Below, piece by piece: positions 1-64,000 of a DNA stretch of 64,000 nt. The number at the start of each line of letters is the position of its first letter. Position 1 is the stretch's first letter. A program made the position numbers and the translations under genes. Under the pieces are notes generated by a model. The model saw only the letters and a list, made by a program, of their open reading frames with translations. It was not told the DNA's origin and did no database searches. The DNA comes from a virus: IMG/VR virus record IMGVR_UViG_3300044999_000022, positions 1 to 64,000 of that record; one strand, given 5' to 3'.

Positions 1-5
1 TTGTG

Positions 6-383
6 CTAGAGCGGCCAGCGTGGTTTGGGTAGCTGGACCTCGTCCTTTGCTGCTAGATGGAAACCCATTCCGCGACAGCATCGACAGTTGCGAACATTTG
101 CCAGCGGCGGCCCTATCCAGCCGCGGTTACCTCCTAGGTTTTTCTCCCGTCGTAGTTCCTTCGGGACGTCGCCCCACGCCGGGCGCCCATCAGCACGCGT
201 GAGCAGTGCTTGTGTACCTCCCGCACACTTGGAGCAGGGCCGCTTGAATAGGACGAGATTTGGGTTTATGAATACGATCTTGAAGTGCTCCCGCCACAGG
301 CGTCTCAGCAAGTAGCAAAATAGCGCTGCAGTGCTAAGGCAAAGCACAAGGAAGACGGCCCAGAGCCAGTAGAAAAAGGTCAT
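6..383 (-). CDS. Hypothetical membrane protein with DnaJ-like Cys motifs
   Basis: N-terminal hydrophobic helix; CSKCAG and CRCCRGMG motifs. Confidence 0.6.
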   Translation of the reverse strand: MTFFYWLWAVFLVLCLSTAALFCYLLRRLWREHFKIVFINPNLVLFKRPCSKCAGGTQALLTRADGRPAWGDVPKELRREKNLGGNRGWIGPPLANVRNCRCCRGMGFHLAAKDEVQLPKPRWPL

Positions 384-457
384 TCGGGCGCTCTTTCAGT
401 GCATATGTGACTGCCTACCCAGAGGCATTCGCATTGCTCGCACCAGTTCAGATGCAT
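380..457 (-). CDS. Small Cys/His peptide (MHLNWCEQCECLWVGSHICTERAPE), below ORF-track cutoff
   Basis: Fills the gap between two genes; stop overlaps next start (ATGA). Confidence 0.45.
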   Translation of the reverse strand: MHLNWCEQCECLWVGSHICTERAPE

Positions 458-1140
458 TCCGCACTCGATGCAGCGTTCCTCCGCGTCAACGCGCGGGAAC
501 AGCATAAGCGGGAGTCGCGGCGGCCTTGCTTCCGCTGCAGCTCTTGGAGGATCGGGATGTCTTTCCGTGGGATCGTCTTCTCTCGCCAGTCGCAGTCGGT
601 AAGGGTGTGGACCGGAGGCCGGCCTTCCATGAGGGCGACGAACTCCTCGGCCCAGATTTGAGTGGCCATCTGGTTCTCCGCCGTGACTACGTTGCCGTCC
701 CGGACCATAGATACTGGTGACAGGACGGCGCCTGCCCGTCTAAGCAGGTCTTTTTCGCGGATGAGCGGGAAACAAGTGACCGTCCGGCCTTTGATAGCCG
801 GTATGAGTACCGGTACGGTGATGCAGATAGCGGCGACAGGCTTGCCGAATGCCGCGAAGGCCCTTACGTACTCCAGTGCCTGCAGATTAGTCCAGTATGC
901 CTCCGAGTCTCTCATGGTACCGGACGTAAACATCAGACCGTCGAAGGTGTCCGGATCGGGCGGGGAGTCATAGATGGTCTGCTTGAGCCGGCGCTTGTCC
1001 CCGGTTACCTCATCCTCGATGACGGTATCCGTCGATCGGACCTCGAACGTATGACCGGCGCTCTTGATGACACTCAGTGCAGTGAAGAGCTCGTTGCCGC
1101 TTAAATTGAAGTGACAACAACAGACGTTGAGCACTCTCAT
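448..1140 (-). CDS. DJ-1/PfpI family protein (class I glutamine amidotransferase-like fold)
   Basis: N-terminal Glu (GNEL), FDGLMFTSG, nucleophile elbow GKPVAAIC, GRTVTC and VRDGNVVTA motifs. Confidence 0.85.
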   Translation of the reverse strand: MRVLNVCCCHFNLSGNELFTALSVIKSAGHTFEVRSTDTVIEDEVTGDKRRLKQTIYDSPPDPDTFDGLMFTSGTMRDSEAYWTNLQALEYVRAFAAFGKPVAAICITVPVLIPAIKGRTVTCFPLIREKDLLRRAGAVLSPVSMVRDGNVVTAENQMATQIWAEEFVALMEGRPPVHTLTDCDWREKTIPRKDIPILQELQRKQGRRDSRLCCSRALTRRNAASSAECI

Positions 1141-1141
1141 T

Positions 1142-1609
1142 CTAAATCACCTCCTGACAGCCGCAATCGGTAGGCGGCTCTCCATGACGTTCTAGAAACG
1201 CCTTATGATAGGCTTCGATCGCCTCTTCGCGCGTGCCGAACTGTCCTACGTAGATGTTACTGCTCAGCGCTGCGCGCCAGCGTGTCTTGAACTTCCTGAC
1301 TCCCCGGTGGCCTGACGTGTTAGAGCTGGGCAGCTTACTGCGGGCTGCGTTGTGACGGTGATTGGTCTCTTGCAGGTTGGACCTAGTGTTGTCGAGGCCG
1401 TTGTTATTGATGTGGTCCGTCATTGCGCGTCCGGTAAGGAATGAGTGCATGCCTCTAGGTAGCTGCGCACGTAGTGCGTACCAGTGGCCGTTAATGAAGG
1501 CAGCCGCCCAGTTGAATTGGATCACGCGGCGGTAATCCTCAGGGCTGACTAGTGCAATCTTGTCCTGTGTCAGCAGGACTAGGGCCGCGATGTCTCGTTT
1601 AGTGCGCAT
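1142..1609 (-). CDS. HNH endonuclease with C-terminal AP2-like DNA-binding domain
   Basis: DHINNNGLDNTRSNL HNH motif followed by NTSGHRGV..RWRA..YVGQFGTREEA AP2 motif; start moved to MRTKRD at 1609. Confidence 0.85.
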   Translation of the reverse strand: MRTKRDIAALVLLTQDKIALVSPEDYRRVIQFNWAAAFINGHWYALRAQLPRGMHSFLTGRAMTDHINNNGLDNTRSNLQETNHRHNAARSKLPSSNTSGHRGVRKFKTRWRAALSSNIYVGQFGTREEAIEAYHKAFLERHGEPPTDCGCQEVI

Positions 1610-1721
1610 CCGCCTCATCTCGCCCTTTGCAGTCTTCTGGACAGAGTTCCTGAACCTGGTGGCCGTGAGCTGTATAGAACAGGGCGGCGTACCGCTGCAT
1701 GAACCAGTAGTCATCGTCCAT
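1599..1721 (-). CDS. Small hypothetical protein (40 aa, MDDDYWFMQRY...)
   Basis: TAATG coupling to the upstream gene stop; fills the gap before the HNH gene. Confidence 0.45.
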   Translation of the reverse strand: MDDDYWFMQRYAALFYTAHGHQVQELCPEDCKGRDEADAH

Positions 1722-2134
1722 TACTCTGCCTCGATCTCCTTGACGTGCTCGTCCTCATCGTCGAGATCCGGGATGTCCTCATCGCGGTCCCCGCCGTACG
1801 TGCCGGCAGGTACAGTGTTGACCTTGACTTTGGTGATGTCGTTATGCTGCTCGTTGGGGACGCCGTTCTCGTCCAGATCCGTGCGCGCGAGGAAGATCTC
1901 GCCGCCGCGCTGGAAGAGCTGGATGGGCAGCTCGTGGTTGCGGATGTATGCGTTGAGGCTAGAGCTCAGGCTCATGAGGGACTGCTGTACACCCGTGCGG
2001 TCGAGCTGGGCGACAGGCTTACCGGTCTCGAGGTATGCCTTAAGGATAGGGTAGGACACCCGCCCACGGTGTGCGGTGCGGAAGTTGGGAACGTCTTCGG
2101 GCTTGACGTCGATGAAGCGGACCATTGCGGACAC
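1721..2134 (-). CDS. Hypothetical, probable small DNA-binding protein with acidic tail
   Basis: First gene after consensus promoter, RBS present; HRGRVSYP N-motif and helix-strand-strand pattern. Confidence 0.65.
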   Translation of the reverse strand: MSAMVRFIDVKPEDVPNFRTAHRGRVSYPILKAYLETGKPVAQLDRTGVQQSLMSLSSSLNAYIRNHELPIQLFQRGGEIFLARTDLDENGVPNEQHNDITKVKVNTVPAGTYGGDRDEDIPDLDDEDEHVKEIEAE

Positions 2135-2161
2135 CCTTGCCTTTCTTCCTGTCTTAGTTAT

Positions 2162-2190
2162 ATTATACTTCAGACTTCGAAGAAAAGCAA
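2162..2190 (-). promoter_or_regulatory. Sigma70/HrdB-type promoter TTGCTT-N17-TATAAT
   Basis: Near-consensus hexamers with 17-nt spacer in an AT-rich island. Confidence 0.75.
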
Positions 2191-2498
2191 GAGATATAAA
2201 TAGTTAACTTTAGAAACGACAGATCACTTAGGCAGATGCCGCCTGAGCAAGCGCACGTGCAGCGGTCTTCAGGGACTTCGAGGTGGTTCATTAGGGCTCG
2301 AATGACTCGCATGTATCGCTCCCATAGTATGGAGGTAGATGGAAGCCAGCGAAGTTCCCATTCAAACACGCCTGAGCGGTTTATTCCTAGAGCTAGCGAG
2401 ATTGTGCGGCCGCGAAAGCCACAGTCTTCGCGAATTGTTCTAAACCGCCCGAGTCGCTGCCACTCGTGAAATTCTAGGATGGTTGTAGGTACTTCCAT
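2163..2498 (-). CDS. XRE-like helix-turn-helix protein
   Basis: FRTIREDCGFRGRTISLALGINRSGVFEWE matches HTH_3 pattern. Confidence 0.65.
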   Translation of the reverse strand: MEVPTTILEFHEWQRLGRFRTIREDCGFRGRTISLALGINRSGVFEWELRWLPSTSILWERYMRVIRALMNHLEVPEDRCTCACSGGICLSDLSFLKLTIYISCFSSKSEV

Positions 2499-2932
2499 TA
2501 CTTCTCGTTCAGTCGGGGTGTCTTGCGGAATGCGGGTGGGACGTCCTGTAGTTCTTGGTTGGCTTGCTCTACAGCGACGAGCTCGTATGGGAGCTTTGTG
2601 GTCCGGAGGTACTCGCGGATGAGATCCGGCATGGATCTCTCTCCGCGCCTAACGGATGCGTCGTCTTCTCCCAGCAGGAAGGCGGCGAGCATGTCAAAGC
2701 GGGCGTAGACGGCGGCCGTACCCTTTTCGATTGACGCTATCTGTATATCGTTGTACTCCTTTAGGCCTTCCTCGACGGTATGCTCGATGCGATGCCTGAT
2801 CTCTTCGCTGCCGGTGTACTTCCTGGCCTCGTCGATCAGCCTAGTCATGTCCTTGACAAGGGCGTGCCCTTCCCGAATGACCTTGCGCTGCTCCATCAGG
2901 AGGTCGCGAAGTTCCTGCCAATCATCACTCAT
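2498..2932 (-). CDS. Hypothetical coiled-coil protein
   Basis: Start MSDDWQELR with GAGGAG RBS; TAATG coupling downstream. Confidence 0.65.
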   Translation of the reverse strand: MSDDWQELRDLLMEQRKVIREGHALVKDMTRLIDEARKYTGSEEIRHRIEHTVEEGLKEYNDIQIASIEKGTAAVYARFDMLAAFLLGEDDASVRRGERSMPDLIREYLRTTKLPYELVAVEQANQELQDVPPAFRKTPRLNEK

Positions 2933-3077
2933 TGGAGGTCTCCTCAAGCCAGGAGGTAAGGGCGTCGATAGCTTGGGCCGCTTGGGAGCGGGACAGGCAG
3001 AGATAGAAGTCGCCGTTGTGGAGGTCGACGGCGACGCCCTTGGGAGCCTCCGGGCACTTATCGGCAAATACTGCCAT
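2925..3077 (-). CDS. Small hypothetical protein (MAVFADKCPEAP...)
   Basis: TAATG coupling to upstream gene. Confidence 0.5.
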   Translation of the reverse strand: MAVFADKCPEAPKGVAVDLHNGDFYLCLSRSQAAQAIDALTSWLEETSNE

Positions 3078-3277
3078 TAGTGGATCTCCTGTCCTAGGCC
3101 GACGAGAAAGACTGCGACGCCGCCGATCGTGAGGATGATGCCTGGGATCGCTCCAGCAAGGGCTCCCAGTTCCCAGTCGAGGGCTCCGAGAAGCGCTACT
3201 AGAAGAAAGGCGATAATGATGCCTCCTGGAGGGCAACACAGGCCGATGATCATGAGCAGGTCGAAGTGTAGTGTCAT
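3077..3277 (-). CDS. Small two-TM membrane protein (MTLHFDLLMII...)
   Basis: GGAGG RBS, ATGA overlap with 3274..3552, two hydrophobic segments; in frame with the longer 3077..3985 ORF. Confidence 0.6.
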   Translation of the reverse strand: MTLHFDLLMIIGLCCPPGGIIIAFLLVALLGALDWELGALAGAIPGIILTIGGVAVFLVGLGQEIH

Positions 3278-3985
3278 GCTTCCTCCGTTGGGACGGCGAG
3301 GTAGCCCGTTAGCGTCCATATTCGGCCTTTGCCCTCGGCTGAGAATATGGGGTCGGGCATCTGCGGGTAGTAGCGCGCGTGTGCTACAAGCGTGTTGACG
3401 ATCTTCCAGTCGGGCGACTCGGATAGAAACGGTTCGGAGGACAGGATCACGACGAGATCGCCTGGTTCGGGGCGGGGCTCCCAGGTGCTCCACGGTAGGG
3501 ACTGTATCGCCCGCCCATAAGTGCTTGCCGTCGATGCTTCTTGGACTGCCACCTGGCTCCTCCCTAGTAAAGTAGACCTCGTAGTAGTCGTATAGGACCG
3601 CCCAGACGGTATCCTCGTCCCCCGTCTGTGTCAGCTTCTCGAGAAGCATCCAGGCAGCTGTCCCACTACAATCCCACCAGCAGAGGTCGTCGCCGAGAAT
3701 GAGGCAGTCTTCTATAACCGACCAGCCTTCGCGTTCCGTGCGCGAATGGAACCCGATGACGTTAGCGATAACCTGTATACCCTTGCGCCAAATGCCTATT
3801 GAGACTGGGCGGTCTGTAGGCCATCGGACGAGGTCGAACGTTACGGCTCCCGCGGGACCTTCTAGGACCCATATCCGTATAGTCTCGACACCTACCTGGT
3901 CAAGGCGGTGCCAACACTTCAGGCCCTGGAACTCTGTCCGGATCGGCCGCACTGCACGGAGCAGCGCTGGCAGGTTATCGGCCAT
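3077..3985 (-). CDS. Hypothetical protein (N-terminal ~140 aa globular; reads through over nested gene)
   Basis: ORF track; N-terminal part has W/C/H-rich phage-protein composition. Confidence 0.5.
   Translation of the reverse strand: MADNLPALLRAVRPIRTEFQGLKCWHRLDQVGVETIRIWVLEGPAGAVTFDLVRWPTDRPVSIGIWRKGIQVIANVIGFHSRTEREGWSVIEDCLILGDDLCWWDCSGTAAWMLLEKLTQTGDEDTVWAVLYDYYEVYFTREEPGGSPRSIDGKHLWAGDTVPTVEHLGAPPRTRRSRRDPVLRTVSIRVARLEDRQHACSTRALLPADARPHILSRGQRPNMDANGLPRRPNGGSMTLHFDLLMIIGLCCPPGGIIIAFLLVALLGALDWELGALAGAIPGIILTIGGVAVFLVGLGQEIH
3274..3552 (-). CDS. Hypothetical protein nested within the 3077..3985 ORF
   Basis: GGGAGGAG RBS before GTG; stop overlaps next start; protein-like composition. 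Confidence 0.6.
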   Translation of the reverse strand: MAVQEASTASTYGRAIQSLPWSTWEPRPEPGDLVVILSSEPFLSESPDWKIVNTLVAHARYYPQMPDPIFSAEGKGRIWTLTGYLAVPTEEA

Positions 3986-4091
3986 AAGCCGCGGAGCCCT
4001 TTAGTGAGGTACCACCCTATTGCGATGTAGACGATGACTCCTCCGAGTATCGCAGAAGCGATGCACAGCAGGATCCATGCATAGGTCGGCA

Positions 4092-4406
4092 TCACGTTGC
4101 CCCTCCGAGTTCGCCCAATACTGTCCCGGTCCTTGGACACAGCCACATGAGATACCATCCACCGCTCCGTTTCTCGTACTTGATGTCTAGCTGCTTATCG
4201 CCGTTATATGGATGGCTGTATCCGCAGTTCTTGCAGTACAACCCGTGAGACCTCGGGAGAGGGCGCTCCCGCTGACTGATCCGCCATCTAAGATAGTCTG
4301 TCCAGCGGTCCGGTAGCGGGAGCGACTCTCCGTTCATCATGCCTGCCTTGAGCGTACGTAGCGCGTAAAGTGGATCTGAATCGGCGCAGTGTTCTCGGCT
4401 AGCCAT
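4092..4406 (-). CDS. Hypothetical Zn-ribbon protein
   Basis: CKNCG...H and WLCPRTG motifs. Confidence 0.55.
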   Translation of the reverse strand: MASREHCADSDPLYALRTLKAGMMNGESLPLPDRWTDYLRWRISQRERPLPRSHGLYCKNCGYSHPYNGDKQLDIKYEKRSGGWYLMWLCPRTGTVLGELGGAT

Positions 4407-4636
4407 GCATAGGCTGCTGTGAAGCGCGCCAGCGTGTCGCTATACACGGTTACAACATCCGTCGCCCAGTCGATGTCGGCTTCTGAGTCTGCAGTCCAGT
4501 GTTCGACGAGCCAGCCGTAAAAGTCCGCTGCCTCCCCGAGGCCGCTGCTCGAGATGTTCTCGCCCTCGTAGCGGCCCTGATCTGACATTTCCTTGATAGA
4601 GTCGAACTCGACGGTGAGTATCCACCCGTCGGTCAA
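4337..4636 (-). CDS. Hypothetical acidic protein
   Basis: GGAGG RBS before TTG start. Confidence 0.55.
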   Translation of the reverse strand: MTDGWILTVEFDSIKEMSDQGRYEGENISSSGLGEAADFYGWLVEHWTADSEADIDWATDVVTVYSDTLARFTAAYAWLAENTAPIQIHFTRYVRSRQA

Positions 4637-4645
4637 TCTGTCCTC

Positions 4646-4981
4646 CTAGCCGTCCTCGTCTTTAAGTTTAGGGGGTAGCTTGCCGAGCTCCCGCAGGAGG
4701 TCATCGGCCTCGTCTATTCTAATGACCTTGCGTCCACATTGGCACGTGTATGTCGGTAGGCGACCCCTTCGGATATAACCGTATACCTGCGGCGACTGTA
4801 CAGGACGTATCTTGCTGTATTGGACTGGGGTTGCAAACGGCTGGTCTTCGACCTCATCCGCTCGCATCTGCCGAATAGTCTCGTCGATGTCAGGCAATAA
4901 GCCCCTCCCCGTTATCACGTCCGACGTACTCATAGGCGACGTGGCGAACGTTAGGGCAGCTGCAGGTTCGCGAGTCATCAC
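4646..4981 (-). CDS. Excisionase/MerR-like HTH DNA-binding protein
   Basis: SPQVYGYIRRGRLP..GRKVIRIDEAD resembles HTH_17; start uncertain. Confidence 0.6.
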   Translation of the reverse strand: MMTREPAAALTFATSPMSTSDVITGRGLLPDIDETIRQMRADEVEDQPFATPVQYSKIRPVQSPQVYGYIRRGRLPTYTCQCGRKVIRIDEADDLLRELGKLPPKLKDEDG

Positions 4982-5138
4982 GCTTGTATACTTCAGAGGG
5001 CAGCATAGGAAACATGTTCCATTGTGTAAGGTATCCCGGAGTGCCGGATGGGGGGAACTTGAAGAGCTTAGGCGGGTCCTCCCATTCGACTTCCGCTCCG
5101 TCTTGCGGCCCCCACTGCATGCAAAGAATGTAGGTCAT
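4890..5138 (-). CDS. Hypothetical protein
   Basis: ATGA coupling to upstream gene; GPQDG motif common in small phage proteins. Confidence 0.5.
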   Translation of the reverse strand: MTYILCMQWGPQDGAEVEWEDPPKLFKFPPSGTPGYLTQWNMFPMLPSEVYKRDDSRTCSCPNVRHVAYEYVGRDNGEGLIA

Positions 5139-5350
5139 TGATAGTACTCGTGCACCGTCAGTTGACTGAACCGGAGAATGGCTAGGTACTGCTCTTGGGT
5201 TAGGGTTACTTGTCCGTAGCCGGGACGGCTAATCTCTACGGTAAGGTCGCTGTTCGTCTTGAAGGTAACGCCGCTTGCTGTGATCGATACCTCTGGGACA
5301 ACGTGCGCTATGGGCACGGACGGGATGTTCGCGTTAGTCAGTTCGCTCAT
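5135..5350 (-). CDS. Hypothetical protein (MSELTNANIP...)
   Basis: GGAAGG RBS before ATG at 5350. Confidence 0.6.
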   Translation of the reverse strand: MSELTNANIPSVPIAHVVPEVSITASGVTFKTNSDLTVEISRPGYGQVTLTQEQYLAILRFSQLTVHEYYQ

Positions 5351-5369
5351 TGCTCTTCCTTCCCTCAAG

Positions 5370-5476
5370 GTCCCGCTCGAGCCTATGTAGTCCAACGCAT
5401 GCCGTACGGACTACTATTCAGTTGTCGTGGCGCCGCTCCCGCCGTTCACACGGGCGCGACGTAGCTCGAGCGGGAC
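5370..5476 (-). ncRNA. Candidate structured RNA (three-way junction)
   Basis: 13-bp closing stem GTCCCGCTCGAGC/GCTCGAGCGGGAC enclosing GTAGTCC/GGACTAC and GTCG-CGCC/GGCG-CGAC arms in an intergenic gap. Confidence 0.5.
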
Positions 5477-5488
5477 GTTCAGGGGAGG

Positions 5489-5956
5489 TTAAACGATGCG
5501 GAAGGCCATCGTCGGCACCCACCCCCAGCCCCACTGATACCATCCAACCCGAGTACCTGGCTCCTCGGCCTGGAACGCGATGTGGTACCATCTGGTGTCG
5601 AAGGTAACATGGCCCGAGCCGAAGAACAGGACGTCGCCTCGGCGGGCATCTTCTAGCGAGATGCGCTCGAAGTGTCCCTCTCCCATTGTGGCGAGCATCT
5701 CGTATGTGTCCCGACCGATCCAGATTCCCGTCGCCTTCTTGACGGCGGTAGACACGAGACCTGAACAGTCGTATGTATACGGGCCCGTAGCCCCGTACTG
5801 ATACCAGTCGCCGGTAGCGTTAGCCTCGGCCCAGCTGAGCGCCGCTCCTCCGTAGTTCGGAGCGGTGCTTGCCTGTGCCGTGACTTGAGGGCCGACGGTC
5901 AGCCCTGCTAGGGTGAGGCAGCCGGCCATGACGAGGTGGCGCCAGTCAGCACCCAT
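5489..5956 (-). CDS. Secreted NlpC/P60 peptidoglycan endopeptidase
   Basis: Signal peptide ending AQA; YQYGATGPYTYDCSGLV, GDVLFF and GHV catalytic motifs. Confidence 0.9.
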   Translation of the reverse strand: MGADWRHLVMAGCLTLAGLTVGPQVTAQASTAPNYGGAALSWAEANATGDWYQYGATGPYTYDCSGLVSTAVKKATGIWIGRDTYEMLATMGEGHFERISLEDARRGDVLFFGSGHVTFDTRWYHIAFQAEEPGTRVGWYQWGWGWVPTMAFRIV

Positions 5957-6752
5957 CGTACGGCCTCCAGTTGTCCTCGCCTCCGCGGGCCATTGCGTTG
6001 CCGAACACTCGGTTCTGTTCGGCGACCGATGCGTGTCCGAAGTCGGCCGGTGAACCACCGTAGGCGGCCCAGGTGGACGCGCTGAACTGGTACAGGCCGT
6101 AGTGGCCAGTCGAGTTCATCACCTGTGACTGGCCGCCGGATTCCCGGGCGATCACGCATGCCTGGAAGCTGCCGTCGCCGGCAGTCGAGACGGCCTGGTT
6201 GTAGGGCGACGATGTCGCGCTGTAACCCGGCGGGTTCTGGACCGCGCTCTGATAGGCAGCCAGCGTCTGCCTCGCGCGGTTAACGGCATTGACGGCCGCT
6301 CCATACGCGGGGTGGCTGGCGAGGGTGGCCTTGAGTTCCTGGCCCGGCTCGATCAGGTTGGGGTTCTGGCCGATGACCCGCTCGTTGGAGGCATACAACC
6401 AGGGCCACTTGTCCGGGTTGCCGAACAGCTTTTGGGAGATGCCTGACAGGGTATCGCCGGCCTTGACGACGTAGTCCGTGATGGCCGCTGGAGCGTACTT
6501 GCGGAGCGGTGTGGTGTAGAAGTGTGGGTGGAACAGTTGCGTATTTGAGCTGGCGCTGTCATTGGAGACGAGCGCTACGTGAGAGCTGGGAGTTGTTACT
6601 GCTGATTGCGATGCGACTACCAATGCGGTTACAGCGAGTGCACCCCCCGCGGTTGCCGCCGCCCTGACTACAGGGTGAGGCGTGGCGGGGGCTACGTGGC
6701 GTCCAGGCTTAACTATGCCTGCGTGTCGGCCACGTCGTGTCTTGCTATGCAT
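5946..6752 (-). CDS. Secreted LysM + Rpf-like lytic transglycosylase
   Basis: GRH-containing signal peptide; LysM (YVVKAGDTLSGI..NPNLIEPGQEL); C-terminal CVIARESGG..HYGLYQFSASTW..ASVAEQ..W..C. Confidence 0.88.
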   Translation of the reverse strand: MHSKTRRGRHAGIVKPGRHVAPATPHPVVRAAATAGGALAVTALVVASQSAVTTPSSHVALVSNDSASSNTQLFHPHFYTTPLRKYAPAAITDYVVKAGDTLSGISQKLFGNPDKWPWLYASNERVIGQNPNLIEPGQELKATLASHPAYGAAVNAVNRARQTLAAYQSAVQNPPGYSATSSPYNQAVSTAGDGSFQACVIARESGGQSQVMNSTGHYGLYQFSASTWAAYGGSPADFGHASVAEQNRVFGNAMARGGEDNWRPYDGC

Positions 6753-6806
6753 CTAGTCGAACCTTTCATGCGGGGATATGTTCACTGAAGAACTGATGAG
6801 AACAAT

Positions 6807-7025
6807 TCAGGGTAATGATGATCCACCTCCTTTCGAGGTCAGGAAGGACACGGTCCCCCGCTCAGGGTCACTGTGAATGGTAATGAGCAGCCCTAGCTTT
6901 TCCGCCTGATAGCGTAGCCGATGCGTAAGGCTGTTCATATCTTCGGGCTTAACCTCCCTTGCGGTCTGCCAATGTGCAGTGGCCGCCGAGAACTTCAACG
7001 GTTCGGTGAAATCTTCAACAGCCAC
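6807..7025 (-). CDS. Small hypothetical, probable DNA-binding protein
   Basis: First gene after promoter; similar to 9165..9377 and 11575..11901. Confidence 0.6.
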   Translation of the reverse strand: MAVEDFTEPLKFSAATAHWQTAREVKPEDMNSLTHRLRYQAEKLGLLITIHSDPERGTVSFLTSKGGGSSLP

Positions 7026-7055
7026 TAGACCTCCGGGTCTTTTTTGTATACATTT

Positions 7056-7085
7056 ATTATATCATAAACCACCTTTCGTGGTCCA
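7056..7085 (-). promoter_or_regulatory. Promoter TGGACC-N18-TATAAT with extended -10 TG
   Basis: TGaTATAAT in an AT-rich island upstream of the 6807..7025 gene. Confidence 0.7.
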
Positions 7086-7117
7086 GCGGGCCTCTGTGGA
7101 AATTTTTAGCTCGCGGG

Positions 7118-7267
7118 CTAGGGCTGTTCTAGATCACGGCCGTCTGGTTCCAGCGGTATATTCGGGTTTGGATCACACTTTAGGCAGACGACTTTGATGT
7201 TCGGGTCGTCTGACCGGGCGGCTAGCTCGACTCCGCATAGATAGCAGAAGCGCTTGTACCAGGACAT
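7118..7267 (-). CDS. Small Zn-ribbon protein (MSWYKRFCYLCG...VCLKCDP, 49 aa)
   Basis: Two CxxC pairs; starts 3 nt after the PolB-like stop; below ORF-track cutoff. Confidence 0.6.
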   Translation of the reverse strand: MSWYKRFCYLCGVELAARSDDPNIKVVCLKCDPNPNIPLEPDGRDLEQP

Positions 7268-7270
7268 ATG

Positions 7271-8674
7271 CTAATCCGACCAGCATAGTTCTTGATCTTC
7301 GGAACGGCGCTCGAGGTGATAGCCATCGCGGCAATAGATACATCGGTGGCGGCCTTCCTCGAATTGGAGCTTCCATGTTTTGGTATAGGCCTCCAGCCAG
7401 TTTGGGGCTACCGGATTAGCCCAGTTAACCTGGGTGCGCTTGGCCCGAACCCTGAGGGGGTCGTTTCGTACGGCGTCCCAGTCGATATCGGTGTAGCCGT
7501 TCGTACGACTCTTGAGGTTCGTCTTGAATACGCTCGTCTGGACGATGAGCAGGTAGTCGTGAACGGTCATCTTCCAGCTGCCTAGGATGCCGGAGAGGTC
7601 CAGGACGTCTGATATGTCGACGTTTGTATAGAACCCGTCTATGTACCAGCGAAAGACGATGCCGTAGCGCTCTACGGCTTTACGCATTGCGTCGAGGAGT
7701 TTTCGGCGCGTGACCGCTCTGCAGTACTTGCCTAGGCCTTCGTTGTGCCATTTCTCCGCGCTACGGTTATAGTCGCGGCGCTCGTAGCGAGAGACTTGAG
7801 CGAGCATCTTGCCGGGTAGGACCGTTTGGGTCACCTTGATGAGGTGAGCCGACGGGGTACCCGCCAAGTCGTGCCGGTATTGGTCAAGTCTACGAACGTA
7901 TTCCTTCAGGCCTTCATGCTGTACTTCATCGCCGAGCAGCGCTGATGCAAAGGCGCTAACTAGGTCGTACTCGTAGATCGGTCCTGGAATGTAGCCGCAG
8001 GCCACGGAACCCATGCATTGCGTAGGGCTAGCAGGTAGGTGGGGTGTAGGGACGTCAGGGATGCCGGTGATCTTCATGTCGTGGAGGAGCTGGTTAGCGA
8101 GGGACGAGTTCCGGAACCAGTTGTTCTGGAACGCGCGGAGACCGACAGATGCGAGGTCGGTACGTGCACGGTTCATGATCTCGACCAGGTCGGTCGTTCC
8201 GTACTGCGCGTAGGTGCGCTCAGCTGCCTGCATAAAGAACGGCCGGACATCGAAGATACGGTTGCTGTTGTAGCGTAGTTCACCTCCCGAGATGTAATGA
8301 TCGCTCTGCTTGGCGGGGTAGAGCCGTACCTTGCCCCAGGGGACGTGAAGCGGAACGCCGGCCGCGAAGAGCGCACGATCGCTCTCGTACGGGAGGTCGT
8401 TCGCTATCCCGTGGGCGACGGTATGCAGACCTCCGTAGGTAACCTGCCATGCGTTGGTGTCGTCAAAGTTCTCCAGCAATGGGATGAAGTCGCGCTGCCG
8501 GTGCTGGGACGCCTGCCAGTTGTCCCTGAGTTCTTGCTCGCGTGTGCGACCGCGGCGACGTTCTACAGCGCGTTGATTGTTCTGGAGGCGCTGTTCTTCT
8601 GGATCGGCGGTCGCTCTAGACGGTCTTGGTATCCATTCACTCGCCCGTTGCATCGAATCGTCCTCGTCGCTCAT
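7271..8674 (-). CDS. Degenerate family-B DNA polymerase-like protein
   Basis: Ordered PolB-like motifs: A (IYEYDLVSAFASAL), B (IKVTQTVLPGKM), YCRAVTRRKL, C (RWYIDGFY), LGSWK, KSRTNG; no clear Exo I motif; C-terminal CxxC. Confidence 0.72.
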   Translation of the reverse strand: MSDEDDSMQRASEWIPRPSRATADPEEQRLQNNQRAVERRRGRTREQELRDNWQASQHRQRDFIPLLENFDDTNAWQVTYGGLHTVAHGIANDLPYESDRALFAAGVPLHVPWGKVRLYPAKQSDHYISGGELRYNSNRIFDVRPFFMQAAERTYAQYGTTDLVEIMNRARTDLASVGLRAFQNNWFRNSSLANQLLHDMKITGIPDVPTPHLPASPTQCMGSVACGYIPGPIYEYDLVSAFASALLGDEVQHEGLKEYVRRLDQYRHDLAGTPSAHLIKVTQTVLPGKMLAQVSRYERRDYNRSAEKWHNEGLGKYCRAVTRRKLLDAMRKAVERYGIVFRWYIDGFYTNVDISDVLDLSGILGSWKMTVHDYLLIVQTSVFKTNLKSRTNGYTDIDWDAVRNDPLRVRAKRTQVNWANPVAPNWLEAYTKTWKLQFEEGRHRCIYCRDGYHLERRSEDQELCWSD

Positions 8675-8718
8675 GAGGAGTATGACCGCCCTTGAATAGC
8701 TTGTACATGACGCGCATG

Positions 8719-9165
8719 TCAGGTCTCCTCATATGCGAAGTCCTCCGGGCGTTCTCGTTCGCGCGCTAGAGCGTGCCAGCGACGCTGAGCCTCCTCCCTC
8801 CTGACCCCTTGGGTGTCCCGTCGGTAATAAGCGTCCCAGAGAGCGGAGCGAGCCGCTGAAAAGTTCTCATACAACCGAAGACTCGGATCGGCGTTAGCCG
8901 CGCGCTCGAACTCGAGTTCGAAGTAGGGATCGTTATAGGCCTCTACGCTGCGCGCGCGCACGCGTTCCCGAACGATCGTACGCGATCGCCTGCGCACTTC
9001 GTCTCCGACGGGGCTGCCCGCGAGCCCCTCGTTCATAAGCTTTCGGAGTTCCTGTTGGGAGCGGTTGACGGTATGCCCGCGCTCGTCCGCCCGCCCGCCG
9101 TGGAGGCCTGCGTAGCGCCTGAGCAGGTATGCCCATTCGGCATCCGTTATGGGCTGATATGCCAC
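8719..9165 (-). CDS. Hypothetical Arg/Glu-rich helical protein
   Basis: TAGTG coupling to upstream gene; immediately precedes the PolB-like gene. Confidence 0.65.
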   Translation of the reverse strand: MAYQPITDAEWAYLLRRYAGLHGGRADERGHTVNRSQQELRKLMNEGLAGSPVGDEVRRRSRTIVRERVRARSVEAYNDPYFELEFERAANADPSLRLYENFSAARSALWDAYYRRDTQGVRREEAQRRWHALARERERPEDFAYEET

Positions 9166-9377
9166 TAGTGGTCGTCCTTCCTGAACTGGAACTGTATAAT
9201 GTCGCCTCTGATGTGGACCGAGACCTTCATGCCGAGACGTCGGGCTCGTTGATAGACGTAGCAGCGAAAGCTGTGCGGGTCTCCGAAGAAGTCCTTACCG
9301 CGTTCTGCGTTCCAAACATCGCCGTCCGTAAGAGTCGACCAGTCATAAATCGGCGGTCTTCCTTGCTTCCGCCTCAT
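9165..9377 (-). CDS. Small DNA-binding protein (GRPP-Y-W type)
   Basis: RRKQGRPPIYDW basic hook; paralogous to 11575..11901. Confidence 0.65.
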   Translation of the reverse strand: MRRKQGRPPIYDWSTLTDGDVWNAERGKDFFGDPHSFRCYVYQRARRLGMKVSVHIRGDIIQFQFRKDDH

Positions 9378-9716
9378 TCACGCCAGATCTATGAGCGCTA
9401 CTTGGAGTCCGCGGGAGCCGCTGAGCCAGAAACGGCTGACATAGTGGAGCTCGATCGTCTCGGCCATCACGAACGGCCCGAACGTCATGACTGTCTTGGG
9501 GGGCATGAGTGAGGTCATGGTAGTACGATCGCCCGTCAGGAGATGGATGTCGAAGCGAATTGTGCGATGGCCTCTCTTTAGAGTGTTCTTGACGTATACG
9601 ATAGTGCTCAGCCTGGGGTCCCAGACTTCGTCGCCTTCTCTAGAAGCGGGCTTCATGATGTCGTTGATGTCGGTGGCGCTGTTGGGAGGTGGACTGTATG
9701 CCCTGAGGACTGTCAT
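9378..9716 (-). CDS. Hypothetical protein (MTVLRAYSPPP...)
   Basis: AAAGGA RBS before ATG 9716. Confidence 0.6.
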   Translation of the reverse strand: MTVLRAYSPPPNSATDINDIMKPASREGDEVWDPRLSTIVYVKNTLKRGHRTIRFDIHLLTGDRTTMTSLMPPKTVMTFGPFVMAETIELHYVSRFWLSGSRGLQVALIDLA

Positions 9717-9811
9717 GGCCGTCCTTTCATATATCCATGGCAGAGAATGGCTCCGCAACCTAGGCCGCCGATGAATGAAATGCAGCACGCGAGCCAGATG
9801 CCGAAGTCCAT
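9713..9811 (-). CDS. Small membrane peptide (MDFGIWLACCISFIGGLGCGAILCHGYMKGRP)
   Basis: Fills gap; ATGA overlap with next gene; single hydrophobic helix. Confidence 0.5.
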   Translation of the reverse strand: MDFGIWLACCISFIGGLGCGAILCHGYMKGRP

Positions 9812-9813
9812 GT

Positions 9814-10746
9814 TTATGCTGCCGGCCTTTCGATGAATGGTGTCATCGCTATCCGATGTGTTTTGGCATTGTAATAGACTCGTTTTTCAGTGAAGTCGGA
9901 CTCTAGCCGTCCGGTGGCGCTGAAGTAGCGGGCGTCTGGGTCGATGTCTCCGCGCTCTTCGTCGGATGCATCCTCGAGCTTATGTCGACCGAGGCGGTAC
10001 GACCAAAGAACGTCAGGCGCATCTCCAAAGACACTACTTCCCCGGGCTCGCCACTGGCTGCCATGACCTGTATGGTGGACAAGCAGAGTTTCGCTGAGAT
10101 GTGCCTCGTCTGATAGGGCGTTGACGGCTTCAACAATTGCTCCTCCTCCGTCGCTGGAGTTCCGGTTTTCGTCGAGTCCGAATGATCGAAGCAGGGGGCC
10201 GAGCGGATCGAGGACGAGGATGGCGGCGTTGAGGTCACCAAGTTGAGCCGCGATGCGGGACCGGATCGCATCGTTGACAATATTGAACTGACGAGCTCGT
10301 CCACGAAGGTTGTGGATGTAGACATTCGGGAACCCTCCGAAAGGGCGTGCGTAGTATTGTTGGGTACGCTCATCTACCTCGAAGTTGCAGTGGACAATGG
10401 TTTGGTCACTGTCTATCGGAGTGACATGCGCGCTTAGGAATGGCTCGCCCGTCTTTAGGCAGCGAATGATGTTCTGGACAAGAGTACTCTTGCCAGTCTT
10501 ACGGTAGGCCGCCAGGAGCGCAGTTCCTCCCGTAGGCCAGAGGCTATCGATGCGGTACTGGGGAGTTGTGTACTCGACGGCGAGGAATTGCTCGTATGAC
10601 ATCGGCGGGCCCAGACAGAAGTCCTCGTCGGCGGTCATCTCTGCCAGGCGTTCATTGCCGCGGCGTTGCCCTAGGGAGCGCTCGAGGTATTGCTGGGCGT
10701 GTTGGGATATGCGCCGCTGGTCGACTTGCAGTGGATTGTCACTCAT
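9814..10746 (-). CDS. RepA/RecA-like AAA ATPase (SF4-type helicase, AAA_25)
   Basis: Walker A AYRKTGKST, NFE, Walker B LVLDPL, LVHHTG, RGSS motifs. Confidence 0.85.
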   Translation of the reverse strand: MSDNPLQVDQRRISQHAQQYLERSLGQRRGNERLAEMTADEDFCLGPPMSYEQFLAVEYTTPQYRIDSLWPTGGTALLAAYRKTGKSTLVQNIIRCLKTGEPFLSAHVTPIDSDQTIVHCNFEVDERTQQYYARPFGGFPNVYIHNLRGRARQFNIVNDAIRSRIAAQLGDLNAAILVLDPLGPLLRSFGLDENRNSSDGGGAIVEAVNALSDEAHLSETLLVHHTGHGSQWRARGSSVFGDAPDVLWSYRLGRHKLEDASDEERGDIDPDARYFSATGRLESDFTEKRVYYNAKTHRIAMTPFIERPAA

Positions 10747-11098
10747 AGTTCTTTGCTCCGCAGCGCGGCCACATGCATTTGCCTGAAACCGAGAATACGT
10801 GATCGTGACTCAAGGGCTGATAGGCAGCGTCCGTATAGCGTGTTGATGGGGGCTGCTTAGCCTTCCACTCGGCGGATTCCTTCTCGAATAGGGCTTCTTT
10901 GACGTATCGCTCGGCTTCGCCGCACTGGTCGAAGCCGGCCAGCTGCGCGATATTCGCTACCGGCAATGCGTCCTCGTAGGACCAGAACCCGGATCCCCAG
11001 TCCATCGAGCCGATGACCAGGTCGTAGAGCGCTTGGACGCCTTCGGTGACGTCCTCCTGCGTACCGTCATCCGCATGGAATACGAACTTGCCCCTCAT
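10739..11098 (-). CDS. Hypothetical protein
   Basis: ATGA coupling; C-terminal H..C..C cluster. Confidence 0.6.
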   Translation of the reverse strand: MRGKFVFHADDGTQEDVTEGVQALYDLVIGSMDWGSGFWSYEDALPVANIAQLAGFDQCGEAERYVKEALFEKESAEWKAKQPPSTRYTDAAYQPLSHDHVFSVSGKCMWPRCGAKNYE

Positions 11099-11429
11099 TT
11101 GAGCGAGTCCAGCGAGTGTAGGATCGCGGTTGTAGCGTCTTCTCGGGCTTGAGTGGAAACTTGCTCTTCTGCGTCTGCAAGCGATCTGGTAAGGGTATTG
11201 AAGACCATTGCGCGACGAAGCTGCTTTGGGTCATTGATCTTCATGGGATGGTCCGCCTTGTGGTGGAGGCGTAGCCAAGCAGCTCGGCGCTCTACGGTTA
11301 GCGCGTCGTTGATTGTTAGGTCGGTCTCGGGGAACTTGTGAACGTAATCACATCTGCCGATCGGACACTTGACGGTCACGAACCCTCGAGGCTGCGCGAA
11401 ATGTTCCCTCTTTGGCAGATAACCTGACA
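11095..11429 (-). CDS. Hypothetical protein with C2H2-like Zn finger
   Basis: GGAGG RBS; CPIGRC...HHKADH. Confidence 0.55.
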
Positions 11430-11578
11430 TGGCGGTGCCTCCAGTGGCGGCGGTAGCGCTTGGCCCGACGAGTCTTGAACTTGCAGTCCGTCTCGAGGCA
11501 GTATAGGTAGGTACCTCCACGTTTGGCGTGCGTCAGGATGAACTCGTTGACGGAGGCTTGGGCATAGTCAGGCTTCAT
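11348..11578 (-). CDS. Small C2H2 zinc-finger protein
   Basis: YCLETDCKFKTRRAKRYRRHWRHRH fits C-x4-C-x12-H-x4-H. Confidence 0.6.
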   Translation of the reverse strand: MKPDYAQASVNEFILTHAKRGGTYLYCLETDCKFKTRRAKRYRRHWRHRHVRLSAKEGTFRAASRVRDRQVSDRQM

Positions 11579-11901
11579 GATGTCTCCACTCCCGTTCCAT
11601 TACACTCGTTACAGTCGTCGACTCTTGGAGCCGTCTCGTCGTATTCCTTCTTACCCGTGCCATCACATCCGGGGCAGGGGGGCTCGTAGAACCGGAACTC
11701 TACGATCCCTTTCTCGGGTGACCCGGTCTCGACGCAGAGTCCTTGGTGGCGTGCTCGCTGATGTAGGGCGGTCTGGAAGCTAGCGACGCTAACTGTAAAG
11801 TCGCTGCCTTGAACCGCACGCCAAACGGCGCCGTCGGTCCATTTCTCCCAGTTGTAGAACTTGCGTCGTCTAGGTCTGGCAGCTTCGAGGCGTTCAGCCA
11901 T
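11575..11901 (-). CDS. Small DNA-binding protein with C-terminal DnaJ-type Zn finger
   Basis: Paralog of 9165..9377; CPGCDGTG and CNECNGTG repeats. Confidence 0.7.
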   Translation of the reverse strand: MAERLEAARPRRRKFYNWEKWTDGAVWRAVQGSDFTVSVASFQTALHQRARHQGLCVETGSPEKGIVEFRFYEPPCPGCDGTGKKEYDETAPRVDDCNECNGTGVETS

Positions 11902-12479
11902 AAGATCTCCATAAGGACGAAAATGAGCATGACGGCGATAACGGCGATTATGGATGCGACTGCGATCGCGGCTGGCGTGTCTAGTTGGAACCGTCGGTGC
12001 TTAACCGGCTTGGGAAGCTCGGGCTGTACGGCTTGCAACTGCGCGCAGTAGTCGCAGAGGTGACTTGTTGGATCGGCTGGCGGTACCGCTAGCCCGCAGT
12101 TCTTGCAGACGTCGGCGTCGAGCTCTCGCTGGAGGCCAGCTGGGGTCGGTTCTGGCAGACTTGAGAGCGTACCGGTTCCTGTCAGGGCGGCTTGCTCGCC
12201 CGCATAGTTGTACGGCTTGCTGCCCACCCGGCCTATCACAGTCTGCCCGCCGGGTAGCTGTATGAGTATACAGCCGCACGGGTTCATGACGTAGCCGCCA
12301 TTCCGGTTGGGATGCCCGCCGGTTACTAGTTGTCCACAGTTAGTACAGCGGGGTTCGCAGCCGGGACTGAAGGAGACGACTGTACTCTCGCCGCTCCCGC
12401 CTCCCCCGCCGCCGTATGCGTGTGAAGGAACTGCGCCATGTGAGGTGGGTACCGTCCATTGAGCGTGTGCGTGGTTCAT
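11700..12479 (-). CDS. Hypothetical protein with Zn-ribbons and a TM helix
   Basis: CTNCG/PCGC and CKNCG/CDYC pairs; hydrophobic segment; ATGA coupling. Confidence 0.55.
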   Translation of the reverse strand: MNHAHAQWTVPTSHGAVPSHAYGGGGGGSGESTVVSFSPGCEPRCTNCGQLVTGGHPNRNGGYVMNPCGCILIQLPGGQTVIGRVGSKPYNYAGEQAALTGTGTLSSLPEPTPAGLQRELDADVCKNCGLAVPPADPTSHLCDYCAQLQAVQPELPKPVKHRRFQLDTPAAIAVASIIAVIAVMLIFVLMEILWLNASKLPDLDDASSTTGRNGPTAPFGVRFKAATLQLASLASRPPYISEHATKDSASRPGHPRKGS

Positions 12480-12673
12480 AACTCGACTTCATGGTCTGCT
12501 GGAGTTGAGTCGGTCCAGTTGAGGTGCTGGATGGTAGCCGACTTCATCTCCATCTTGTCCGTAAAGACTGCGGCGGTCCAGCGTTGCATGTCATGTTCGG
12601 CCGCCTCGGCGTCGACATATATGTACTCGATGAGACGTAGTACTCGTACGGTCATTCGGACCTCCTTCAACAC
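12476..12673 (-). CDS. Hypothetical protein
   Basis: First gene after leftward promoter; AAGGAGG RBS favours the internal Met. Confidence 0.6.
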   Translation of the reverse strand: MLKEVRMTVRVLRLIEYIYVDAEAAEHDMQRWTAAVFTDKMEMKSATIQHLNWTDSTPADHEVEL

Positions 12674-12688
12674 TTTTCTGTATACTTA

Positions 12689-12718
12689 ATTATATCATGG
12701 GACATAGTGTGCCTTCAA
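12689..12718 (-). promoter_or_regulatory. Leftward promoter TTGAAG-N18-TATAAT (extended -10)
   Basis: Near-consensus hexamers in the divergent intergenic region. Confidence 0.75.
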
Positions 12719-12750
12719 GCTATCCCAAGAAAGTTTATAGTATTTTCTAG

Positions 12751-12779
12751 GGACTTCGATCGTTCTCCTATGGTATACT
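12751..12779 (+). promoter_or_regulatory. Rightward (virion operon) promoter with extended -10 TGgTATACT
   Basis: -10 TATACT 25 nt upstream of the terL start; weak -35. Confidence 0.6.
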
Positions 12780-12803
12780 TAAGCTATACCGGGAGGTTCA
12801 TTA

Positions 12804-14489
12804 GTGGAACGAGCGGGCTATTTCTTCGAAGACGACCCGCGCTTTGGCAAGGAAGAAGCCGATGAGCCCCTGGAGTATCCCGACGTCCTGCTCGGGCTGA
12901 TTGCCAAGCCGTCAGGACCGCGCTGGTTCCGACAGTTGCTGTCTCAGCTTGATCGTGCGGCGCTTGCGTCCGACGATCCTCATGATCGACTTGTACTGAC
13001 CAAGAATGACCCACTACTGTTCGCGCTGGTCTACTTGATCCACCACTTGTACTCACCAGAGACGAAAAACCGGATCTCGTTTGCGGAGTTTCACCTTGAC
13101 ATCATCGAATGTGCCAAGCAGTGGACCCAGCGACCGCGAGAGCCACGAGATGCTCGTGACTCATATGTCGCTCCTCGAGGCGTTGGAAAATCAACGTGGC
13201 TATTCACTATACTTCCTATCTGGGCCGCAGCTCACGGACACGTCAAATTCATCGCAGCGTTCTCGGACAGTGGTGATCAGTCCAAAAACCACTTGGCAAC
13301 GATTCGAACTGAGTTTGATACGAACGATCTGCTCGCGCAAGATTTTCCCGAGCTTTGTACGGCAAAGATCCGCCGACCGGGCGGGCCGATGGGCAAGAAA
13401 CTTGTTAGTCAGCGAGTCGACAAGATCGAGCAGGCCAATGGGTTCGTCATGCTTGCAAAGGGCTCTGGAGCAGCCGCTCGCGGAATGAAGGTCGGCAAGA
13501 TGCGCCCCGACCTTATCATCCTCGACGACATCGAGCCCGGCGAGGAGAAGTATTCCGGCGCGGTCATGGAGTTCCGGCTTAGGTGGATGCTAGAGACAGT
13601 GTTCCACCTAAACGAGTACGCTCGGGTCATTATCGTAGGAACCGTGACCGCGCCGGGGTCCATCATGCACCAGTTGGTCGAATCCGTACTGCACCCGATG
13701 GAGGACACGCCGGGCTGGATCGCCTCCCAGAGGATTCACGTCCACTACTACGCGCCGATCCTGATCAACGACGACGGTACTGAGCGTTCATGCTGGCCGG
13801 GTAAGTGGTCGATTGCGTACTTGAAGTCCATCGAGCACACGAAAGAGTACAAGAAGGAGTTCGAGAACCAGCCGATCTCGCTCCGTGGTAATTACTGGAC
13901 GATGGACGACTTCGTCTACATGGACCTCCCGACCGTGTTCGACGCACTTTGTCTGGACCCGGCAGTGACCTCGCACCGGGGTTCTCACGATACCGGTCTG
14001 GCGATCCTTGGGCTTCATCCTGGATCTGAGCAGCACGGGAGGTGTGTAGTTGTCAAGTACGCAACTCGGCTGCACCTGCCCCCGGCCGAGCTACGTCGGT
14101 CAGTACTGTGGTACCTAGAGCAGTGGCCCGAAGTCGGCGTCGTGTTTATCGAGACCAACCAGGGACGCGACCTGTGGATCGAAGTCATGCACGACCTTCC
14201 GGTGAGGGTCATCCAGACCTGGAGTTCGCCTCCGAAGCCGGTACGCCTATCGCGCTTGCTGAATTCGTACCAGCGCGGCTGGGTCGTGCATCAGAAGCCG
14301 TTGCCCCGTCTCGAACAAGAACAATGCGCGTACGAAGGCGTGGGTCCGCAGTCAGAAGAGCCGGACATCATTGACGGCGTCGAGATTGGGGCACGGCAGT
14401 TCATCAAGGGCCCGCTGCCGCGGCCTACTGGCGGTACGTTCAGTTACGCGCGTCGAAGCCCGCTTCCGCATGAGGAGGCGTTCGATTGA
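12804..14489 (+). CDS. terL: Terminase large subunit
   Basis: Walker A APRGVGKST, Walker B LIILDD, IIVGT, nuclease LCLDPA, IETNQG, PDIIDG. Confidence 0.93.
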   Translation: MERAGYFFEDDPRFGKEEADEPLEYPDVLLGLIAKPSGPRWFRQLLSQLDRAALASDDPHDRLVLTKNDPLLFALVYLIHHLYSPETKNRISFAEFHLDIIECAKQWTQRPREPRDARDSYVAPRGVGKSTWLFTILPIWAAAHGHVKFIAAFSDSGDQSKNHLATIRTEFDTNDLLAQDFPELCTAKIRRPGGPMGKKLVSQRVDKIEQANGFVMLAKGSGAAARGMKVGKMRPDLIILDDIEPGEEKYSGAVMEFRLRWMLETVFHLNEYARVIIVGTVTAPGSIMHQLVESVLHPMEDTPGWIASQRIHVHYYAPILINDDGTERSCWPGKWSIAYLKSIEHTKEYKKEFENQPISLRGNYWTMDDFVYMDLPTVFDALCLDPAVTSHRGSHDTGLAILGLHPGSEQHGRCVVVKYATRLHLPPAELRRSVLWYLEQWPEVGVVFIETNQGRDLWIEVMHDLPVRVIQTWSSPPKPVRLSRLLNSYQRGWVVHQKPLPRLEQEQCAYEGVGPQSEEPDIIDGVEIGARQFIKGPLPRPTGGTFSYARRSPLPHEEAFD

Positions 14490-14592
14490 GAACGTGCCCC
14501 TACTTTGGATCAGCCTCCGCCAGAAGGAAGCCGGGTCTGCCGGTCTACTCTGGCAATGGAGTATCCGTTCGAATCGGACAGGGGCTCCCTCA

Positions 14593-14820
14593 ATGAGCAC
14601 GGAGATGCCGCGCGTGGAACGCGTTGGAGAGGGCCGGGAAGGCTTTATCTTCATTCACATCTGTACTGGCGGCCAAACTAGGACTACGCAATTGCCCCGC
14701 GGGCCGTCGGGTTGGGAGTGGACCGCTGATGGCGGTATTACACCGTCTATACAGTGTATGTCTTGTAACACTCACGGATTTTGGGTCGGTGGAGACACCC
14801 CATATTGGAGGCCGTGCTAA
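14593..14820 (+). CDS. Small metal-binding protein (DUF6527-like)
   Basis: HIC..WEW..ITPSIQCMSCNTHGF motif. Confidence 0.6.
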   Translation: MSTEMPRVERVGEGREGFIFIHICTGGQTRTTQLPRGPSGWEWTADGGITPSIQCMSCNTHGFWVGGDTPYWRPC

Positions 14821-15041
14821 TGAGTTATCCGTCGCCGTCGCTTAACATGCAGGACACCCCCGTGTCGCCAGTACCGGCGACAACGGTGCCGCCGCCGCCG
14901 ACTGCGGATCCGGCGGCTGTAGAAACCCGACCGAATCCGTCTCCGGCGAAGAGCGCTATGGCAGGCCAGTTGTCAATGGGCCAGCCTATGACGTTCAGCG
15001 GCGCTCCTCCGGCGACGACCGAGCAGGGGACGTTTGAGTAA
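14820..15041 (+). CDS. Small Pro-rich hypothetical protein
   Basis: TAATG coupling at both ends. Confidence 0.55.
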   Translation: MSYPSPSLNMQDTPVSPVPATTVPPPPTADPAAVETRPNPSPAKSAMAGQLSMGQPMTFSGAPPATTEQGTFE

Positions 15042-16561
15042 TGGCTCTTGGCGACGCGATAGGGATGACTGGCGTTCAAAACGCCACTGCGCAGTTCCTC
15101 GGGATGAGCATCCCGCGTCCCGCGCCAGAACCGTACGACGAGCCAGGTGCGGACCTCCTGAACGCCTTGACGGCGCTGGAAGGCGCCCAGATGGGGTACG
15201 CGAAGGCAGCCGCATACTATAAGGGACAGCAGCCGGAGTTCTTCGCCTCTTTGCGCCTACGGATCGCGATGGGTGCGACTGGTGTGATCTTCAACTTTAA
15301 CTTCGCGAAGCTGCCTGTTGACGCCGTCGCGGAGCGCGTGGAGATTTCCGGTGTCTCCTGTGCGGACTCAGCTGCGTTGGACGTCGTTAACGAGACGTGG
15401 TTGGACAACAAGCTGGACGTTTATGCGCCGAGTATCATGCATAGCGCGTGCAAGTTCGGCGATTCGTACGCACTTGTCTGGCCGAAGGAGAACGATGAGG
15501 CGACCGCCGAGGGCAATCCGGCGGTAGACGTCTTCTACCAGTCGCCGCGCATCATGCGGGTGTTCTACGACGACGAGAACGAGCTGGAGAAGCGGTACGC
15601 AATCAAGCGGTGGAAGGACTCGTACACCGGGTACTTGTTCGTGAACTTGTACTACAAGGACCGCATTGAGAAGTACATGCAGGCTCCCCAGTCGGATCAG
15701 CACCCGAAGCCGCAGTGGGAGAGGCGCCTTGACTCGCCGGACGAGGAATGGCCACTGCCGAACCCGTTCGACGAAGTCCCGATCTTCCATTTCCGTAACG
15801 GATTCCCGTATGGTGATCCCGAGCACCTAGATGCATATGGGCCGCAGGATGCGATCCATAAGCTCGTGATCAGCCATATGGCGTCCGTTGACTACAACGC
15901 CTTCCCGCAGAGATACGCCATTCTGCAGGAAGGGTACGACACGAGTGAGGCGGCGTTTGGCGACGAGGGTGACTATGCCTTCGCGATCAACACTAGCGCG
16001 ACGCTGGACACGGGCGTTGATCCCAAGTCGCAGTTGACCGCCGATCCCGCGTCGGTGTGGTTCATGAAGGGTGTTGCGAGCTATGGCCAGTTCCCGCCCG
16101 GGGATGCGGCCGCGTTTCTCAACCCGTTCATGAGCTACGTGCACGCGATGGCCGTGGTGACGAATACTCCTATGCACTTCATGGACCCAATCGTTTCGAA
16201 CGTCTCAGGCGAGAGCCTGAGGGTGATTGAAGCACCGTTCGCGAAGAAGGTCCGCAAGCGCCAGCTCATGTTTGGAACCGAGTGGCGTGACCTGTTTAGG
16301 TTTGTGTTGAAGGTCCGCGGCCTTCCGATGGCAGAGGTAGTGAGGGTTAACTGGGTACCGGCGTCGACAGTGAACGACCTGTCGACGTTGCAGGCGCAAG
16401 TGATCAAGATGCAATTGGGTGTCGCTCCGTGGCAGCTCCTGCTGGAGCAGGGATACACGCCAGAACAGATGGAGAGCTGGGGCGTCGAGCAAGTCGCTAC
16501 AGCTCCGAACTATCTGGACACTGCCGACGAAGCGGACCAAGCAACGACCGAGGAGATCTGA
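15041..16561 (+). CDS. Portal protein (SPP1 Gp6-like)
   Basis: Position, 506 aa, YYKGQQ, NFAKLPVD, NPFDEVPIFHFRN, AFPQRY, SGESLR motifs. Confidence 0.92.
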   Translation: MALGDAIGMTGVQNATAQFLGMSIPRPAPEPYDEPGADLLNALTALEGAQMGYAKAAAYYKGQQPEFFASLRLRIAMGATGVIFNFNFAKLPVDAVAERVEISGVSCADSAALDVVNETWLDNKLDVYAPSIMHSACKFGDSYALVWPKENDEATAEGNPAVDVFYQSPRIMRVFYDDENELEKRYAIKRWKDSYTGYLFVNLYYKDRIEKYMQAPQSDQHPKPQWERRLDSPDEEWPLPNPFDEVPIFHFRNGFPYGDPEHLDAYGPQDAIHKLVISHMASVDYNAFPQRYAILQEGYDTSEAAFGDEGDYAFAINTSATLDTGVDPKSQLTADPASVWFMKGVASYGQFPPGDAAAFLNPFMSYVHAMAVVTNTPMHFMDPIVSNVSGESLRVIEAPFAKKVRKRQLMFGTEWRDLFRFVLKVRGLPMAEVVRVNWVPASTVNDLSTLQAQVIKMQLGVAPWQLLLEQGYTPEQMESWGVEQVATAPNYLDTADEADQATTEEI

Positions 16562-16562
16562 G

Positions 16563-17429
16563 ATGGATCTGCTCAAGAGTGGAAGGCGCGAGGCCATGGG
16601 TTTTGCTGGAGACGACGTCGCTTGTGCGATGAATAGGCGCGCCGAGTGGGGCGAGCCTCTCGGATACTTCCGCGATCGGCCGTTCTTCCTGGTTCGTGGC
16701 GCAGAAGATAGCGGCGCTACCGACGATCCGGGTAACGGGGCGGAGGACGAGGGAGGCGACGGCGGCGATGTGGACCCAGATACTGGAACTGGTGTCAGCG
16801 ACGACGCCGGTGACGGTAGCGGACGCGGCACGGATGATTCGGCGCCGCCGAAGGGCAAGGCAAAGCCGTCTGGCGACCCTAAGCCCACCGGAGACGACCC
16901 GACCGCCGGGCTCAAGCGAGCCCTAGACTCGGAGCGTGCGCTCCGGAAGCAGCGAGACACCGAGCTTCGCGAGCTGAAGAAGAAGCACGCGTCGGCGGAG
17001 GAGCTGGCGTTGCTCCAGGCTAGGGAAGCTGGAGCGTCGGAGGCGACGGCGAGTATTACTCCGAAGCTGATGAAGCGCACAGCAGCTGCCGAGCTACGTG
17101 CGGCGGGAGCTTCGGGCAACACGGCGAAGTTGGCTGGTCTTCTGGACCTGAGTAAGGTCGAGATGACCGATGACGGCGAGCTCGTCGGGCTGGACGACCA
17201 GATTGAGGAACTGAAGGAGGAGTTCCCGAACCTCTTCAGTATGGCGAACGGGAAGGCTCCCGCAAGGCCGCCTGCGGGTAAGGGGAATGCCGGTTCAGGG
17301 GGTACTCAGGGCCGGACGAAGGATCACGACGGTACGCGTCAAAATCAGGGGCGTACTGAGTTGAAGAACGGCGAGCGCGGTTTCGGATTTGCGGACAAGC
17401 TCGCCGACAGCGTTCTGAATCCACGGTAG
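16563..17429 (+). CDS. Capsid scaffolding protein
   Basis: Acidic/Gly N-terminus, LKRALDSER coiled coil, LDL..V..DG..GLDDQIEELKEEFPNLF; precedes MCP. Confidence 0.85.
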   Translation: MDLLKSGRREAMGFAGDDVACAMNRRAEWGEPLGYFRDRPFFLVRGAEDSGATDDPGNGAEDEGGDGGDVDPDTGTGVSDDAGDGSGRGTDDSAPPKGKAKPSGDPKPTGDDPTAGLKRALDSERALRKQRDTELRELKKKHASAEELALLQAREAGASEATASITPKLMKRTAAAELRAAGASGNTAKLAGLLDLSKVEMTDDGELVGLDDQIEELKEEFPNLFSMANGKAPARPPAGKGNAGSGGTQGRTKDHDGTRQNQGRTELKNGERGFGFADKLADSVLNPR

Positions 17430-17477
17430 CGGCCGGCTGCATCATGCGACGGCCATGAGTTAAGGTGGTGAACGGAC

Positions 17478-18548
17478 TTGGCTGAGTCCGTTTTCAGCAA
17501 CTGGATCCCGGTCGAATATGGGACTCAGGTCATCCAGAAGGTCACGCAGACCTCCGCGGCCGAGAATTACGGCCAGGAGTTCATGATGACCTCGAGCTCG
17601 AGGTACGTCGCTCGCGATGCCGGTGTCACTGCCGCGCTCGTTCCCAAGGGCGGCACCTATAACGAAGACGCCACCGGCGGTTCTTCGGTCCTCCTGACTG
17701 CGGGCAAGTGGGGCGCGCAGGTCAGGATCGCAGAAGAGGACATTATGGACTCTCTCGCGGACATCATCAACTCGAAGGCGAACGCTCTCGGGACGGCGAT
17801 GGCCAAGATCACCGACAACATGGCCTTCGGGAACGCCAGCCCGCCGGGCGTGGTGAACGCGCAGACCACGTCGGTCTACTACGGCCTCACGCAGTCGGAC
17901 GCGAACACTGGCTACGTCGGCAACGCGAACCTGTTCGCGACTCCGAACGCGTCCGGCGGGTCGTTGGGCACGCTGAGCGGCTCCGCGCCGTACGACCCCT
18001 TCGGGTATGACCTGCTCTCGAACGCTCTGGGACAGGTCGAGCAGGGCGACTACTTCAACGAGGAGGACATGATCGTCATCGCCCACCCGTTCTGGAGGAA
18101 GCAGCTCCGGTCGATCAAGGACGGCCAGGGACGGCCGATTTTCGACGAGGGCTCGACCGGCGGGTTCCCTGGAGGTGGCCAGGGTCCGACCCCGGACCGC
18201 ATCTTCGGCCTGCCGGTCTTCTGGAGCCTCGGCGCCGTCGTGACCGGTGGGGCACTGGGAGGCAACACCGGTCCGGTGTCCAGTCCTCCGGCATATGTCG
18301 GTACGACCGCTTCCGGCAGCGCGCCGGTAGGTACTCCCGGGAACCGGTTGATGATCTTCACCAACCGGCTGTACATGTTGCTCGGGAAGAGGACCACCAA
18401 CCCGAACAACCCCTCAGGTACGCCTGAGTTCCAGATCGTGCCTCCGATGTACTCCGGTACCGACGACACGATTCTCCGCGGCCGGATTCGGCGCGCCTTT
18501 GCGATGGGCGTCGAGCAGGCCTTCTCATGCATTGAGAGTGTGAGCTGA
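17478..18548 (+). CDS. Major capsid protein (HK97 fold)
   Basis: WIPVEY, IAHP..RKQLRSIKDGQGRPIF, IFGLPV motifs; strong GC3 codon bias. Confidence 0.92.
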   Translation: MAESVFSNWIPVEYGTQVIQKVTQTSAAENYGQEFMMTSSSRYVARDAGVTAALVPKGGTYNEDATGGSSVLLTAGKWGAQVRIAEEDIMDSLADIINSKANALGTAMAKITDNMAFGNASPPGVVNAQTTSVYYGLTQSDANTGYVGNANLFATPNASGGSLGTLSGSAPYDPFGYDLLSNALGQVEQGDYFNEEDMIVIAHPFWRKQLRSIKDGQGRPIFDEGSTGGFPGGGQGPTPDRIFGLPVFWSLGAVVTGGALGGNTGPVSSPPAYVGTTASGSAPVGTPGNRLMIFTNRLYMLLGKRTTNPNNPSGTPEFQIVPPMYSGTDDTILRGRIRRAFAMGVEQAFSCIESVS

Positions 18549-19381
18549 TGTCAGGAGTTGTTACCGCAGGACTACGCACTCCGAACGGGGTCGCGTTCAG
18601 CCTCGCGAGCGGTGTAGTTACATCACAGGCGTTCGAACCGCCTGAGGGTGCCGCGGCGATGGCGCTCTGGCTGACGCCGGCGGGCACGCTGGGCGTGAAC
18701 CCTACGGTCGAGATCCAGTGGTCCAACAACGGGACCACGTTCTTCAGCTCCGACCCGAAGGACACGTTTGCCGCGCAGGTCAGCGGGCAGCCGTCCGTCA
18801 AGTATGTGACCGTCAAGGCCCCGTTCTACCGGGTCGTGACGACGGGCACAACTACGGGAGGTACCCTGCTCGTCCAGGACCACCCCCTGTCGTACTCGGT
18901 CGCGAGCGCGTCGGGCTGGGAAGGGGGCGCCTCCAGCCTGCCGGCCGCTTCGGTCAACTGGATCGGATCGACCGCTTTGGCCGCGACCGTGACGCAGGCA
19001 ACGCCGGCGACGTACTCGGCGATCACTGCGGTGCCGACTGTCACCGCGGCCGGGCTGCTCAGCGCGGTACCAGGGTCCGGCGTACTGGCTAGCCGGATCA
19101 GCATCCTGCTCAAGGTGTCGGCCGCAGTGTCGACGTCGGGGGTCTTCGCGATCTACTGGTCGCTGTCGGGCCTGCCGTACAACGCGAGTACGAACCCGCT
19201 TCCGCTGACGCTGGCGTCGGCATCGGCTGCAGGGATCGACGACCAGTGGGCCGCGGCTGGAGCTACATTCACCTCGTTCAAGGAGGTCCCGGTCCTGGCG
19301 CCGTACTTTGCGATCGGTGTCGCGAGCGGCACCTTCACCTCTGCAACGTTCACCTGTGACGTTGCGGCGACGGCAATCTAG
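18548..19381 (+). CDS. Probable capsid decoration / virion protein with two similar beta domains
   Basis: Coupled to MCP; Ala/Thr/Ser-rich; internal repeat (VKAPFYRV / VLAPYFAI). Confidence 0.6.
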   Translation: MSGVVTAGLRTPNGVAFSLASGVVTSQAFEPPEGAAAMALWLTPAGTLGVNPTVEIQWSNNGTTFFSSDPKDTFAAQVSGQPSVKYVTVKAPFYRVVTTGTTTGGTLLVQDHPLSYSVASASGWEGGASSLPAASVNWIGSTALAATVTQATPATYSAITAVPTVTAAGLLSAVPGSGVLASRISILLKVSAAVSTSGVFAIYWSLSGLPYNASTNPLPLTLASASAAGIDDQWAAAGATFTSFKEVPVLAPYFAIGVASGTFTSATFTCDVAATAI

Positions 19382-19393
19382 AAGGAGGACTAC

Positions 19394-19600
19394 ATGTCCA
19401 GTGTCAACAAGGCCGATGCGATCGCTGCGGCCGGAACTGGCGTTCCACACGTCGCGCAGGGTCTCGCGTCACTCGATCCCGGAGCTAGTGGCTTTGGTAG
19501 CGCGGGCGACTTCCCGCAGGACACCCAGGCACACTTCAACGGCGTCGGCTCGACCATGGCGCATGACGACGCCCTCGGGCCCGACTACGACGGCGACTAG
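19394..19600 (+). CDS. Small virion-operon protein
   Basis: AAGGAGG RBS. Confidence 0.6.
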   Translation: MSSVNKADAIAAAGTGVPHVAQGLASLDPGASGFGSAGDFPQDTQAHFNGVGSTMAHDDALGPDYDGD

Positions 19601-19833
19601 TGGCCGGCCAGAGCGTTCAGGGACCGGGCTGGGACAAGATCAACGGTTCTGCAGTTGACTCGACCGAGCAGCGTCCTCAGCCGTCGGCGGAGAAGGTCCA
19701 GCTCTGCGTGGACATGACGGCCGGCCGTGCCGTGAACTTCTTCGGAACGCCGCAGTCAGCCAACCAGGGCGATGTCTACGGCCTGGACTACGCGTACCGT
19801 GAGGCAAGCGCCGGCACTGCAGACGCCTACTAG
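19600..19833 (+). CDS. Small virion-operon protein
   Basis: TAGTG coupling. Confidence 0.55.
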   Translation: MAGQSVQGPGWDKINGSAVDSTEQRPQPSAEKVQLCVDMTAGRAVNFFGTPQSANQGDVYGLDYAYREASAGTADAY

Positions 19834-19843
19834 GAGGTGAACT

Positions 19844-20311
19844 ATGCCAGCAAGGAAGTCGGCGGCGTCCGATGAGGTCAAGGAGTGGGCTGAGAACGAG
19901 GCCGCGATGGACGAGGCCGAGGGCAGCGTCGACGCGGGACTCGTTCCGGTTGGGACTGCGTACCCGGAGGACTTCGGGCACCAGCGTCTCCAGAGCGTGA
20001 CCTCGGCGTCACGAGCGAACGACGGCGGAGCCGCGGTCGACTATGAGACCGCGGCCCGCGATGTCGATATCTTCGAGCGGGACGGCGTGCAGAAGCACAA
20101 CGACAAGAAGGTCTTTGTCAAGACCTTCCGGATCGGGATCCCGGCGGGAGCCGGTCTGACGCCTGAGCAGCATGAATCGAACATGCGGCAGGTCGTCGAG
20201 GACGCGCTCAAGGCCGGTGAGCGGGTAGCCGCTCCGGTCAAGCTGCACAGCGTGGCGGACGACGAGTTCAACCGCAACGTCCTCATGGTGTACGTCGTCG
20301 AGCTGGACTAG
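19844..20311 (+). CDS. Virion-operon protein
   Basis: AGGAGGT RBS; paralog of next gene. Confidence 0.7.
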   Translation: MPARKSAASDEVKEWAENEAAMDEAEGSVDAGLVPVGTAYPEDFGHQRLQSVTSASRANDGGAAVDYETAARDVDIFERDGVQKHNDKKVFVKTFRIGIPAGAGLTPEQHESNMRQVVEDALKAGERVAAPVKLHSVADDEFNRNVLMVYVVELD

Positions 20312-20319
20312 GAGATGCC

Positions 20320-20634
20320 ATGGCGGGCGTCCTTGTCCAGCAGTACGACAACGGCATTACGATGCCTGAGTGGGACGCACGCCAACGAGACCGGCCTGAG
20401 CAGAGCGGTATACAGATGCTCGACGGCAAGAGGGTCTGGGTCAAGACCTTCAGGATCGAGCTCCCGAGGACCGAGAAGCTGTCGTCGGAGGGGCAAGCAG
20501 GCAATATGCGGCAGACGGTTGAGGACGCCGTGCGGGCAGGCGAGCTAGAGTGCTCGCCTGCCCGGCTTCTATGCGTCCGAAACGCCCGGCTTCCTGGTTA
20601 TATGCTCATGACCTACGTCGTCGACCTGGTCTGA
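20320..20634 (+). CDS. Virion-operon protein, paralog of 19844..20311
   Basis: Shared VKTFRI and NMRQ.VEDA..AGE motifs. Confidence 0.7.
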   Translation: MAGVLVQQYDNGITMPEWDARQRDRPEQSGIQMLDGKRVWVKTFRIELPRTEKLSSEGQAGNMRQTVEDAVRAGELECSPARLLCVRNARLPGYMLMTYVVDLV

Positions 20635-20658
20635 GCGTCCGATACGAGAAGGAGCACG

Positions 20659-21312
20659 ATGGGTGCAATGGAACACGGCGCCGGTCAGGACAGGCTGGTG
20701 ATCAACGCCGGTGTCTTTCTGAACGAGGTCGGCAAGCACAGCACGAGGCTCACGGTCGAGAAGTGGGACATCGACCAGGTCAACTGGGTACGGAAGCTCG
20801 CACGCGATGCGGTGCCTCTGGCGTGGGAGCCGGACGCCGAGACCTTCGATCGGCTGAACGTCCTACCGTTCGATACGTACGTCAAGGAGGACTGCAACCT
20901 CATCACCGATGCGGGTTGGGTCAACCTGATGAACGGCATCGCCGGTACGACGCCGACGAAGTTCGTCAATGGCGTAACCGGTCGCATCGGTCTTGGTACG
21001 TCGGCGACCGCAGTTACCTATACCGACACAGCGCTGAATGCGATCGGCGCGCTAACGACCGCGAACTGGGAACTTATCAACGCGGTGCCGGTGATCGGCT
21101 CGACACACGCGACAGGGTTCAGCATCGCGGCGACCTTCCCCCTGAACGCCGCCAACGGGGTCGCGATCGCGGAGTTCGCTGCAGACTTCGGTACTGCTGC
21201 AACGCTATCGGCAGCGGCTGTGGGTGGGATGTTCTCGCACGGCAACGCAGCTCCAGGGACCAAGACGGCTTCGCAGGTCTGGAACACTATTATTACGTAC
21301 ACCTGGCTGTAA
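20659..21312 (+). CDS. Probable fibre/virion subunit
   Basis: NLITDAG..RIGLGT..ATF..ANG.AIAEF..KT pattern seen in phage fibre subunits. Confidence 0.6.
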   Translation: MGAMEHGAGQDRLVINAGVFLNEVGKHSTRLTVEKWDIDQVNWVRKLARDAVPLAWEPDAETFDRLNVLPFDTYVKEDCNLITDAGWVNLMNGIAGTTPTKFVNGVTGRIGLGTSATAVTYTDTALNAIGALTTANWELINAVPVIGSTHATGFSIAATFPLNAANGVAIAEFAADFGTAATLSAAAVGGMFSHGNAAPGTKTASQVWNTIITYTWL

Positions 21313-21315
21313 ACT

Positions 21316-21786
21316 ATGGGCGAGCATCTCTATGAGGTCGGTTTCCAGAAGGTTACGGCGGCTACCGCCGGTGTTGCCATCTGTGAGATCGCCCCTGCAG
21401 GACTGGCCGCAGGTAAGCGTCCAGCCGAAATTCGCGAAATCGGCATCTTTAACTACTCGGGAGTGTTTAACGAAGTCGGAATCGGCCGGCCCGCCGCGAT
21501 CGGTACCGGTACGCTCACGACAGTGACCGTTCAGGCTACGGACTCGATGGACGTGATCGCCGGCAACACGACCGTCAATACCGCCTGGGGCACCGCTAGT
21601 CCGACGGTGCCAGGAGCGTTTATGAGGCGGTTTCCGCTGCAGGCGGTGGCCGGCGCGGGGGAGATCTTCGTCTGGAACCCGGGCGAGTTCGTGCTATGGT
21701 CTGGAGCGGCCATTAACACTGTTGTCATCTGGCAGTTCGTTGCGTCCATTGTGACGTACGACCTTTATGTCAAGGTCGCCGAATAG
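21316..21786 (+). CDS. Probable virion beta-sandwich protein
   Basis: Operon position and composition. Confidence 0.55.
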   Translation: MGEHLYEVGFQKVTAATAGVAICEIAPAGLAAGKRPAEIREIGIFNYSGVFNEVGIGRPAAIGTGTLTTVTVQATDSMDVIAGNTTVNTAWGTASPTVPGAFMRRFPLQAVAGAGEIFVWNPGEFVLWSGAAINTVVIWQFVASIVTYDLYVKVAE

Positions 21787-21809
21787 TCGCCTAACCGCGG
21801 GGCGGTTAC

Positions 21810-24551
21810 ATGCCTAGCCAGACTTTTACCGCGAGCGGTAGTTGGACGGCACCGGCAAACCTGCTACCAGGATCAGTACAGGTCGTCGCCTGGGGACCGT
21901 CTGGCAACGCTGTTAATGGCGGAGCGTCATTCGGCGGCGGCGGTGGGGGCGGCGGCGGTCTTGGAGCGGAGCTAGCTCTCGGCGGGATAACGCCGGGCAT
22001 TACGGTTCTTACGGTCACGATCGGGGCTGCTGGCAGCGGCACCGCGACTACGGTTACGGGCGGCGCTGTTACCGTTACGGGTAATCATGGCGGCAACGCC
22101 TCGACCACCACGGGCGGGGCGGCTGGCGCTGTCAGCAGTAATTCCACCACGTTCCCGGGTGGTGCCGGCGGGGGTGCGGGAAGCGGTACGGGAGGTGCCG
22201 GGGGCGGCGGCGGGTCTGCGGGGCTGACTGGCGCGGGCGGAACTGGGGGCGCGGGTAGCGGTACGACTGGCGGGGCTGGAGGGCTCGCTGGAACAGGCCC
22301 GGCCGGTCTTACCGGGGCCGTTGGAGGTAAGGGCGGCAACGTCACGGGGGGCGGCGCGGTTGCAGGGACCGCGCCGGGAGCCGCTGGGGGTGGAGGTGCT
22401 GGAGGCGGCCAGGCGGACGCAGTCGGCGCCGCGGGTCAGGTAGTTATCACCTGGTCCATTATGGCCACGCCTCTTGTTCTGCAGACCCGGCGCACTCCTC
22501 CGTCACCGCCGCCGACGCTTCCGTACGCCCGTAGCCGTATCGTTGCTGGGCCTGCCGTCTCAACCGTCCCTGTAGGGTTTGTCGATTCCGGTACCGGTAC
22601 GGACACGCTCGGCATCGCAGCGGGGGTTGCCCTTGCCGATAGCGGCGCGGGTACTGACGCTCTAGGCGTCAAGAGCACTGTCGCGCTGGCTGAGACTGGC
22701 GCGAGCGCCGATGCGCTCGGGGTTGCTAGTACGGTAGCTCTGGCGGATAGCGGTACGGGTACTGATGCGCTCGGGATCAGTAGCACCGTAGCGCTTACGG
22801 ATAGCGGTACTGGTACAGACACCTTCACGGCGACTATCCCTGTCGCGCTAGCTGAGACCGGCCAGGGTACGGATGCGCTAGTTGTCAACATACCAGTCGC
22901 GCTAACCGATAGCGGTACTGGGACGGATTCTCTAGGCGTTGCAGTCCCGGTTGCGTTGACCATTACCGGTACTGGTACTGACACGCTAGGCGTTGCGGCA
23001 GCGGTCTCATTCACGGATACAGGTACTGGCACCGACACGTTGGGCGTGGCCGGTGGAGTAGCGCTAACCGAGAGTGGTACCGGTACTGATACGCTAGGTG
23101 TTTCAGCTACCGTCGCTCTTACAGAGACTGGTACCGGTACAGATGCGCTGGCCATTTCGATACCTGTTGCGCTCTCAGACTCGGGAACGGGCACAGACTC
23201 GCTAGTCGTATCGATCCCGGTTGCACTGACTGAGACTGGTACCGGTACGGATACGCTTGGGGTCGCGCTACTCATAGCGCTGGCCGAGAGCGGCTCAGGC
23301 GTTGATACTCTTAGCGTCACGGCAACAGTTCCTGTAGCGGAGACTGGCACCGGCACTGATACGCTGGGCGTGACCGCGACCGTCTCGTTCATAGAGGCTG
23401 GTACTGGTATTGATACGCTGGTCGTATCGATACCGGTTGGGCTGTCCGAGACCGGTACAGGTACGGATACGCTGGGCGTCGCACTAGCTATTCCGTTTAC
23501 GGAGAGCAGCACTGGCACTGCTACGCTCGGGGTAACTAGTGCGGTTGCGCTAACAGATGGCGGCACGGGTACCGATACTCTAGGGGTTACCAGCCTTGTC
23601 GCGCTAGCCGATACCGGTACGGGTACGGACGCTCTAAGTGTTTCGGCCACGGTCTCCCTATTCGAGACTGGAACCGGCGTAGACACTCTTGGCGTTTCGG
23701 CTCTGATCGCCCTAGGCGAAGCGGGCGCGGGCGTTGATGCTCTAGGGACGACAGCGACTGTTGCGCTAACGGAGACCGGTACTGGCGCCGACGCGCTCAG
23801 CCTCGGCGGGACTCCTATAGGACTAACGGACAGCGGCACAGGGACAGATACACTTAGCGTTACGGCTACAGTCGTACTGGCCGATGTCGGTACGGGTACC
23901 GATGCGCTAGGCATTACGGCGCAGGTCGCGCTGAGCGATACCGGAACTGGAACTGATAGCCTCGGAGTTGCTATCCCGGTATCGTTCTCTGAGACCGGCA
24001 TAGGTGTTGATACCCTGGCGGTATCGGCCGCCACAGGCATAGCACTTGTCGAGGTGGGCGTAGGTACGGATACGCTCAGCGTTACTGCCACGATCGCGCT
24101 AGCTGAAACGGGCACAGGCACTGCCGTACTAGCTATTACGTCGCAGGTTGCTTTCGCCGATAGCGGGGCAGCGGTTGATGCGCTGACGATCGTCATACCC
24201 GTCGCGTTGCTGGAGACTGGCACGGGTACCGATACGTTGGCCGTTACACCAGTTACGGCGGTTGCGTTCCTCGAGACCGGTGTTGGCGCAGACACGCTTA
24301 CCGTTAGTTCTAGCGTACCGGTTATCTCAATATCGAACCTGGACGCCGTGCCGGTAGTCCTAGGAAGGGTAGATGCGGTGCCTGTAACTGTCGGTGACTT
24401 GGACGTCTCGGTACGTGTGCTCAATCGCCTAGACACCTCAAGCGAGGTCGTGTCCCGGCTTGATAGCCGTCCAACTGTCGTTCAGCGGGTGGACGCGGAA
24501 CCGGAGGTCATTAACCGTCTAGATATGGAATGGCAGGTGTTCAAGTCGTGA
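21810..24551 (+). CDS. Fibre protein: Gly-rich N-domain plus 32 x 18-aa repeats
   Basis: FTASGSWTAP..GGGGGG Gly-rich domain; repeats V-A-L-x-(D/E)-(T/S)-G-T-G-T-D-x-L-x-V; C-terminal V..RLD repeats. Confidence 0.75.
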   Translation: MPSQTFTASGSWTAPANLLPGSVQVVAWGPSGNAVNGGASFGGGGGGGGGLGAELALGGITPGITVLTVTIGAAGSGTATTVTGGAVTVTGNHGGNASTTTGGAAGAVSSNSTTFPGGAGGGAGSGTGGAGGGGGSAGLTGAGGTGGAGSGTTGGAGGLAGTGPAGLTGAVGGKGGNVTGGGAVAGTAPGAAGGGGAGGGQADAVGAAGQVVITWSIMATPLVLQTRRTPPSPPPTLPYARSRIVAGPAVSTVPVGFVDSGTGTDTLGIAAGVALADSGAGTDALGVKSTVALAETGASADALGVASTVALADSGTGTDALGISSTVALTDSGTGTDTFTATIPVALAETGQGTDALVVNIPVALTDSGTGTDSLGVAVPVALTITGTGTDTLGVAAAVSFTDTGTGTDTLGVAGGVALTESGTGTDTLGVSATVALTETGTGTDALAISIPVALSDSGTGTDSLVVSIPVALTETGTGTDTLGVALLIALAESGSGVDTLSVTATVPVAETGTGTDTLGVTATVSFIEAGTGIDTLVVSIPVGLSETGTGTDTLGVALAIPFTESSTGTATLGVTSAVALTDGGTGTDTLGVTSLVALADTGTGTDALSVSATVSLFETGTGVDTLGVSALIALGEAGAGVDALGTTATVALTETGTGADALSLGGTPIGLTDSGTGTDTLSVTATVVLADVGTGTDALGITAQVALSDTGTGTDSLGVAIPVSFSETGIGVDTLAVSAATGIALVEVGVGTDTLSVTATIALAETGTGTAVLAITSQVAFADSGAAVDALTIVIPVALLETGTGTDTLAVTPVTAVAFLETGVGADTLTVSSSVPVISISNLDAVPVVLGRVDAVPVTVGDLDVSVRVLNRLDTSSEVVSRLDSRPTVVQRVDAEPEVINRLDMEWQVFKS
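22572..24314 (+). repeat. Degenerate 54-nt coding tandem repeat (about 32 units)
   Basis: Counted 32 units of 18 (occasionally 19-20) aa; boundaries approximate. Confidence 0.85.
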
Positions 24552-24910
24552 CAACCAACTATACGATCGCACTAAATCAGAACAATGACGAGGTCGTACA
24601 GCTGACCATTACAGAGGCTGACCCGGGAGACTCGGGGACGCTATTCAACCTGACCGGATTGGAGGTCGAGTTCTTCATCAAAACGAGCAAGAATACACCA
24701 GACTCCGATCCGGCTACAGTGAAACTGACTACAGTCGGGGGCCAGGTAGTACTCACCAATCCAACGAAGGGCATCGCGACCGTTACCATAGCGGCGGCCA
24801 ATATCGCGACGGCCGGAGCTCTGTGGTGGAGATGCGACGTGGTTAACATGGGAGATGCAGCCCCAAGAAAGACTGCCGGCTGTGGCAATCTTAACATCCA
24901 ACCCGTATAA
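24548..24910 (+). CDS. BppU-like/Ig-like fibre adaptor protein
   Basis: FNLTG..VEFFIK..TNPTKGIATVTI pattern; GTGA overlap with the fibre gene. Confidence 0.55.
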   Translation: MTTNYTIALNQNNDEVVQLTITEADPGDSGTLFNLTGLEVEFFIKTSKNTPDSDPATVKLTTVGGQVVLTNPTKGIATVTIAAANIATAGALWWRCDVVNMGDAAPRKTAGCGNLNIQPV

Positions 24911-24919
24911 GGAGGTGCT

Positions 24920-25162
24920 ATGATAACATGGGGCAAGTACTACTGGCCGATAGCTCTGATAGTCGTATCGGTCGCCATGTTTGGGATTCCCGAACTGATC
25001 GCGTTGTTCACCAATCAGGCGAACACGCTATCGCAGTACTCCTGGGATGAGCTGCATGTCAGCGGGATCGCAGTTCATAACGTAGCCTGGCTCGTGAGCC
25101 TTATCGTCTGGCTAGTGTTCGTAGTCGTCATAACCCTGCATATTTGGTGGAGGAGCTGGTAG
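24920..25162 (+). CDS. Two-TM membrane protein
   Basis: AAGGAGG RBS; two hydrophobic helices. Confidence 0.65.
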   Translation: MITWGKYYWPIALIVVSVAMFGIPELIALFTNQANTLSQYSWDELHVSGIAVHNVAWLVSLIVWLVFVVVITLHIWWRSW

Positions 25163-25693
25163 ATGTCTGAGCTACCCGTGGAGACCACGTGGGCTCCAAA
25201 CGGAACGATGACCTGGGCGACGGCACAGGACGTCCTGAACATTACAGGCCAGCAGGTCAGCGACCAGCAGGTCATCTACGCAGGGTTCACGATCGACATG
25301 TTCACCGGCCGGCCGTACTCGTTCACCGGGCCAGACGGTCAGGAGTACAACTGGTACGAGAACACGGGCGACATTGATGCGTACTACCTGAAGCTGGCGG
25401 TAGTGTTCCAGACTGTCTGGATTCAGGCTCAGCCGGACATGATGTCGCGCCTCGACTTGGCGAACGTGCCAGCCAAGGGGCGTCCGCTGACGCTGAATGT
25501 TGGCGCGCTGCTCCTAGGCCCACTAGCCAAGAAGGCCTTGTCAAGGGTCAGCTGGCTGCGTAGCCGTGCCCTGCATGTCAGGTCGCCGTTCGAGGACCTG
25601 TACACCGCGAACTCGGTCAACTTCGGCGAGTTCGTATTCCCCTGGAGCCCAATCGGAGGCTACGGAGGGTTCCCTTCCGGGGTGGACTACTGA
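25163..25693 (+). CDS. Head-tail adaptor
   Basis: WATAQDV..TG, LKLAV..Q..W, LGPLAKKAL motifs typical of actinophage adaptors. Confidence 0.7.
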   Translation: MSELPVETTWAPNGTMTWATAQDVLNITGQQVSDQQVIYAGFTIDMFTGRPYSFTGPDGQEYNWYENTGDIDAYYLKLAVVFQTVWIQAQPDMMSRLDLANVPAKGRPLTLNVGALLLGPLAKKALSRVSWLRSRALHVRSPFEDLYTANSVNFGEFVFPWSPIGGYGGFPSGVDY

Positions 25694-26205
25694 TGGACCC
25701 TGCGCTGGTCGGCGCGATAGTCGCCGTGATCGTAGCTATCTTCGCGTCTATAACCGCGCCGATAGTACTGCAGATGCGCTTGGAGAAGCAGCATCGCGAG
25801 GATCGGGCAGATGACTGGGAGCGGCGTACAAAGGACCGAGAGGCTGACTGGGCACATCAAGATGCGATTGCGGCAAAGGCGGCGAAGGAGCTGAAGACCT
25901 CTAACGGACGCATAGCAGAGGCCGTAGAGGTCACTAATGGCAAGCTCGACGTCGTACATACTCTTGTAAACTCCAACATGACTACAGCTATGCAGGCCGA
26001 GTATGACGCGGTAACGCGCGAGCTGGCCATGATGCGTGAGGTCATGGAGTTGAAGCAGGCCGCCGGAGGAGCGCCGTCACCCGAGGCACTGGCGGCCATC
26101 AAGGCTACAGAACAGCAACTAAAGGAGCTAGCCGAAGCTCTAGGAGATCGGGCAAAGCCTGCCGAAAAGCTCCCAGACTCGGAAGCGGGAAATGAGGAGC
26201 CGTGA
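25693..26205 (+). CDS. Membrane-anchored coiled-coil protein
   Basis: N-terminal TM; VHTLVNSNMT motif; coiled coil. Confidence 0.6.
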   Translation: MDPALVGAIVAVIVAIFASITAPIVLQMRLEKQHREDRADDWERRTKDREADWAHQDAIAAKAAKELKTSNGRIAEAVEVTNGKLDVVHTLVNSNMTTAMQAEYDAVTRELAMMREVMELKQAAGGAPSPEALAAIKATEQQLKELAEALGDRAKPAEKLPDSEAGNEEP

Positions 26206-26555
26206 GGACTAGGACAGTAACCGATAGGATGGTGCTAGGCTATCTGGCCTTCTCAGCCCTAGCGATAACCGCGCTGATCATTATCGTGTCAATCCTAGCC
26301 GGTCGGACTAGCAGTGTATCGGCGTCGAACACGCGCTTGATCGCCGGTCAGCAGGCTAGTAATATCGCACAGTGTCGGCAGGGCAACGTGGTCCGGCAGC
26401 AGGACATAGCTATCTGGAACCAGTTTCTAGCCGACCTCGCGCCCCCGGGAGTACCCCTGCCTCCAAAGGAACGCGCTGAGTTGGTGCAGATCAACCGCCT
26501 GATCAGGATCAAGGATACTCCACGCAATTGTTCGGCGGCCTTTGCGGGCGTATAA
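26202..26555 (+). CDS. Membrane protein
   Basis: N-terminal TM, two Cys; GTGA coupling. Confidence 0.6.
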   Translation: MRTRTVTDRMVLGYLAFSALAITALIIIVSILAGRTSSVSASNTRLIAGQQASNIAQCRQGNVVRQQDIAIWNQFLADLAPPGVPLPPKERAELVQINRLIRIKDTPRNCSAAFAGV

Positions 26556-26584
26556 GTGAGGAAGTAAATTCGAATGGAGTACGA

Positions 26585-26614
26585 GCGAGATTCATCGTTC
26601 ACCTGGGATATACT
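26585..26614 (+). promoter_or_regulatory. Internal promoter (GCGAGATTC...GATATACT) for tail genes
   Basis: AT-rich gap with TATACT; closely matches the element at 57237-57266. Confidence 0.6.
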
Positions 26615-26634
26615 AAAGATATAGAACTCGAGAG

Positions 26635-27513
26635 GTGGTTAGCACGTATACACCAGCGAACACGACGGTAACGATCCTCCGGGGTACGAGCTTCGACCCC
26701 GAGGGTGACGTTGAGGACGTTACTGCGCAGATCGCGACGGGTGTGCTGTGCCAGATCAACGCCGCGAGGAATGGGACGTACGGAGTCCGGGTTTTCGAGC
26801 CGGGGACGACGGAGCCTAGTACGATCAGGACCTTTGAAGGGGTCATGCCCTCAGGGACGGGTGTTGAGAACACTGACCGCTTGGTAGACGAGAAGTCAGG
26901 CAACGTCTTTGAAGTCATTGCCGTTATCGACCCTTTGTACGAGTACCTGCAGCCCGATCTGCAGCTGGTGTTGAAGAGAGTTACTGCAACAACTCAAGTG
27001 TTATGCCGTAGAGGCAAGGACACACGGCTTATCCGTAAAGGAAGTACCGTGGCCCGCGTAGTCATATCAGCGAAAGCGATCGTTGGTATTGAGGTTGCTA
27101 CGCACGAGTTCCTTGACCACGTCATAGGCCCGCTGGTTACTGCGGACGCTATCCGGTACGCGCCCGAGCGCACAGGTGTCCTAAAGTCTTCGATTCGTTA
27201 CTGGGTTGTTGGGCAGACGTTGTACGTGGGAGCCTTTGCGCCATACGCGGCAGACGTCGAACTAGGACACCGTGTGTATCACCGGTTCAAGCACCAGTTG
27301 GGCCCTGAAGTTGTCCCTGAAGAGCCGTATCTGCGTCCGGCGCTGTACAAGTACCGTACGCCGGCAGATCTAGACCCGCCCGCGACCTTCCCAGTTGCGG
27401 TAGAGCATCCGGTACTGCCCTTCACGTTCGAGTCGCTTAGAGCGTACTTTGCGAACCCGAAGGGGCAGATTCACAGCATCTCGACCCGCACGCCGCTAAG
27501 GATGCCGCTGTGA
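26635..27513 (+). CDS. Head-closure/stopper domain in frame with an HK97 gp10-like tail completion domain
   Basis: N-half NTTVTILRGT; C-half APERTGVLKSSI..APYAADVELG..PYLRPA with its own AAGGAAG-GTG start near 27049. Confidence 0.7.
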   Translation: MVSTYTPANTTVTILRGTSFDPEGDVEDVTAQIATGVLCQINAARNGTYGVRVFEPGTTEPSTIRTFEGVMPSGTGVENTDRLVDEKSGNVFEVIAVIDPLYEYLQPDLQLVLKRVTATTQVLCRRGKDTRLIRKGSTVARVVISAKAIVGIEVATHEFLDHVIGPLVTADAIRYAPERTGVLKSSIRYWVVGQTLYVGAFAPYAADVELGHRVYHRFKHQLGPEVVPEEPYLRPALYKYRTPADLDPPATFPVAVEHPVLPFTFESLRAYFANPKGQIHSISTRTPLRMPL

Positions 27514-28025
27514 CTGGCCCGCTCCAGCACCCGACGTCCGCACTGGTAGCTGCGTCATGGATCTCGGAAATGATCAACTTCCCGCGCAGTGGTATTAGTA
27601 CACAGTTGCCTCAGGATTCGCTGACCTGGCCGGCGTTTCAAGACCTGTACGGCTCGAGCCAGGAGATCCGCCAGTTCATTACGGTTAGGGTTGTCGGCGG
27701 TACTCCTCAGCTAGACGTCCCTGTAGCCAAGCCAGTCGTTGACGTTGCGTGCTTTGCGACCAAGCCGACGTCAAATAAACCCCCATGGTTTGCCGCGGCG
27801 CAGACCATGGAGCTGATCCGTCTTGCTACTTACAATCGCACGCTAGGCCAATTCGGCCGGGCGTTGACGATCGGGGCGGGCAACGTAAATTATAACAGCG
27901 CGCGGGTCAACCAGGCCTGCATGTACACAGAGCCCCGACAGCTTTTCGGGGACGCTCGAAACTACGCGATCTACTCGGCGGACCTTCGCTTGACCTGGGT
28001 GGAGATTGGATACGTGTTGCAATGA
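27510..28025 (+). CDS. Tail terminator
   Basis: Position; FITVRVVGG..PVVDVACFA..PPW motifs. Confidence 0.7.
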   Translation: MTGPLQHPTSALVAASWISEMINFPRSGISTQLPQDSLTWPAFQDLYGSSQEIRQFITVRVVGGTPQLDVPVAKPVVDVACFATKPTSNKPPWFAAAQTMELIRLATYNRTLGQFGRALTIGAGNVNYNSARVNQACMYTEPRQLFGDARNYAIYSADLRLTWVEIGYVLQ

Positions 28026-28585
28026 AGAAGGTCAAGGTCACGCTCTTCCAGGAACCGATCTCGGTCCCGGATGATGAAGTTCCTGTTCTACAGGGCCAGG
28101 GGCTGCTCGAGCAGGTGTACGACGAGGAGGTTGTGGATGCCCCCAAGGCGGCGGGCAGCGGCCGGCGGCCGAAAGCGCAAGATTCGGGTCAATCCGAAGA
28201 ACAAGGGCGCGTTCACGCGCCAGGCGAAGGCGGCGAGGATGGGCGTGCAAGCTTACGCCCGGAGGGTCCTGGCCGCGCCGAAGGGGCGTTACAGCCCGAA
28301 GACAAGGCAGCGCGCAGCGTTCGCCAAAGGCATAGGCGGCGCGTCGCGTCGTCGAGCACGAGGGAGGTGAAACATGGCACGAGTTATTCTCGCACCGCAG
28401 ATCCTACAGGCCAACGGGCAGTTCACGTTGACAGGCGCTGCCGGTGTGGCTCCGGGAGGTTCGGGCGCCGGCAACGGTGTGCAGTTCACGAACTTCCCCG
28501 GACAGACGTTCCTGTTGGTTATCAACGGTGCGACACTGGCGTCGGGTCAGATCACGGTAGCGGTCGGCGCTACGATTCTCGGTGA
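28022..28585 (+). CDS. Small acidic protein (MKKVKVTLFQEPISVPDDE...) with long overlapping C-terminal read-through
   Basis: ATGA coupling to terminator gene; only the first ~40 aa look like a real domain. Confidence 0.45.
   Translation: MKKVKVTLFQEPISVPDDEVPVLQGQGLLEQVYDEEVVDAPKAAGSGRRPKAQDSGQSEEQGRVHAPGEGGEDGRASLRPEGPGRAEGALQPEDKAARSVRQRHRRRVASSSTREVKHGTSYSRTADPTGQRAVHVDRRCRCGSGRFGRRQRCAVHELPRTDVPVGYQRCDTGVGSDHGSGRRYDSR
28137..28370 (+). CDS. Small highly basic protein
   Basis: GAGGAGG RBS; Arg/Lys/Ala-rich with no acidic residues; KNKGAFT..GVQAYARRVL..RAAFAK. Confidence 0.7.
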   Translation: MPPRRRAAAGGRKRKIRVNPKNKGAFTRQAKAARMGVQAYARRVLAAPKGRYSPKTRQRAAFAKGIGGASRRRARGR

Positions 28586-28763
28586 GGCGTTCGCTGCCTA
28601 CAACATCGGAGTCAGTACCGGGATCCCGGTCAGCACTCAGTGGCTGCTAGGCCCGTTCCCGTCAGCGTTCGACCAGCCGGCAACCAACCAGATCGGGGTC
28701 GACTTCGCGACGAGCGTCGCGGCCCTGACCTGTATCGCCCTGCAGCTTGCAGGCATAACCTAG
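28374..28763 (+). CDS. Virion protein (tail-associated)
   Basis: GGAGGT RBS; paralog of next gene. Confidence 0.7.
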   Translation: MARVILAPQILQANGQFTLTGAAGVAPGGSGAGNGVQFTNFPGQTFLLVINGATLASGQITVAVGATILGEAFAAYNIGVSTGIPVSTQWLLGPFPSAFDQPATNQIGVDFATSVAALTCIALQLAGIT

Positions 28764-28775
28764 AGGAGGTGAACT

Positions 28776-29171
28776 ATGGCTCGAGTTTCACTAGTACCGA
28801 CGATCATCCAGGCGCAGAGCGCCTCAGTTCTGACGCCGGCGAACCTGACCACGCTAGCGTCGGCTGGGACGGCTCCAGGAGTCGGAGCCGGCAACGGAGT
28901 TCAGTTCACGAACTTCCCCGGGCAGACGGTCCTACTGGTCAGCGTGGGTGCGACACCTTCGACAGCGACGATCGTTATCGGCCCGACCTTGTACGGACAG
29001 GCAGCGACCGGGATCGCCGTTCCGCTGGTGATCAGCGTGCTCAACATGTTGGGGCCGTTCTACTCTGCAGCCGAGCTCGTTCTGATCGGGACGAGCGGGG
29101 TCACGGCGGTCGACTTCAGCTCTGCAACCGCGGTGCTCTGTGCCGCGATCCAGCTCGCAGGCGTTTCCTAA
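28776..29171 (+). CDS. Virion protein, paralog of 28374..28763
   Basis: Shared GAGNGVQFTNFPGQT and LGPF motifs. Confidence 0.7.
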   Translation: MARVSLVPTIIQAQSASVLTPANLTTLASAGTAPGVGAGNGVQFTNFPGQTVLLVSVGATPSTATIVIGPTLYGQAATGIAVPLVISVLNMLGPFYSAAELVLIGTSGVTAVDFSSATAVLCAAIQLAGVS

Positions 29172-29183
29172 AGGAGGTGAATA

Positions 29184-29777
29184 ATGGCCGTTAACCCGAA
29201 CAACATCTGTCAGGGCCCAGCAGTTATCTACTGGAACACGTTCGGAGCTACCGAACCTCCTGACACGAACGCAGCGATCACACAGCCGCCGAACATCACG
29301 GGGTCACCGAACTATACGGACCTTGGGGGTACGACCGGCGGTGTGGCCTTCATGGTCAGTCACACCTACGGACAGATCAAGGTCGACCAGTTGGTTGACC
29401 CGGTCAGCGCGCGGCTGACCGGCAGGGTGATTCAGGTAACGTTTGGCCTCCTCGAGGCGACGTTGCAGAACCTGTACCTGGCGATGAACCAGGCAGCCAA
29501 CCAGAACATCCTGACCGGTGTTTCAACACTGGACCCGATCACGACAACTTCGGCCACGCAGCCGACGTTCATCAGCCTCGTTCTCGACGGGTGGGCGCCG
29601 ACGCTGGCAACCGGGATCGCCGCCAGGCGGCGGATCATCGTCAGGAAGGTACTGAGCGACGTCAAGGCGACCGCGAAGTATGACATGACGAACCAGGTGA
29701 CCTGGGAGTGCACCTTTACGGCGTACTACGTCTCAGGCACCATCGCCCCGTTTCATATTCAGGACCAGACTTCATAA
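29184..29777 (+). CDS. Major tail protein
   Basis: GPA.IY..FGATEP, DLGGTTGGV, VDQ, EATLQNL motifs; position. Confidence 0.85.
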   Translation: MAVNPNNICQGPAVIYWNTFGATEPPDTNAAITQPPNITGSPNYTDLGGTTGGVAFMVSHTYGQIKVDQLVDPVSARLTGRVIQVTFGLLEATLQNLYLAMNQAANQNILTGVSTLDPITTTSATQPTFISLVLDGWAPTLATGIAARRRIIVRKVLSDVKATAKYDMTNQVTWECTFTAYYVSGTIAPFHIQDQTS

Positions 29778-29789
29778 GGAGGCGCTATC

Positions 29790-30191
29790 GTGGCGGACAC
29801 GGATATTCACGGCGTCGCTTCAGACGAGGACAGTCTCGACGTTCTCAGGTTCTCGTCTGAGGCGAAGGCCGACAAGAAGGCAGACCAGCGCGTGCCACTG
29901 TTCTACATGGACGACGAGGTCTACACCGTACCGCGGTTCCCCCACCCGGCAGTGGGACTGCGCTATCTCAAGATCCTGCACGAAGAGGGGGATGGTGAGG
30001 CGCAGTACTACTTGCTCACCGAGATGCTGGGCGAGGACGGCTACGAGGCCCTAATGGACTTCAGTGAGAAGGGCCGGATTACGCCCGACCAGTTCGACGC
30101 GGTCATGGCAAAGGCGCTCCGGATCGTCGGACGCCAAGACGAGCCGAGCCCAAAAGCCCGCCGGAATGGGCGACCCGTTCGCAGGAGATGA
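29790..30191 (+). CDS. Tail assembly chaperone (gpG-like)
   Basis: Between major tail and tape measure; carries slippery site. Confidence 0.8.
   Translation: MADTDIHGVASDEDSLDVLRFSSEAKADKKADQRVPLFYMDDEVYTVPRFPHPAVGLRYLKILHEEGDGEAQYYLLTEMLGEDGYEALMDFSEKGRITPDQFDAVMAKALRIVGRQDEPSPKARRNGRPVRRR
30149..30155 (+). other. -1 programmed ribosomal frameshift site C CCA AAA
   Basis: X XXY YYZ heptamer in the gpG frame; -1 frame is open and continuous with the 30188..30547 ORF. Confidence 0.8.
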
Positions 30192-30547
30192 TGTGGGTGT
30201 GGCTGCTACTGGATGACGTCTGTAGTGATATGAGTGTGTATCATCGTGTCAACGACATCCTGAAGCTGCCTGGGGTGGTCTTCTGGCGCTTGGCTGACCG
30301 CCTTCCGGCTTACAACGGCGCCGTAACTCGGGGCATGGAACGTCTGAGCAAGGAGCTTGAGACCGTCACTCAGGCAGACGCTCGCGAGCTCTTGTACGAC
30401 TACGTGGCGGAAGAGCTCGTACCGGACGAGGAGCCGGAGGTCGAGACTGAAACTGTCCTGACGGCGGAGCAGCTAGTAGCGCTAGGACCGGCTGCTCCCG
30501 CGCTGGGTCAGGATGTGCCGATATTTGAGGTTGTGAAGTGTACTTGA
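30188..30547 (+). CDS. Tail assembly chaperone, frameshift-extended part (gpT-like)
   Basis: In -1 frame of gpG; D.S.YHRV..RLPAYNGAV motif. Confidence 0.75.
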   Translation: MMWVWLLLDDVCSDMSVYHRVNDILKLPGVVFWRLADRLPAYNGAVTRGMERLSKELETVTQADARELLYDYVAEELVPDEEPEVETETVLTAEQLVALGPAAPALGQDVPIFEVVKCT

Positions 30548-30567
30548 CAAGGAGGTGACTATCTTCG

Positions 30568-33500
30568 GTGGCTGGCGGTTTTAAGATAGCAGATGCGTAC
30601 GTCGATGTCGAGGTTAACGAGGACACGCTCGATGCGGCGATTGCAGCTGCACAGGCGAAGCTGGCGGCCATTAAGGACCGCGCGGTTGCTGTCGGCCTGA
30701 GCAAGGAGTCCATGACGGCGTTGGCGGCGCAGATCAAGGCCGTCAATGGAATGCTGGCTAATCTTAAGGGCCGCGCAGATATCAGCCTGAACGCCTCCGA
30801 GCTGATTGCGCAGATTGCGGCTATCCAGAAGCTCATGGATAGCATACAGACGAAGTTCAACATCCAGGTTGACACAAAAGATCTATCGAGCGCGTTTAAG
30901 GACGTTGCACTAAGCGCAACCGCCGCCGGTGTAGCGGTCGTCACGATGGGCGACCGGACGGAGCAGACCCTTGGCACACTGTTCCCTGTGATGAGCCAGT
31001 GGATTCAAGGCTGGGGCGTCATGCGAGGGAACGTCCAGCTGTTCGCGGGCGTACTTACGCAGCTCGGCCTTCCAGCGTTTATCGCGTCTGCTTCAGCGCT
31101 CCATCTTATAGTTGACTCCGCATTTGAATTGGCGTCCGTCCTGATCCCTGCAACGATCGGGATCATAGCATTCGGACTTGCAGCAGCTCCGACGCTTGAC
31201 GATATCGCGACAAAGATGAGGGCAGTCTGGGTAACTTCAACCGCACTGCAGACTACCATCTACCCGCTGAGCGGCGCGTTTGCTCAGATGGAGAATGCTG
31301 TCAAGCCGGACGTCATCGAGGGGTTCGGTGAGGCGCTAGTCCTTGTTAATGACAAGACTGGCGAGTTTATCGCCCTTGCGAGGCAGGCGGGCACGGTTAT
31401 ACTGCAGCTAGAGACCCGCATGGTCACTGCGTTGGACTCGAGCGGTCTGAGCCAGTTTACCAAGAACGCTGCTCAGGACCTGTCCTTGCTCGGCAACATC
31501 ATTGGCAACATCTTTGGCATTATCGGTAACTTGCTCCACGCGGTTCCAGGGTACGCTCAGGTCTTGTTTCAGGCGCTACAGAACTTTACAGGCGCGCTCG
31601 AGGCAATTACCTCAAACCCGATTGTGCAATGGATCCTGCAGCTAGGACTAGCAGTTCACGGTGCGCTACTCTGGCTGGGTCTTGGAGCGACTGCCGCGGT
31701 ATACTTCGGCAACGCGTTGATAGGACTGGCGGCGAAGTTCGGCTTGGCCGAAGAAGGCGCGCTAGCCTTTGACTCGATCCAGTTCGGTACCGGTCTGCTA
31801 TTGATGTTCTCCTATGTTGGGGATCTTGCGGTTGCGCTAGTCACGTTTGCCGGCGCGGAAGATATTGCAACTGCTGCTACTGGATCCTTTGATGCGGCCC
31901 TAATAGTACTAGACGCTGTCAACCCGTTGGTTTGGGTTGGGGCGGTTGCGGTAGCACTAGGCGCCCTTATCTATTGGCTGACCCGGTCTACGTCCGCTAC
32001 GCAGTCGTACAATACAGCCGTTAATTCGGCACTCCAGAATGCGCCGGTCAGCCAGTTTAGTATTGACCTGACGAAAGAGATGTCGGCTACCATTGGACAG
32101 CTATCAATTGCGCAGGTTCAGCTGGCCAATACCGCCAAGCCGCTAGCAGGCGGCACTCCGCAGCAGATCGAGCGGAGTACTGCAGCCTATCAGGCGCAAG
32201 TCAATGTCGTGAAAGGTTATCAGGGCGAGCTACAGACGCTCCAGACCTACCAAGGGAACTATAACACCCTGCTCAAGGCCTCCGGGAACAATCTTAGCTT
32301 TCTGAATACGGCCGGTATCACGTCGAACATGATTGTCGGCGCGAGCGCGCAGCAGCTGAAGGAATACGTCATCGAGGTCAAGGCTGCAGCTGATGCTCAG
32401 GAGGCCTTGGGGCTTGGGACCGGCCGAGCTGCAGCAGCGCAGAACGCGCAGACCAACATCTTCATGACGGAGACCGTTCCGGCACTGCAGAAGGTGACAC
32501 AGGCCGAGACCGCAGTCATTACGATGATTACGGGCGGCCAGCTGGCTGTCGACAACTTCCAGCAGGGTATGGATACTCTGGCGCAGAACTTCATTGCGGC
32601 CTCTGGCAGCGGCGCTACGGTAACGTACACTCTGGACCACATTAAGAGCTCGGCGAACTCTGCAGGGGCTGCGCTAACTGGGACTAGCCAAGCCAGCTAC
32701 GCGTTGAACCAGGCGTTCTATCAGCAGATTAACAATGCACAGAGCGCTATCAACTCGCTACAGGGCATGGGGGCGAGTACCAGCGACCTCACACCTATCA
32801 TTGGTACGATGGCCGCGCAGATGAAGGGGTTTGCAGGCAACAACGTCGAGGCGAATTCGACCATCGTTGCCTTGATCAATAACGCGCTTGGTCCTGGCAC
32901 CGTTTCGCTTCAGACCTTGAATGGTTGGCTCAAGACTAACAGTACCACGCTGCAGGGCATGGATGCGGATGTCGCAAAGATTACGATCGACGCAGCCGCG
33001 TTTGCCGGCGTGCTGAATCAGGACGTGAACGCGGCGCTGTCAGCGTCTATCATCCAGGCAGAGGGCGGCCAGAAGGCCTTTGACCAATTCGCGACAGGCG
33101 TCTATACCGGTAACACGGCCAGTAACACATTTAAGGCTTCGGGTGTACAGGTCATTTCGATGCTGCTCCAGCAGTCCGGTAATAGCTTGCCGAAGACGCG
33201 CAAGGCTTTCGAAGACTACACTAACAGCCTGGGGCTGAGCAAGGGCGCCTCAGACGCCCTGTGGACTTCGTTGAAGAATCAGTTGCTTGACCAAACGGCA
33301 ACGAAGGCAGGGGAGACCCGATCAGCCTTTGTGCAATTCGCAACGCAGCTTGGCCTGACAAAGAAGGGCGCGGACAATCTGTGGGACTCGCTCCATAAAC
33401 TAACCGGGGGCAGTCCATACAAGTTGAGCCTGACCGAGACCGGTCAGGGTACATTCATCATTAACGGTAACGTCGCGCCTACGCCGTCCGGTGGAGTACC

Positions 33501-35148
33501 GCTTACCACTGCCGTAACACATCCTGCGCACGCCGCAGGCGGACGGATTCTGTTGGGGACAACCCCGACTGCAGATGACGTACTGATCCGGGTGTCCAAG
33601 GGCGAGACAGTACTGTCGGCTTATCACTCCGCGATACTAGCTCCGCACCTCAAGAGGCTCGGTGTCCCTGGATACGCTGCCGGAGGCGTCCCGAACATCT
33701 CAGGGCAGATCTCCGCGCTAGCTGGCGCGACCCAGTCGGACTGGCAGGCCTTTGTTAACCAGATGACGCAGGCCATGGAAACGGCTATGACGTCCGCCAT
33801 GAAGACGGCGCAGGCCGCAGCCCAGGCTGCCGCTAGCGCGGGTGGAGGCGTTGGCAGTGGTGCGGTTGCTAACAGTGCGCAAATCGCCGCGATTGCAGCA
33901 GCTCACGGCATTACTGGGGCGCAACTAACCGCGTTGCTGCAGGTCATCGCACGTGAGTCGGGCGGATCAACGACCGCGAAGAACCCGACCTCGGGTGCGT
34001 ACGGTATTGCGCAGTTTATCAATGGACCTAGCGAGTACGCACAGTACGGCGGCAACGTTGGCACCGTTGCAGGCCAGGTTACCGCGATGATCAACTACAT
34101 CCTACAGCGATACGGGTCGCCGGAGGCGGCTGAGGCGCATGAGGTTGCTTACGGCTGGTACGACAAGGGTGGGATGATTCCTCCCGGGTTGACGCTAGTG
34201 TCGAACATGACCAAGCAAAATGAAATGGTGCTGCCGGGCGCCGTGATCTCGCAGTTCCAAGACAGCCTAATCGCGATTCCGCATCCTATAACGATGCTGA
34301 CGTCGGCTATCAAGGCGCTGACGACCGCGACTGCAAAGGCGTCGAGTACAGCGGCGGCTACGACTACGGCGACGACTGTAGCGAAGGCCGTGGCAACCGC
34401 GGTAACTAAGAAGCCGTCAGCTCCCGCTGAGACGACGTTGTCTGCGGACGAGAAGAAGGCGAACGAGCTTCGTACCCAAATGGCATCACTGTGGAAGCTC
34501 ATTCTCGCGGAGGCCAAGCAGGGAAATACAAAGACTGCAGCCGCGAACGAAGCCTCCTATCGCAAGATGCAGGCTTCACTGAACAGTACAGAAGCCGCTA
34601 TTAAGGCGGACAAGCAAGTCATCACAGAGCTGAAGGCACAGGTTGCTGCGGCCTCTACCGCTGCAAAGGCGGTCCGGGAGAAGATTGCAGAGACCGAGAA
34701 GCAGCTCCTAGCAGCTACTAAAGACGGTAACACGGCGGCGGCCGCTAAGGATGCCAGGAACTTGGCGGCCGAGGAGAAGCAGCTAACAGCGGCAAATCAC
34801 CACTTGGCCGTACTAGAGGCCGAAGCTAAGGCGGCAGGCGCTACATCGACGAGCACGTCTTCGACTGCTAAGAAGGGCGTGACTCCTGTAGCCGTAACGT
34901 CGGTCGCAGCCTCTGCGATTCAGTACGTTCAGGACAAGGCGGCAGAGGCCAGCCTACACAATATCAAGAGCGACCTGTCACAGCAGGTCCAGCAGCAGCT
35001 GGTGATCATAGCGGGGCTTAAGAAGTTGGACACCGATCTAGGCCAGGTGCTCGCGGCGATCAAGGCGAACACTGCCGCAGTTGCTGCGGCAGCGAAGTCC
35101 AGCGCTAGTACGGCTCAGAAGGCCCGGTATCCTCGAGGAGGTACGTAA
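30568..35148 (+). CDS. Tape measure protein with lytic transglycosylase domain
   Basis: 1526 aa, Ala-rich helical, FKIADAYV start; ARESGG..NPTSGAYGIAQF..YI..RYGSP..H...GWY SLT motif. Confidence 0.92.
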   Translation: MAGGFKIADAYVDVEVNEDTLDAAIAAAQAKLAAIKDRAVAVGLSKESMTALAAQIKAVNGMLANLKGRADISLNASELIAQIAAIQKLMDSIQTKFNIQVDTKDLSSAFKDVALSATAAGVAVVTMGDRTEQTLGTLFPVMSQWIQGWGVMRGNVQLFAGVLTQLGLPAFIASASALHLIVDSAFELASVLIPATIGIIAFGLAAAPTLDDIATKMRAVWVTSTALQTTIYPLSGAFAQMENAVKPDVIEGFGEALVLVNDKTGEFIALARQAGTVILQLETRMVTALDSSGLSQFTKNAAQDLSLLGNIIGNIFGIIGNLLHAVPGYAQVLFQALQNFTGALEAITSNPIVQWILQLGLAVHGALLWLGLGATAAVYFGNALIGLAAKFGLAEEGALAFDSIQFGTGLLLMFSYVGDLAVALVTFAGAEDIATAATGSFDAALIVLDAVNPLVWVGAVAVALGALIYWLTRSTSATQSYNTAVNSALQNAPVSQFSIDLTKEMSATIGQLSIAQVQLANTAKPLAGGTPQQIERSTAAYQAQVNVVKGYQGELQTLQTYQGNYNTLLKASGNNLSFLNTAGITSNMIVGASAQQLKEYVIEVKAAADAQEALGLGTGRAAAAQNAQTNIFMTETVPALQKVTQAETAVITMITGGQLAVDNFQQGMDTLAQNFIAASGSGATVTYTLDHIKSSANSAGAALTGTSQASYALNQAFYQQINNAQSAINSLQGMGASTSDLTPIIGTMAAQMKGFAGNNVEANSTIVALINNALGPGTVSLQTLNGWLKTNSTTLQGMDADVAKITIDAAAFAGVLNQDVNAALSASIIQAEGGQKAFDQFATGVYTGNTASNTFKASGVQVISMLLQQSGNSLPKTRKAFEDYTNSLGLSKGASDALWTSLKNQLLDQTATKAGETRSAFVQFATQLGLTKKGADNLWDSLHKLTGGSPYKLSLTETGQGTFIINGNVAPTPSGGVPLTTAVTHPAHAAGGRILLGTTPTADDVLIRVSKGETVLSAYHSAILAPHLKRLGVPGYAAGGVPNISGQISALAGATQSDWQAFVNQMTQAMETAMTSAMKTAQAAAQAAASAGGGVGSGAVANSAQIAAIAAAHGITGAQLTALLQVIARESGGSTTAKNPTSGAYGIAQFINGPSEYAQYGGNVGTVAGQVTAMINYILQRYGSPEAAEAHEVAYGWYDKGGMIPPGLTLVSNMTKQNEMVLPGAVISQFQDSLIAIPHPITMLTSAIKALTTATAKASSTAAATTTATTVAKAVATAVTKKPSAPAETTLSADEKKANELRTQMASLWKLILAEAKQGNTKTAAANEASYRKMQASLNSTEAAIKADKQVITELKAQVAAASTAAKAVREKIAETEKQLLAATKDGNTAAAAKDARNLAAEEKQLTAANHHLAVLEAEAKAAGATSTSTSSTAKKGVTPVAVTSVAASAIQYVQDKAAEASLHNIKSDLSQQVQQQLVIIAGLKKLDTDLGQVLAAIKANTAAVAAAAKSSASTAQKARYPRGGT

Positions 35149-35149
35149 A

Positions 35150-38100
35150 ATGACCGACTCGCTCATCATTGGGAACGCGATAGAACTCATCGGGGAAGTA
35201 CCGTCAGTAAACCCGTTGTGCCTGGGAGCGATCTACGGCATTAGCTCGGAGGCGCATAGCGGCGGCGGTGAGTTGGGCGCGGACATGGGTAACCTTAGTC
35301 TCGGCGCTCCACAGCCTACTACGGACTTCGTCGCGTCCTTGATCCTAGATGGAGAGCGCCCGTTTGGGCGGCGAGCTAGTAACCGAACAATAACGCTGCC
35401 GATAAGTATCAGGGCTACGAGCAGGAACACCCTGGTAGCTGCGCGAGAAGTGCTGCTACACACTGTCGATCAGGATATCTGGACGCTGACCTGGACACAT
35501 GATCCCGGACCAGGCGGCACGCCGCTCCCATTGGTCATTGACTGCTTCCGGGCCCAGCCGACGGTCGCTGCATACAGCCTCATCGACGAGGGTCAGTACT
35601 TCATGCAGTTGGGGTTGACGATCCCGGCCAAGCCGTACGCCCGGTCAGATAAGCAGTCCCAGATCAGCTTTGCATCACCAGCTCCCATACCGTCACTAGC
35701 TCCGCCGCCTCCTCCCGCGCCCGTTACGATTGACACGTTCTCGACAATATCAAGCGGTCTGTGCAGGCAATCGACGCAGTGTGTCGTCGGACCGAACACG
35801 CTGGTATGGGACCCTGATACTTTTGGCGATCCGGGCGGCCAAGTAACGCCGTTTACCTATACGGCGACGCTACCGTCTCCGGTGGACATAACCGGGATGA
35901 CTGCGCTGCAGTTCTGGCTGGGGCTGGGTAGCCGGTACTATACTAATCTGGAGTATCAAGGCAGGACTAACGGAGCGGACATCTACGTTACCCTGACCGA
36001 CATAAACGGGGTCACGCTCCCGGTATCGCGCAGTCATGTACGCGCTCCTATAAGTCCGACATCGCAAGTTCCGGTCTTCTCAAGGATCAGCATTCCGCTT
36101 CCGAACGGGTTCCCGCTCTTTGACTACAGACACGTTGCTTCCTACAACATCTTTATGTGCAACCGCCAGGACAGAGGACAGCGCCGCTTCTCCTGGTGCA
36201 CCGTATATATAGATAACGTTGTTACGCTCCCCTCGAGCCAGACAGTCTCACCGGCAGTGCGCGGATTCGTCTATACTCTATACGGACTACAGGGCACGGC
36301 TAGAGCGTTGATCTCAGGAGCGTTTCAGCAGCCCCCGACTCCCGGGACACCGACTACGATAACCTCTACAGGAGTTGGGGCATACACGGTTCCTGCGAAC
36401 ACTGCGTTCCTAAAGGTGGAGGGAATCGGGGGTGCCGGCGCCGGGGCGAGCATGACCGTCTCTGGATTCGGTGGTGGTGGCGGAAGTGCTGAGTACTCCC
36501 GCGAGAATGTCTTTCCTTGCCAGCCTGGTGATGTTATCCCGTATAACGTAGGCGCAGGAGGCACTCCTGGAGCAGTTCCTGTTAATGGCGGTCCGACAGT
36601 CTTTGGTCCGAACGGTGCTAACCCGCTTGTCCTGATTGCCAACGGCGGATTCTCGGCCGCCCAGAACTCGACCATTGGAGGCCTTCCCGGTACCGGGTCG
36701 ACGAACAGCGTTCATTTCTCTGGGGCGCAAGGACGGACTGCTAGTGGTTCGGTAGGCGGCGGCGGAGCGAGCTCCGGCGGGAACAGCTCAGCTGGCCAGT
36801 CGCCGCAGGGGACCATGAACACGACATTCACTACTCCAGGCGTGAATGTCTGGGTATGCCCCGCTGGAGTGTTCCAGGTATATGCGCAGCCTACCGCCGG
36901 AGGCGGTTCTGGTGCGACTGGTGGGAGCGGGCTGCGGGGTAGTGCTGGTGGCGGTGGAGAGTCTGCTGGCGGCTTTGCTAACACTACGCCCGGCAATAGC
37001 TACAACGTAGTCGTTGGCGCTGGGGGCGCTAGCGTATCTGGAACAGACGTTAACGGCAATCCCGGACTGGCGTCGTCGTTCCCCGGCGATAACGTTACGA
37101 TCGCAGCGAACCCGGGTCAGGGCGGGACTCCAGGGTCGTACTTCAGCGGTAACAATGGAGGGCTAGGCGGTTTTGGAAGTACGGCCCCCACACACTTTCC
37201 TGGGGGCCAAGGCGGGCGGTCGTCCCCCTATGAAGGCGGCGGAGGGTCGTCTGCAGGCACCAGCTCCGCAGGCAATCCTGGTGATGGATACGGTGACGGC
37301 GGACCGGCGCCATCTGGTGGAGGCTCAGGCGGCCAAGGCCCAGGAGGACCCGGTTCGACTCCGGGCGGCGGCGGCGCTGGATCGCCGAACTCGTCCGCTT
37401 CAGGCGCAGGAGCTACCGGACAAGTCGTACTGATCTATCCAGGCGGGGCACCTACAAATAACGGCGCAGCTGCGGTGGCCGGCGGAGGTGCTGGCGGAGC
37501 TGGTGGCGGATCGGCGAACACTCCTGGAGCAGCGGGGAGCCAACCGGGAGGTGCAGGCGGCGGCGCGGACTCTTCAGGAACACCTGAGGCTGGTGGGGTT
37601 GGCGGAGCCGGCCAGTTGATCATTACGCCGTACCAGAGCGCCCCGTTCAAGAACCTGATCGTCCACCGCCCGCCGCTCGGTACTCCTACCACTTTCCAGC
37701 CTATGGTGTCGGTCGGTGCGGGAAGCGATGCCCCCGATGGGACGCACGAGTATCGGATGCCGCAGTTGTCATCCGGAGTCAATGCAGACTTCGGAGGCAC
37801 CTATACCATTTACTTGATCAACGCGACATGGTCCGGGAGCACGAGCCGCCAGATTACGGTTACTGTTAACCAGTATGAGTATCCGGGGGGTCCGAAGTAC
37901 AGCGTTTCCACACTGCCGATCACGATCACGCCCTCCCAGGTCATTAACGGTGTAGTCACTGCTGGAGTGCTTACGCTGCCAATAAAGGCTGTCCCTCCGG
38001 ACAATACGGGTAGCTACTTTACGGTAACCCCGTTTGACTCGAACAGCTCGGACCGTTTCTATGACTGCCTCTTCCTGGATACGATGGGTGAGTCGGTTAT

Positions 38101-38362
38101 TGTCAACGAACCGACACAGGGATATGTTACCTACTACGCAGATGCACCGCTACCGAACTATGACCTCGGATTGATCTTGGGCAGCCAGAACGGACGCGCG
38201 AACGCAATTAGCGTCCTCGACGCAACGATCCTGTCAGGAGGCGCCTTGACTATCGAGCCTGCCGACGGCGACAACCAGTTGTTCGCCTACTCTGCCGACG
38301 GGCTGGCTCCGGCCATCGCGTTCAACTACTATCCGTACTGGTTCTTCGACAGGTACCAGTGA
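35150..38362 (+). CDS. Distal tail (Dit-like) protein with inserted Gly-rich domains
   Basis: Follows TMP; NRTITLPI Dit-like N-terminus; nested Gly-rich blocks. Confidence 0.7.
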   Translation: MTDSLIIGNAIELIGEVPSVNPLCLGAIYGISSEAHSGGGELGADMGNLSLGAPQPTTDFVASLILDGERPFGRRASNRTITLPISIRATSRNTLVAAREVLLHTVDQDIWTLTWTHDPGPGGTPLPLVIDCFRAQPTVAAYSLIDEGQYFMQLGLTIPAKPYARSDKQSQISFASPAPIPSLAPPPPPAPVTIDTFSTISSGLCRQSTQCVVGPNTLVWDPDTFGDPGGQVTPFTYTATLPSPVDITGMTALQFWLGLGSRYYTNLEYQGRTNGADIYVTLTDINGVTLPVSRSHVRAPISPTSQVPVFSRISIPLPNGFPLFDYRHVASYNIFMCNRQDRGQRRFSWCTVYIDNVVTLPSSQTVSPAVRGFVYTLYGLQGTARALISGAFQQPPTPGTPTTITSTGVGAYTVPANTAFLKVEGIGGAGAGASMTVSGFGGGGGSAEYSRENVFPCQPGDVIPYNVGAGGTPGAVPVNGGPTVFGPNGANPLVLIANGGFSAAQNSTIGGLPGTGSTNSVHFSGAQGRTASGSVGGGGASSGGNSSAGQSPQGTMNTTFTTPGVNVWVCPAGVFQVYAQPTAGGGSGATGGSGLRGSAGGGGESAGGFANTTPGNSYNVVVGAGGASVSGTDVNGNPGLASSFPGDNVTIAANPGQGGTPGSYFSGNNGGLGGFGSTAPTHFPGGQGGRSSPYEGGGGSSAGTSSAGNPGDGYGDGGPAPSGGGSGGQGPGGPGSTPGGGGAGSPNSSASGAGATGQVVLIYPGGAPTNNGAAAVAGGGAGGAGGGSANTPGAAGSQPGGAGGGADSSGTPEAGGVGGAGQLIITPYQSAPFKNLIVHRPPLGTPTTFQPMVSVGAGSDAPDGTHEYRMPQLSSGVNADFGGTYTIYLINATWSGSTSRQITVTVNQYEYPGGPKYSVSTLPITITPSQVINGVVTAGVLTLPIKAVPPDNTGSYFTVTPFDSNSSDRFYDCLFLDTMGESVIVNEPTQGYVTYYADAPLPNYDLGLILGSQNGRANAISVLDATILSGGALTIEPADGDNQLFAYSADGLAPAIAFNYYPYWFFDRYQ

Positions 38363-38363
38363 T

Positions 38364-40523
38364 ATGACAGCTCCTGTTCAGACCGTCGCAGGCAATAGTA
38401 CTAGTAGCGGTACCCTGACGCTAACACTAGCGAGCAATATTACTCCCGGCAATACTCTTGTTTTCTGTGTAGCCGGTATCGATGCCAACCAGACCCCAGA
38501 CCCGCCGGCTCCCTCCTCCGGCAGCGATACTTTTTTGCTAGCAACGGGGACTACCTCTGGAGCGGCCGCCTCAATTTGGTATGTACTGTCTTCTGGAGGC
38601 GGCTACAAGTCCGTTTCCATTACGAATACGGCTGGCGGTTCTGAGGGCATAGCAGGCTGGCTCTACGAGATGCCTACCGCAAGCGCGCTCGATCGAACAG
38701 CGTTCAACGGCGGGACCGGCGGCAGCTCGTTCAACTCGAGCGCGACTAGTACTACAGCACAGGCGTCCGAGTTCGCTATCGGGGTCGGAACAGGTGATAA
38801 TGGGACCGGCGCGTCGACTGCTACCGGTCCCAGCTCGCCGTGGACGAACCTCGCGCATGAAGATCCTGAATGGACCCCGGGTCCGTCGTGGACCCCGTCA
38901 GTATCTGGCTGGCTATCCCTGTCCTCTACGCAGACAGTTACTTACTCAGGTACACTGTCTACTACCCAGTTCGTCTGGGGCGCGTGTGTCGCTACCTTTA
39001 AGGTCGGCGGGACGCACAGCGGAACCTCAACCTTGAGCGGGTCTGGGTCGCTGACAGGAATGGGAGACTTCGCCGGATCGGGAAGTCTTTCGGGCACCGG
39101 GACGCTCGGCGTCTCAGGGATCTTGCTAGGAACGGGAGCACAGCTAAGCGGTTCGGGTACTCTGCAGGCCACGATCATCGGGACGCAGCAAGAGACGGCC
39201 ACCTTTGTAGGCTCGGGTACGCTAACGGCCGCCTCAGTTGGAGTCGTCCCTGGAGCCGGAGCGCTCAGCGGCCAAGGTACTCTAGGGGGCAAGCTGACCC
39301 TAGGGTTCAAGGAAGGCTTGTCTGGTGTTGGGACTCTAGGACTTATCGGAGCCGGCGGCGTCGCTGCGTCCGCCGGCTTCGATACCACGTATGCGTTCCC
39401 GGGGACCAGCCAGGTTGCGGTAGCCGCACCAGGGTCCAGTTTCTGGTACTATCTGGGGTCGCTTGGTGTAGTAACGGCACTAACATACAGCTTTGTCTGC
39501 CCTGGCGGCTGCGACCAGATGACGGCGACTATAATGGTGCCCGCCGAGTATCGTACACAGCTGTTCGACGTTGGATGGCGGGTCCGGATTTACCGCGGAG
39601 GCCATACTGTATGGACGGGAAAGCTAGATGAGCCCCAACCTAGTGCGGATGGCTGGACGCTTACCGCGGTCGGTGACGGCAATCGTGGAACGGACTTCGT
39701 AGCATACTATACCGATACCTGGCCTATAGGGCAGCCCGACGAGGCGGTCAATCTAGCGATCGCACGCGGATTGCCTTGGAACAATCCGGGTATCGGGACT
39801 CCGTCCGGGATGTGGCTCGGACAGGAAGTCGACTCCGGAGCACAGACGGTCACTGACCTGCTCAACCTGGTGTGTACTCGAGGCGGCTTGACCTGGTATG
39901 TAAACAGCCAGCCGGGCGGCCCTCCCGGCCCTGACCTATCAGTGTTCCCCCTGCCGATGACAGTCAATCGCGTGATCGTTTCTACCAATCCAGCACCACG
40001 GTCGCTCGGCGGGGACATCAACACGATCTTTATACGGTATGAGGTCTCGGCCGCCTCGTCAACTGTTAGTGGCAGTACAGCTATCTACGGGACTACTATG
40101 GTCCAGAATGCGGCCTCGGTGGCTGCTCACGGCGAGCTAGAAGCGTACCTTGACCTGTCCAGCGCCAACGTTATGACGCAGGCAGCTGCACAAGCGGTCG
40201 GCAACTATGTTCTAGGCATCTATCAGCGGGCCAGCTTCACGGGACCGTTTACCGGTCGTCATGGACAGTTGCTCAACGTCGGAGGCCAGCCTATCGATCC
40301 GGGTACTGATCAGGCCGGCACTGTTGCGCGTCTTGTCCTCACGGACTTTGCCTATGGAGGCGAGGTCACTCCCCAGTTCCCGGTTACGTTTATCGTCGGT
40401 AACTACGGTTGGGACGACTTCGCGCAGCAATTTACGGCTACGCCGTATCAGGCCCTAGACGAGTCGATATCCGGACTGCTGTCTATGGAGTCGACAGTGC
40501 TTACACCAATAACGACGAACTAG
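38364..40523 (+). CDS. Minor tail protein (N-terminal beta domain, SGxGTL repeats, C-terminal hub/Tal-like region)
   Basis: Position; PGGC..VRIYRGG..VWTGKLDEP hub-like motif. Confidence 0.7.
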   Translation: MTAPVQTVAGNSTSSGTLTLTLASNITPGNTLVFCVAGIDANQTPDPPAPSSGSDTFLLATGTTSGAAASIWYVLSSGGGYKSVSITNTAGGSEGIAGWLYEMPTASALDRTAFNGGTGGSSFNSSATSTTAQASEFAIGVGTGDNGTGASTATGPSSPWTNLAHEDPEWTPGPSWTPSVSGWLSLSSTQTVTYSGTLSTTQFVWGACVATFKVGGTHSGTSTLSGSGSLTGMGDFAGSGSLSGTGTLGVSGILLGTGAQLSGSGTLQATIIGTQQETATFVGSGTLTAASVGVVPGAGALSGQGTLGGKLTLGFKEGLSGVGTLGLIGAGGVAASAGFDTTYAFPGTSQVAVAAPGSSFWYYLGSLGVVTALTYSFVCPGGCDQMTATIMVPAEYRTQLFDVGWRVRIYRGGHTVWTGKLDEPQPSADGWTLTAVGDGNRGTDFVAYYTDTWPIGQPDEAVNLAIARGLPWNNPGIGTPSGMWLGQEVDSGAQTVTDLLNLVCTRGGLTWYVNSQPGGPPGPDLSVFPLPMTVNRVIVSTNPAPRSLGGDINTIFIRYEVSAASSTVSGSTAIYGTTMVQNAASVAAHGELEAYLDLSSANVMTQAAAQAVGNYVLGIYQRASFTGPFTGRHGQLLNVGGQPIDPGTDQAGTVARLVLTDFAYGGEVTPQFPVTFIVGNYGWDDFAQQFTATPYQALDESISGLLSMESTVLTPITTN

Positions 40524-40533
40524 GGAGGTTCGC

Positions 40534-41004
40534 ATGCGAAGGGTTCTTTTGGTCCTGATCGTCTTGCTAGCAGTCCGGCTGATACCGAAAGTGCTCCGGA
40601 AAGAAGCTCTCGTACTAGAGCTGCTCATGCTGCTGGTACAAGTGAGTGCGCTGGCCGCCAAGAACACTTCCAAAGCAACCTCAACAGAGCAGCGCACTAC
40701 GGCCCTAGAAGCGCGAACTAGCGCTACGGCGGTCAAGGTGTCTAATGTAGTGGCCGGTAAGACTGGCTTCGCAAACGCCCTCGGTTACGGGCCTACTAGT
40801 ACTGCTAACATCGGTACGACTAGTGGTCCCGATAGTGGAGGTACCGGTTTCTATAGCTTCTCTACCGGGCCGCAAATCGGCGGCGCAGCGGCCCACGTAC
40901 ACAACGGCACCCTTCCCAATCTGCCGAGTGCGACCCACATTCACGACTTCGGCGGGCATACCCACGACTTTGGCGGTCACAAGCACCCGAGCACAGGCGG
41001 GTAA
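40534..41004 (+). CDS. Minor tail/fibre-tip-like protein
   Basis: HxH repeats (HVH, HIHDFGGHTHDFGGHKH) typical of metal-coordinated fibre tips. Confidence 0.55.
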   Translation: MRRVLLVLIVLLAVRLIPKVLRKEALVLELLMLLVQVSALAAKNTSKATSTEQRTTALEARTSATAVKVSNVVAGKTGFANALGYGPTSTANIGTTSGPDSGGTGFYSFSTGPQIGGAAAHVHNGTLPNLPSATHIHDFGGHTHDFGGHKHPSTGG

Positions 41005-41040
41005 ACCCATTCGGTCACGTAACCAGATAGGAGAACTGTA

Positions 41041-41310
41041 ATGCTAGTCAGGTGTAAGATCGGCGGCGAGATGATCGACGCCCCCGAAGGGCAGGACGCG
41101 CACAGGGTGCTGGATCTCTCCGGCTGCTCGCACTGCGTAGACAACCACCCCCTGGAGGTGAGCTGTCGGGAGACTGCGGCAGCTTGTCCTCGCACTCATA
41201 TGGGACCGTGTTGGAATCCTCCGAACGTCCCCGAACGGCCGGCTGGCTGTACTGTCTGCCGCCCGATCCTGTTCCTGCCGAACGTCAACCTGATCTTCGA
41301 CGGGGTTTAG
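41041..41310 (+). CDS. Small Cys/His-rich protein
   Basis: AGGAG RBS; eight Cys including CSHC and CTVC. Confidence 0.6.
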   Translation: MLVRCKIGGEMIDAPEGQDAHRVLDLSGCSHCVDNHPLEVSCRETAAACPRTHMGPCWNPPNVPERPAGCTVCRPILFLPNVNLIFDGV

Positions 41311-41319
41311 GAGCCATCC

Positions 41320-41778
41320 ATGGCTAACATGTCTGATCAGACCTGGGTCAACTGGATACTTCAGGCCTGGTTTAGCGGTACCACGGTCGTTACGTTCACT
41401 CCAGGGACGAGCGGCGGAGCTGCTATGGTCATCAGCCCTCCGTACCACCTGAGGCTGATGACCACACAGGGTTCCAACACGTCCAACGGTACCGAGGCAA
41501 CCTCGGGTAACTGCCCAGGATACACCGCTGGTGGCTCCACTCTCGGTGCGCAGTTCTGCGTCACCCCGTCTGGAGGACAGCAGACCAACACGAACTCGGT
41601 GTCGTGGAGCGCGACCGGTGGGTGGACGGCAATTCCGTCCATCGAGGTCTGGGACACTGCAGCGACGCCGCTTCGTAAGCTGCAAGGAGCGTTGTCGAGC
41701 AGTATCACCGGCGTGACCAACGGCGATACTGTGCAGTTCGCGGTGGCCGCAATTACCGTGAATGCTTCGGCCTGGTAG
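41320..41778 (+). CDS. Probable tail-fibre subunit
   Basis: LRLMT..EAT..GY..NTNSVSW..VWD..GAL..NGDTVQF..ITV pattern. Confidence 0.6.
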   Translation: MANMSDQTWVNWILQAWFSGTTVVTFTPGTSGGAAMVISPPYHLRLMTTQGSNTSNGTEATSGNCPGYTAGGSTLGAQFCVTPSGGQQTNTNSVSWSATGGWTAIPSIEVWDTAATPLRKLQGALSSSITGVTNGDTVQFAVAAITVNASAW

Positions 41779-41784
41779 GCGTAG

Positions 41785-42024
41785 ATGCACTGGCTATATC
41801 ACTGGGTATGGTTGGACTTCTACGTACCGATATGGCCGAACATCGCTGCGTCGATTCTCTGTGCAAGCTGGGTCGTGGTCCGCCTACGCAAGCTCAGACA
41901 ACTGCATATACAGCATCATCAAGAACTTCTCGATGCGCAACAGACTCACCACGAGGCCTTGAAGAAGCACATCGAGACGCTGGTCGGCGGACAAGGCGGA
42001 CGAAAGGAAGGAGGCGGACAATGA
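41785..42024 (+). CDS. Membrane protein (holin-associated)
   Basis: TM segment then His-rich coiled coil; precedes lysis genes. Confidence 0.55.
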   Translation: MHWLYHWVWLDFYVPIWPNIAASILCASWVVVRLRKLRQLHIQHHQELLDAQQTHHEALKKHIETLVGGQGGRKEGGGQ

Positions 42025-42182
42025 ATGCAGCAACGATCGCAGCGGTGTCAACAGCAGCTGTTGCGATCCTCGGCGCCGTCGCGGGCGTCATCAAGGCTTG
42101 GCAGGCAGGCAAGTCGGCGACGAAGACGCAGGCCGCGCTACAGGATCACCTAGCGAGCGAACACGTGGAGGTGAAGCCGTGA
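42021..42182 (+). CDS. Small holin-like membrane protein
   Basis: AAGGAGG RBS, one TM, overlaps endolysin start. Confidence 0.55.
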   Translation: MNAATIAAVSTAAVAILGAVAGVIKAWQAGKSATKTQAALQDHLASEHVEVKP

Positions 42183-43051
42183 TCATCGACTACTCAACAG
42201 CCAGACCGTCTATGGCAGCGCTGCGAGCGGCCGGTGTTACGGCTGTCGGCAGGTACATCGGATGGGATAGTGTGTCCGGCTTCCCGTCGATCGGGAAGAA
42301 CATCTCCACAAGCGAGATCGCCGAGCTACACGGTGCCGGCATCACTCCATTCGTGTCGTTTGAGTATGCGTCTGACGCACCCTCTCGCGGCTCGGGGCAG
42401 GGCAGCGCGGATGGGAACCTGGCCACGAAGCAAATGGCCGCCCTAGGCGCTCCGCCACTGCTCGGCGTGTACTTCGCGTGCGACTGGGACATGCCGGACT
42501 ACGACCCGGGACTGCCGGACACGGCAGCGAATGCGCGGAAGAAGCTGGGCCCCGTTGGGGACTACTTCGCCACGATCAACGAGCAGGCGCCGACCTATCG
42601 CGTAGGTGGGTACGGTAGTTACTACGCCGTCAAGAGGCTGTTCGACGCCGGGCTCATTACGCTGGGCTGGCAGACGGTGGCCTGGTCCGGCGGCCAGCGG
42701 GACACCCGCGCACAGCTGTACCAAACAACGGGGCACGTCTCCATCGGAGGCGCTGACCTCGACATCCATGAAGGGAACGCTGCTGACTTCGGCCAGTGGA
42801 TCACTACCCAGCCCGTGACAAACTGGACGGAGACACTAGTGGAACTGCTACCCGTACTTCAGCAGGGGGCGACCGGCGCGGACGCCAAGTCAGCTCAGGG
42901 ACTCCTGGGAGCGCGTGGGCACGTCGTCGCAGTCGACGGCAACTTCGGCCCGGCTACCAAGGCCGCGGTCCAGGCCTTCCAGACCGCCAGCGGTCTGGCC
43001 AACGACGGGATCGTCGGTCAGCAGACCTGGACGAAGCTACTGAACAGGTAG
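42179..43051 (+). CDS. Endolysin: DUF1906 (GH25-like) domain + peptidoglycan-binding domain
   Basis: IDYS..GRY, VYFACD.D, GGYG, WQTVAWSGG; C-terminal VDGNFGPATKAAVQAFQ..DGIVGQQTW. Confidence 0.9.
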   Translation: MIIDYSTARPSMAALRAAGVTAVGRYIGWDSVSGFPSIGKNISTSEIAELHGAGITPFVSFEYASDAPSRGSGQGSADGNLATKQMAALGAPPLLGVYFACDWDMPDYDPGLPDTAANARKKLGPVGDYFATINEQAPTYRVGGYGSYYAVKRLFDAGLITLGWQTVAWSGGQRDTRAQLYQTTGHVSIGGADLDIHEGNAADFGQWITTQPVTNWTETLVELLPVLQQGATGADAKSAQGLLGARGHVVAVDGNFGPATKAAVQAFQTASGLANDGIVGQQTWTKLLNR

Positions 43052-43061
43052 CACCCTAAAC

Positions 43062-43106
43062 GTCGGCGCTGGTCTCCGGAAGTCCGCCCCGGAGGCCAGC
43101 GCTGAC
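43062..43106. terminator. Long hairpin between convergent operons (bidirectional terminator)
   Basis: GTCGGCGCTGGTCTCCGG / CCGGAGGCCAGCGCTGAC inverted repeat with two G-U pairs. Confidence 0.75.
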
Positions 43107-43322
43107 TTATAGGTCCCTCGTTCCGGTTATGCGCGGACGGGCTGAGCTGCCTTCACGGTGGATGTGAAGGTCGGTTACGAGCACCTCACTAACTGGAGGC
43201 TCGCGGTCCCTAACCCTGTTCAGACGCAGCGACACTTCATCGGCCGCTCCTCCCATTGTTAGCGAACCGGCTATGGTAAACACGATCGTCGCGGTAACGG
43301 TGTACTGCTCGATTTTAGGCAT
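43107..43322 (-). CDS. Hypothetical protein
   Basis: ORF track; last gene of leftward arm. Confidence 0.5.
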   Translation of the reverse strand: MPKIEQYTVTATIVFTIAGSLTMGGAADEVSLRLNRVRDREPPVSEVLVTDLHIHREGSSARPRITGTRDL

Positions 43323-43600
43323 AAGTTAACCGCTCCCGGATTCTCCCCGAGGAACTTTGCTTGTATTGCTGCCAGCTCAAGCGCATGCAATACGCGATGG
43401 ACAGCCTCCTCCGCGTCCTCCTTTGTCTGTATTAGCATCACGAGGTTGACGACCAATGCGCCGATCTCGACAGCTGTCCATACCTCGAATGTCTCGATGA
43501 ACTTGTGTAGGAACTCTTCGACTACAGGCTGAGCTGTCTCTTTGTTAGTCGCCGCTACGCCGCGGTGAATGAGGTCGTACAGCTCGTCAATTGTGGCCAC
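43271..43600 (-). CDS. Hypothetical helical protein
   Basis: AGGAGG RBS; weak paralog of 43587..43880. Confidence 0.6.
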   Translation of the reverse strand: MATIDELYDLIHRGVAATNKETAQPVVEEFLHKFIETFEVWTAVEIGALVVNLVMLIQTKEDAEEAVHRVLHALELAAIQAKFLGENPGAVNLCLKSSSTPLPRRSCLP

Positions 43601-43880
43601 GGCGAATGAACCTCCTGATCTCTTCCAGGCCTTCCATAAAGGTTTCCAGCCTGTTCAGCTCGCCGAGCGCTTCAACGGCGCGCCGAAACGGGCCCTGAGC
43701 GTGTGGGTCGCGCTTGCGCAGAAAGTAGCCAGCGTATGTAAATAGCGACCCCAGCTCCTCATCGGTCCAGTCTTTGAAGGCTTCCCCGATCCTCTGTACC
43801 TGTTCATGCGCTGCTTCTTCTGACTCCAAGCCGTTCTTGTCTGTCAGCGCGAGCCGCAGGTCATCCAGACTTTCGATCAT
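43587..43880 (-). CDS. Hypothetical helical protein
   Basis: AAGGAG RBS; F..WT..E.G.L motif shared with neighbour. Confidence 0.6.
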   Translation of the reverse strand: MIESLDDLRLALTDKNGLESEEAAHEQVQRIGEAFKDWTDEELGSLFTYAGYFLRKRDPHAQGPFRRAVEALGELNRLETFMEGLEEIRRFIRRGHN

Positions 43881-44124
43881 TCCGCTCCTTGTGGGCAGCT
43901 CGGATGTCTTCTAGTGCGACTACGGGGCGGTCCTTGACGTCATAGTGTACGTGGCCGCCGGTCTCTAGATACCGCGCGTACCCCTTAGCCGGTCCGTGAA
44001 TCAGCTGTAGAGCTGTACATGTGGCATGCTCTTCGAGCAGCATAGCTATGGCAGTGATCTTCTCTTCCGTGGTCAGGCCGGCCTCGCCGAGCTCGTCGAC
44101 ACGTATCCAGGTCAGGTCAGTCAC
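43861..44124 (-). CDS. Hypothetical protein
   Basis: ORF track, overlapping-gene arrangement. Confidence 0.55.
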   Translation of the reverse strand: MTDLTWIRVDELGEAGLTTEEKITAIAMLLEEHATCTALQLIHGPAKGYARYLETGGHVHYDVKDRPVVALEDIRAAHKERNDRKSG

Positions 44125-44672
44125 TGCGGTCCTGAAAACGGCGAAGTTGACGAGCGATCTCGTCCCGTGATGGGAGGCGAAGTTCCTCGACGGGTCCCCC
44201 TACTGAGGGCGACCATGACGGCCCCATGTCGACGTAGCCCTTCGCGACCTCGACGGGCGGAGGCGAATCCGCCCCAAGCATGTCCATCGGAGGGCTGACA
44301 TACCCTCCATACTGATACTGGAGGCCTGCAGGTGAGTCGTCCTGGTAGAGCCCGCTTGGACTGGCCCCCAGGTACGGGTCGCCGTATATTGAGCGACGGT
44401 CGAACTCCCTAGCCATCCGGTCGTGGTATTGGTGACGCGTCAGCTGACGCTCTATGCCTAGAACGGGATGTTGCCTATAGTCGCGATTGGGAGCGCGTAC
44501 CAGCTCGGGTCCTCTGCACCAGGTACAGAGCTGATCTTCTTCAGTAGCGCGCCTCTGGCAGGGGTGGCCGAAGTCGCACTGGCACCTGAAGTGTTCATCC
44601 TCGGCTATAACGAACTCTACCCCGTCTATCTTATCGAACTGGTCGCGTTGCATATGCGTCCAGCAGGACATC
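44117..44672 (-). CDS. Hypothetical Cys-rich protein (MSCWTH...)
   Basis: GGGAGG RBS; CQC..PC..LCTWC. Confidence 0.55.
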
Positions 44673-44681
44673 TGTGCCTCC

Positions 44682-44868
44682 CTAGTCGGGATAGTCGCCG
44701 TAGTCTTCACGTCGCACGACTTCCCCACTGGCGCGCAGCGTAGGAACTGGCCGCTTAGCTAGCTGCTGCAGGTGCTGTTGTGCAAGATACGTTAGACAGA
44801 TAGCTACCGTGATGAGGATAGCGCCCCCCATGACGATTGCGGTCACAATAACATCGTTAATGTCCATA
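44682..44868 (-). CDS. Small membrane protein (MDINDVIVTA...)
   Basis: AGGAG RBS; single TM. Confidence 0.55.
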
Positions 44869-44875
44869 TAGATCT

Positions 44876-44983
44876 CCTGAGTGACAGGCGCCCCCGGGGG
44901 AGCGGGAACGGGGGGCGCCTGCCACGTCCTCAGGCAGAGGGACCCGACCCATTCTGCACCCACGCTTCCTGCTCGGGTCCCTC
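44876..44983 (-). terminator. Double-hairpin intergenic structure after the vWA gene
   Basis: Stem 1 GAGGGACCCGA/TCGGGTCCCTC; stem 2 CAGGCGCCCCC/GGGGGCGCCTG extended by CCTGAG/CTCAGG; no U-tract. Confidence 0.55.
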
Positions 44984-44994
44984 CACGTCATGGG

Positions 44995-45771
44995 CTAGCT
45001 GGCCAGGCCGGCCATGAACTGTACGTCGTACGCGACCTCGCGCGGGTCGCTGACGCCGGTCAGCGCGTCGACACCGACGTACTTGTTGCTGGCGGCGATC
45101 TGCTGCCAGTGCTGCACCGCGGAGTCGTGGCCGTGGCTGCTCTTCGACTCGTCGAACCCGATGACGGCGACGACGATCACGCAGCGCGGGCCGGCGTTCT
45201 GCTGGACCCACTGCTCGAGCTCGTCCTCATCGCTGACCTTGCCGTCATTGATGATGATGAGCTCGAGCGCGCGGTCGGGGTCGTTCGGGAACTCGGTGTC
45301 GAACGCGTGCTTGAGCCCCCTGATCGCCGGCATCAGGAACGTGCGGCCCCGCTGCTCGACCAACGAGCGGATCTGGGCCATCTTCTCGAGAGCGTTCGCC
45401 GAGTTGATGTCCCCGAGGTCACGCGGGTCTTCGCTCTCGTCCTCGCCGGGCGCGAACTCGATGGGGCTCGGCTCGTTGGCGGCGATGGTCCGGAGGCCGC
45501 CACGCTTCGAGCTCCCGCCGGACTGCTCCCTCGCCGCTTCGGCGTCATCACCCTCCACGACGGCGGCGATCAACGGGATGGCCAGCGTGAGCAGCTCGAC
45601 CTTGGTCATGGTGCCCTCGGGGTCGGCCATCTCCAGGTTCGATCCGCTCACGTCCACGACGAGCGCCGGCTCCTTCTTGAGCCGGGTCATCGGCCGCTCG
45701 AGCTGCTCCCGCGGGGTACGCTTGCCGGGGGTGCCGGTAACCGCGGTCTCCTCAATGGCTGTCATAGCCAT
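44995..45771 (-). CDS. von Willebrand factor A domain protein
   Basis: MIDAS VVDVSGS, GRT, IIINDG; strong GC3 codon bias; own promoter. Confidence 0.8.
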   Translation of the reverse strand: MAMTAIEETAVTGTPGKRTPREQLERPMTRLKKEPALVVDVSGSNLEMADPEGTMTKVELLTLAIPLIAAVVEGDDAEAAREQSGGSSKRGGLRTIAANEPSPIEFAPGEDESEDPRDLGDINSANALEKMAQIRSLVEQRGRTFLMPAIRGLKHAFDTEFPNDPDRALELIIINDGKVSDEDELEQWVQQNAGPRCVIVVAVIGFDESKSSHGHDSAVQHWQQIAASNKYVGVDALTGVSDPREVAYDVQFMAGLAS

Positions 45772-45814
45772 CCTTTCGTACGAGGCAAAACCCTATGTTT
45801 TGCCCTCTAGAATT

Positions 45815-45843
45815 ATTATATAGCCATATCCAAGAGAAATCTA
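45815..45843 (-). promoter_or_regulatory. Promoter TAGATT-N17-TATAAT for the vWA gene, with 5-prime UTR hairpin GGCAAAAC/GTTTTGCC
   Basis: Consensus -10 with 17-nt spacer. Confidence 0.7.
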
Positions 45844-45864
45844 GCCCGCCTTCTCGTGCTTTTT

Positions 45865-46464
45865 TCAGTAGTGGAGGTGCTTCGGAGCGCAGCCTCTGCG
45901 GACAACGCGGACGGGGATCTTGGCCTCCCTAGCTTCCTGCCACGTGTACTCGTCTACGTGCGGGAATACCCAAGTGGCCATGTCGCTCCGGATACAGGCC
46001 TCGATGAGACGCCGTGGCAGGTACGTAAAGTTGAACGTGAACATCGTAGGGTCGTCGATGTCGCTCTGCCATATCTTACGCGCTTCCTCATTGGACAGCG
46101 GCGGGTCCCGATCGGTAAGGACCTCTCGATGCCCCCAAACCCAGTAGTGATAAGCCGTGCTCGCCGGCCACAGGCGAACTGGCGCCGTCCAGACCACGTC
46201 TGGCTCTGTAGTCGCACTGATGATCATGGCGGAGTAGTCGAGCGGGTCGATAGCGCAGTCCGCATCGAGGATAAGCATCCCACTGCTCTGGACCCGGGCT
46301 GATACTTGCCAGATACGGGTCAGTAGCAATCCCTTCTGGCCGAAGGGGTGCTCTGCCGTAGGCATCACGTCAAAGGCGCGGAAGTTAGACGGTGTTGGCC
46401 CGCACTCCTTTCCCTGCCACCTGATACGCGCGTGTACTACGGACTCCAGTGCTGGCCCGTCCAT
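45865..46464 (-). CDS. Putative GT-A-fold glycosyltransferase-like protein
   Basis: MLILDAD DxD motif; FTFNFTYLPRRLI, HVD..W, V.V...KHLH C-terminal pattern; TAATG-coupled to polA. Confidence 0.6.
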   Translation of the reverse strand: MDGPALESVVHARIRWQGKECGPTPSNFRAFDVMPTAEHPFGQKGLLLTRIWQVSARVQSSGMLILDADCAIDPLDYSAMIISATTEPDVVWTAPVRLWPASTAYHYWVWGHREVLTDRDPPLSNEEARKIWQSDIDDPTMFTFNFTYLPRRLIEACIRSDMATWVFPHVDEYTWQEAREAKIPVRVVRRGCAPKHLHY

Positions 46465-49400
46465 TACGGCCTCCATAGCTCTACAGTTGTCGGATAGGGA
46501 CGCTTGCCGCCTTTCCAATCTTCGTAACTAACTAGGTCGCCCCAGTTCATACCGACGTCGGCGCCTACCTTGATCGGGACGTAGTCGCCCATTACGGAGT
46601 AGGCGGATTCCTGCATGGTTTCGACTACGGTTTTGACCACATAGTCCAGGTTATCACGGTGGAACTCCCAATAGAGAGCATCGTGAATAGTGTTACGGCA
46701 CCAGGCGGTCCCTTTGAGCTTGGGTCGTAGCCAGTTGAAGGCTTGGACACAAATGTCGCTGGCAATTGACTGTGGGTAGAAGGCGCAAGCCTCATTCTGG
46801 ATGTCCTTCCGGTTCTGGTCCGTGATCAGGTAGAACCGACGTCGTCGCCCGAACGGAGTGACGAGGTCTCTTCCAGATAGCGCCTGTATCTTTGCCTCCT
46901 CGCGAAATCGGACAATCCTTGGAATGACCTTGAAGAACGCCTGCAGGCCTCGCTGAGCCTCTGCAACAGGTAGGCCAAATTCATCAGCGATTGACTGAGC
47001 CTCTCGGCCGTAAGCGAGACCGTAGACATAACACTTGACGATATTTCGTCGGTCCTTCTTGGACATGATTCCGCGGTGGGATCGTTCGGGCTGGATGACT
47101 GGTTCGAGTTCATCAAATAGGTCCCTACTCGGGTCGGAGAAGATCTCTTGGAAGTATGGTTCTTGCGCGAGCCAGGTTAGTACCCGGAGCTCGATTTGTC
47201 CATAGTCGAACTCTCCCAAGAGGTGGTCAGGGTTAGCGACCTTATACTGGCGTCGTAGTTTATCGCCACGCGGAATGACCTGAAGCGACGGCCGTTTCTG
47301 AGAAGTTCGACCTGTAGTAGTGCTGTGGAGTTGGATGGTCGTATACACACGGCCATGGTCGAGGAATTTGTGCAGGCCAGATACGTACGTACCATCTAGC
47401 TTTGCTACCTTCCGGTGCAGGAGCATCGTCTCGAGGAACGTAACCGAGGGCCGCGCGGAGTGCGGGTCTACCTCGACCACTTCGGCACCTAGTTGGTTAG
47501 TACCGCCCTCATTGGACACGTAGCCTGCGAGACGTCTAGGGTCGATGGGCCGCCTCTTCTCGCGCTCGAGCATGATCTGCAAGGCTTCGGCGTCGGTAGT
47601 CTCGGCCATCTCACCCTTAGTGTTCCGCTTGCGTGGGATCTGGACGCCTAGCTGTCGGAGTGCGTCCTTGACCTGCATAGGCGATCGCGGATTGATTGCG
47701 CCAACCGTCCGATCCATGATGGCCTCGAGGCGGTCGAGCTCTGCTCGATACTCGCGCTGGAGTTCACGGTTGTACTTGAGGTCGACCGCGAACCCATTGT
47801 ATTCCGTGAACATGAAGTTTTCCGCTGCAGCGCATAGGAAGTCATGGAGCTGCTCCAGCCCCCACTTCTGACCGTCAGCGCGAGGCAGTACGGGTTCGAT
47901 ATAATTATCGTTCCGGATAAGCTGCATGTTGTACTCGTCCAAGGCAAACGTGGCTGCGACATCCCATGCGTTGTACTTGTACAGGATCGGCTTTGGGATC
48001 GTTCCGTACCGACGTTGCTTGCCTCGTCCGAGGTATTGCTCAATCTCCTCATCCCATCTCGGACAGCCTAGCTTCTCGACGCCCTGGTGCTTCAGTCCGT
48101 GTATCCCCGGACGTTCGTCTTGTACGTAGGACTGGTACATTGTATCATGCCAGACATGTAGGCCGCGGATGCCTTTAGCATAGAGTCCTGCGGTATCGAA
48201 CTTGCCGTTTTGAAATATGAGCTCCATTCCGTCTCCGGATAGATACTCTGCCAGAGCCCCACGGACAGACTTATAGCGGCAGGCTTTCTGCCCAAACACG
48301 ATAGCATGGCGGCGTGACCAAGCCATTCCAATACATAGAATCTTATACTTATTGGGGTGATCAAACGTCGAGTTGTGTGTGAGGAGTCCATTAGCGATCA
48401 GCGTTCCTGTCGAGGTCTTGAGGGAAACGACTTCTCGTTCTCCTACTGGAGTGATCGATAGTATACGTGCTTTGTCATAGTTGAGGCGCTTATGCCAAAC
48501 CCGTTCGGCCTGACGCAATAGCCTCTCGGGGCGGAAAGTGCCTAGAGTGCGAAGGATGTCCCACCGCGCCCCGATTGACCAGGACTCATGAGGATTGCCG
48601 CTAAGTCTGTTAAGACCTCGATAATGGTTGCCTAGATCATGCGCCTTCAATATCTGGGCGACCTTATCCGCGACCGGACCGACGTTCTGTGAGAACTCCA
48701 GCATCGGATGATTGCTGGCAGGGTTCGATAGGCAGCCCTCGCTGTCTAGAAAGCCCGCCATATAGCCGCCGTCGCGAGTTTCGTTAACCTCCCAAGGCTC
48801 CGACGTAAAAGGTATGAAGTATTCAGGTCGAGGTAGTGCTTGCTGGCCCCAGCAGCGACTGTTCGGATTTGCAAAGCGGGCTGCGAGGTCTTCTGTAGTG
48901 CCCCAGCGCCACTTTGTATCAACGCCCCGCGGACCGCGCGTCTTATAAGGCCAACGATGCAGCCCGCTGCAGACAACGCTCCCACGGTCGGTCTGCACGC
49001 GGTAGCATTGACGCGTAATGCGTCCGACGGACTCGACGATCGCGGGGCTCATCGTAGTGATCGGATCCGCACTAAACCCGACTAGCTCATCCCCTACCTC
49101 GAGGCCGCCGGCATCGGTCCAGGTTAGGTCCCGCCTGAGCACTTTCGTCTCTGGAACGAGGCATTCCTTGTCCAGGTCGGTCTCGATGTCGACCGTTAGT
49201 CTCTTGAAGTGCTTCTTCATGTAGGCTATCGCGGTCAGGGCAGCCTTCTCGGTATTCCAGACCGTATAGTACGGCGCTTCCCACTTGGGAGGCTTAGTAA
49301 CGAGTTTGCCGATGTCGGTCGCCATAGACGGGAACGACGACGCCGAGCGCAGGCAAGCGGCAGGATGGAACGTCGGGATGATCCGTACCCCAGGCAGCTC

Positions 49401-49865
49401 GAACTCGTTCTCACGATACGGACCGACGCGGAGGTTGGAAATTACGACCTTCGTCCGCAGGATGCTCTGAGCCGGCACGTTGCCCAAGGCTACGATATCC
49501 CTAACGCCTCGGTCCTTGAGTTCGGCCATTAGTCGCGGCCTGCACGCTGCGACTGCGGCAGCTGGTGGCTTGATATTCTCCCTCTTGTGGACGCATAGGC
49601 AGGCGTTTGTGATAAACGCCTTACTACGATCGATGTGGTAGTACTGCAGTACCTTGTCCAGCAACCTACCAGATGCGCCGATAAACGGCTTGCCCAGCCG
49701 GATCTCGTTCTGACCCGGGTTCTGGCCCACAAAGGCAATGTCAGCCTTTACCGGACCGTATGAAGGGACGAAACCGTAATCGGGTCCATTAAGCGGGCAG
49801 CGCTCACAGACCGCTAGGGGATGCCGGCGCTGAATCCCGGCATCCCCTTCGATAACTTCAGTCAT
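46464..49865 (-). CDS. polA: DNA polymerase I (family A) with N-terminal family-4 uracil-DNA glycosylase domain and an intein
   Basis: UDG: CERCPL, FVGQNPG, TFHPAA; Exo: VDIET, QNGKFD, YNAWD; Pol: TTTGRTS, DYGQIELR, KCYVYGLAYG, TIHD. Confidence 0.93.
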   Translation of the reverse strand: MTEVIEGDAGIQRRHPLAVCERCPLNGPDYGFVPSYGPVKADIAFVGQNPGQNEIRLGKPFIGASGRLLDKVLQYYHIDRSKAFITNACLCVHKRENIKPPAAAVAACRPRLMAELKDRGVRDIVALGNVPAQSILRTKVVISNLRVGPYRENEFELPGVRIIPTFHPAACLRSASSFPSMATDIGKLVTKPPKWEAPYYTVWNTEKAALTAIAYMKKHFKRLTVDIETDLDKECLVPETKVLRRDLTWTDAGGLEVGDELVGFSADPITTMSPAIVESVGRITRQCYRVQTDRGSVVCSGLHRWPYKTRGPRGVDTKWRWGTTEDLAARFANPNSRCWGQQALPRPEYFIPFTSEPWEVNETRDGGYMAGFLDSEGCLSNPASNHPMLEFSQNVGPVADKVAQILKAHDLGNHYRGLNRLSGNPHESWSIGARWDILRTLGTFRPERLLRQAERVWHKRLNYDKARILSITPVGEREVVSLKTSTGTLIANGLLTHNSTFDHPNKYKILCIGMAWSRRHAIVFGQKACRYKSVRGALAEYLSGDGMELIFQNGKFDTAGLYAKGIRGLHVWHDTMYQSYVQDERPGIHGLKHQGVEKLGCPRWDEEIEQYLGRGKQRRYGTIPKPILYKYNAWDVAATFALDEYNMQLIRNDNYIEPVLPRADGQKWGLEQLHDFLCAAAENFMFTEYNGFAVDLKYNRELQREYRAELDRLEAIMDRTVGAINPRSPMQVKDALRQLGVQIPRKRNTKGEMAETTDAEALQIMLEREKRRPIDPRRLAGYVSNEGGTNQLGAEVVEVDPHSARPSVTFLETMLLHRKVAKLDGTYVSGLHKFLDHGRVYTTIQLHSTTTGRTSQKRPSLQVIPRGDKLRRQYKVANPDHLLGEFDYGQIELRVLTWLAQEPYFQEIFSDPSRDLFDELEPVIQPERSHRGIMSKKDRRNIVKCYVYGLAYGREAQSIADEFGLPVAEAQRGLQAFFKVIPRIVRFREEAKIQALSGRDLVTPFGRRRRFYLITDQNRKDIQNEACAFYPQSIASDICVQAFNWLRPKLKGTAWCRNTIHDALYWEFHRDNLDYVVKTVVETMQESAYSVMGDYVPIKVGADVGMNWGDLVSYEDWKGGKRPYPTTVELWRP
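48372..49163 (-). mobile_element. Intein with LAGLIDADG homing endonuclease (264 aa) in the polA exonuclease domain
   Basis: Begins CLVPETKV, block B CSGLHRW, YMAGFLDSEGC, ends LLTHN followed by Ser +1. Confidence 0.9.
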
Positions 49866-49921
49866 TCAGGCTCCTCGTGCGCGGCGTGGGAGCTCTTGGC
49901 CACACCCTCAGCGGCGGTCAT
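49862..49921 (-). CDS. 19-aa coupling mini-ORF (MTAAEGVAKSSHAAHEEPE)
   Basis: ATGA overlaps at both ends linking 49918..50118 to polA. Confidence 0.45.
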   Translation of the reverse strand: MTAAEGVAKSSHAAHEEPE

Positions 49922-50118
49922 GCGAGGTCCACCGGAGCCGCATCGGTCGCGACGCGCTCTGTGGGCGCGTGAAAGAACCACTCCCAGCCGACGCTCGCGG
50001 TCTTGTTGGGACTGATGTCGCCGCGGATAATGACGACGAAGCTACCAGGTAGCTGCTGCTGACCAACGATCTTTGCGGCCTCGCGCGCAATGGGCTCTAG
50101 TTCCTCGGCGATGTTCAT
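49918..50118 (-). CDS. Hypothetical protein
   Basis: AAGGAG RBS; ATGA coupling. Confidence 0.55.
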   Translation of the reverse strand: MNIAEELEPIAREAAKIVGQQQLPGSFVVIIRGDISPNKTASVGWEWFFHAPTERVATDAAPVDLA

Positions 50119-50258
50119 TCCGTCAGCTCCTTGATTGTGAAAAACTGGGCGGCGATCGGGATGGCCCAGTGCTGCTGGGCGTTTGGATTGAGGTCGATCG
50201 TGTACCCGTCGATCGGTTCGCTACGTTCGTCGCAGAACGTAATCAGTATCCGAGTCAA
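50115..50258 (-). CDS. Small hypothetical protein (MTRILITFCDE...)
   Basis: TTGA overlap with upstream stop. Confidence 0.5.
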   Translation of the reverse strand: MTRILITFCDERSEPIDGYTIDLNPNAQQHWAIPIAAQFFTIKELTE

Positions 50259-50740
50259 TCCGTCCACTTCCTTGTGTCCGGGATGGGGCCTGAGACGGGC
50301 CTGGAGTGCTGCTCGTCGGCGGAGGGGCGCCCCGGCATTGACTTGTTCGCTCCTCCGATGACGGCGGCCTCCCAACCGATGGCTCCGTAACCGGCAGTGT
50401 CGAGCCAGTTGTCGCGAACTTGTGGAGCGCCCACGTTGCGCGCCTGCTTGAGGGCGATCTCGATGATCGCGTTGTCGAACGGCTCCAGCATCCTGCCGTC
50501 CGGGCCGCGATAGCCGAGTGCGTTGAGCTGATCGGTATGCCGCTTCATGACCTCGTATGGCTCACCATACTGGCCGTTGCGATCAGTACACGTAGCTGCG
50601 ATCGCTCCATTGAGTAGTTCTTCTCGAGGAAGGCCTACAGGCTTTTCGACCCGTTCGACCCGTTCAGCAGCGCCCCCGCCGCCGGCGCCGACGGTCGGGT
50701 AACCGGGTCCGCCTTGATATACTACTCGTTCGTTCGCCAT
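50255..50740 (-). CDS. DUF6378-like nucleotide-modification-associated protein
   Basis: DRNGQYGEP, LKQAR, RDNWLDTAGY motifs. Confidence 0.75.
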   Translation of the reverse strand: MANERVVYQGGPGYPTVGAGGGGAAERVERVEKPVGLPREELLNGAIAATCTDRNGQYGEPYEVMKRHTDQLNALGYRGPDGRMLEPFDNAIIEIALKQARNVGAPQVRDNWLDTAGYGAIGWEAAVIGGANKSMPGRPSADEQHSRPVSGPIPDTRKWTD

Positions 50741-51567
50741 GGTCCACCTGCTAGCTCGTCTAGGAATTCGATGTTGTGTTCGATGAGTTGGCGCGTCTCG
50801 GTGCTGTACTCGTAGGGCGTGGTCTGGAAGAAGTTCGCCGGCCGAGGTACGCCTTGGGAACCTAGCAGGTCATGGCCTGCTAGCGCTGCAGTAAAGGGAG
50901 CTGCCGTATCCATACTGCGCACTAGGCCTTGACAGGCCGCCAGCTCTCCCGGCCAGTCATCATTATACCCGAGCAGGTGGATGTCGAACGCCGGACCGAA
51001 CTCGTTCTTGGTCCAGCTTGCGAGGTCGTACCTAGCCATCGTGTCACCGACCGTCCTGGAGAATGCCCGGCCGATCGCGATGGTGCTAACTCGAGTGTCC
51101 GGACGCACGACAGCCATGGCCGCGATGTTTGTAACGAAGGCACGAGCTTCCTCAACTGTCTTGCCGTGGGCGACTGCGGCGATCCTGATAACTGGCGGCG
51201 GTACCGCTCGGCGTCCCTGATAGAACGCCAACCGCTTCGTCTGGTACAGCGACAGGAAGAGATCGACCATTTCGAGCGTGATGACCGGGTTGTCGAGGAC
51301 GTCCGGCGCGATGACCTCTGTAGCGTGGTACCGCTCGGCTAGGTCGACCAGGGAGTTCCCAGAGACCGATTCGGCCTCCCACGCGCCGTTGTCGAGAAGG
51401 CGGATCTCGGGAGTGAGATTCACCGTACGTGACTGGCTGTAGTACTTCCGGTAGTCCGCCTGCTGGCCGTCGCGTAGGCAGCCTGCAAGCATCATCTGGT
51501 ATGGACGGCCACTGCAGTACCTACTCGCGAGGCAGCCGGGAGCTATGAGCGCAACCTGAATAGGCAT
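50722..51567 (-). CDS. TGT/DpdA-like deazaguanine DNA transglycosylase
   Basis: TIM-barrel motifs LLDNGAWE, IAPDVL, AVAHG, IHLLG, VRSMDT; clustered with folE and queD. Confidence 0.75.
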   Translation of the reverse strand: MPIQVALIAPGCLASRYCSGRPYQMMLAGCLRDGQQADYRKYYSQSRTVNLTPEIRLLDNGAWEAESVSGNSLVDLAERYHATEVIAPDVLDNPVITLEMVDLFLSLYQTKRLAFYQGRRAVPPPVIRIAAVAHGKTVEEARAFVTNIAAMAVVRPDTRVSTIAIGRAFSRTVGDTMARYDLASWTKNEFGPAFDIHLLGYNDDWPGELAACQGLVRSMDTAAPFTAALAGHDLLGSQGVPRPANFFQTTPYEYSTETRQLIEHNIEFLDELAGGPWRTNE

Positions 51568-51962
51568 AACAGAGTCGACGCCCACGTGACTGCGACGTTT
51601 GCGAGCTGCAGCAGCTCGTGCCGAAGGTTTACGCGGTCCTTGTCGTAGGTTAGACACTCGCCGACCTCACCGAACTCCTCCACGGCTGCTGCGAGACGAC
51701 CGAAGTCGTCTATCTCGTTACCGTCGATTGACTTCTCGCCGTGCTTCCTCCGCATGAACTCGTGCTCGGCTCGCAGGTCGGCGTATGCGCTCTCGAGCGC
51801 GAGGTTAACGTGCTTCCTTCGGGGCAGCTCTTTAAGCGCTACTCGCTTGAGCTCTTCCCACTCGTCATTGGTAAGCACTAGTGTCGGGCCGCCGAGAACG
51901 GCTGTCAGAATGGACACGTGTCCACGCTCGTCGTGCCGTATGGACACTTCAGGCGTACTCAC
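51543..51962 (-). CDS. MazG-like nucleotide pyrophosphohydrolase
   Basis: EEFGEV and LRHELLQLANVA motifs. Confidence 0.8.
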   Translation of the reverse strand: MSTPEVSIRHDERGHVSILTAVLGGPTLVLTNDEWEELKRVALKELPRRKHVNLALESAYADLRAEHEFMRRKHGEKSIDGNEIDDFGRLAAAVEEFGEVGECLTYDKDRVNLRHELLQLANVAVTWASTLLCLFRLRS

Positions 51963-52567
51963 ACGCCACCTCCTAGCAAGTTAAACAATTCGGTCTTGCA
52001 ACCGTTGACATCGGCCTGGAAGATGCCGCGCATGGCGGACGTGATTGTTTCCGTACCATACGCTAGCGCTCCGCGTATCGTCATGCAGCTATGCTGTGCC
52101 TTCATGACGACTGCGACTCCCTTGGGATCTAGAATGTCGTTCAGGGTATCGGCGATTGCGGACGTCAGTTCCTCCTGGTTTGTCAGCATTTTCGCTGAGG
52201 ACTGGACTTGCCGAGCGAGTTTCGACAGGCCGGCGATGCGCCCGTCAGGGATGTACCCTATATGACACACCCCGCTAAACGGCGCGATGTGGTGGGCACA
52301 CAGACTCGTGAACAGGATGTTCTTCTCAACAACCAACTCCTTGGAGTCTGACGTAAATGTTGTGAAGGTCCACTTCTCTTGTCCATTGGTCAGTTCCCTG
52401 ACCATATCAACGAATCGCCGCGGTGTGTCTACCATGTGAGGACTGGTCGGGTCGTATGCCTCGCCGCAGACCTTCTGCAGGAACATGTCGATAAGCACCT
52501 CAGGAGATGCTTCCCGGACTCCGAGACGCCATGGCTGCGCATTCGGGTGCTGAAAAGTATCAGTCAC
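51959..52567 (-). CDS. folE: GTP cyclohydrolase I
   Basis: DTPRR, SLCAHHIAPF.G, GLSKLAR, QE.LT, HSCMTIRG; GTG start with GGAGG RBS. Confidence 0.93.
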   Translation of the reverse strand: MTDTFQHPNAQPWRLGVREASPEVLIDMFLQKVCGEAYDPTSPHMVDTPRRFVDMVRELTNGQEKWTFTTFTSDSKELVVEKNILFTSLCAHHIAPFSGVCHIGYIPDGRIAGLSKLARQVQSSAKMLTNQEELTSAIADTLNDILDPKGVAVVMKAQHSCMTIRGALAYGTETITSAMRGIFQADVNGCKTELFNLLGGGV

Positions 52568-52908
52568 CTCATCGCCTCCATAACGTCTCCGACGTCGTGA
52601 GGGCCCTCGTTTACTACGCCGTACGGCGGGATGCCTGGAGTAGCCCACGCCTTCTTCCAGTTGTGCGCATCGGCATCTTGCCACCTCAAACGCGCCTGCT
52701 GGGCCTGCGACGACTGAACGACCTCGCGACTGAGGGCATACAGTCCCGCTGCCCGAATCGCCTTCGCGCGGCTTCGTGACCTGCGCCGACCGAGTGCCTC
52801 CTTCAGGTACGCTCGGTCGATCTCGGTCGGGCGCGCTGCGACAGCGCCTGCTCGCAGCTGGCGCTGGCGTCGTACGTTCTCTGCGCTCGATAGTCCGGCT
52901 TTTTTCAC
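52564..52908 (-). CDS. Basic hypothetical protein inside the deazaguanine cluster
   Basis: GTGA coupling on both sides; Arg/Ala-rich. Confidence 0.55.
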   Translation of the reverse strand: MKKAGLSSAENVRRQRQLRAGAVAARPTEIDRAYLKEALGRRRSRSRAKAIRAAGLYALSREVVQSSQAQQARLRWQDADAHNWKKAWATPGIPPYGVVNEGPHDVGDVMEAMR

Positions 52909-53414
52909 GGTATCACAGGGTCCTTCTTGATGACGATTATGTCCTTGAGAATGGAATGGATCGCGATGTACATCCGCCGGCGGGCTTCGCTTGTGGGGGG
53001 CTCTTCTGCCAGGTCCTCCAAGGTAGCCATAACGCGATCGGAAACCGGAAGGTTTCCAGGCATCCACCATGCCCAGGTCTTCGGCGTCTCGCTAACTCCG
53101 ACCGCAGTGACCTCTGGGTACATGTTGACGGCGACCTCATAGATCGCGTGCGCCATGTTCTCTGCTGTCGGATTGCCAACGAACTGCTCTAGCTCGTTGA
53201 TCAGCTCGTGGTCGAAGTTGAGATCTAGCCACTTCTTGAACTTGTCCAGCTCGCGGTAGTCCCGAACGAAGCCGACCTTGTTGAGGCCTTGTGATTCCAG
53301 GACGAGGCGTACGGTATAATTATGGCCGTGCATACGGCTACATGGGTGGTCGTCCGGCAGTCCGTTTAGCTGATGGGCCGCGCTGAAGGTGAACTCTTTC
53401 TCTATACGATACAC
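52905..53414 (-). CDS. queD: 6-carboxy-5,6,7,8-tetrahydropterin synthase with C-terminal extension
   Basis: FSAAHQL, CSRMHGHNY, FDH, NPTAENMA, VSETP; AGGAG RBS before GTG 53414. Confidence 0.92.
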   Translation of the reverse strand: MYRIEKEFTFSAAHQLNGLPDDHPCSRMHGHNYTVRLVLESQGLNKVGFVRDYRELDKFKKWLDLNFDHELINELEQFVGNPTAENMAHAIYEVAVNMYPEVTAVGVSETPKTWAWWMPGNLPVSDRVMATLEDLAEEPPTSEARRRMYIAIHSILKDIIVIKKDPVIP

Positions 53415-53429
53415 GTAATGACTCCTAAA

Positions 53430-53615
53430 GTGAAGGCGGCAAGCGGGACCAGTCGCTCTCTGCTGGCAAACCCCTACCCTGCGCGCGGCCGCTCTCCAGT
53501 TACAACAGGACGTAAACTCCCGCTGACCGTGGGGGCGGCATCTGACAGGTACCGGTTTCGCCCGCTTCTTGCAGCGGTACGGTACTCTTGCTCTTACCTG
53601 CGACTTGGCCTTCAC
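53430..53615 (-). ncRNA. Candidate ~186-nt structured RNA between ssb and queD
   Basis: Closing helix GTGAAGGC/GCCTTCAC, nested AGTCGC/GCGACT, CAGGTA/TACCTG, GCCGC/GCGGC, CAGCGGGA/TCCTGTTG, possible pseudoknot AAGCGGG/CCCGCTT. Confidence 0.6.
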
Positions 53616-53627
53616 GACTAGATAGGG

Positions 53628-54176
53628 CTAGCCCGGAAGGAGGCTAGACTCCTTCGGGGTGGACCTGGTATGGCTGCCAGCTCCGGGGCCGGTCTTGTGC
53701 GCGGTGGCCTCGTCGTACGGGCTGAAGCCGCGGAGCTGGACCCACCGCTCTTCCAGGTCCGGCCACTTGTCCTTCTGCTTCTTGTCGACGGCGCGCCGGC
53801 CCATGAGCTGCTCGCCGAGGTAGAACTCCGGCTCGGTCGGGATGTCGAGCTCCTTGCCGTCCAGGCACTCCTCGTACTTGCCGATCGCCTTCAGGATCAT
53901 GATGATCGTGTACAGCGCGCCCTTCGTGCCGGCCTCCTCGTCGGCGCCCCAGAGGCACGCGTTCGTGAAGTCCTTACGGTTCGCGAACTCCTGCCACGGT
54001 CCCGGCGTGTCCTGAACCGTGAACTCGAAGGCGAGCATCGGCTTGCCGAAGTTGTTGTCCGAACCGGACTCGGTGAGCTCGACGCCCGTGATGGCGAAGT
54101 GGTACTTGCCGATCGGAAGGGGTTCCCGATCGCCGGCCTGCTTCTCCTGCTCGGAGACGTTTACGCGGATACCCAT
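53628..54176 (-). CDS. Single-stranded DNA-binding protein (DUF669-like)
   Basis: EPLPIGKY..I..VE..GKPML..EFTV; AAGGAG RBS; next to Sak4-like ATPase. Confidence 0.75.
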   Translation of the reverse strand: MGIRVNVSEQEKQAGDREPLPIGKYHFAITGVELTESGSDNNFGKPMLAFEFTVQDTPGPWQEFANRKDFTNACLWGADEEAGTKGALYTIIMILKAIGKYEECLDGKELDIPTEPEFYLGEQLMGRRAVDKKQKDKWPDLEERWVQLRGFSPYDEATAHKTGPGAGSHTRSTPKESSLLPG

Positions 54177-54180
54177 GCTG

Positions 54181-54480
54181 TTACTCCTTGCTTGCCTTTG
54201 CCGTTGTCTTGGGAACATAGTGCGGAGTGACTTGGATGTTGAGTGTGGTACCGTAGTGCCCGCCGGCGTGCCCGCTGGCGGTGATGTAGTACCGGTTCTC
54301 GTAGTCGGCCTGTACAGGAGTCAGATCATCTGCTCCGATGGCCGCGATCAGAAGGTCGGCAGCCTTCTTGCGAAGAGCGTCCGCGCGCGCATCGCTGGTG
54401 TCACTGTCGTGGTCCCGGCGATGCTCCAACTGGGCTACGACTTCATCGCGCGTCCCAGAGGCCGTGATGCTGAAACTCAC
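54181..54480 (-). CDS. Hypothetical protein (MSFSITASGTRDEV...)
   Basis: AGGGAG RBS; GTGA coupling. Confidence 0.6.
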   Translation of the reverse strand: MSFSITASGTRDEVVAQLEHRRDHDSDTSDARADALRKKAADLLIAAIGADDLTPVQADYENRYYITASGHAGGHYGTTLNIQVTPHYVPKTTAKASKE

Positions 54481-54692
54481 GGTGCTACTCCCTTGTCTGC
54501 CGTCGTTGATGTGTTGGTCTCCATCGGGATGCCGATATGTGTCGTACTCCCGCCGGTGATCGTTGCCGAATGCACGTCGTGCCCCGCCTTGCAGAGCTTG
54601 CCCACGAACTCGCACAACAGGTTGTCCGCATCCTCGGGGAGCCCGTTGTGATGAACGCCGTGTCCGAGAATGTGGATGTCCCAGTGTCCCAT
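54477..54692 (-). CDS. Hypothetical His-containing protein
   Basis: AAGGAGGT RBS; GHGVHHNG motif. Confidence 0.6.
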   Translation of the reverse strand: MGHWDIHILGHGVHHNGLPEDADNLLCEFVGKLCKAGHDVHSATITGGSTTHIGIPMETNTSTTADKGVAP

Positions 54693-54712
54693 TTTACTTC
54701 ACCTCCTTCCGT

Positions 54713-55570
54713 TCATGAGATAACTATGCCCTCGTACAACTCGTCCATTGACGAGTTAACAAGGACACGCTCGAAAGCGCCTGTCCTGCTCTTGGCCACG
54801 TACCCCTCGGTCAGGCCGGTAAGCAAGCAGCGCCTCTGGTCTGTGACGATCTTGGTCTTGCCTTCCGCCTGCTTGTCCTCTAGTACGTACAGATACAGTA
54901 CGTTCGAGAACATTCCGGCTGCCTGGTTCTTCAGCTTACCGGGCAGGTCAGGATACGTCCACGTGATGCCGGCGTTGTTGCGCTCCGACGCCTCGTGACA
55001 CACAAAGATGAAGTTGACGGGCAGGTCGCGAAAGGCTCGAATCATGCGACGCATCTGACTGATGGACTGGCCCCACTCGCGGACACTCGGCACGTCGATG
55101 TCGACTGGACCGCCTCCCGGCCGGCCAGTCTTCTCTAGATCGACCATGATGTCACGCATGGACAGCTTCTGCGCTTCAGTGCCGGTGTCGACTACTATCG
55201 TCTTAAATGGCAGTTCGCCGCCGGAGCCTATGACGCGCTGGCATTCCGTCCAGACGTCCACGTACTGCTGGAACTCCCGTATGTGCATTGTTACTGCCTC
55301 GGGAGCCCACCGGCGCAGGGTGTCTAGCTCTGCGGCGTCGGGAACGGTATACAGTACCGGTGACATCGCAGGAACGCGGGCCGCAGTCGCGGCTAGCGCC
55401 GTCTTGCCCGCGCCCGGCTTGCCGTAGATCATGATCTTGGCGTGGTGCGGACGCTCGGTTACTCGTGATACTGGAAAGCCGGCAAACTCTGGAGGGTTCC
55501 AGGTTCTCGCCAAGGCTTCTATGACGGCCTCGGCCTCGGCAGCCTTCTCTAGGTCATCCGCTGTTGTCAT
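54713..55570 (-). CDS. Sak4/AAA_24-like ATPase (single-strand annealing recombinase)
   Basis: IYGKPGAGKT, TIVVDT, FVCHE, P.LPGK, AKSR motifs. Confidence 0.85.
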   Translation of the reverse strand: MTTADDLEKAAEAEAVIEALARTWNPPEFAGFPVSRVTERPHHAKIMIYGKPGAGKTALAATAARVPAMSPVLYTVPDAAELDTLRRWAPEAVTMHIREFQQYVDVWTECQRVIGSGGELPFKTIVVDTGTEAQKLSMRDIMVDLEKTGRPGGGPVDIDVPSVREWGQSISQMRRMIRAFRDLPVNFIFVCHEASERNNAGITWTYPDLPGKLKNQAAGMFSNVLYLYVLEDKQAEGKTKIVTDQRRCLLTGLTEGYVAKSRTGAFERVLVNSSMDELYEGIVIS

Positions 55571-56760
55571 TGTCGTTGTCGTTTCCTTTCTACCTCATAC
55601 CATGGAGGTGTTTGCACAAAACCTGCGCCCAGTTCACCCTGGAAGTCATGACCGGCGCGCTTGGCTAGGCACGGGCTGAGAAAGGCACATCGCCCGCAGC
55701 GCATGAGATTCGGGTGTGGACGAACGTTATCTGGGTCCATGTACAGGATCTCGTGCGTTGCCTGCATCAATTCCCGCCCGATGACGTCTATCTGAGCTGG
55801 TGTCTTGAAGATCTTGAACTGCCTGAAGTACTCTTTGCCTTCCTGCTGCAGCCAGTATAGGTAGGCGTCGTAGCGACCTTGCCTGAACCCGACCTTGTCC
55901 TTCTTGAAAGTGCGAAGGGCAGTATAGTAGTCCGTCAGCTGCAACTTGTTAACGCTGTATCCCCCGCCCTGCAGTAGCTTAGGCGGCTTCGGATAGGTCT
56001 TCCGGAACTGGTTGTAGATGGCCCCGCAGACCTGGATGTCCAATTGCCAGGCAGCCCACAGGTACATACCTAGCTGGGTATCTTGCTGCAAGTAGTCGAT
56101 GTCTTCATAGGACAGTAGCTGGGCGGCGCTCTTGTGGTCAACTAGCCACAGACTACCTACCGGGTCCTCGAAGATAGCGTCGATACGGCAGCCGAAGACT
56201 ACAGGCAGTCCTCTCCACTCATGGGGCGGAGCAACTGAGACCCTGCCAGACTGGACGGCCTTTGACGCGACGATCTTCTCCAGCAGTGGCTCGTAGCGGT
56301 CCATGTACTTCTGCCAGCAGCGCATGCACCGGCAGCGCAGGTTCAGCTCTACTTGATACTCCTGCTCGACGACGATCGGTGTGAACAGCTCGAAGTCCAG
56401 ACTACGAACGACGTTCACAAGCATGTTACGCCCTAGGCGGCGCCGCTCGGCATAGTCCTCAGCGTCTTGGGCGTCGAGGACGATCTTTCCTAGGCGGCCT
56501 AGGTACTCATCGATCTGAACGTTACACTCTTGCTGGAATACCTCCCAAGCGTCGTCCAACAATTGCTGCTTCGTGCGCTGGCGCCATACATGAGGATCGT
56601 AAACCTCTTTGAGCGCTAGATGCCATGCCCTACCGAACTCCAGCGGCTTTGGCGTCCTGATCGGCTCCCAGCCGTCCCGGTATTCCCAGGCCCACTCTTG
56701 CGGGCACTCATCAAGTCCACGTATCTCGGACGAGTGGATCTCGTGTACCAGCTCGTCCAC
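55567..56760 (-). CDS. Cas4/RecB-like PD-(D/E)xK exonuclease
   Basis: CPQEW, FGRAWH, RID..VDHKS, QLGMY, CGRCAFLSPC. Confidence 0.85.
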   Translation of the reverse strand: MDELVHEIHSSEIRGLDECPQEWAWEYRDGWEPIRTPKPLEFGRAWHLALKEVYDPHVWRQRTKQQLLDDAWEVFQQECNVQIDEYLGRLGKIVLDAQDAEDYAERRRLGRNMLVNVVRSLDFELFTPIVVEQEYQVELNLRCRCMRCWQKYMDRYEPLLEKIVASKAVQSGRVSVAPPHEWRGLPVVFGCRIDAIFEDPVGSLWLVDHKSAAQLLSYEDIDYLQQDTQLGMYLWAAWQLDIQVCGAIYNQFRKTYPKPPKLLQGGGYSVNKLQLTDYYTALRTFKKDKVGFRQGRYDAYLYWLQQEGKEYFRQFKIFKTPAQIDVIGRELMQATHEILYMDPDNVRPHPNLMRCGRCAFLSPCLAKRAGHDFQGELGAGFVQTPPWYEVERKRQRQ

Positions 56761-57230
56761 TAGTGCTCCTCCGCCCAAACATTGGCGGCCTTTGTATAGC
56801 ACCCTCCAGGATGACCTTGAGCGGCGTACAAGCAGTCCTTATCGTGTACCTGTACCGGCAATAGATTACGTGGACGCTTCGTCATCCCAGTTGGCGGCGG
56901 TGCTTGAATCCTGCTGCCGGTCTTGTTCGCCACCTCTCGGAGATCGGCCAGGCTGGACATTGCGTAGACGCCTTGGACGTCGTAACCGAGATGGCGCGCG
57001 AGATACCGGGCCTCTTCAATACCTTCGACCGTATTGGTGAACACTCCGGAGGACTGGTCGTTCCTGCCGATCAGCACGCAGTAGTTCAATCCCTGGCCAG
57101 GGAGCGGCGCTAGTTCGTCCTTGTCTCCATGGGCAGGACACGCCCGCATGCTCGAGATTGCAACGCCCGGAATATTGTCAATGACGCATGTACAAGTTGG
57201 TTCGCTTGGATCGCTATCACTATCTTTCAT
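56760..57230 (-). CDS. Hypothetical protein, probably leaderless transcript
   Basis: ATG 6 nt downstream of TATACT; CTC..CPAH motif. Confidence 0.55.
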   Translation of the reverse strand: MKDSDSDPSEPTCTCVIDNIPGVAISSMRACPAHGDKDELAPLPGQGLNYCVLIGRNDQSSGVFTNTVEGIEEARYLARHLGYDVQGVYAMSSLADLREVANKTGSRIQAPPPTGMTKRPRNLLPVQVHDKDCLYAAQGHPGGCYTKAANVWAEEH

Positions 57231-57236
57231 ACTAAT

Positions 57237-57266
57237 AGTATATCATTGGAAGAAGACGAATCTCGC
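57237..57266 (-). promoter_or_regulatory. Promoter (GCGAGATTC...TGATATACT) for the recombination/modification/replication operon
   Basis: Extended -10 TGaTATACT; matches element at 26585-26614. Confidence 0.65.
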
Positions 57267-57337
57267 TGATATTCCACCGAAATTTCGAGGAATTTATTTG
57301 GCGGACAATCCGACGTATGCAGTGCCTAATTTTAGGC

Positions 57338-57377
57338 AAAAAGAAAGGGCCGACGCTCCTGGCTGGAGCGCCGGCCC
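57338..57377 (-). terminator. Intrinsic terminator
   Basis: GGGCCGGCGCTCC/GGAGCGTCGGCCC stem followed by TTTCTTTTT. Confidence 0.85.
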
Positions 57378-57383
57378 GTGGGT

Positions 57384-57482
57384 CTACTTGAACATCTGTT
57401 GGCGAAGCCGCCGCATAGGCTTGCGGTTCCGCAGCGCCTTAAGCGTGAGCCATAGCGAGCGGCGACGACGGCGATGCCACAT
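57384..57482 (-). CDS. Small very basic peptide (MWHRRRRRSLW...)
   Basis: GAGGAGGT RBS; ends just before terminator. Confidence 0.5.
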   Translation of the reverse strand: MWHRRRRRSLWLTLKALRNRKPMRRLRQQMFK

Positions 57483-57493
57483 TGATACCTCCT

Positions 57494-58087
57494 CTACTGC
57501 TCCGTGAGCGGGATCCAGAACGAGCCGGTCGGCGGGCCGCTGAAGACCCACCCAGCGTTCCAGGTCTTGCGGACCGTCAGTCCGTGCCACCAGATCTGGT
57601 AACCCCGCTGGGGGGTGCTGATGAACTCGTGGTGCTGGTTGTACATCCGGCCGACCGAGTTATGCTTGATCCCTCCGAACATGAACAGCGTCTGGGGCAG
57701 CGGCACATCGCGATTCTTCGGCACGTCCAGCAGCTCGACCGCATTGTTCGTGCCGGGAATGCCTCCGATGACGTATTGCGGGTGGGCTGCCAGCGCGATC
57801 AGGACGGTGCCCTTGAGGACAATCCCGGTCCAGATCTGGAGCGCGTCACCAGCCGTGCAGCCGAACACGTACAGCTCGGCATGGTTGGCAGCGTTTCCGG
57901 CCGTGAGGCACTGGCCGCGTTCGCCGTTCGGATGGATCGTGCCCTCAAAGTGGTACCCCGTAACTGCATGGCGCTGTACGATAGCCGCCGGTCTTGTGAG
58001 GGCGGCGCTGGCTGGTCCCGCTGTCATGGAAATACCTCCGATCCCGATTGCGGCTGCTACCGCGACGGCTAGCCACTTTTGTTTCAT
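57494..58087 (-). CDS. Secreted protein with ricin-B/beta-trefoil-like region
   Basis: Signal peptide ending ASA; GQCLTA..VFGC..LQIW QxW-type motif. Confidence 0.6.
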   Translation of the reverse strand: MKQKWLAVAVAAAIGIGGISMTAGPASAALTRPAAIVQRHAVTGYHFEGTIHPNGERGQCLTAGNAANHAELYVFGCTAGDALQIWTGIVLKGTVLIALAAHPQYVIGGIPGTNNAVELLDVPKNRDVPLPQTLFMFGGIKHNSVGRMYNQHHEFISTPQRGYQIWWHGLTVRKTWNAGWVFSGPPTGSFWIPLTEQ

Positions 58088-58139
58088 TGATCACCCTCTC
58101 GGGCCTGAATTGCTGCAGAATTTCTACAGCGCCTACGTG

Positions 58140-58826
58140 TTAGGGCTTCTGGTAGACCGCCATTGCCGTGTCCGTGGCGATGATCGGCCAGTCCAGCTTC
58201 GAGGGGGAGTTACCGAGGATCAGGTAGGCCCCCGAAGACATGTGCTCCGTGACCTGGGCTTCCAGCGCCATGGCGACGTCGTAAACCCAGATGGGTCGGT
58301 TGTGGAAGACGATGTCGTACGAACCGTAGCCATTGAAGAGCAGGGCATCGTTTACGACTGCCGACGCTGCAGAATCGTATTGACGTATCAGGGCCCTAGC
58401 GCTTGCGACATACTCTGGATTGATGTCGAAGCCGTCAGAGTCGAGGCCGAAGACCTTATCGACCATAACTAGCTTCGTGCCGACGCCGCAGCCGACTTCA
58501 AGAAGGGAAGTCGGCTGGCCCATGTAGTTCGTCTGTGTGTGTAGTAGCACAGCATTGACCAGGTAGCCGAAACGGCTCAGCGGGTGTGGCTTGAAGTTCC
58601 AGTGATCACCGGTTTTGCTGTTGTCGATCGACACGGCCTCCAGGCCGACCAGTTCGTTGATCAGGTTGCGAACGCTCTGGTCCGCCCACGAGAAGTCGAA
58701 CCCTGCGACGTCGTGGTCGAGGTCCGCTTCTCCTACCAGCTTCGGCGCCTCGTCGGTCATCGTTCCTCCGTATGTGTTTTGTATGTAACGAACTACGTCC
58801 GTATAGCTGAACAGTGAGTCGCTCAC
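58140..58826 (-). CDS. Class I SAM-dependent methyltransferase
   Basis: LLEVGCGVG, GFDIN, NDAL, YDIVFHNRP, GAYLI; start may be 58760. Confidence 0.85.
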   Translation of the reverse strand: MSDSLFSYTDVVRYIQNTYGGTMTDEAPKLVGEADLDHDVAGFDFSWADQSVRNLINELVGLEAVSIDNSKTGDHWNFKPHPLSRFGYLVNAVLLHTQTNYMGQPTSLLEVGCGVGTKLVMVDKVFGLDSDGFDINPEYVASARALIRQYDSAASAVVNDALLFNGYGSYDIVFHNRPIWVYDVAMALEAQVTEHMSSGAYLILGNSPSKLDWPIIATDTAMAVYQKP

Positions 58827-59119
58827 GACTGCTGTGCCCGTGCTTGCTGGACTTGCTTGGCGACCTTCTCGATTGCCAAGATTGCGTTAAATGCCAACTT
58901 GAGATCGGTTATGAGACCGGCGCGCTTGTCTGCGTCCTTTGCGTACGGGAGTACTCCGCGCCGAACTAGGTAGTCGAAGTACCCATCAGGATCGTCCAGG
59001 ATGAATGCGAGCGCGTGAACGGCAGGCGCCAGTGCTGTATGCCCGATGTCGGCCGGCCCCGGATCGACAGGAGCCTTTCCCAGGAGGACCTGCTCTACGG
59101 GTTCGAAGTCGACGCTCAC
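58823..59119 (-). CDS. Hypothetical protein
   Basis: GTGA overlap with upstream stop. Confidence 0.5.
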   Translation of the reverse strand: MSVDFEPVEQVLLGKAPVDPGPADIGHTALAPAVHALAFILDDPDGYFDYLVRRGVLPYAKDADKRAGLITDLKLAFNAILAIEKVAKQVQQARAQQS

Positions 59120-59316
59120 GACTGTCCATTCACGCGTATCTGCAGCGCAGCCGACTCGAGCGTCTCCGCTGTCGTGCTGGCGTCGGTTGACGTACTCAGC
59201 AGGCGAAGACGGCCGTGAGGGCATACGGCGATAAGGATCACGCCAACAACCTCATCCTCTGAGACGTGGACGATCTCCGCTACCTTGGCAATAATTTCTC
59301 CGACGGTCTGGCTCAT
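59116..59316 (-). CDS. Hypothetical protein
   Basis: ATGA coupling. Confidence 0.55.
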   Translation of the reverse strand: MSQTVGEIIAKVAEIVHVSEDEVVGVILIAVCPHGRLRLLSTSTDASTTAETLESAALQIRVNGQS

Positions 59317-59558
59317 GGTCCCTCAATCAGCGTCAATCCGAGTGGGAGCTTCCTTCTGTGGCGGACGATTTCGTATCTGGCCGTGCCTAGTCCATAGTGC
59401 CACTGCAGGGCAATGCCGCCGTTGACCTTATCTCCATTGTAGTATACGTGCCAGTAGTAACCGAACTCGCACTCAGTGATCTCGATCCGGTACCGGTGGA
59501 CGCTCTGGGACGAGGTCTCGATTGAGGTACTGCTGGTCGGTGAAGTGTTGGCAGTCAC
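59313..59558 (-). CDS. Hypothetical protein (start uncertain)
   Basis: Aromatic-rich C-terminal half; stop overlaps next start. Confidence 0.45.
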   Translation of the reverse strand: MTANTSPTSSTSIETSSQSVHRYRIEITECEFGYYWHVYYNGDKVNGGIALQWHYGLGTARYEIVRHRRKLPLGLTLIEGP

Positions 59559-59658
59559 AGTGAGTGCCCCCGGGACATTGTGCGTGCTGGCGGTTCGCCT
59601 CTTCGACGTCTCCCGCCGCGAATGCCTTGCCCGCAGCCTTACAGGGATCGCACGTCAC
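59473..59658 (-). CDS. Small Cys/His-rich protein
   Basis: CDPCK..H..C..CDCQH motif; GTGA coupling. Confidence 0.6.
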   Translation of the reverse strand: MTCDPCKAAGKAFAAGDVEEANRQHAQCPGGTHCDCQHFTDQQYLNRDLVPERPPVPDRDH

Positions 59659-59882
59659 GGATGGGCCCTCACCTCGTCCAGGAGTGCCTGGTACTCGCGA
59701 TGCGCCGCCCGCTTGGTAGCGGCTCGTTCGTTGTTGTCGTCTCCATGCAGTTCTGACTCGTCGACCACATAGCCATTCACGATTTCATACGCCTTGAGCG
59801 TGTGCGGCTTCTCGTCCCAGTACCACTTGCGATACCTCGTGCGAAGGACGATCTCACCAAGAGGCTTTTCAGTTTTGGACAT
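59655..59882 (-). CDS. Hypothetical protein
   Basis: Starts immediately after the queE stop. Confidence 0.55.
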   Translation of the reverse strand: MSKTEKPLGEIVLRTRYRKWYWDEKPHTLKAYEIVNGYVVDESELHGDDNNERAATKRAAHREYQALLDEVRAHP

Positions 59883-59884
59883 TA

Positions 59885-60703
59885 CTACCGCTTCCTTTCC
59901 TCTTCCCATATGAGCGTTTGTAGCCGCGTACTGAGACCGAACCCTCGGTCGATTGCGCGTTGCCCTAGCCGTATCGTGCCCGCTAGGACCTCCCTGCGCG
60001 TACGTCCTTCTGGCATGAGCATCACCTTCCCTGGCGGGATCTCGTAGCGGTCGGTCAGTAGGTCGACCTCTTCGAGGTCCTCCTCTATCTGTGCCTTAGT
60101 AATCACGAACTTGAAGGTAACGTTCTGGAGGCCGGCAAAGAACTGTAGCGGGGCGTCTACGCGTCTTGTCTGCGTAGTGTTGCCGCTGGAGTGCAACTTC
60201 GGCGAGACGACGTAGTGCGCAACGTGCCCGTGAAGCAGGAAGCCTGGCAACTTCGTACCCGCAGTCTCGATGTGGATCTGATAACCGGCGTGCTCGAGCG
60301 TGTGGGCCAGCTCGCCTAGCAAGTCTGTAGCCCTAGTAAAGAGCGCAGGCTCGTCCCGCGTCATCAGCCTACCGCCGGTCTGCAACAGCGGTTCGCCTCC
60401 TGAGAAGACTACGATACAAGGATCGGCCAGCTCAAGGAGCTTCGTACGGACCTCCATGACAGTCATCTCATGAATTTCGGCTTCGCGGGAGTAGACAATC
60501 TTGTCCTCGTGTCGCTTGGCTGTCGCTTCCGTAAAGGCCCAGGTGTAAGCGGTATCGCACCAGCCGCAACGAAGATTGCATATCGCGAGCCGTACCCAGA
60601 GAGCTCGCTGGCCGATGAAGGATCCCTCACCCTGAAGGGTCGGGCCGAAGATCTCGTTGATCCGCAGTTTCGGAAGGTCGAGCCTCAAGTGGGTTCCGCT
60701 CAT
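59885..60703 (-). CDS. queE: 7-carboxy-7-deazaguanine synthase (radical SAM)
   Basis: EIFGPTLQGEG, CNLRCGWCDT, FSGGEPLLQ, IETAGT, VSPKL, FKFVI, MPEG, RLQ. Confidence 0.93.
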   Translation of the reverse strand: MSGTHLRLDLPKLRINEIFGPTLQGEGSFIGQRALWVRLAICNLRCGWCDTAYTWAFTEATAKRHEDKIVYSREAEIHEMTVMEVRTKLLELADPCIVVFSGGEPLLQTGGRLMTRDEPALFTRATDLLGELAHTLEHAGYQIHIETAGTKLPGFLLHGHVAHYVVSPKLHSSGNTTQTRRVDAPLQFFAGLQNVTFKFVITKAQIEEDLEEVDLLTDRYEIPPGKVMLMPEGRTRREVLAGTIRLGQRAIDRGFGLSTRLQTLIWEEERKR

Positions 60704-60905
60704 TAACTACCTCTCGTGTCGTACGGTCCTCATAGGTGTACACCGTAGCAGTTTTTACTGGCCACTCATACACCCACTGCTGGTGTGTAGTACAGAAATA
60801 CGTGTACATGCCATTTGAGTCTTTGACGCTCTTCATGGTGAGACTGCACGGAGCCTTCTTGTCGAACCAGCTGCATTCTCGGGGCTTACCGGAACTCCAC
60901 GACAT
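60627..60905 (-). CDS. Hypothetical Zn-ribbon-like protein
   Basis: ECSW..PC..FCTTH. Confidence 0.5.
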   Translation of the reverse strand: MSWSSGKPRECSWFDKKAPCSLTMKSVKDSNGMYTYFCTTHQQWVYEWPVKTATVYTYEDRTTREVVNERNPLEARPSETADQRDLRPDPSG

Positions 60906-60911
60906 GACGCC

Positions 60912-61202
60912 CTATCTTGATAGCTCGCATTTACAGGATAGGTAGCCGCAGCGTATGCAGCCCCGTCCTCCGTTGCCCCTAAGCCGCAGGCAAACATTAC
61001 AGCCATGATTTGGGGAACGGCGTCCCCAGCGTACGGTATTATGGCCGCAGCTTTTGTATGGCACGCGACCTATCCTTACCGGAAGGCGCACTCTAGTGCT
61101 GATACTGTACGGAGGATACCCTACAGGCCCTGTGTCCTCAGTCAGGTTCCACTCAGGACTGTAGTTCTTGATCCCCTGAGGGTACCTGCGTGCCGTTTCC
61201 AT
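60912..61202 (-). CDS. Hypothetical Cys-rich protein
   Basis: GAGGGG RBS; CNVC, CIRCGY..CKC. Confidence 0.5.
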   Translation of the reverse strand: METARRYPQGIKNYSPEWNLTEDTGPVGYPPYSISTRVRLPVRIGRVPYKSCGHNTVRWGRRSPNHGCNVCLRLRGNGGRGCIRCGYLSCKCELSR

Positions 61203-61250
61203 AATGACCCCCTCTCCAGCTGGATCGCTTGGATATTCTCATATACTATA

Positions 61251-61280
61251 ATTATACTATGCCCTACGGGTAAAAATCCA
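61251..61280 (-). promoter_or_regulatory. Promoter TGGATT-N18-TATAAT
   Basis: Consensus -10 in an AT-rich island. Confidence 0.65.
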
Positions 61281-61286
61281 GCCGAC

Positions 61287-61691
61287 CTATCGGGGCGGGA
61301 TTGGTCCCGCCGCCTGACCGTTTGCCGCACTGTTTGCCTTCATGATTGCAGTGCGTATGCCTTCGTACGAAACCTTAATGGCCTCCTTGATCTCGTCCTC
61401 GGTCGGCAGGAGGCCGTTGAGGACGTGCACGTTAGCCTGGAGCGGTAGCTCCACGCCGAGGAGCACGGCCCCGTGAAGCGGTCGGCCGCGCGCTGCGATG
61501 ATGAGTCCGTATCCCGTGGTCTGGACGACGACCTCCGTCTTGGGATCCTGTACCTGGAAGGTACCCCACACGACGTCCCAGGTCGCGACGTCGAGACCGA
61601 ACTTGCCGCTATCGAGGTTCCTGGCGACCAGGTCGCAGAGTCGCTGCTGGCAGTTCGGGACGGAGGTAACTTTCTCTTCGTTCTCACTCAT
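61287..61691 (-). CDS. Hypothetical protein
   Basis: GGAG RBS, overlaps helicase stop. Confidence 0.65.
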   Translation of the reverse strand: MSENEEKVTSVPNCQQRLCDLVARNLDSGKFGLDVATWDVVWGTFQVQDPKTEVVVQTTGYGLIIAARGRPLHGAVLLGVELPLQANVHVLNGLLPTEDEIKEAIKVSYEGIRTAIMKANSAANGQAAGPIPPR

Positions 61692-63540
61692 CTCCGAGCA
61701 TCTCCTTCAGGATCTTCCACTTTCGGATGTTTGTGTCTCTGACCTTGTTGTCTACTGTGCCGGGCGCAAAGAAGTCCACGACCTCAACGGGCCATACTTG
61801 CCCAATCCTGTGCACCCGGTCTTCTGCTTGGCGGTTCTTAAACGGCGACCAGCATCGATCTAGAAAGACCACCGTGCTCGAGCTGGTTAGCGTGATGCTC
61901 TCGCCACCCGCCTTTATCGTACCGGCGAAGACGTCCAGCTTTCCTGACTGGAAGTTGTCTACGATCCAGTCCTTGTGCGAATCAGGAGCCGCACCGGTAT
62001 ACGCCCCGACCTTTAGGCCCTCCTGGATCAGGCGGACAGTTACGAGGTCGATCATACTACGGCTCTGGCTGAAGATGACCGTCTGTCCTGAGCGGTCCTC
62101 CAACCAGTCCACTAGGTCGTCTAGCTTGGCGGACGGCTCAATCAGGCGAACCTTGCGAACAGGCTCGCCCCATCGGTCGACTCGTTCGGTAGGGGTCCAT
62201 TCAAGGCTGGCGAGCGCAGCTTGTTGTAGGCGCACGAGTTGGGCGACAACAAACATCCGATTTACTTCTAGGGGCTCATCTTGATGTTCGCCGATCCAGG
62301 CCTTGAACTTCCGCTTCAGGTCGTCGTAGACCTTCTGCTGCGACGGGTACAGTTTGACGTTCACGACGCTGAAGTACTTCTCGGGCAAGTCGATGCCGAC
62401 GTCCTTCTTGAGACGGCGGATGTAGAACGGCGCGATAGTCGCGTGGAAGCGCTCAATGCGAGCGGGATCAAGGCCAGTTACTGACTGATGCATGACGTGG
62501 CCGCGATCGTCGCCTTCGCCGTCTAGGCCAAGCCAGCGACCTTCGACTTCTTCTGTTGTACACCAGTCGCGCACGAAGATCTTCAGTGGGTTCTTGACGC
62601 CGCCGGACGGGAACTTGGCCGGTGCGACCCAGTTCAGCGGACTCCACATATCTTCCGGCTTGTCGTCCGCAATGCTGCCCGAAGCGCCCGTCTTGTAGAC
62701 GGTCTTGAGGCTGATTACCTTGAGGCGCTGCTGCGCCTTCGGGTTCTTGATCCGATGTACCTCATCGGCAATGACGTGGAACCATTGGACCCGCGTCATG
62801 GTTGCCATATCTTTCAGCCGCAGTGCCTCATAATGACAAATATAGAACGTCGCCGTCTTGTCCTGCACCGCAGTTATAAAAGGCGCGCGGTTCTTGCGGT
62901 CAATAACGGCTAGATCAGCTCGAGACAGTCCTAGAAGCTCTAGGAGCTTTCTTTGCCAGAATTCGTGTACTGAACGAGGCGCGATAATAAGAGTCCGTAG
63001 ACCTCCGCCGGGATGGGCCGCCCGAAGGTGGGCGTCTATAGCTATGCACTGATAGGTCTTTCCAGTCCCCGGCTCGTCTGCAATAAGCCTGCCGGAAATT
63101 TCAGGGATACCTAGGCGTTCGACTAGCTCAGATTGAAACGGATACAGATAGGCATCAACCTGTACGTCTGGGGGCAACCGCTTGCCGGAATGATCATACG
63201 CCGCGTGGCAAGCTACGCACAACGCTACGTACCGTGCAGGCTGGGCCCTCGTACCAGTACCGTGTATCCGCGCCCAATGCGCGGCTATTTGTCCGCAATG
63301 CATCTGGCAGTGGTACTGTGCAGCAGGCCCGTTCTGATAACGATTCCGTAGATGGTCTGCCTGATAGGCGTTGTTCTGCTCAGGGTTATCGCGCCGAAAA
63401 GCCTCCTGCCGCGGTCGCTGCCTCGCGTTATGACAGGCAGCACAAAGGTAGTCTTGTATACGCCGCCTAGCGGCGGTCCAATTTCCGCCGACTACGAGAG
63501 TAGCCTTACACTGGCGGCAAACCTTTGCGACCTCGTTCAT
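61684..63540 (-). CDS. SNF2-family helicase with N-terminal Zn-finger/HNH-like domain
   Basis: LYPFQ, LIADEPGTGKT, IADEVH, IFSQ, GGESITLT, QAEDRVHRIGQ; N-terminal CRQC/CAAC and C..HCG..HW..IHG..LCVACHAAYD. Confidence 0.88.
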   Translation of the reverse strand: MNEVAKVCRQCKATLVVGGNWTAARRRIQDYLCAACHNARQRPRQEAFRRDNPEQNNAYQADHLRNRYQNGPAAQYHCQMHCGQIAAHWARIHGTGTRAQPARYVALCVACHAAYDHSGKRLPPDVQVDAYLYPFQSELVERLGIPEISGRLIADEPGTGKTYQCIAIDAHLRAAHPGGGLRTLIIAPRSVHEFWQRKLLELLGLSRADLAVIDRKNRAPFITAVQDKTATFYICHYEALRLKDMATMTRVQWFHVIADEVHRIKNPKAQQRLKVISLKTVYKTGASGSIADDKPEDMWSPLNWVAPAKFPSGGVKNPLKIFVRDWCTTEEVEGRWLGLDGEGDDRGHVMHQSVTGLDPARIERFHATIAPFYIRRLKKDVGIDLPEKYFSVVNVKLYPSQQKVYDDLKRKFKAWIGEHQDEPLEVNRMFVVAQLVRLQQAALASLEWTPTERVDRWGEPVRKVRLIEPSAKLDDLVDWLEDRSGQTVIFSQSRSMIDLVTVRLIQEGLKVGAYTGAAPDSHKDWIVDNFQSGKLDVFAGTIKAGGESITLTSSSTVVFLDRCWSPFKNRQAEDRVHRIGQVWPVEVVDFFAPGTVDNKVRDTNIRKWKILKEMLGDE

Positions 63541-63575
63541 GTAGTCCGCCTAGACTGAAGGTACCCCGACAGGTA

Positions 63576-63998
63576 TCATGATGCCTGCTGCTCGTCCAAT
63601 GCCTGCTCAAGCAGCAACACTCGCCGCTCGAGTGCATCGATACGTGCTCGATCATGCAGCCAGCGTTGGCCGCTCCTAGTAAAGGCCCGCTCGGTCGGCG
63701 GCTTTACTATTTGCCATTCGCTGGGGATGCCTCGTCCGCCACGCTGGAGCTGCTTAATGCAGCCCATCGTCTGCAGCCGTCGCATAATGGGCGTGTAGTG
63801 ACTGATGTTGTACCCGAGCTGTTCGATCAAGTACGTCGTGTGCCCTGTGTAGAGGCGGATGGGGTGCGAGACCTCATCTATCGCCTCTGCAAGCAGCGTG
63901 ACCTTGCTCTCCGCTGCCATCGCCTCGTAGACGATACAGCACTGCTCATACAGTCGCGCATCAACCACGGCTGGTTCACCTCCTCTCAATGCCAACAC
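63576..63998 (-). CDS. Winged-helix-like DNA-binding protein (start uncertain)
   Basis: YTPIMRRLQTMGCI.QLQRGG...SEW pattern. Confidence 0.55.
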   Translation of the reverse strand: MLALRGGEPAVVDARLYEQCCIVYEAMAAESKVTLLAEAIDEVSHPIRLYTGHTTYLIEQLGYNISHYTPIMRRLQTMGCIKQLQRGGRGIPSEWQIVKPPTERAFTRSGQRWLHDRARIDALERRVLLLEQALDEQQAS

Positions 63999-64000
63999 CT

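Follow-up and report, generated by a model that had tools for sequence, protein, structure and literature searches.

The polymerase cassette and its genomic setting

The window is a stretch of 64,000 nucleotides (positions 1 to 64,000 of the IMG/VR record IMGVR_UViG_3300044999_000022) from a phage found in soil. On its minus strand, adjoining the terminase gene, lies an operon-like run of genes that couples a reduced family B DNA polymerase of 467 aa, here called mini-PolB (7271..8674), to a helicase-type ATPase. Directly upstream of mini-PolB is the gene for a 148-aa partner protein, p148, which ends in DFAYEET (8719..9165, minus strand) and whose start is overlapped by 1 nt by the stop of the gene for a conserved 70-aa protein (9165..9377, minus strand). 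A 136-aa ORF (9378..9788, minus strand) stands between the 70-aa gene and that of the ATPase, a 310-aa RepA/DnaB-type P-loop protein (9814..10746, minus strand; Pfam AAA_25, E 3.7e-18), and the head of the cassette is a conserved protein of 108 aa (11575..11901, minus strand) with an N-terminal PW..WTDG.VW domain and a C-terminal CxxC..CxxC finger. The 70-aa protein is a paralogue of the N-terminal part of this 108-aa protein, PW..WTDG.VW being the shared domain.

The ORFs of 467, 148, 70 and 49 aa, all on the minus strand, exist as a previous reading of the sequence alone had described them, but its description of the 70-aa protein as DNA-binding is not borne out by Pfam, PHROG or PADLOC, none of which gave a match. 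The 49-aa ORF downstream of mini-PolB (7118..7267, minus strand), which it took for a Zn-ribbon, does carry two CxxC pairs, with weak zinc-ribbon Pfam matches below the cut-offs (E 0.002-0.03); BLAST found no counterpart in six related loci, and because it is not conserved in relatives the ORF probably lies outside the core module. The 136-aa ORF is likewise best regarded as doubtful or variable filler, since it has neither relatives in the six related loci nor a family match. A promoter-like site with 10 of 12 consensus matches (12689..12718, minus strand) faces the cassette from the gap opposite the terminase gene and counts for little, because the region holds just as many such sites as expected by chance.

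The phage carries both TerL (12804-14489; phrog_38, E 3.8e-52) and, as its main polymerase, a UDG-PolA fusion of 1133 aa (46464..49865, minus strand), as had been stated before, and PolA is present in all five near-complete genomes of the group. Also encoded are a portal, a RepAM-like initiator and ParB, together with FolE, QueD and a radical-SAM protein of the deazaguanine pathway and, among functions in recombination, AAA_24, a PD-(D/E)XK nuclease and SNF2. All five records are classed by IMG/VR as linear without end repeats, and comparison of the first with the last 3 kb of the window phage record found no terminal inverted or direct repeat, in a record that may miss the true ends.

It is clear that mini-PolB is a constant, core syntenic gene of this phage group and does not belong to a variable island. 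The cassette was found in 8/8 loci that are anchored on TerL and extend at least 5.5 kb upstream, and in one further locus (L025). The AAA_25 gene is kept in nine loci, lying downstream of mini-PolB in two of them (L013 and L019) where the gene order differs, and in all 10 contigs checked, the window included, the gene directly upstream of mini-PolB is that of p148, so that the neighbour co-occurs with the polymerase in every locus that could be checked.

A reduced family B DNA polymerase

The ORF of 467 aa encodes a genuine family B DNA polymerase in strongly reduced form. Pfam and PHROG gave no match to it, PF03175 among them, and its identity emerges from profile and structure comparisons. 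Alignment by hhalign with a full-length relative that bears PF03175 (P0035) gave 97.8% and E 1e-12 and kept motifs A, B and C aligned; PF03175 itself is found in distant relatives, at E 3e-16 in P0035 and at 18.5 bits, below the cut-off, in P0038. The AlphaFold model, of moderate confidence (pLDDT 67, pTM 0.63), has a PolB palm, the fold on which the sequence-only reading had staked its proposal. Foldseek returned 17 matches at E<=0.001, and the matches listed are all family B polymerase or replisome entries. In VIA-align the top Z was 11.9, for a PolB, with 204 aa superposed at 3.0 A on Pol alpha (Z 11.8) and 330 aa at 4.9 A on phi29 (Z 10.1), and a structure search of the ESM Atlas placed a PF03175 viral cluster at top rank (TM 0.67). 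The layout comprises a remnant exonuclease-like N-domain, which superposes on the phi29 exonuclease domain (model 59-437 against chain 6-575), then palm, short two-helix fingers, thumb and a C-terminal H-C-C-H element. Mini forms span 421-489 aa. A literature search found no published description of the family, and two peptide patterns run against a collection of genome contigs (one genome per species) confirmed no relative there.

Motifs, active site and lost domains

Motifs were placed by hhalign with the PF03175 protein and by MAFFT with phi29, PRD1, Bam35 and Toil. The altered motifs A, B and C that had been picked out from the sequence alone align with true PolB motifs, and LGSWK, KSRTNG and a C-terminal CxxC are also present, in support of an enzyme that derives from PolB and has a rewired active site. 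In motif A (YEYDLVSAFAS) the Pro is replaced and D237 aligns with the motif A Asp of phi29, PRD1, Bam35 and Toil; in motif B (KVTQTVLPGK) K280 and G288 are invariant, and the N, S and Y are replaced by Q/T/S, V and P; in motif C (RWYIDGF) the second Asp, D346, is invariant and the position of the first is occupied by Y, N, C or H. The two catalytic Asp are conserved in 25/25 close homologues and in 12/12 sequences of an alignment that reaches down to 22% identity, in which the motif B Lys and Gly, the motif C Asp-Gly and GxW (W367 in LGSWK) are invariant as well. At 22-30% identity the motif B Lys, both Asp and the Arg of Tx2GR, which by alignment is R323, are invariant or nearly so. An aromatic residue is retained at the steric-gate position.

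The KSRTNG element (R390 and G393) had been called typical of protein-primed PolBs, which does not hold: phi29, PRD1 and Bam35 have KxY, at which position the minis read [SN]x[FW], and KSRTNG corresponds instead to the K[TMCSV]RG of actinobacterial-tectivirus polymerases. A KTRG-like [KR]xxG is retained, as RTNG in the window protein and KTNG in one relative (P0030). In the C-terminal element, H443-x-C445-x2-C448-x4-H453, which is common to the full-length tectiviral enzymes, conservation is complete at H443, C445 and H453 and at least 90% at C448; the element is modelled at low confidence, with pLDDT below 50 for 437-447 and 454-467.

What has been lost is equally consistent. The absence of ExoI noted earlier is confirmed and extends to the other exonuclease motifs: DxE is missing, another residue stands in place of the ExoII Asp, and the stretch with ExoIII has been deleted. 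The short A-to-B spacing also stands, at 43 aa in the window protein and 36-47 aa in eight minis, where 11 full-length relatives and outgroups have 120-134 aa, a loss of about 90 aa that corresponds to TPR1. The B-to-C spacing, where TPR2 is inserted in pPolBs, is 53-65 aa in the minis, 55-67 aa in the actinobacterial-tectivirus types and 75-95 aa in phi29, PRD1 and Bam35. The gene is under strong purifying selection, as judged from a dN/dS of 0.019 at dS 0.435 in one close pair (L004/L005), and from its conserved residues the enzyme is predicted to be catalytically competent. A motif C with a single Asp is also described for active piPolBs (PMC5695915) and for other active enzymes (PMC11071308).

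Relationship to the polymerases of actinobacterial tectiviruses

In a tree of 47 rows all 19 minis form one clade (SH-aLRT 100), which adjoins the full-length P0038 and 24 Toil-type polymerases, and tblastn with P0035 gave matches in Rhodococcus, Microbacterium and Streptomyces tectiviruses. The nearest full-length relatives are gp07 of Rhodococcus phage Toil, gp11 of Streptomyces phage WheeHeim and gp7 of Microbacterium phage DesireeRose (PF03175). Tectiviral enzymes and minis have in common a motif A of the form YxYDxxSAY, a single-Asp motif C (xTDG), GxW, K/R-x-x-G, which in the Toil polymerase is exactly KTRG, and the C-terminal H..C..C..H. The tectiviral enzymes are 596-683 aa long, possess ExoI DxE, ExoII, ExoIII and the 120-134-aa A-to-B segment (TPR1), and serve as sole replicase of ITR-bearing genomes of 15-18 kb, whereas the minis lack the Exo motifs, TPR1 and the motif B N, S and Y and reside in tailed-phage genomes of 78-87 kb alongside PolA. 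The hosts of the tectiviruses are actinobacterial, consistent with the Rpf-like and LysM lysis genes of the window phage. A plausible history is that mini-PolB descended from the actinobacterial-tectivirus polymerase lineage, that the polymerase was captured by an ancestor of this PolA-encoding group of tailed phages (about 80-87 kb), and that the proofreading active site and the TPR1 insertion were lost after capture.

A first parallel is with the primer-independent piPolBs of pipolins, the relationship being judged here on motifs. According to PMC5695915, piPolBs lack the first motif C Asp, have KTRG in place of KxY and synthesize DNA de novo. In both families the first Asp is replaced (SxTTDG in piPolBs, x[TIV]DG in mini-PolB) and KxY has given way, to KTRG in the one and Lys/Arg-x-x-Gly in the other. 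The mini-PolB motif C, RW[YN][IT]DG, reads TDG in most homologues, with a preceding residue that, unlike that of piPolB SxTTDG, is not Thr. The piPolBs are further described as keeping active exonuclease motifs, TPR1, TPR2 and a KH-X8-KTRG element whose KH Lys is needed for priming (PMC5695915); mini-PolB lacks the exonuclease motifs and TPR1, and no KH lies ten residues upstream of [KR]xxG, so that the piPolB spacing has no counterpart. Moreover, piPolBs reside in integrative pipolins, mini-PolB being a core gene of tailed phages. Protein priming is assumed for the actinobacterial tectiviruses on the ground that their genomes have ITRs (PMC11768872, PMC6950372), and since these relatives carry the same TDG and KxRG, the motifs are no predictor of de novo priming.

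A second parallel is offered by the mavirus pPolB and the Tlr1-like helicase-palm fusions of polinton-like viruses and transpovirons, which PMC11071308 describes as pPolB palms without exonuclease that are associated with or fused to a helicase and, as in mini-PolB, lack the first motif C Asp. They are reported there to keep TPR2 and also TPR1, which mini-PolB has lost, to bear N-terminal terminal-protein and vOTU domains, and to occur with SF1 or SF3 helicases in eukaryotic hosts (PMC11071308). The helicase-type partner of mini-PolB, by contrast, is encoded by an AAA_25 gene of its own, and the phage is a tailed one of bacteria.

The partner protein p148

The p148 protein is predicted to consist of an all-helical globular domain of no known fold and a disordered acidic C-terminal tail, and its homologues are 141-148 aa long. 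In relatives its gene overlaps the start of the polymerase gene by 1-4 nt. It occupies the position at which PRD1, Bam35 and phi29 carry their terminal-protein gene, immediately upstream of the polymerase gene; profile comparison with the genes upstream of the polymerase in Toil, WheeHeim and DesireeRose found no similarity. The last residue is Thr in 24/24 sequences of one alignment (A3), and in two further loci (L014 and L019) Gly or Arg stands at that position, followed by extra residues. S51 is Asn in P0074, Y81 and Y114 vary, and no Ser, Thr or Tyr is conserved in all homologues.

A polymerase that may start chains

The AAA_25 ATPase is likely to be the replicative helicase. Its PHROG matches fall in the C-terminal parts of families annotated 'DNA polymerase/primase' and 'DNA primase', and its counterpart in phage primase-helicase fusions is the helicase half; it has no primase half of its own. 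In the phage 'DNA primase/polymerase' families phrog_906 and phrog_2597 a RepA/DnaB-type ATPase is coupled to a chain-starting enzyme, as in the cassette. The usual partner of AAA_25/RepA-type helicases is an AEP or Toprim primase, and the RepA of RSF1010 with RepB' is another such pairing; here the partner is a PolB derivative with a 148-aa protein. Mini-PolB is coupled to a helicase gene, and with four models no recognised primase was found in the five genomes. Prim-Pol, Toprim_2, DNAG_N and DNA_primase_S each gave 0/5 in the near-complete records (83-95% complete), and so did DnaB_C; Zn_ribbon_DnaG and Toprim_3 were also not found in the window phage record (95% complete). The absence was judged with four to six Pfam models, and the genome of the window phage has large unannotated ORFs of 451, 485 and 364 aa. 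Many phages borrow the primase of their host.

The best explanation, which we hold tentatively, is that mini-PolB serves genome replication as an initiating or priming polymerase and not as bulk replicase, working with the helicase and handing over to PolA. The AAA_25 ATPase would unwind the DNA; mini-PolB, aided by p148 and perhaps in contact with it and the helicase, would initiate short chains of DNA on the single strand so exposed, probably de novo, in the manner of the primer-independent PolBs of pipolins; and UDG-PolA, the proposed recipient of these primers, would extend them. The lack of proofreading would suit an enzyme with short products. Loss of the motif B N, S and Y, which normally shape the nucleotide pocket, counts against this reading. 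A more specific version, in which a PolB was whittled down to a dedicated primase that, with p148 and the primase-less RepA-type helicase, makes de novo primers for PolA, is possible but doubtful.

Alternative readings

Protein priming, in which p148 would be the terminal or primer protein and mini-PolB would add the first dNMP to one of its hydroxyls, is a weaker candidate than the initiating polymerase and on balance unlikely. Its product would be protein-linked DNA, for example in patching or capping linear replicon ends like Streptomyces telomeres, and terminal-protein-primed end patching is indeed described in Streptomyces (PMC3273824). The earlier parallel with Tap, as a PolB-like enzyme that nucleotidylates Tpg, finds no support in that account, in which the polymerase is called unknown and DinB1 and DinB2 are implicated (PMC3273824). 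The descent of mini-PolB from a protein-primed lineage, the constant position of p148 in all 10 contigs with its 1-4 nt overlap in relatives, the acidic tail with its terminal Thr, and the RepAM-like initiator and ParB, as in actinobacterial plasmid-like elements, all speak for it. Against it stand the deletion of TPR1, described as needed for terminal-protein binding in phi29-type enzymes (PMC5695915), the variation of every candidate hydroxyl (S51, the terminal Thr, Y81 and Y114), the want of profile similarity to tectiviral upstream genes, the lack of terminal repeats in the window phage record and of listed end repeats in all five linear records, and the presence of TerL and portal. The primer-protein idea of the sequence-only reading keeps its co-occurring neighbour and is weakened by the deleted TPR1, the variable hydroxyls and the lack of terminal inverted repeats.

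It is also improbable, to about the same degree, that mini-PolB is a specialised error-tolerant polymerase for repair, gap filling or recombination-dependent synthesis, which with the ATPase would extend 3' ends on damaged or modified (7-deazaguanine) DNA and start no chains. Lost proofreading and a nucleotide pocket loosened by the replacements in motif B would suit such an enzyme, piPolB is reported to perform translesion synthesis as well (PMC5695915), and the phage has deazaguanine-pathway and recombination genes. The cassette, however, lies apart from these genes and next to the terminase, PolA-type enzymes already fill gaps, and the constant pairing with a RepA/DnaB-type ATPase that has no primase partner would go unexplained.

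The sequence-only reading had favoured a nucleotidyltransferase with no part in replication, whose product, template-independent or decoy DNA, would protect ends or counter defence, pointing to a rewired active site and to a second polymerase where PolA could in principle suffice. This now appears very unlikely for a core syntenic gene under strong purifying selection, present in 8/8 TerL-anchored loci, linked to a helicase-type ATPase in genomes with no recognisable primase, and retaining the residues that bind primer/template DNA (the Tx2GR Arg and K/R-x-x-G); none of the 10 cassette proteins matched PADLOC. Least probable is that mini-PolB has lost catalysis and serves the replisome as a structural or scaffold subunit, much as the C-terminal half of Pol epsilon does. 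Domain loss is heavy, the motif B pocket residues are gone and inactivated PolB modules with essential structural roles are described (PMC7544198), but a dead enzyme is not expected to keep, at 22-30% identity, the two Asp that bind metal together with the Lys of motif B and the Tx2GR Arg.

Implications

Family B polymerases are usually seen as large proofreading replicases, and to our knowledge the only primer-independent members, the piPolBs, are of full size. The lineage of tailed phages described here keeps, under strong selection and beside a complete PolA, a PolB core without proofreading or the terminal-protein-binding insertion. Were mini-PolB to prime, the conversion of a replicase into a primase would be shown and a minimal chain-starting PolB defined. 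Were it a dedicated primase, it would represent a third evolutionary route to that activity beside Toprim/DnaG and AEP, and a minimal primer-independent DNA polymerase (about 420 aa) of possible use in DNA amplification. Were it protein-primed, protein priming would be seen to work without TPR1 and within a terminase-packaged phage. Either outcome would revise what counts as essential in the PolB family.

Genome context and gene content

The window takes in the first 64 kb of an IMG/VR virus record of class linear, which is 86,834 bp long and estimated to be 95% complete. The four open reading frames (ORFs) picked out by the sequence-only reading are all present and all lie on the minus strand: a 49-aa ORF (7118-7267), a 467-aa protein (7271-8674) termed here the mini-PolB, a 148-aa protein (8719-9165) termed p148, and a 70-aa protein (9165-9377). 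Upstream and in the same orientation are an AAA_25 P-loop ATPase of 310 aa (9814-10746(-); Pfam E 3.7e-18) and a 108-aa protein (11575-11901(-)) that is paralogous to the 70-aa protein in its N-terminal part. This run of genes, the cassette, points away from the portal and the large terminase (TerL, 12804-14489; phrog_38, E 3.8e-52). The two small paralogues (9165-9377(-) and 11575-11901(-)) have in common a domain PW..W(T/S)DG.VW..(E/Q)G.DF with no family match; the pair is present in each related locus, one member heading the cassette and the other preceding p148, and they may be origin- or DNA-binding parts of the module. Between AAA_25 and the 70-aa paralogue, relatives have a small ORF, or two, with the conserved CxxC-containing motif PVYIRH.VGRC..CG.P.LDAGWTDDP (L003:6724-6930 and 6891-7124; L004:7120-7332; L005:7141-7332; L006:6752-6949), and at this place the window has an unrelated 136-aa ORF (9378-9788). 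A search of 6700-13000 for iterons or origin-like repeats returned just short two-copy matches, as chance predicts, and a promoter and terminator scan gave site counts at chance level.

The phage also encodes a fusion of uracil-DNA glycosylase (UDG) and PolA, an SNF2 helicase, an AAA_24 ATPase, a PD-(D/E)XK nuclease, FolE, QueD, an SSB-like protein, ParB and a DUF3631 protein. The PolA (46464-49865(-), 1133 aa) has the uracil-DNA-glycosylase-superfamily domain fused at its N-terminus, and the PolA open frames of relatives span 860-1153 aa. One relative encodes a clear QueC (L013:13992-14732(+); Pfam E 3.1e-56), the gene lying some kilobases downstream of the mini-PolB cassette there. The ParB-like and DUF3631 genes lie close together outside the window, at 67918-68865(-) and 69906-71084(-) of the full record, G000 (L008:3918-4865 and L008:5906-7084); DUF3631 is described in excerpts of PMC3218068 as the RepAM initiator family of actinomycete integrative elements, and the pair suggests that the phage is maintained like a plasmid or initiates replication by a theta-type mechanism. 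The stretch just downstream of the cassette (5489-6752(-)) holds a gene for an Rpf-like transglycosylase with LysM, which, like the RepAM-type gene, fits an actinobacterial host. The Rpf-like gene is overlapped by an ORF at 5489-6058 that had earlier been named NlpC/P60; homologues of the genes in 5489-6752(-) occupy the same place in L003-L006, and that of 5946-6752 does so in L002 as well.

Identification of a reduced family-B polymerase

Scans of the 467-aa and 148-aa proteins against Pfam, PHROGs, NCBIfam and PADLOC gave no match, nor did tblastn of the mini-PolB against 50,697 phage records. A profile of close homologues (A1) found its best match among PDB sequences at chance level (E 0.38), and two peptide patterns run against genome contigs, one genome per species, matched 35 stretches, none of them a relative. 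Homologues of the mini-PolB are rare and metagenomic only: a word-indexed search recovered 25 proteins at E<=0.001, query included, and an exhaustive search of 1.84 billion representatives recovered 17. Two of the most distant are long and match PF03175 ('DNA polymerase type B, organellar and viral'), namely P0035 (704 aa, E 3e-16) and P0038 (638 aa, 18.5 bits, under the cut-off). In hhalign the profile of 25 close homologues aligns with P0035 at 97.8% probability (E 1e-12, 241 columns), and each of motifs A, B and C meets its counterpart in the alignment.

An AlphaFold2 model built on the 25-homologue alignment is of moderate quality (pLDDT 67, pTM 0.63). The sequence-only reading had proposed a PolB palm, and Foldseek with this model bears it out: there are 17 PDB matches at E<=0.001, all of them family-B polymerase or replisome entries among the matches listed. 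Structural alignment with VIA-align gave Z>=8 for 160 of 998 chains, with a top Z of 11.9; 204 residues superpose on Pol alpha at 3.0 A (Z 11.8) and 330 on phi29 polymerase at 4.9 A (Z 10.1). An ESM Atlas search with its own model placed a PF03175 viral cluster at rank 1 (TM 0.67). As judged from profile alignment and predicted structure, the 467-aa protein is a family-B DNA polymerase.

What has been kept and lost is apparent when the minis are aligned with full-length relatives and with the phi29, PRD1 and Bam35 enzymes. Motif A, YxYDxxSAYP in the full-length and outgroup enzymes, reads YEYDLVSAFAS in the minis; motif B, KLxxNSxYGK, reads KVTQTVLPGK; and the Tx2GR motif, ITSxCR, reads RAVTR. 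Motif C is YCDTDS in phi29, PRD1 and Bam35, ETDG in the Toil type (after the tectivirus Toil), RWYIDG here and RWNTDG in most homologues. GxW, present in the full-length and outgroup enzymes, is retained in 19/19 mini rows. The KxY of phi29, PRD1 and Bam35 mostly lacks its Lys in the Toil type (P0038 has KIY) and is [SN]x[FW], with the Lys gone, in the minis; a motif further downstream, K[TMCSV]RG in full-length enzymes (KTRG in Toil), is [KR]-x-x-G in the minis and RTNG here. The minis have no ExoI (DxE), the ExoII Asp is substituted and the ExoIII segment deleted, yet the N-terminal domain can still be superposed on the exonuclease domain. The spacing between motifs A and B is 36-47 aa in eight minis as against 120-134 aa in 11 full-length enzymes, and at this length the TPR1 insertion must therefore be gone. 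The B-to-C spacing is equal in minis (53-65 aa) and the Toil type (55-67 aa), and longer, 75-95 aa, in phi29, PRD1 and Bam35. A C-terminal H-x-C-x2-C-x4-H element, common to the minis and the full-length tectiviral enzymes, shows no change at H443, C445 and H453 in the 25 close homologues and a conservation of 90% or more at C448.

Loss of so many elements raises the matter of decay, which the sequence-only reading had linked to the fate of the two catalytic aspartates; both (D237 and D346) are conserved among homologues. They belong to 49 columns invariant in the 25 close homologues, which also include K280, G288, R323, W367, K388, R390 and G393. In a 12-sequence alignment reaching down to 22% identity the motif A Asp, the motif B Lys and Gly and the motif C Asp-Gly are still invariant, as are GxW and the Gly of K/R-x-x-G. 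For L004/L005, the sole pair with unsaturated synonymous divergence (dS 0.435), the polymerase gene has a dN/dS of 0.019 and the p148 gene one of 0.071; other pairs are saturated. Such constraint indicates that the mini-PolB gene is not decaying, and the protein is most likely enzymatically active.

Conservation of the cassette

Six IMG/VR loci found via the polymerase have a common order of small protein, AAA_25, 70-aa paralogue, p148, mini-PolB, 72-aa protein and lysis-type genes, which holds where the flanking DNA reaches, with some members missing from L006 and L007. Two loci with polymerases of 27-32% identity belong to the same phage group (TerL ~65% identical), and in both of these far more divergent loci the gene immediately preceding the polymerase codes for a p148 homologue of 31-35% identity. 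The position of AAA_25 is different in L013 and L019, where this gene (244-251 aa; Pfam E 1.5e-26 for L013) lies on the downstream side of the polymerase, and the trio of mini-PolB, p148 and AAA_25 therefore survives a change of gene order. A search anchored on TerL yielded 16 loci, many of them contigs already found, with mini-PolB in nine, p148 in 10 and AAA_25 in nine. The nine with the mini-PolB are L025 and all eight of the TerL loci whose upstream DNA measures 5.5 kb or more; the others have at most 4.1 kb upstream and are uninformative. The pairing of polymerase and p148, first noticed in the window, recurs on 10 distinct contigs, window included. For the deepest mini-PolB branches (P0026, P0028, P0030-P0036), a search with alignment A6 found L013 and L014; single-protein scans of IMG/VR and searches with alignments A8 (viral and metagenome contigs) and A9 (metagenome contigs) gave no match.

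Origin of the reduced form

P0035 is one of more than 610 metagenomic proteins in a PF03175 family; among the best 120, the longest contig is 21,318 bp. With P0035 as query, tblastn found 25 phage records, led by the tectiviruses Rhodococcus phage P19 and Toil (E 4e-87 and 4e-85), then six Microbacterium tectiviruses (annotated 'DNA primase/polymerase') and the Streptomyces phages WheeHeim, Forthebois and RickRoss; the weakest matches were archaeal viruses, and a search of plasmids gave no match. A quick IQ-TREE tree of 47 rows was built from 19 minis, 25 full-length enzymes (P0035, P0038, three named tectivirus polymerases and every sixth protein of P0078-P0196) and three outgroups (PRD1, Bam35, phi29). 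A single branch separates all 19 minis (SH-aLRT 100, stem length 1.5), which adjoin the full-length P0038 (SH-aLRT 92) and then 24 Toil-type enzymes; the exact sister of the minis is uncertain because of the long branches. The simplest reading of this tree is that the reduced form arose once, within or beside the actinobacterial-tectivirus lineage.

Proposed role in replication

All five near-complete genomes of the phage group (G000-G004, 83-95% complete) encode DNA_pol_A, and in none of the five is there a match to Prim-Pol, Toprim_2, DNAG_N, DNA_primase_S or DnaB_C; Zn_ribbon_DnaG and Toprim_3, searched for in G000 alone, gave no match there. The window AAA_25 protein aligns to helicase regions in the PHROG profiles 'DNA polymerase/primase' (500-692 of 872) and 'DNA primase' (360-543 of 747), and from these alignments it looks like a primase-helicase minus its primase. 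A primase may nonetheless be hidden in G000, because three large ORFs (451, 485 and 364 aa) carry no annotation. Most plausibly, the mini-PolB would be the chain-starting polymerase of the replisome, with PolA carrying out bulk synthesis. A precedent for a chain-starting PolB, by resemblance in motifs, is piPolB, for which parts of PMC5695915 describe a motif C of SxTTDG, KTRG replacing KxY, and de novo DNA synthesis; the mini-PolB, however, lacks the KH of piPolB's extended motif. The precedent carries a caveat, in that the full-length tectiviral enzymes have the same motif variants as the mini-PolB, yet are presumed to be protein-primed, their genomes having inverted terminal repeats (ITRs) according to the available portions of PMC11768872 and PMC6950372.

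Protein priming on p148 is the main rival explanation. In PRD1, Bam35 and phi29 the terminal-protein gene is directly upstream of the polymerase gene, as p148 is here, and the end of the p148 gene runs into the start of the polymerase gene, by 1 nt in L004 and L005 and by 4 nt in L013 (the window genes are 44 nt apart). Against this, TPR1 is gone from the mini-PolB, the phage encodes a terminase, terminal repeats are absent from G000, and p148 has no universal hydroxyl residue: S51 is Ser in 23/24 sequences and Asn in P0074, Y81 and Y114 vary, and the C-terminal Thr, present in 24/24 sequences of the p148 alignment (A3), is Gly or Arg followed by extra residues in L014 and L019. The p148 family search gathered 39 proteins, and the lengths of their contigs correspond to those on which the polymerase homologues lie. 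One 148-aa homologue (P0070, on a 68,140-bp contig) is labelled 'non-homologous end joining protein Ku' by one source, and no search supports that label. The AlphaFold2 model of p148 is confident (pLDDT 83.8, pTM 0.78) and is an all-helical globule with an acidic disordered tail of the last ~14 residues. The A3 profile had no match among PDB sequences; the best Foldseek E was 0.83, and with VIA-align no chain out of 48,161 reached a Z of 5, the highest being 3.6. Terminal-protein chains are absent from the VIA-align matches listed, which leaves room for a relationship, and when p148 was compared by hhalign with the genes that precede the polymerase in Toil, WheeHeim and DesireeRose, no probability exceeded 0.4%. 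Complex prediction of mini-PolB with p148 gave no verdict on binding in either direction (score 0.00, controls not run).

The contigs of relatives end within ~2 kb of one another, never at the same base. Five independent assemblies of 78-87 kb (L004, L005, L006, L013 and the window at position 1) end 6.2-7.9 kb downstream of the mini-PolB. This shared end region could be a true genome end region or a hard-to-assemble stretch.

The non-replicative, anti-defence role proposed in the sequence-only reading is the poorest fit to the data, and its premise that Streptomyces Tap is a PolB-like enzyme nucleotidylating Tpg finds no support in the accessible text of PMC3273824.

As for known reduced forms, exonuclease-less, helicase-tied derivatives of protein-primed PolBs are described in sections of PMC11071308 for eukaryotic elements, namely mavirus and Tlr1-like helicase-palm fusions, but according to the same sections these retain TPR1, TPR2 and the terminal-protein domain. 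A survey of PolB diversity, in the portions available (PMC7544198), includes inactivated and divergent groups and no such reduced phage form. Our literature search found no account of such a reduced PolB in bacterial tailed phages; the supplementary PolB-group tables of PMC7544198 and PMC5695915 could bear on this. We rate the fold and chemistry of the mini-PolB as those of a family-B polymerase, and its architecture, its partners and its probable role as new. In the phages that carry it, the mini-PolB is most likely a core gene of the replication module.
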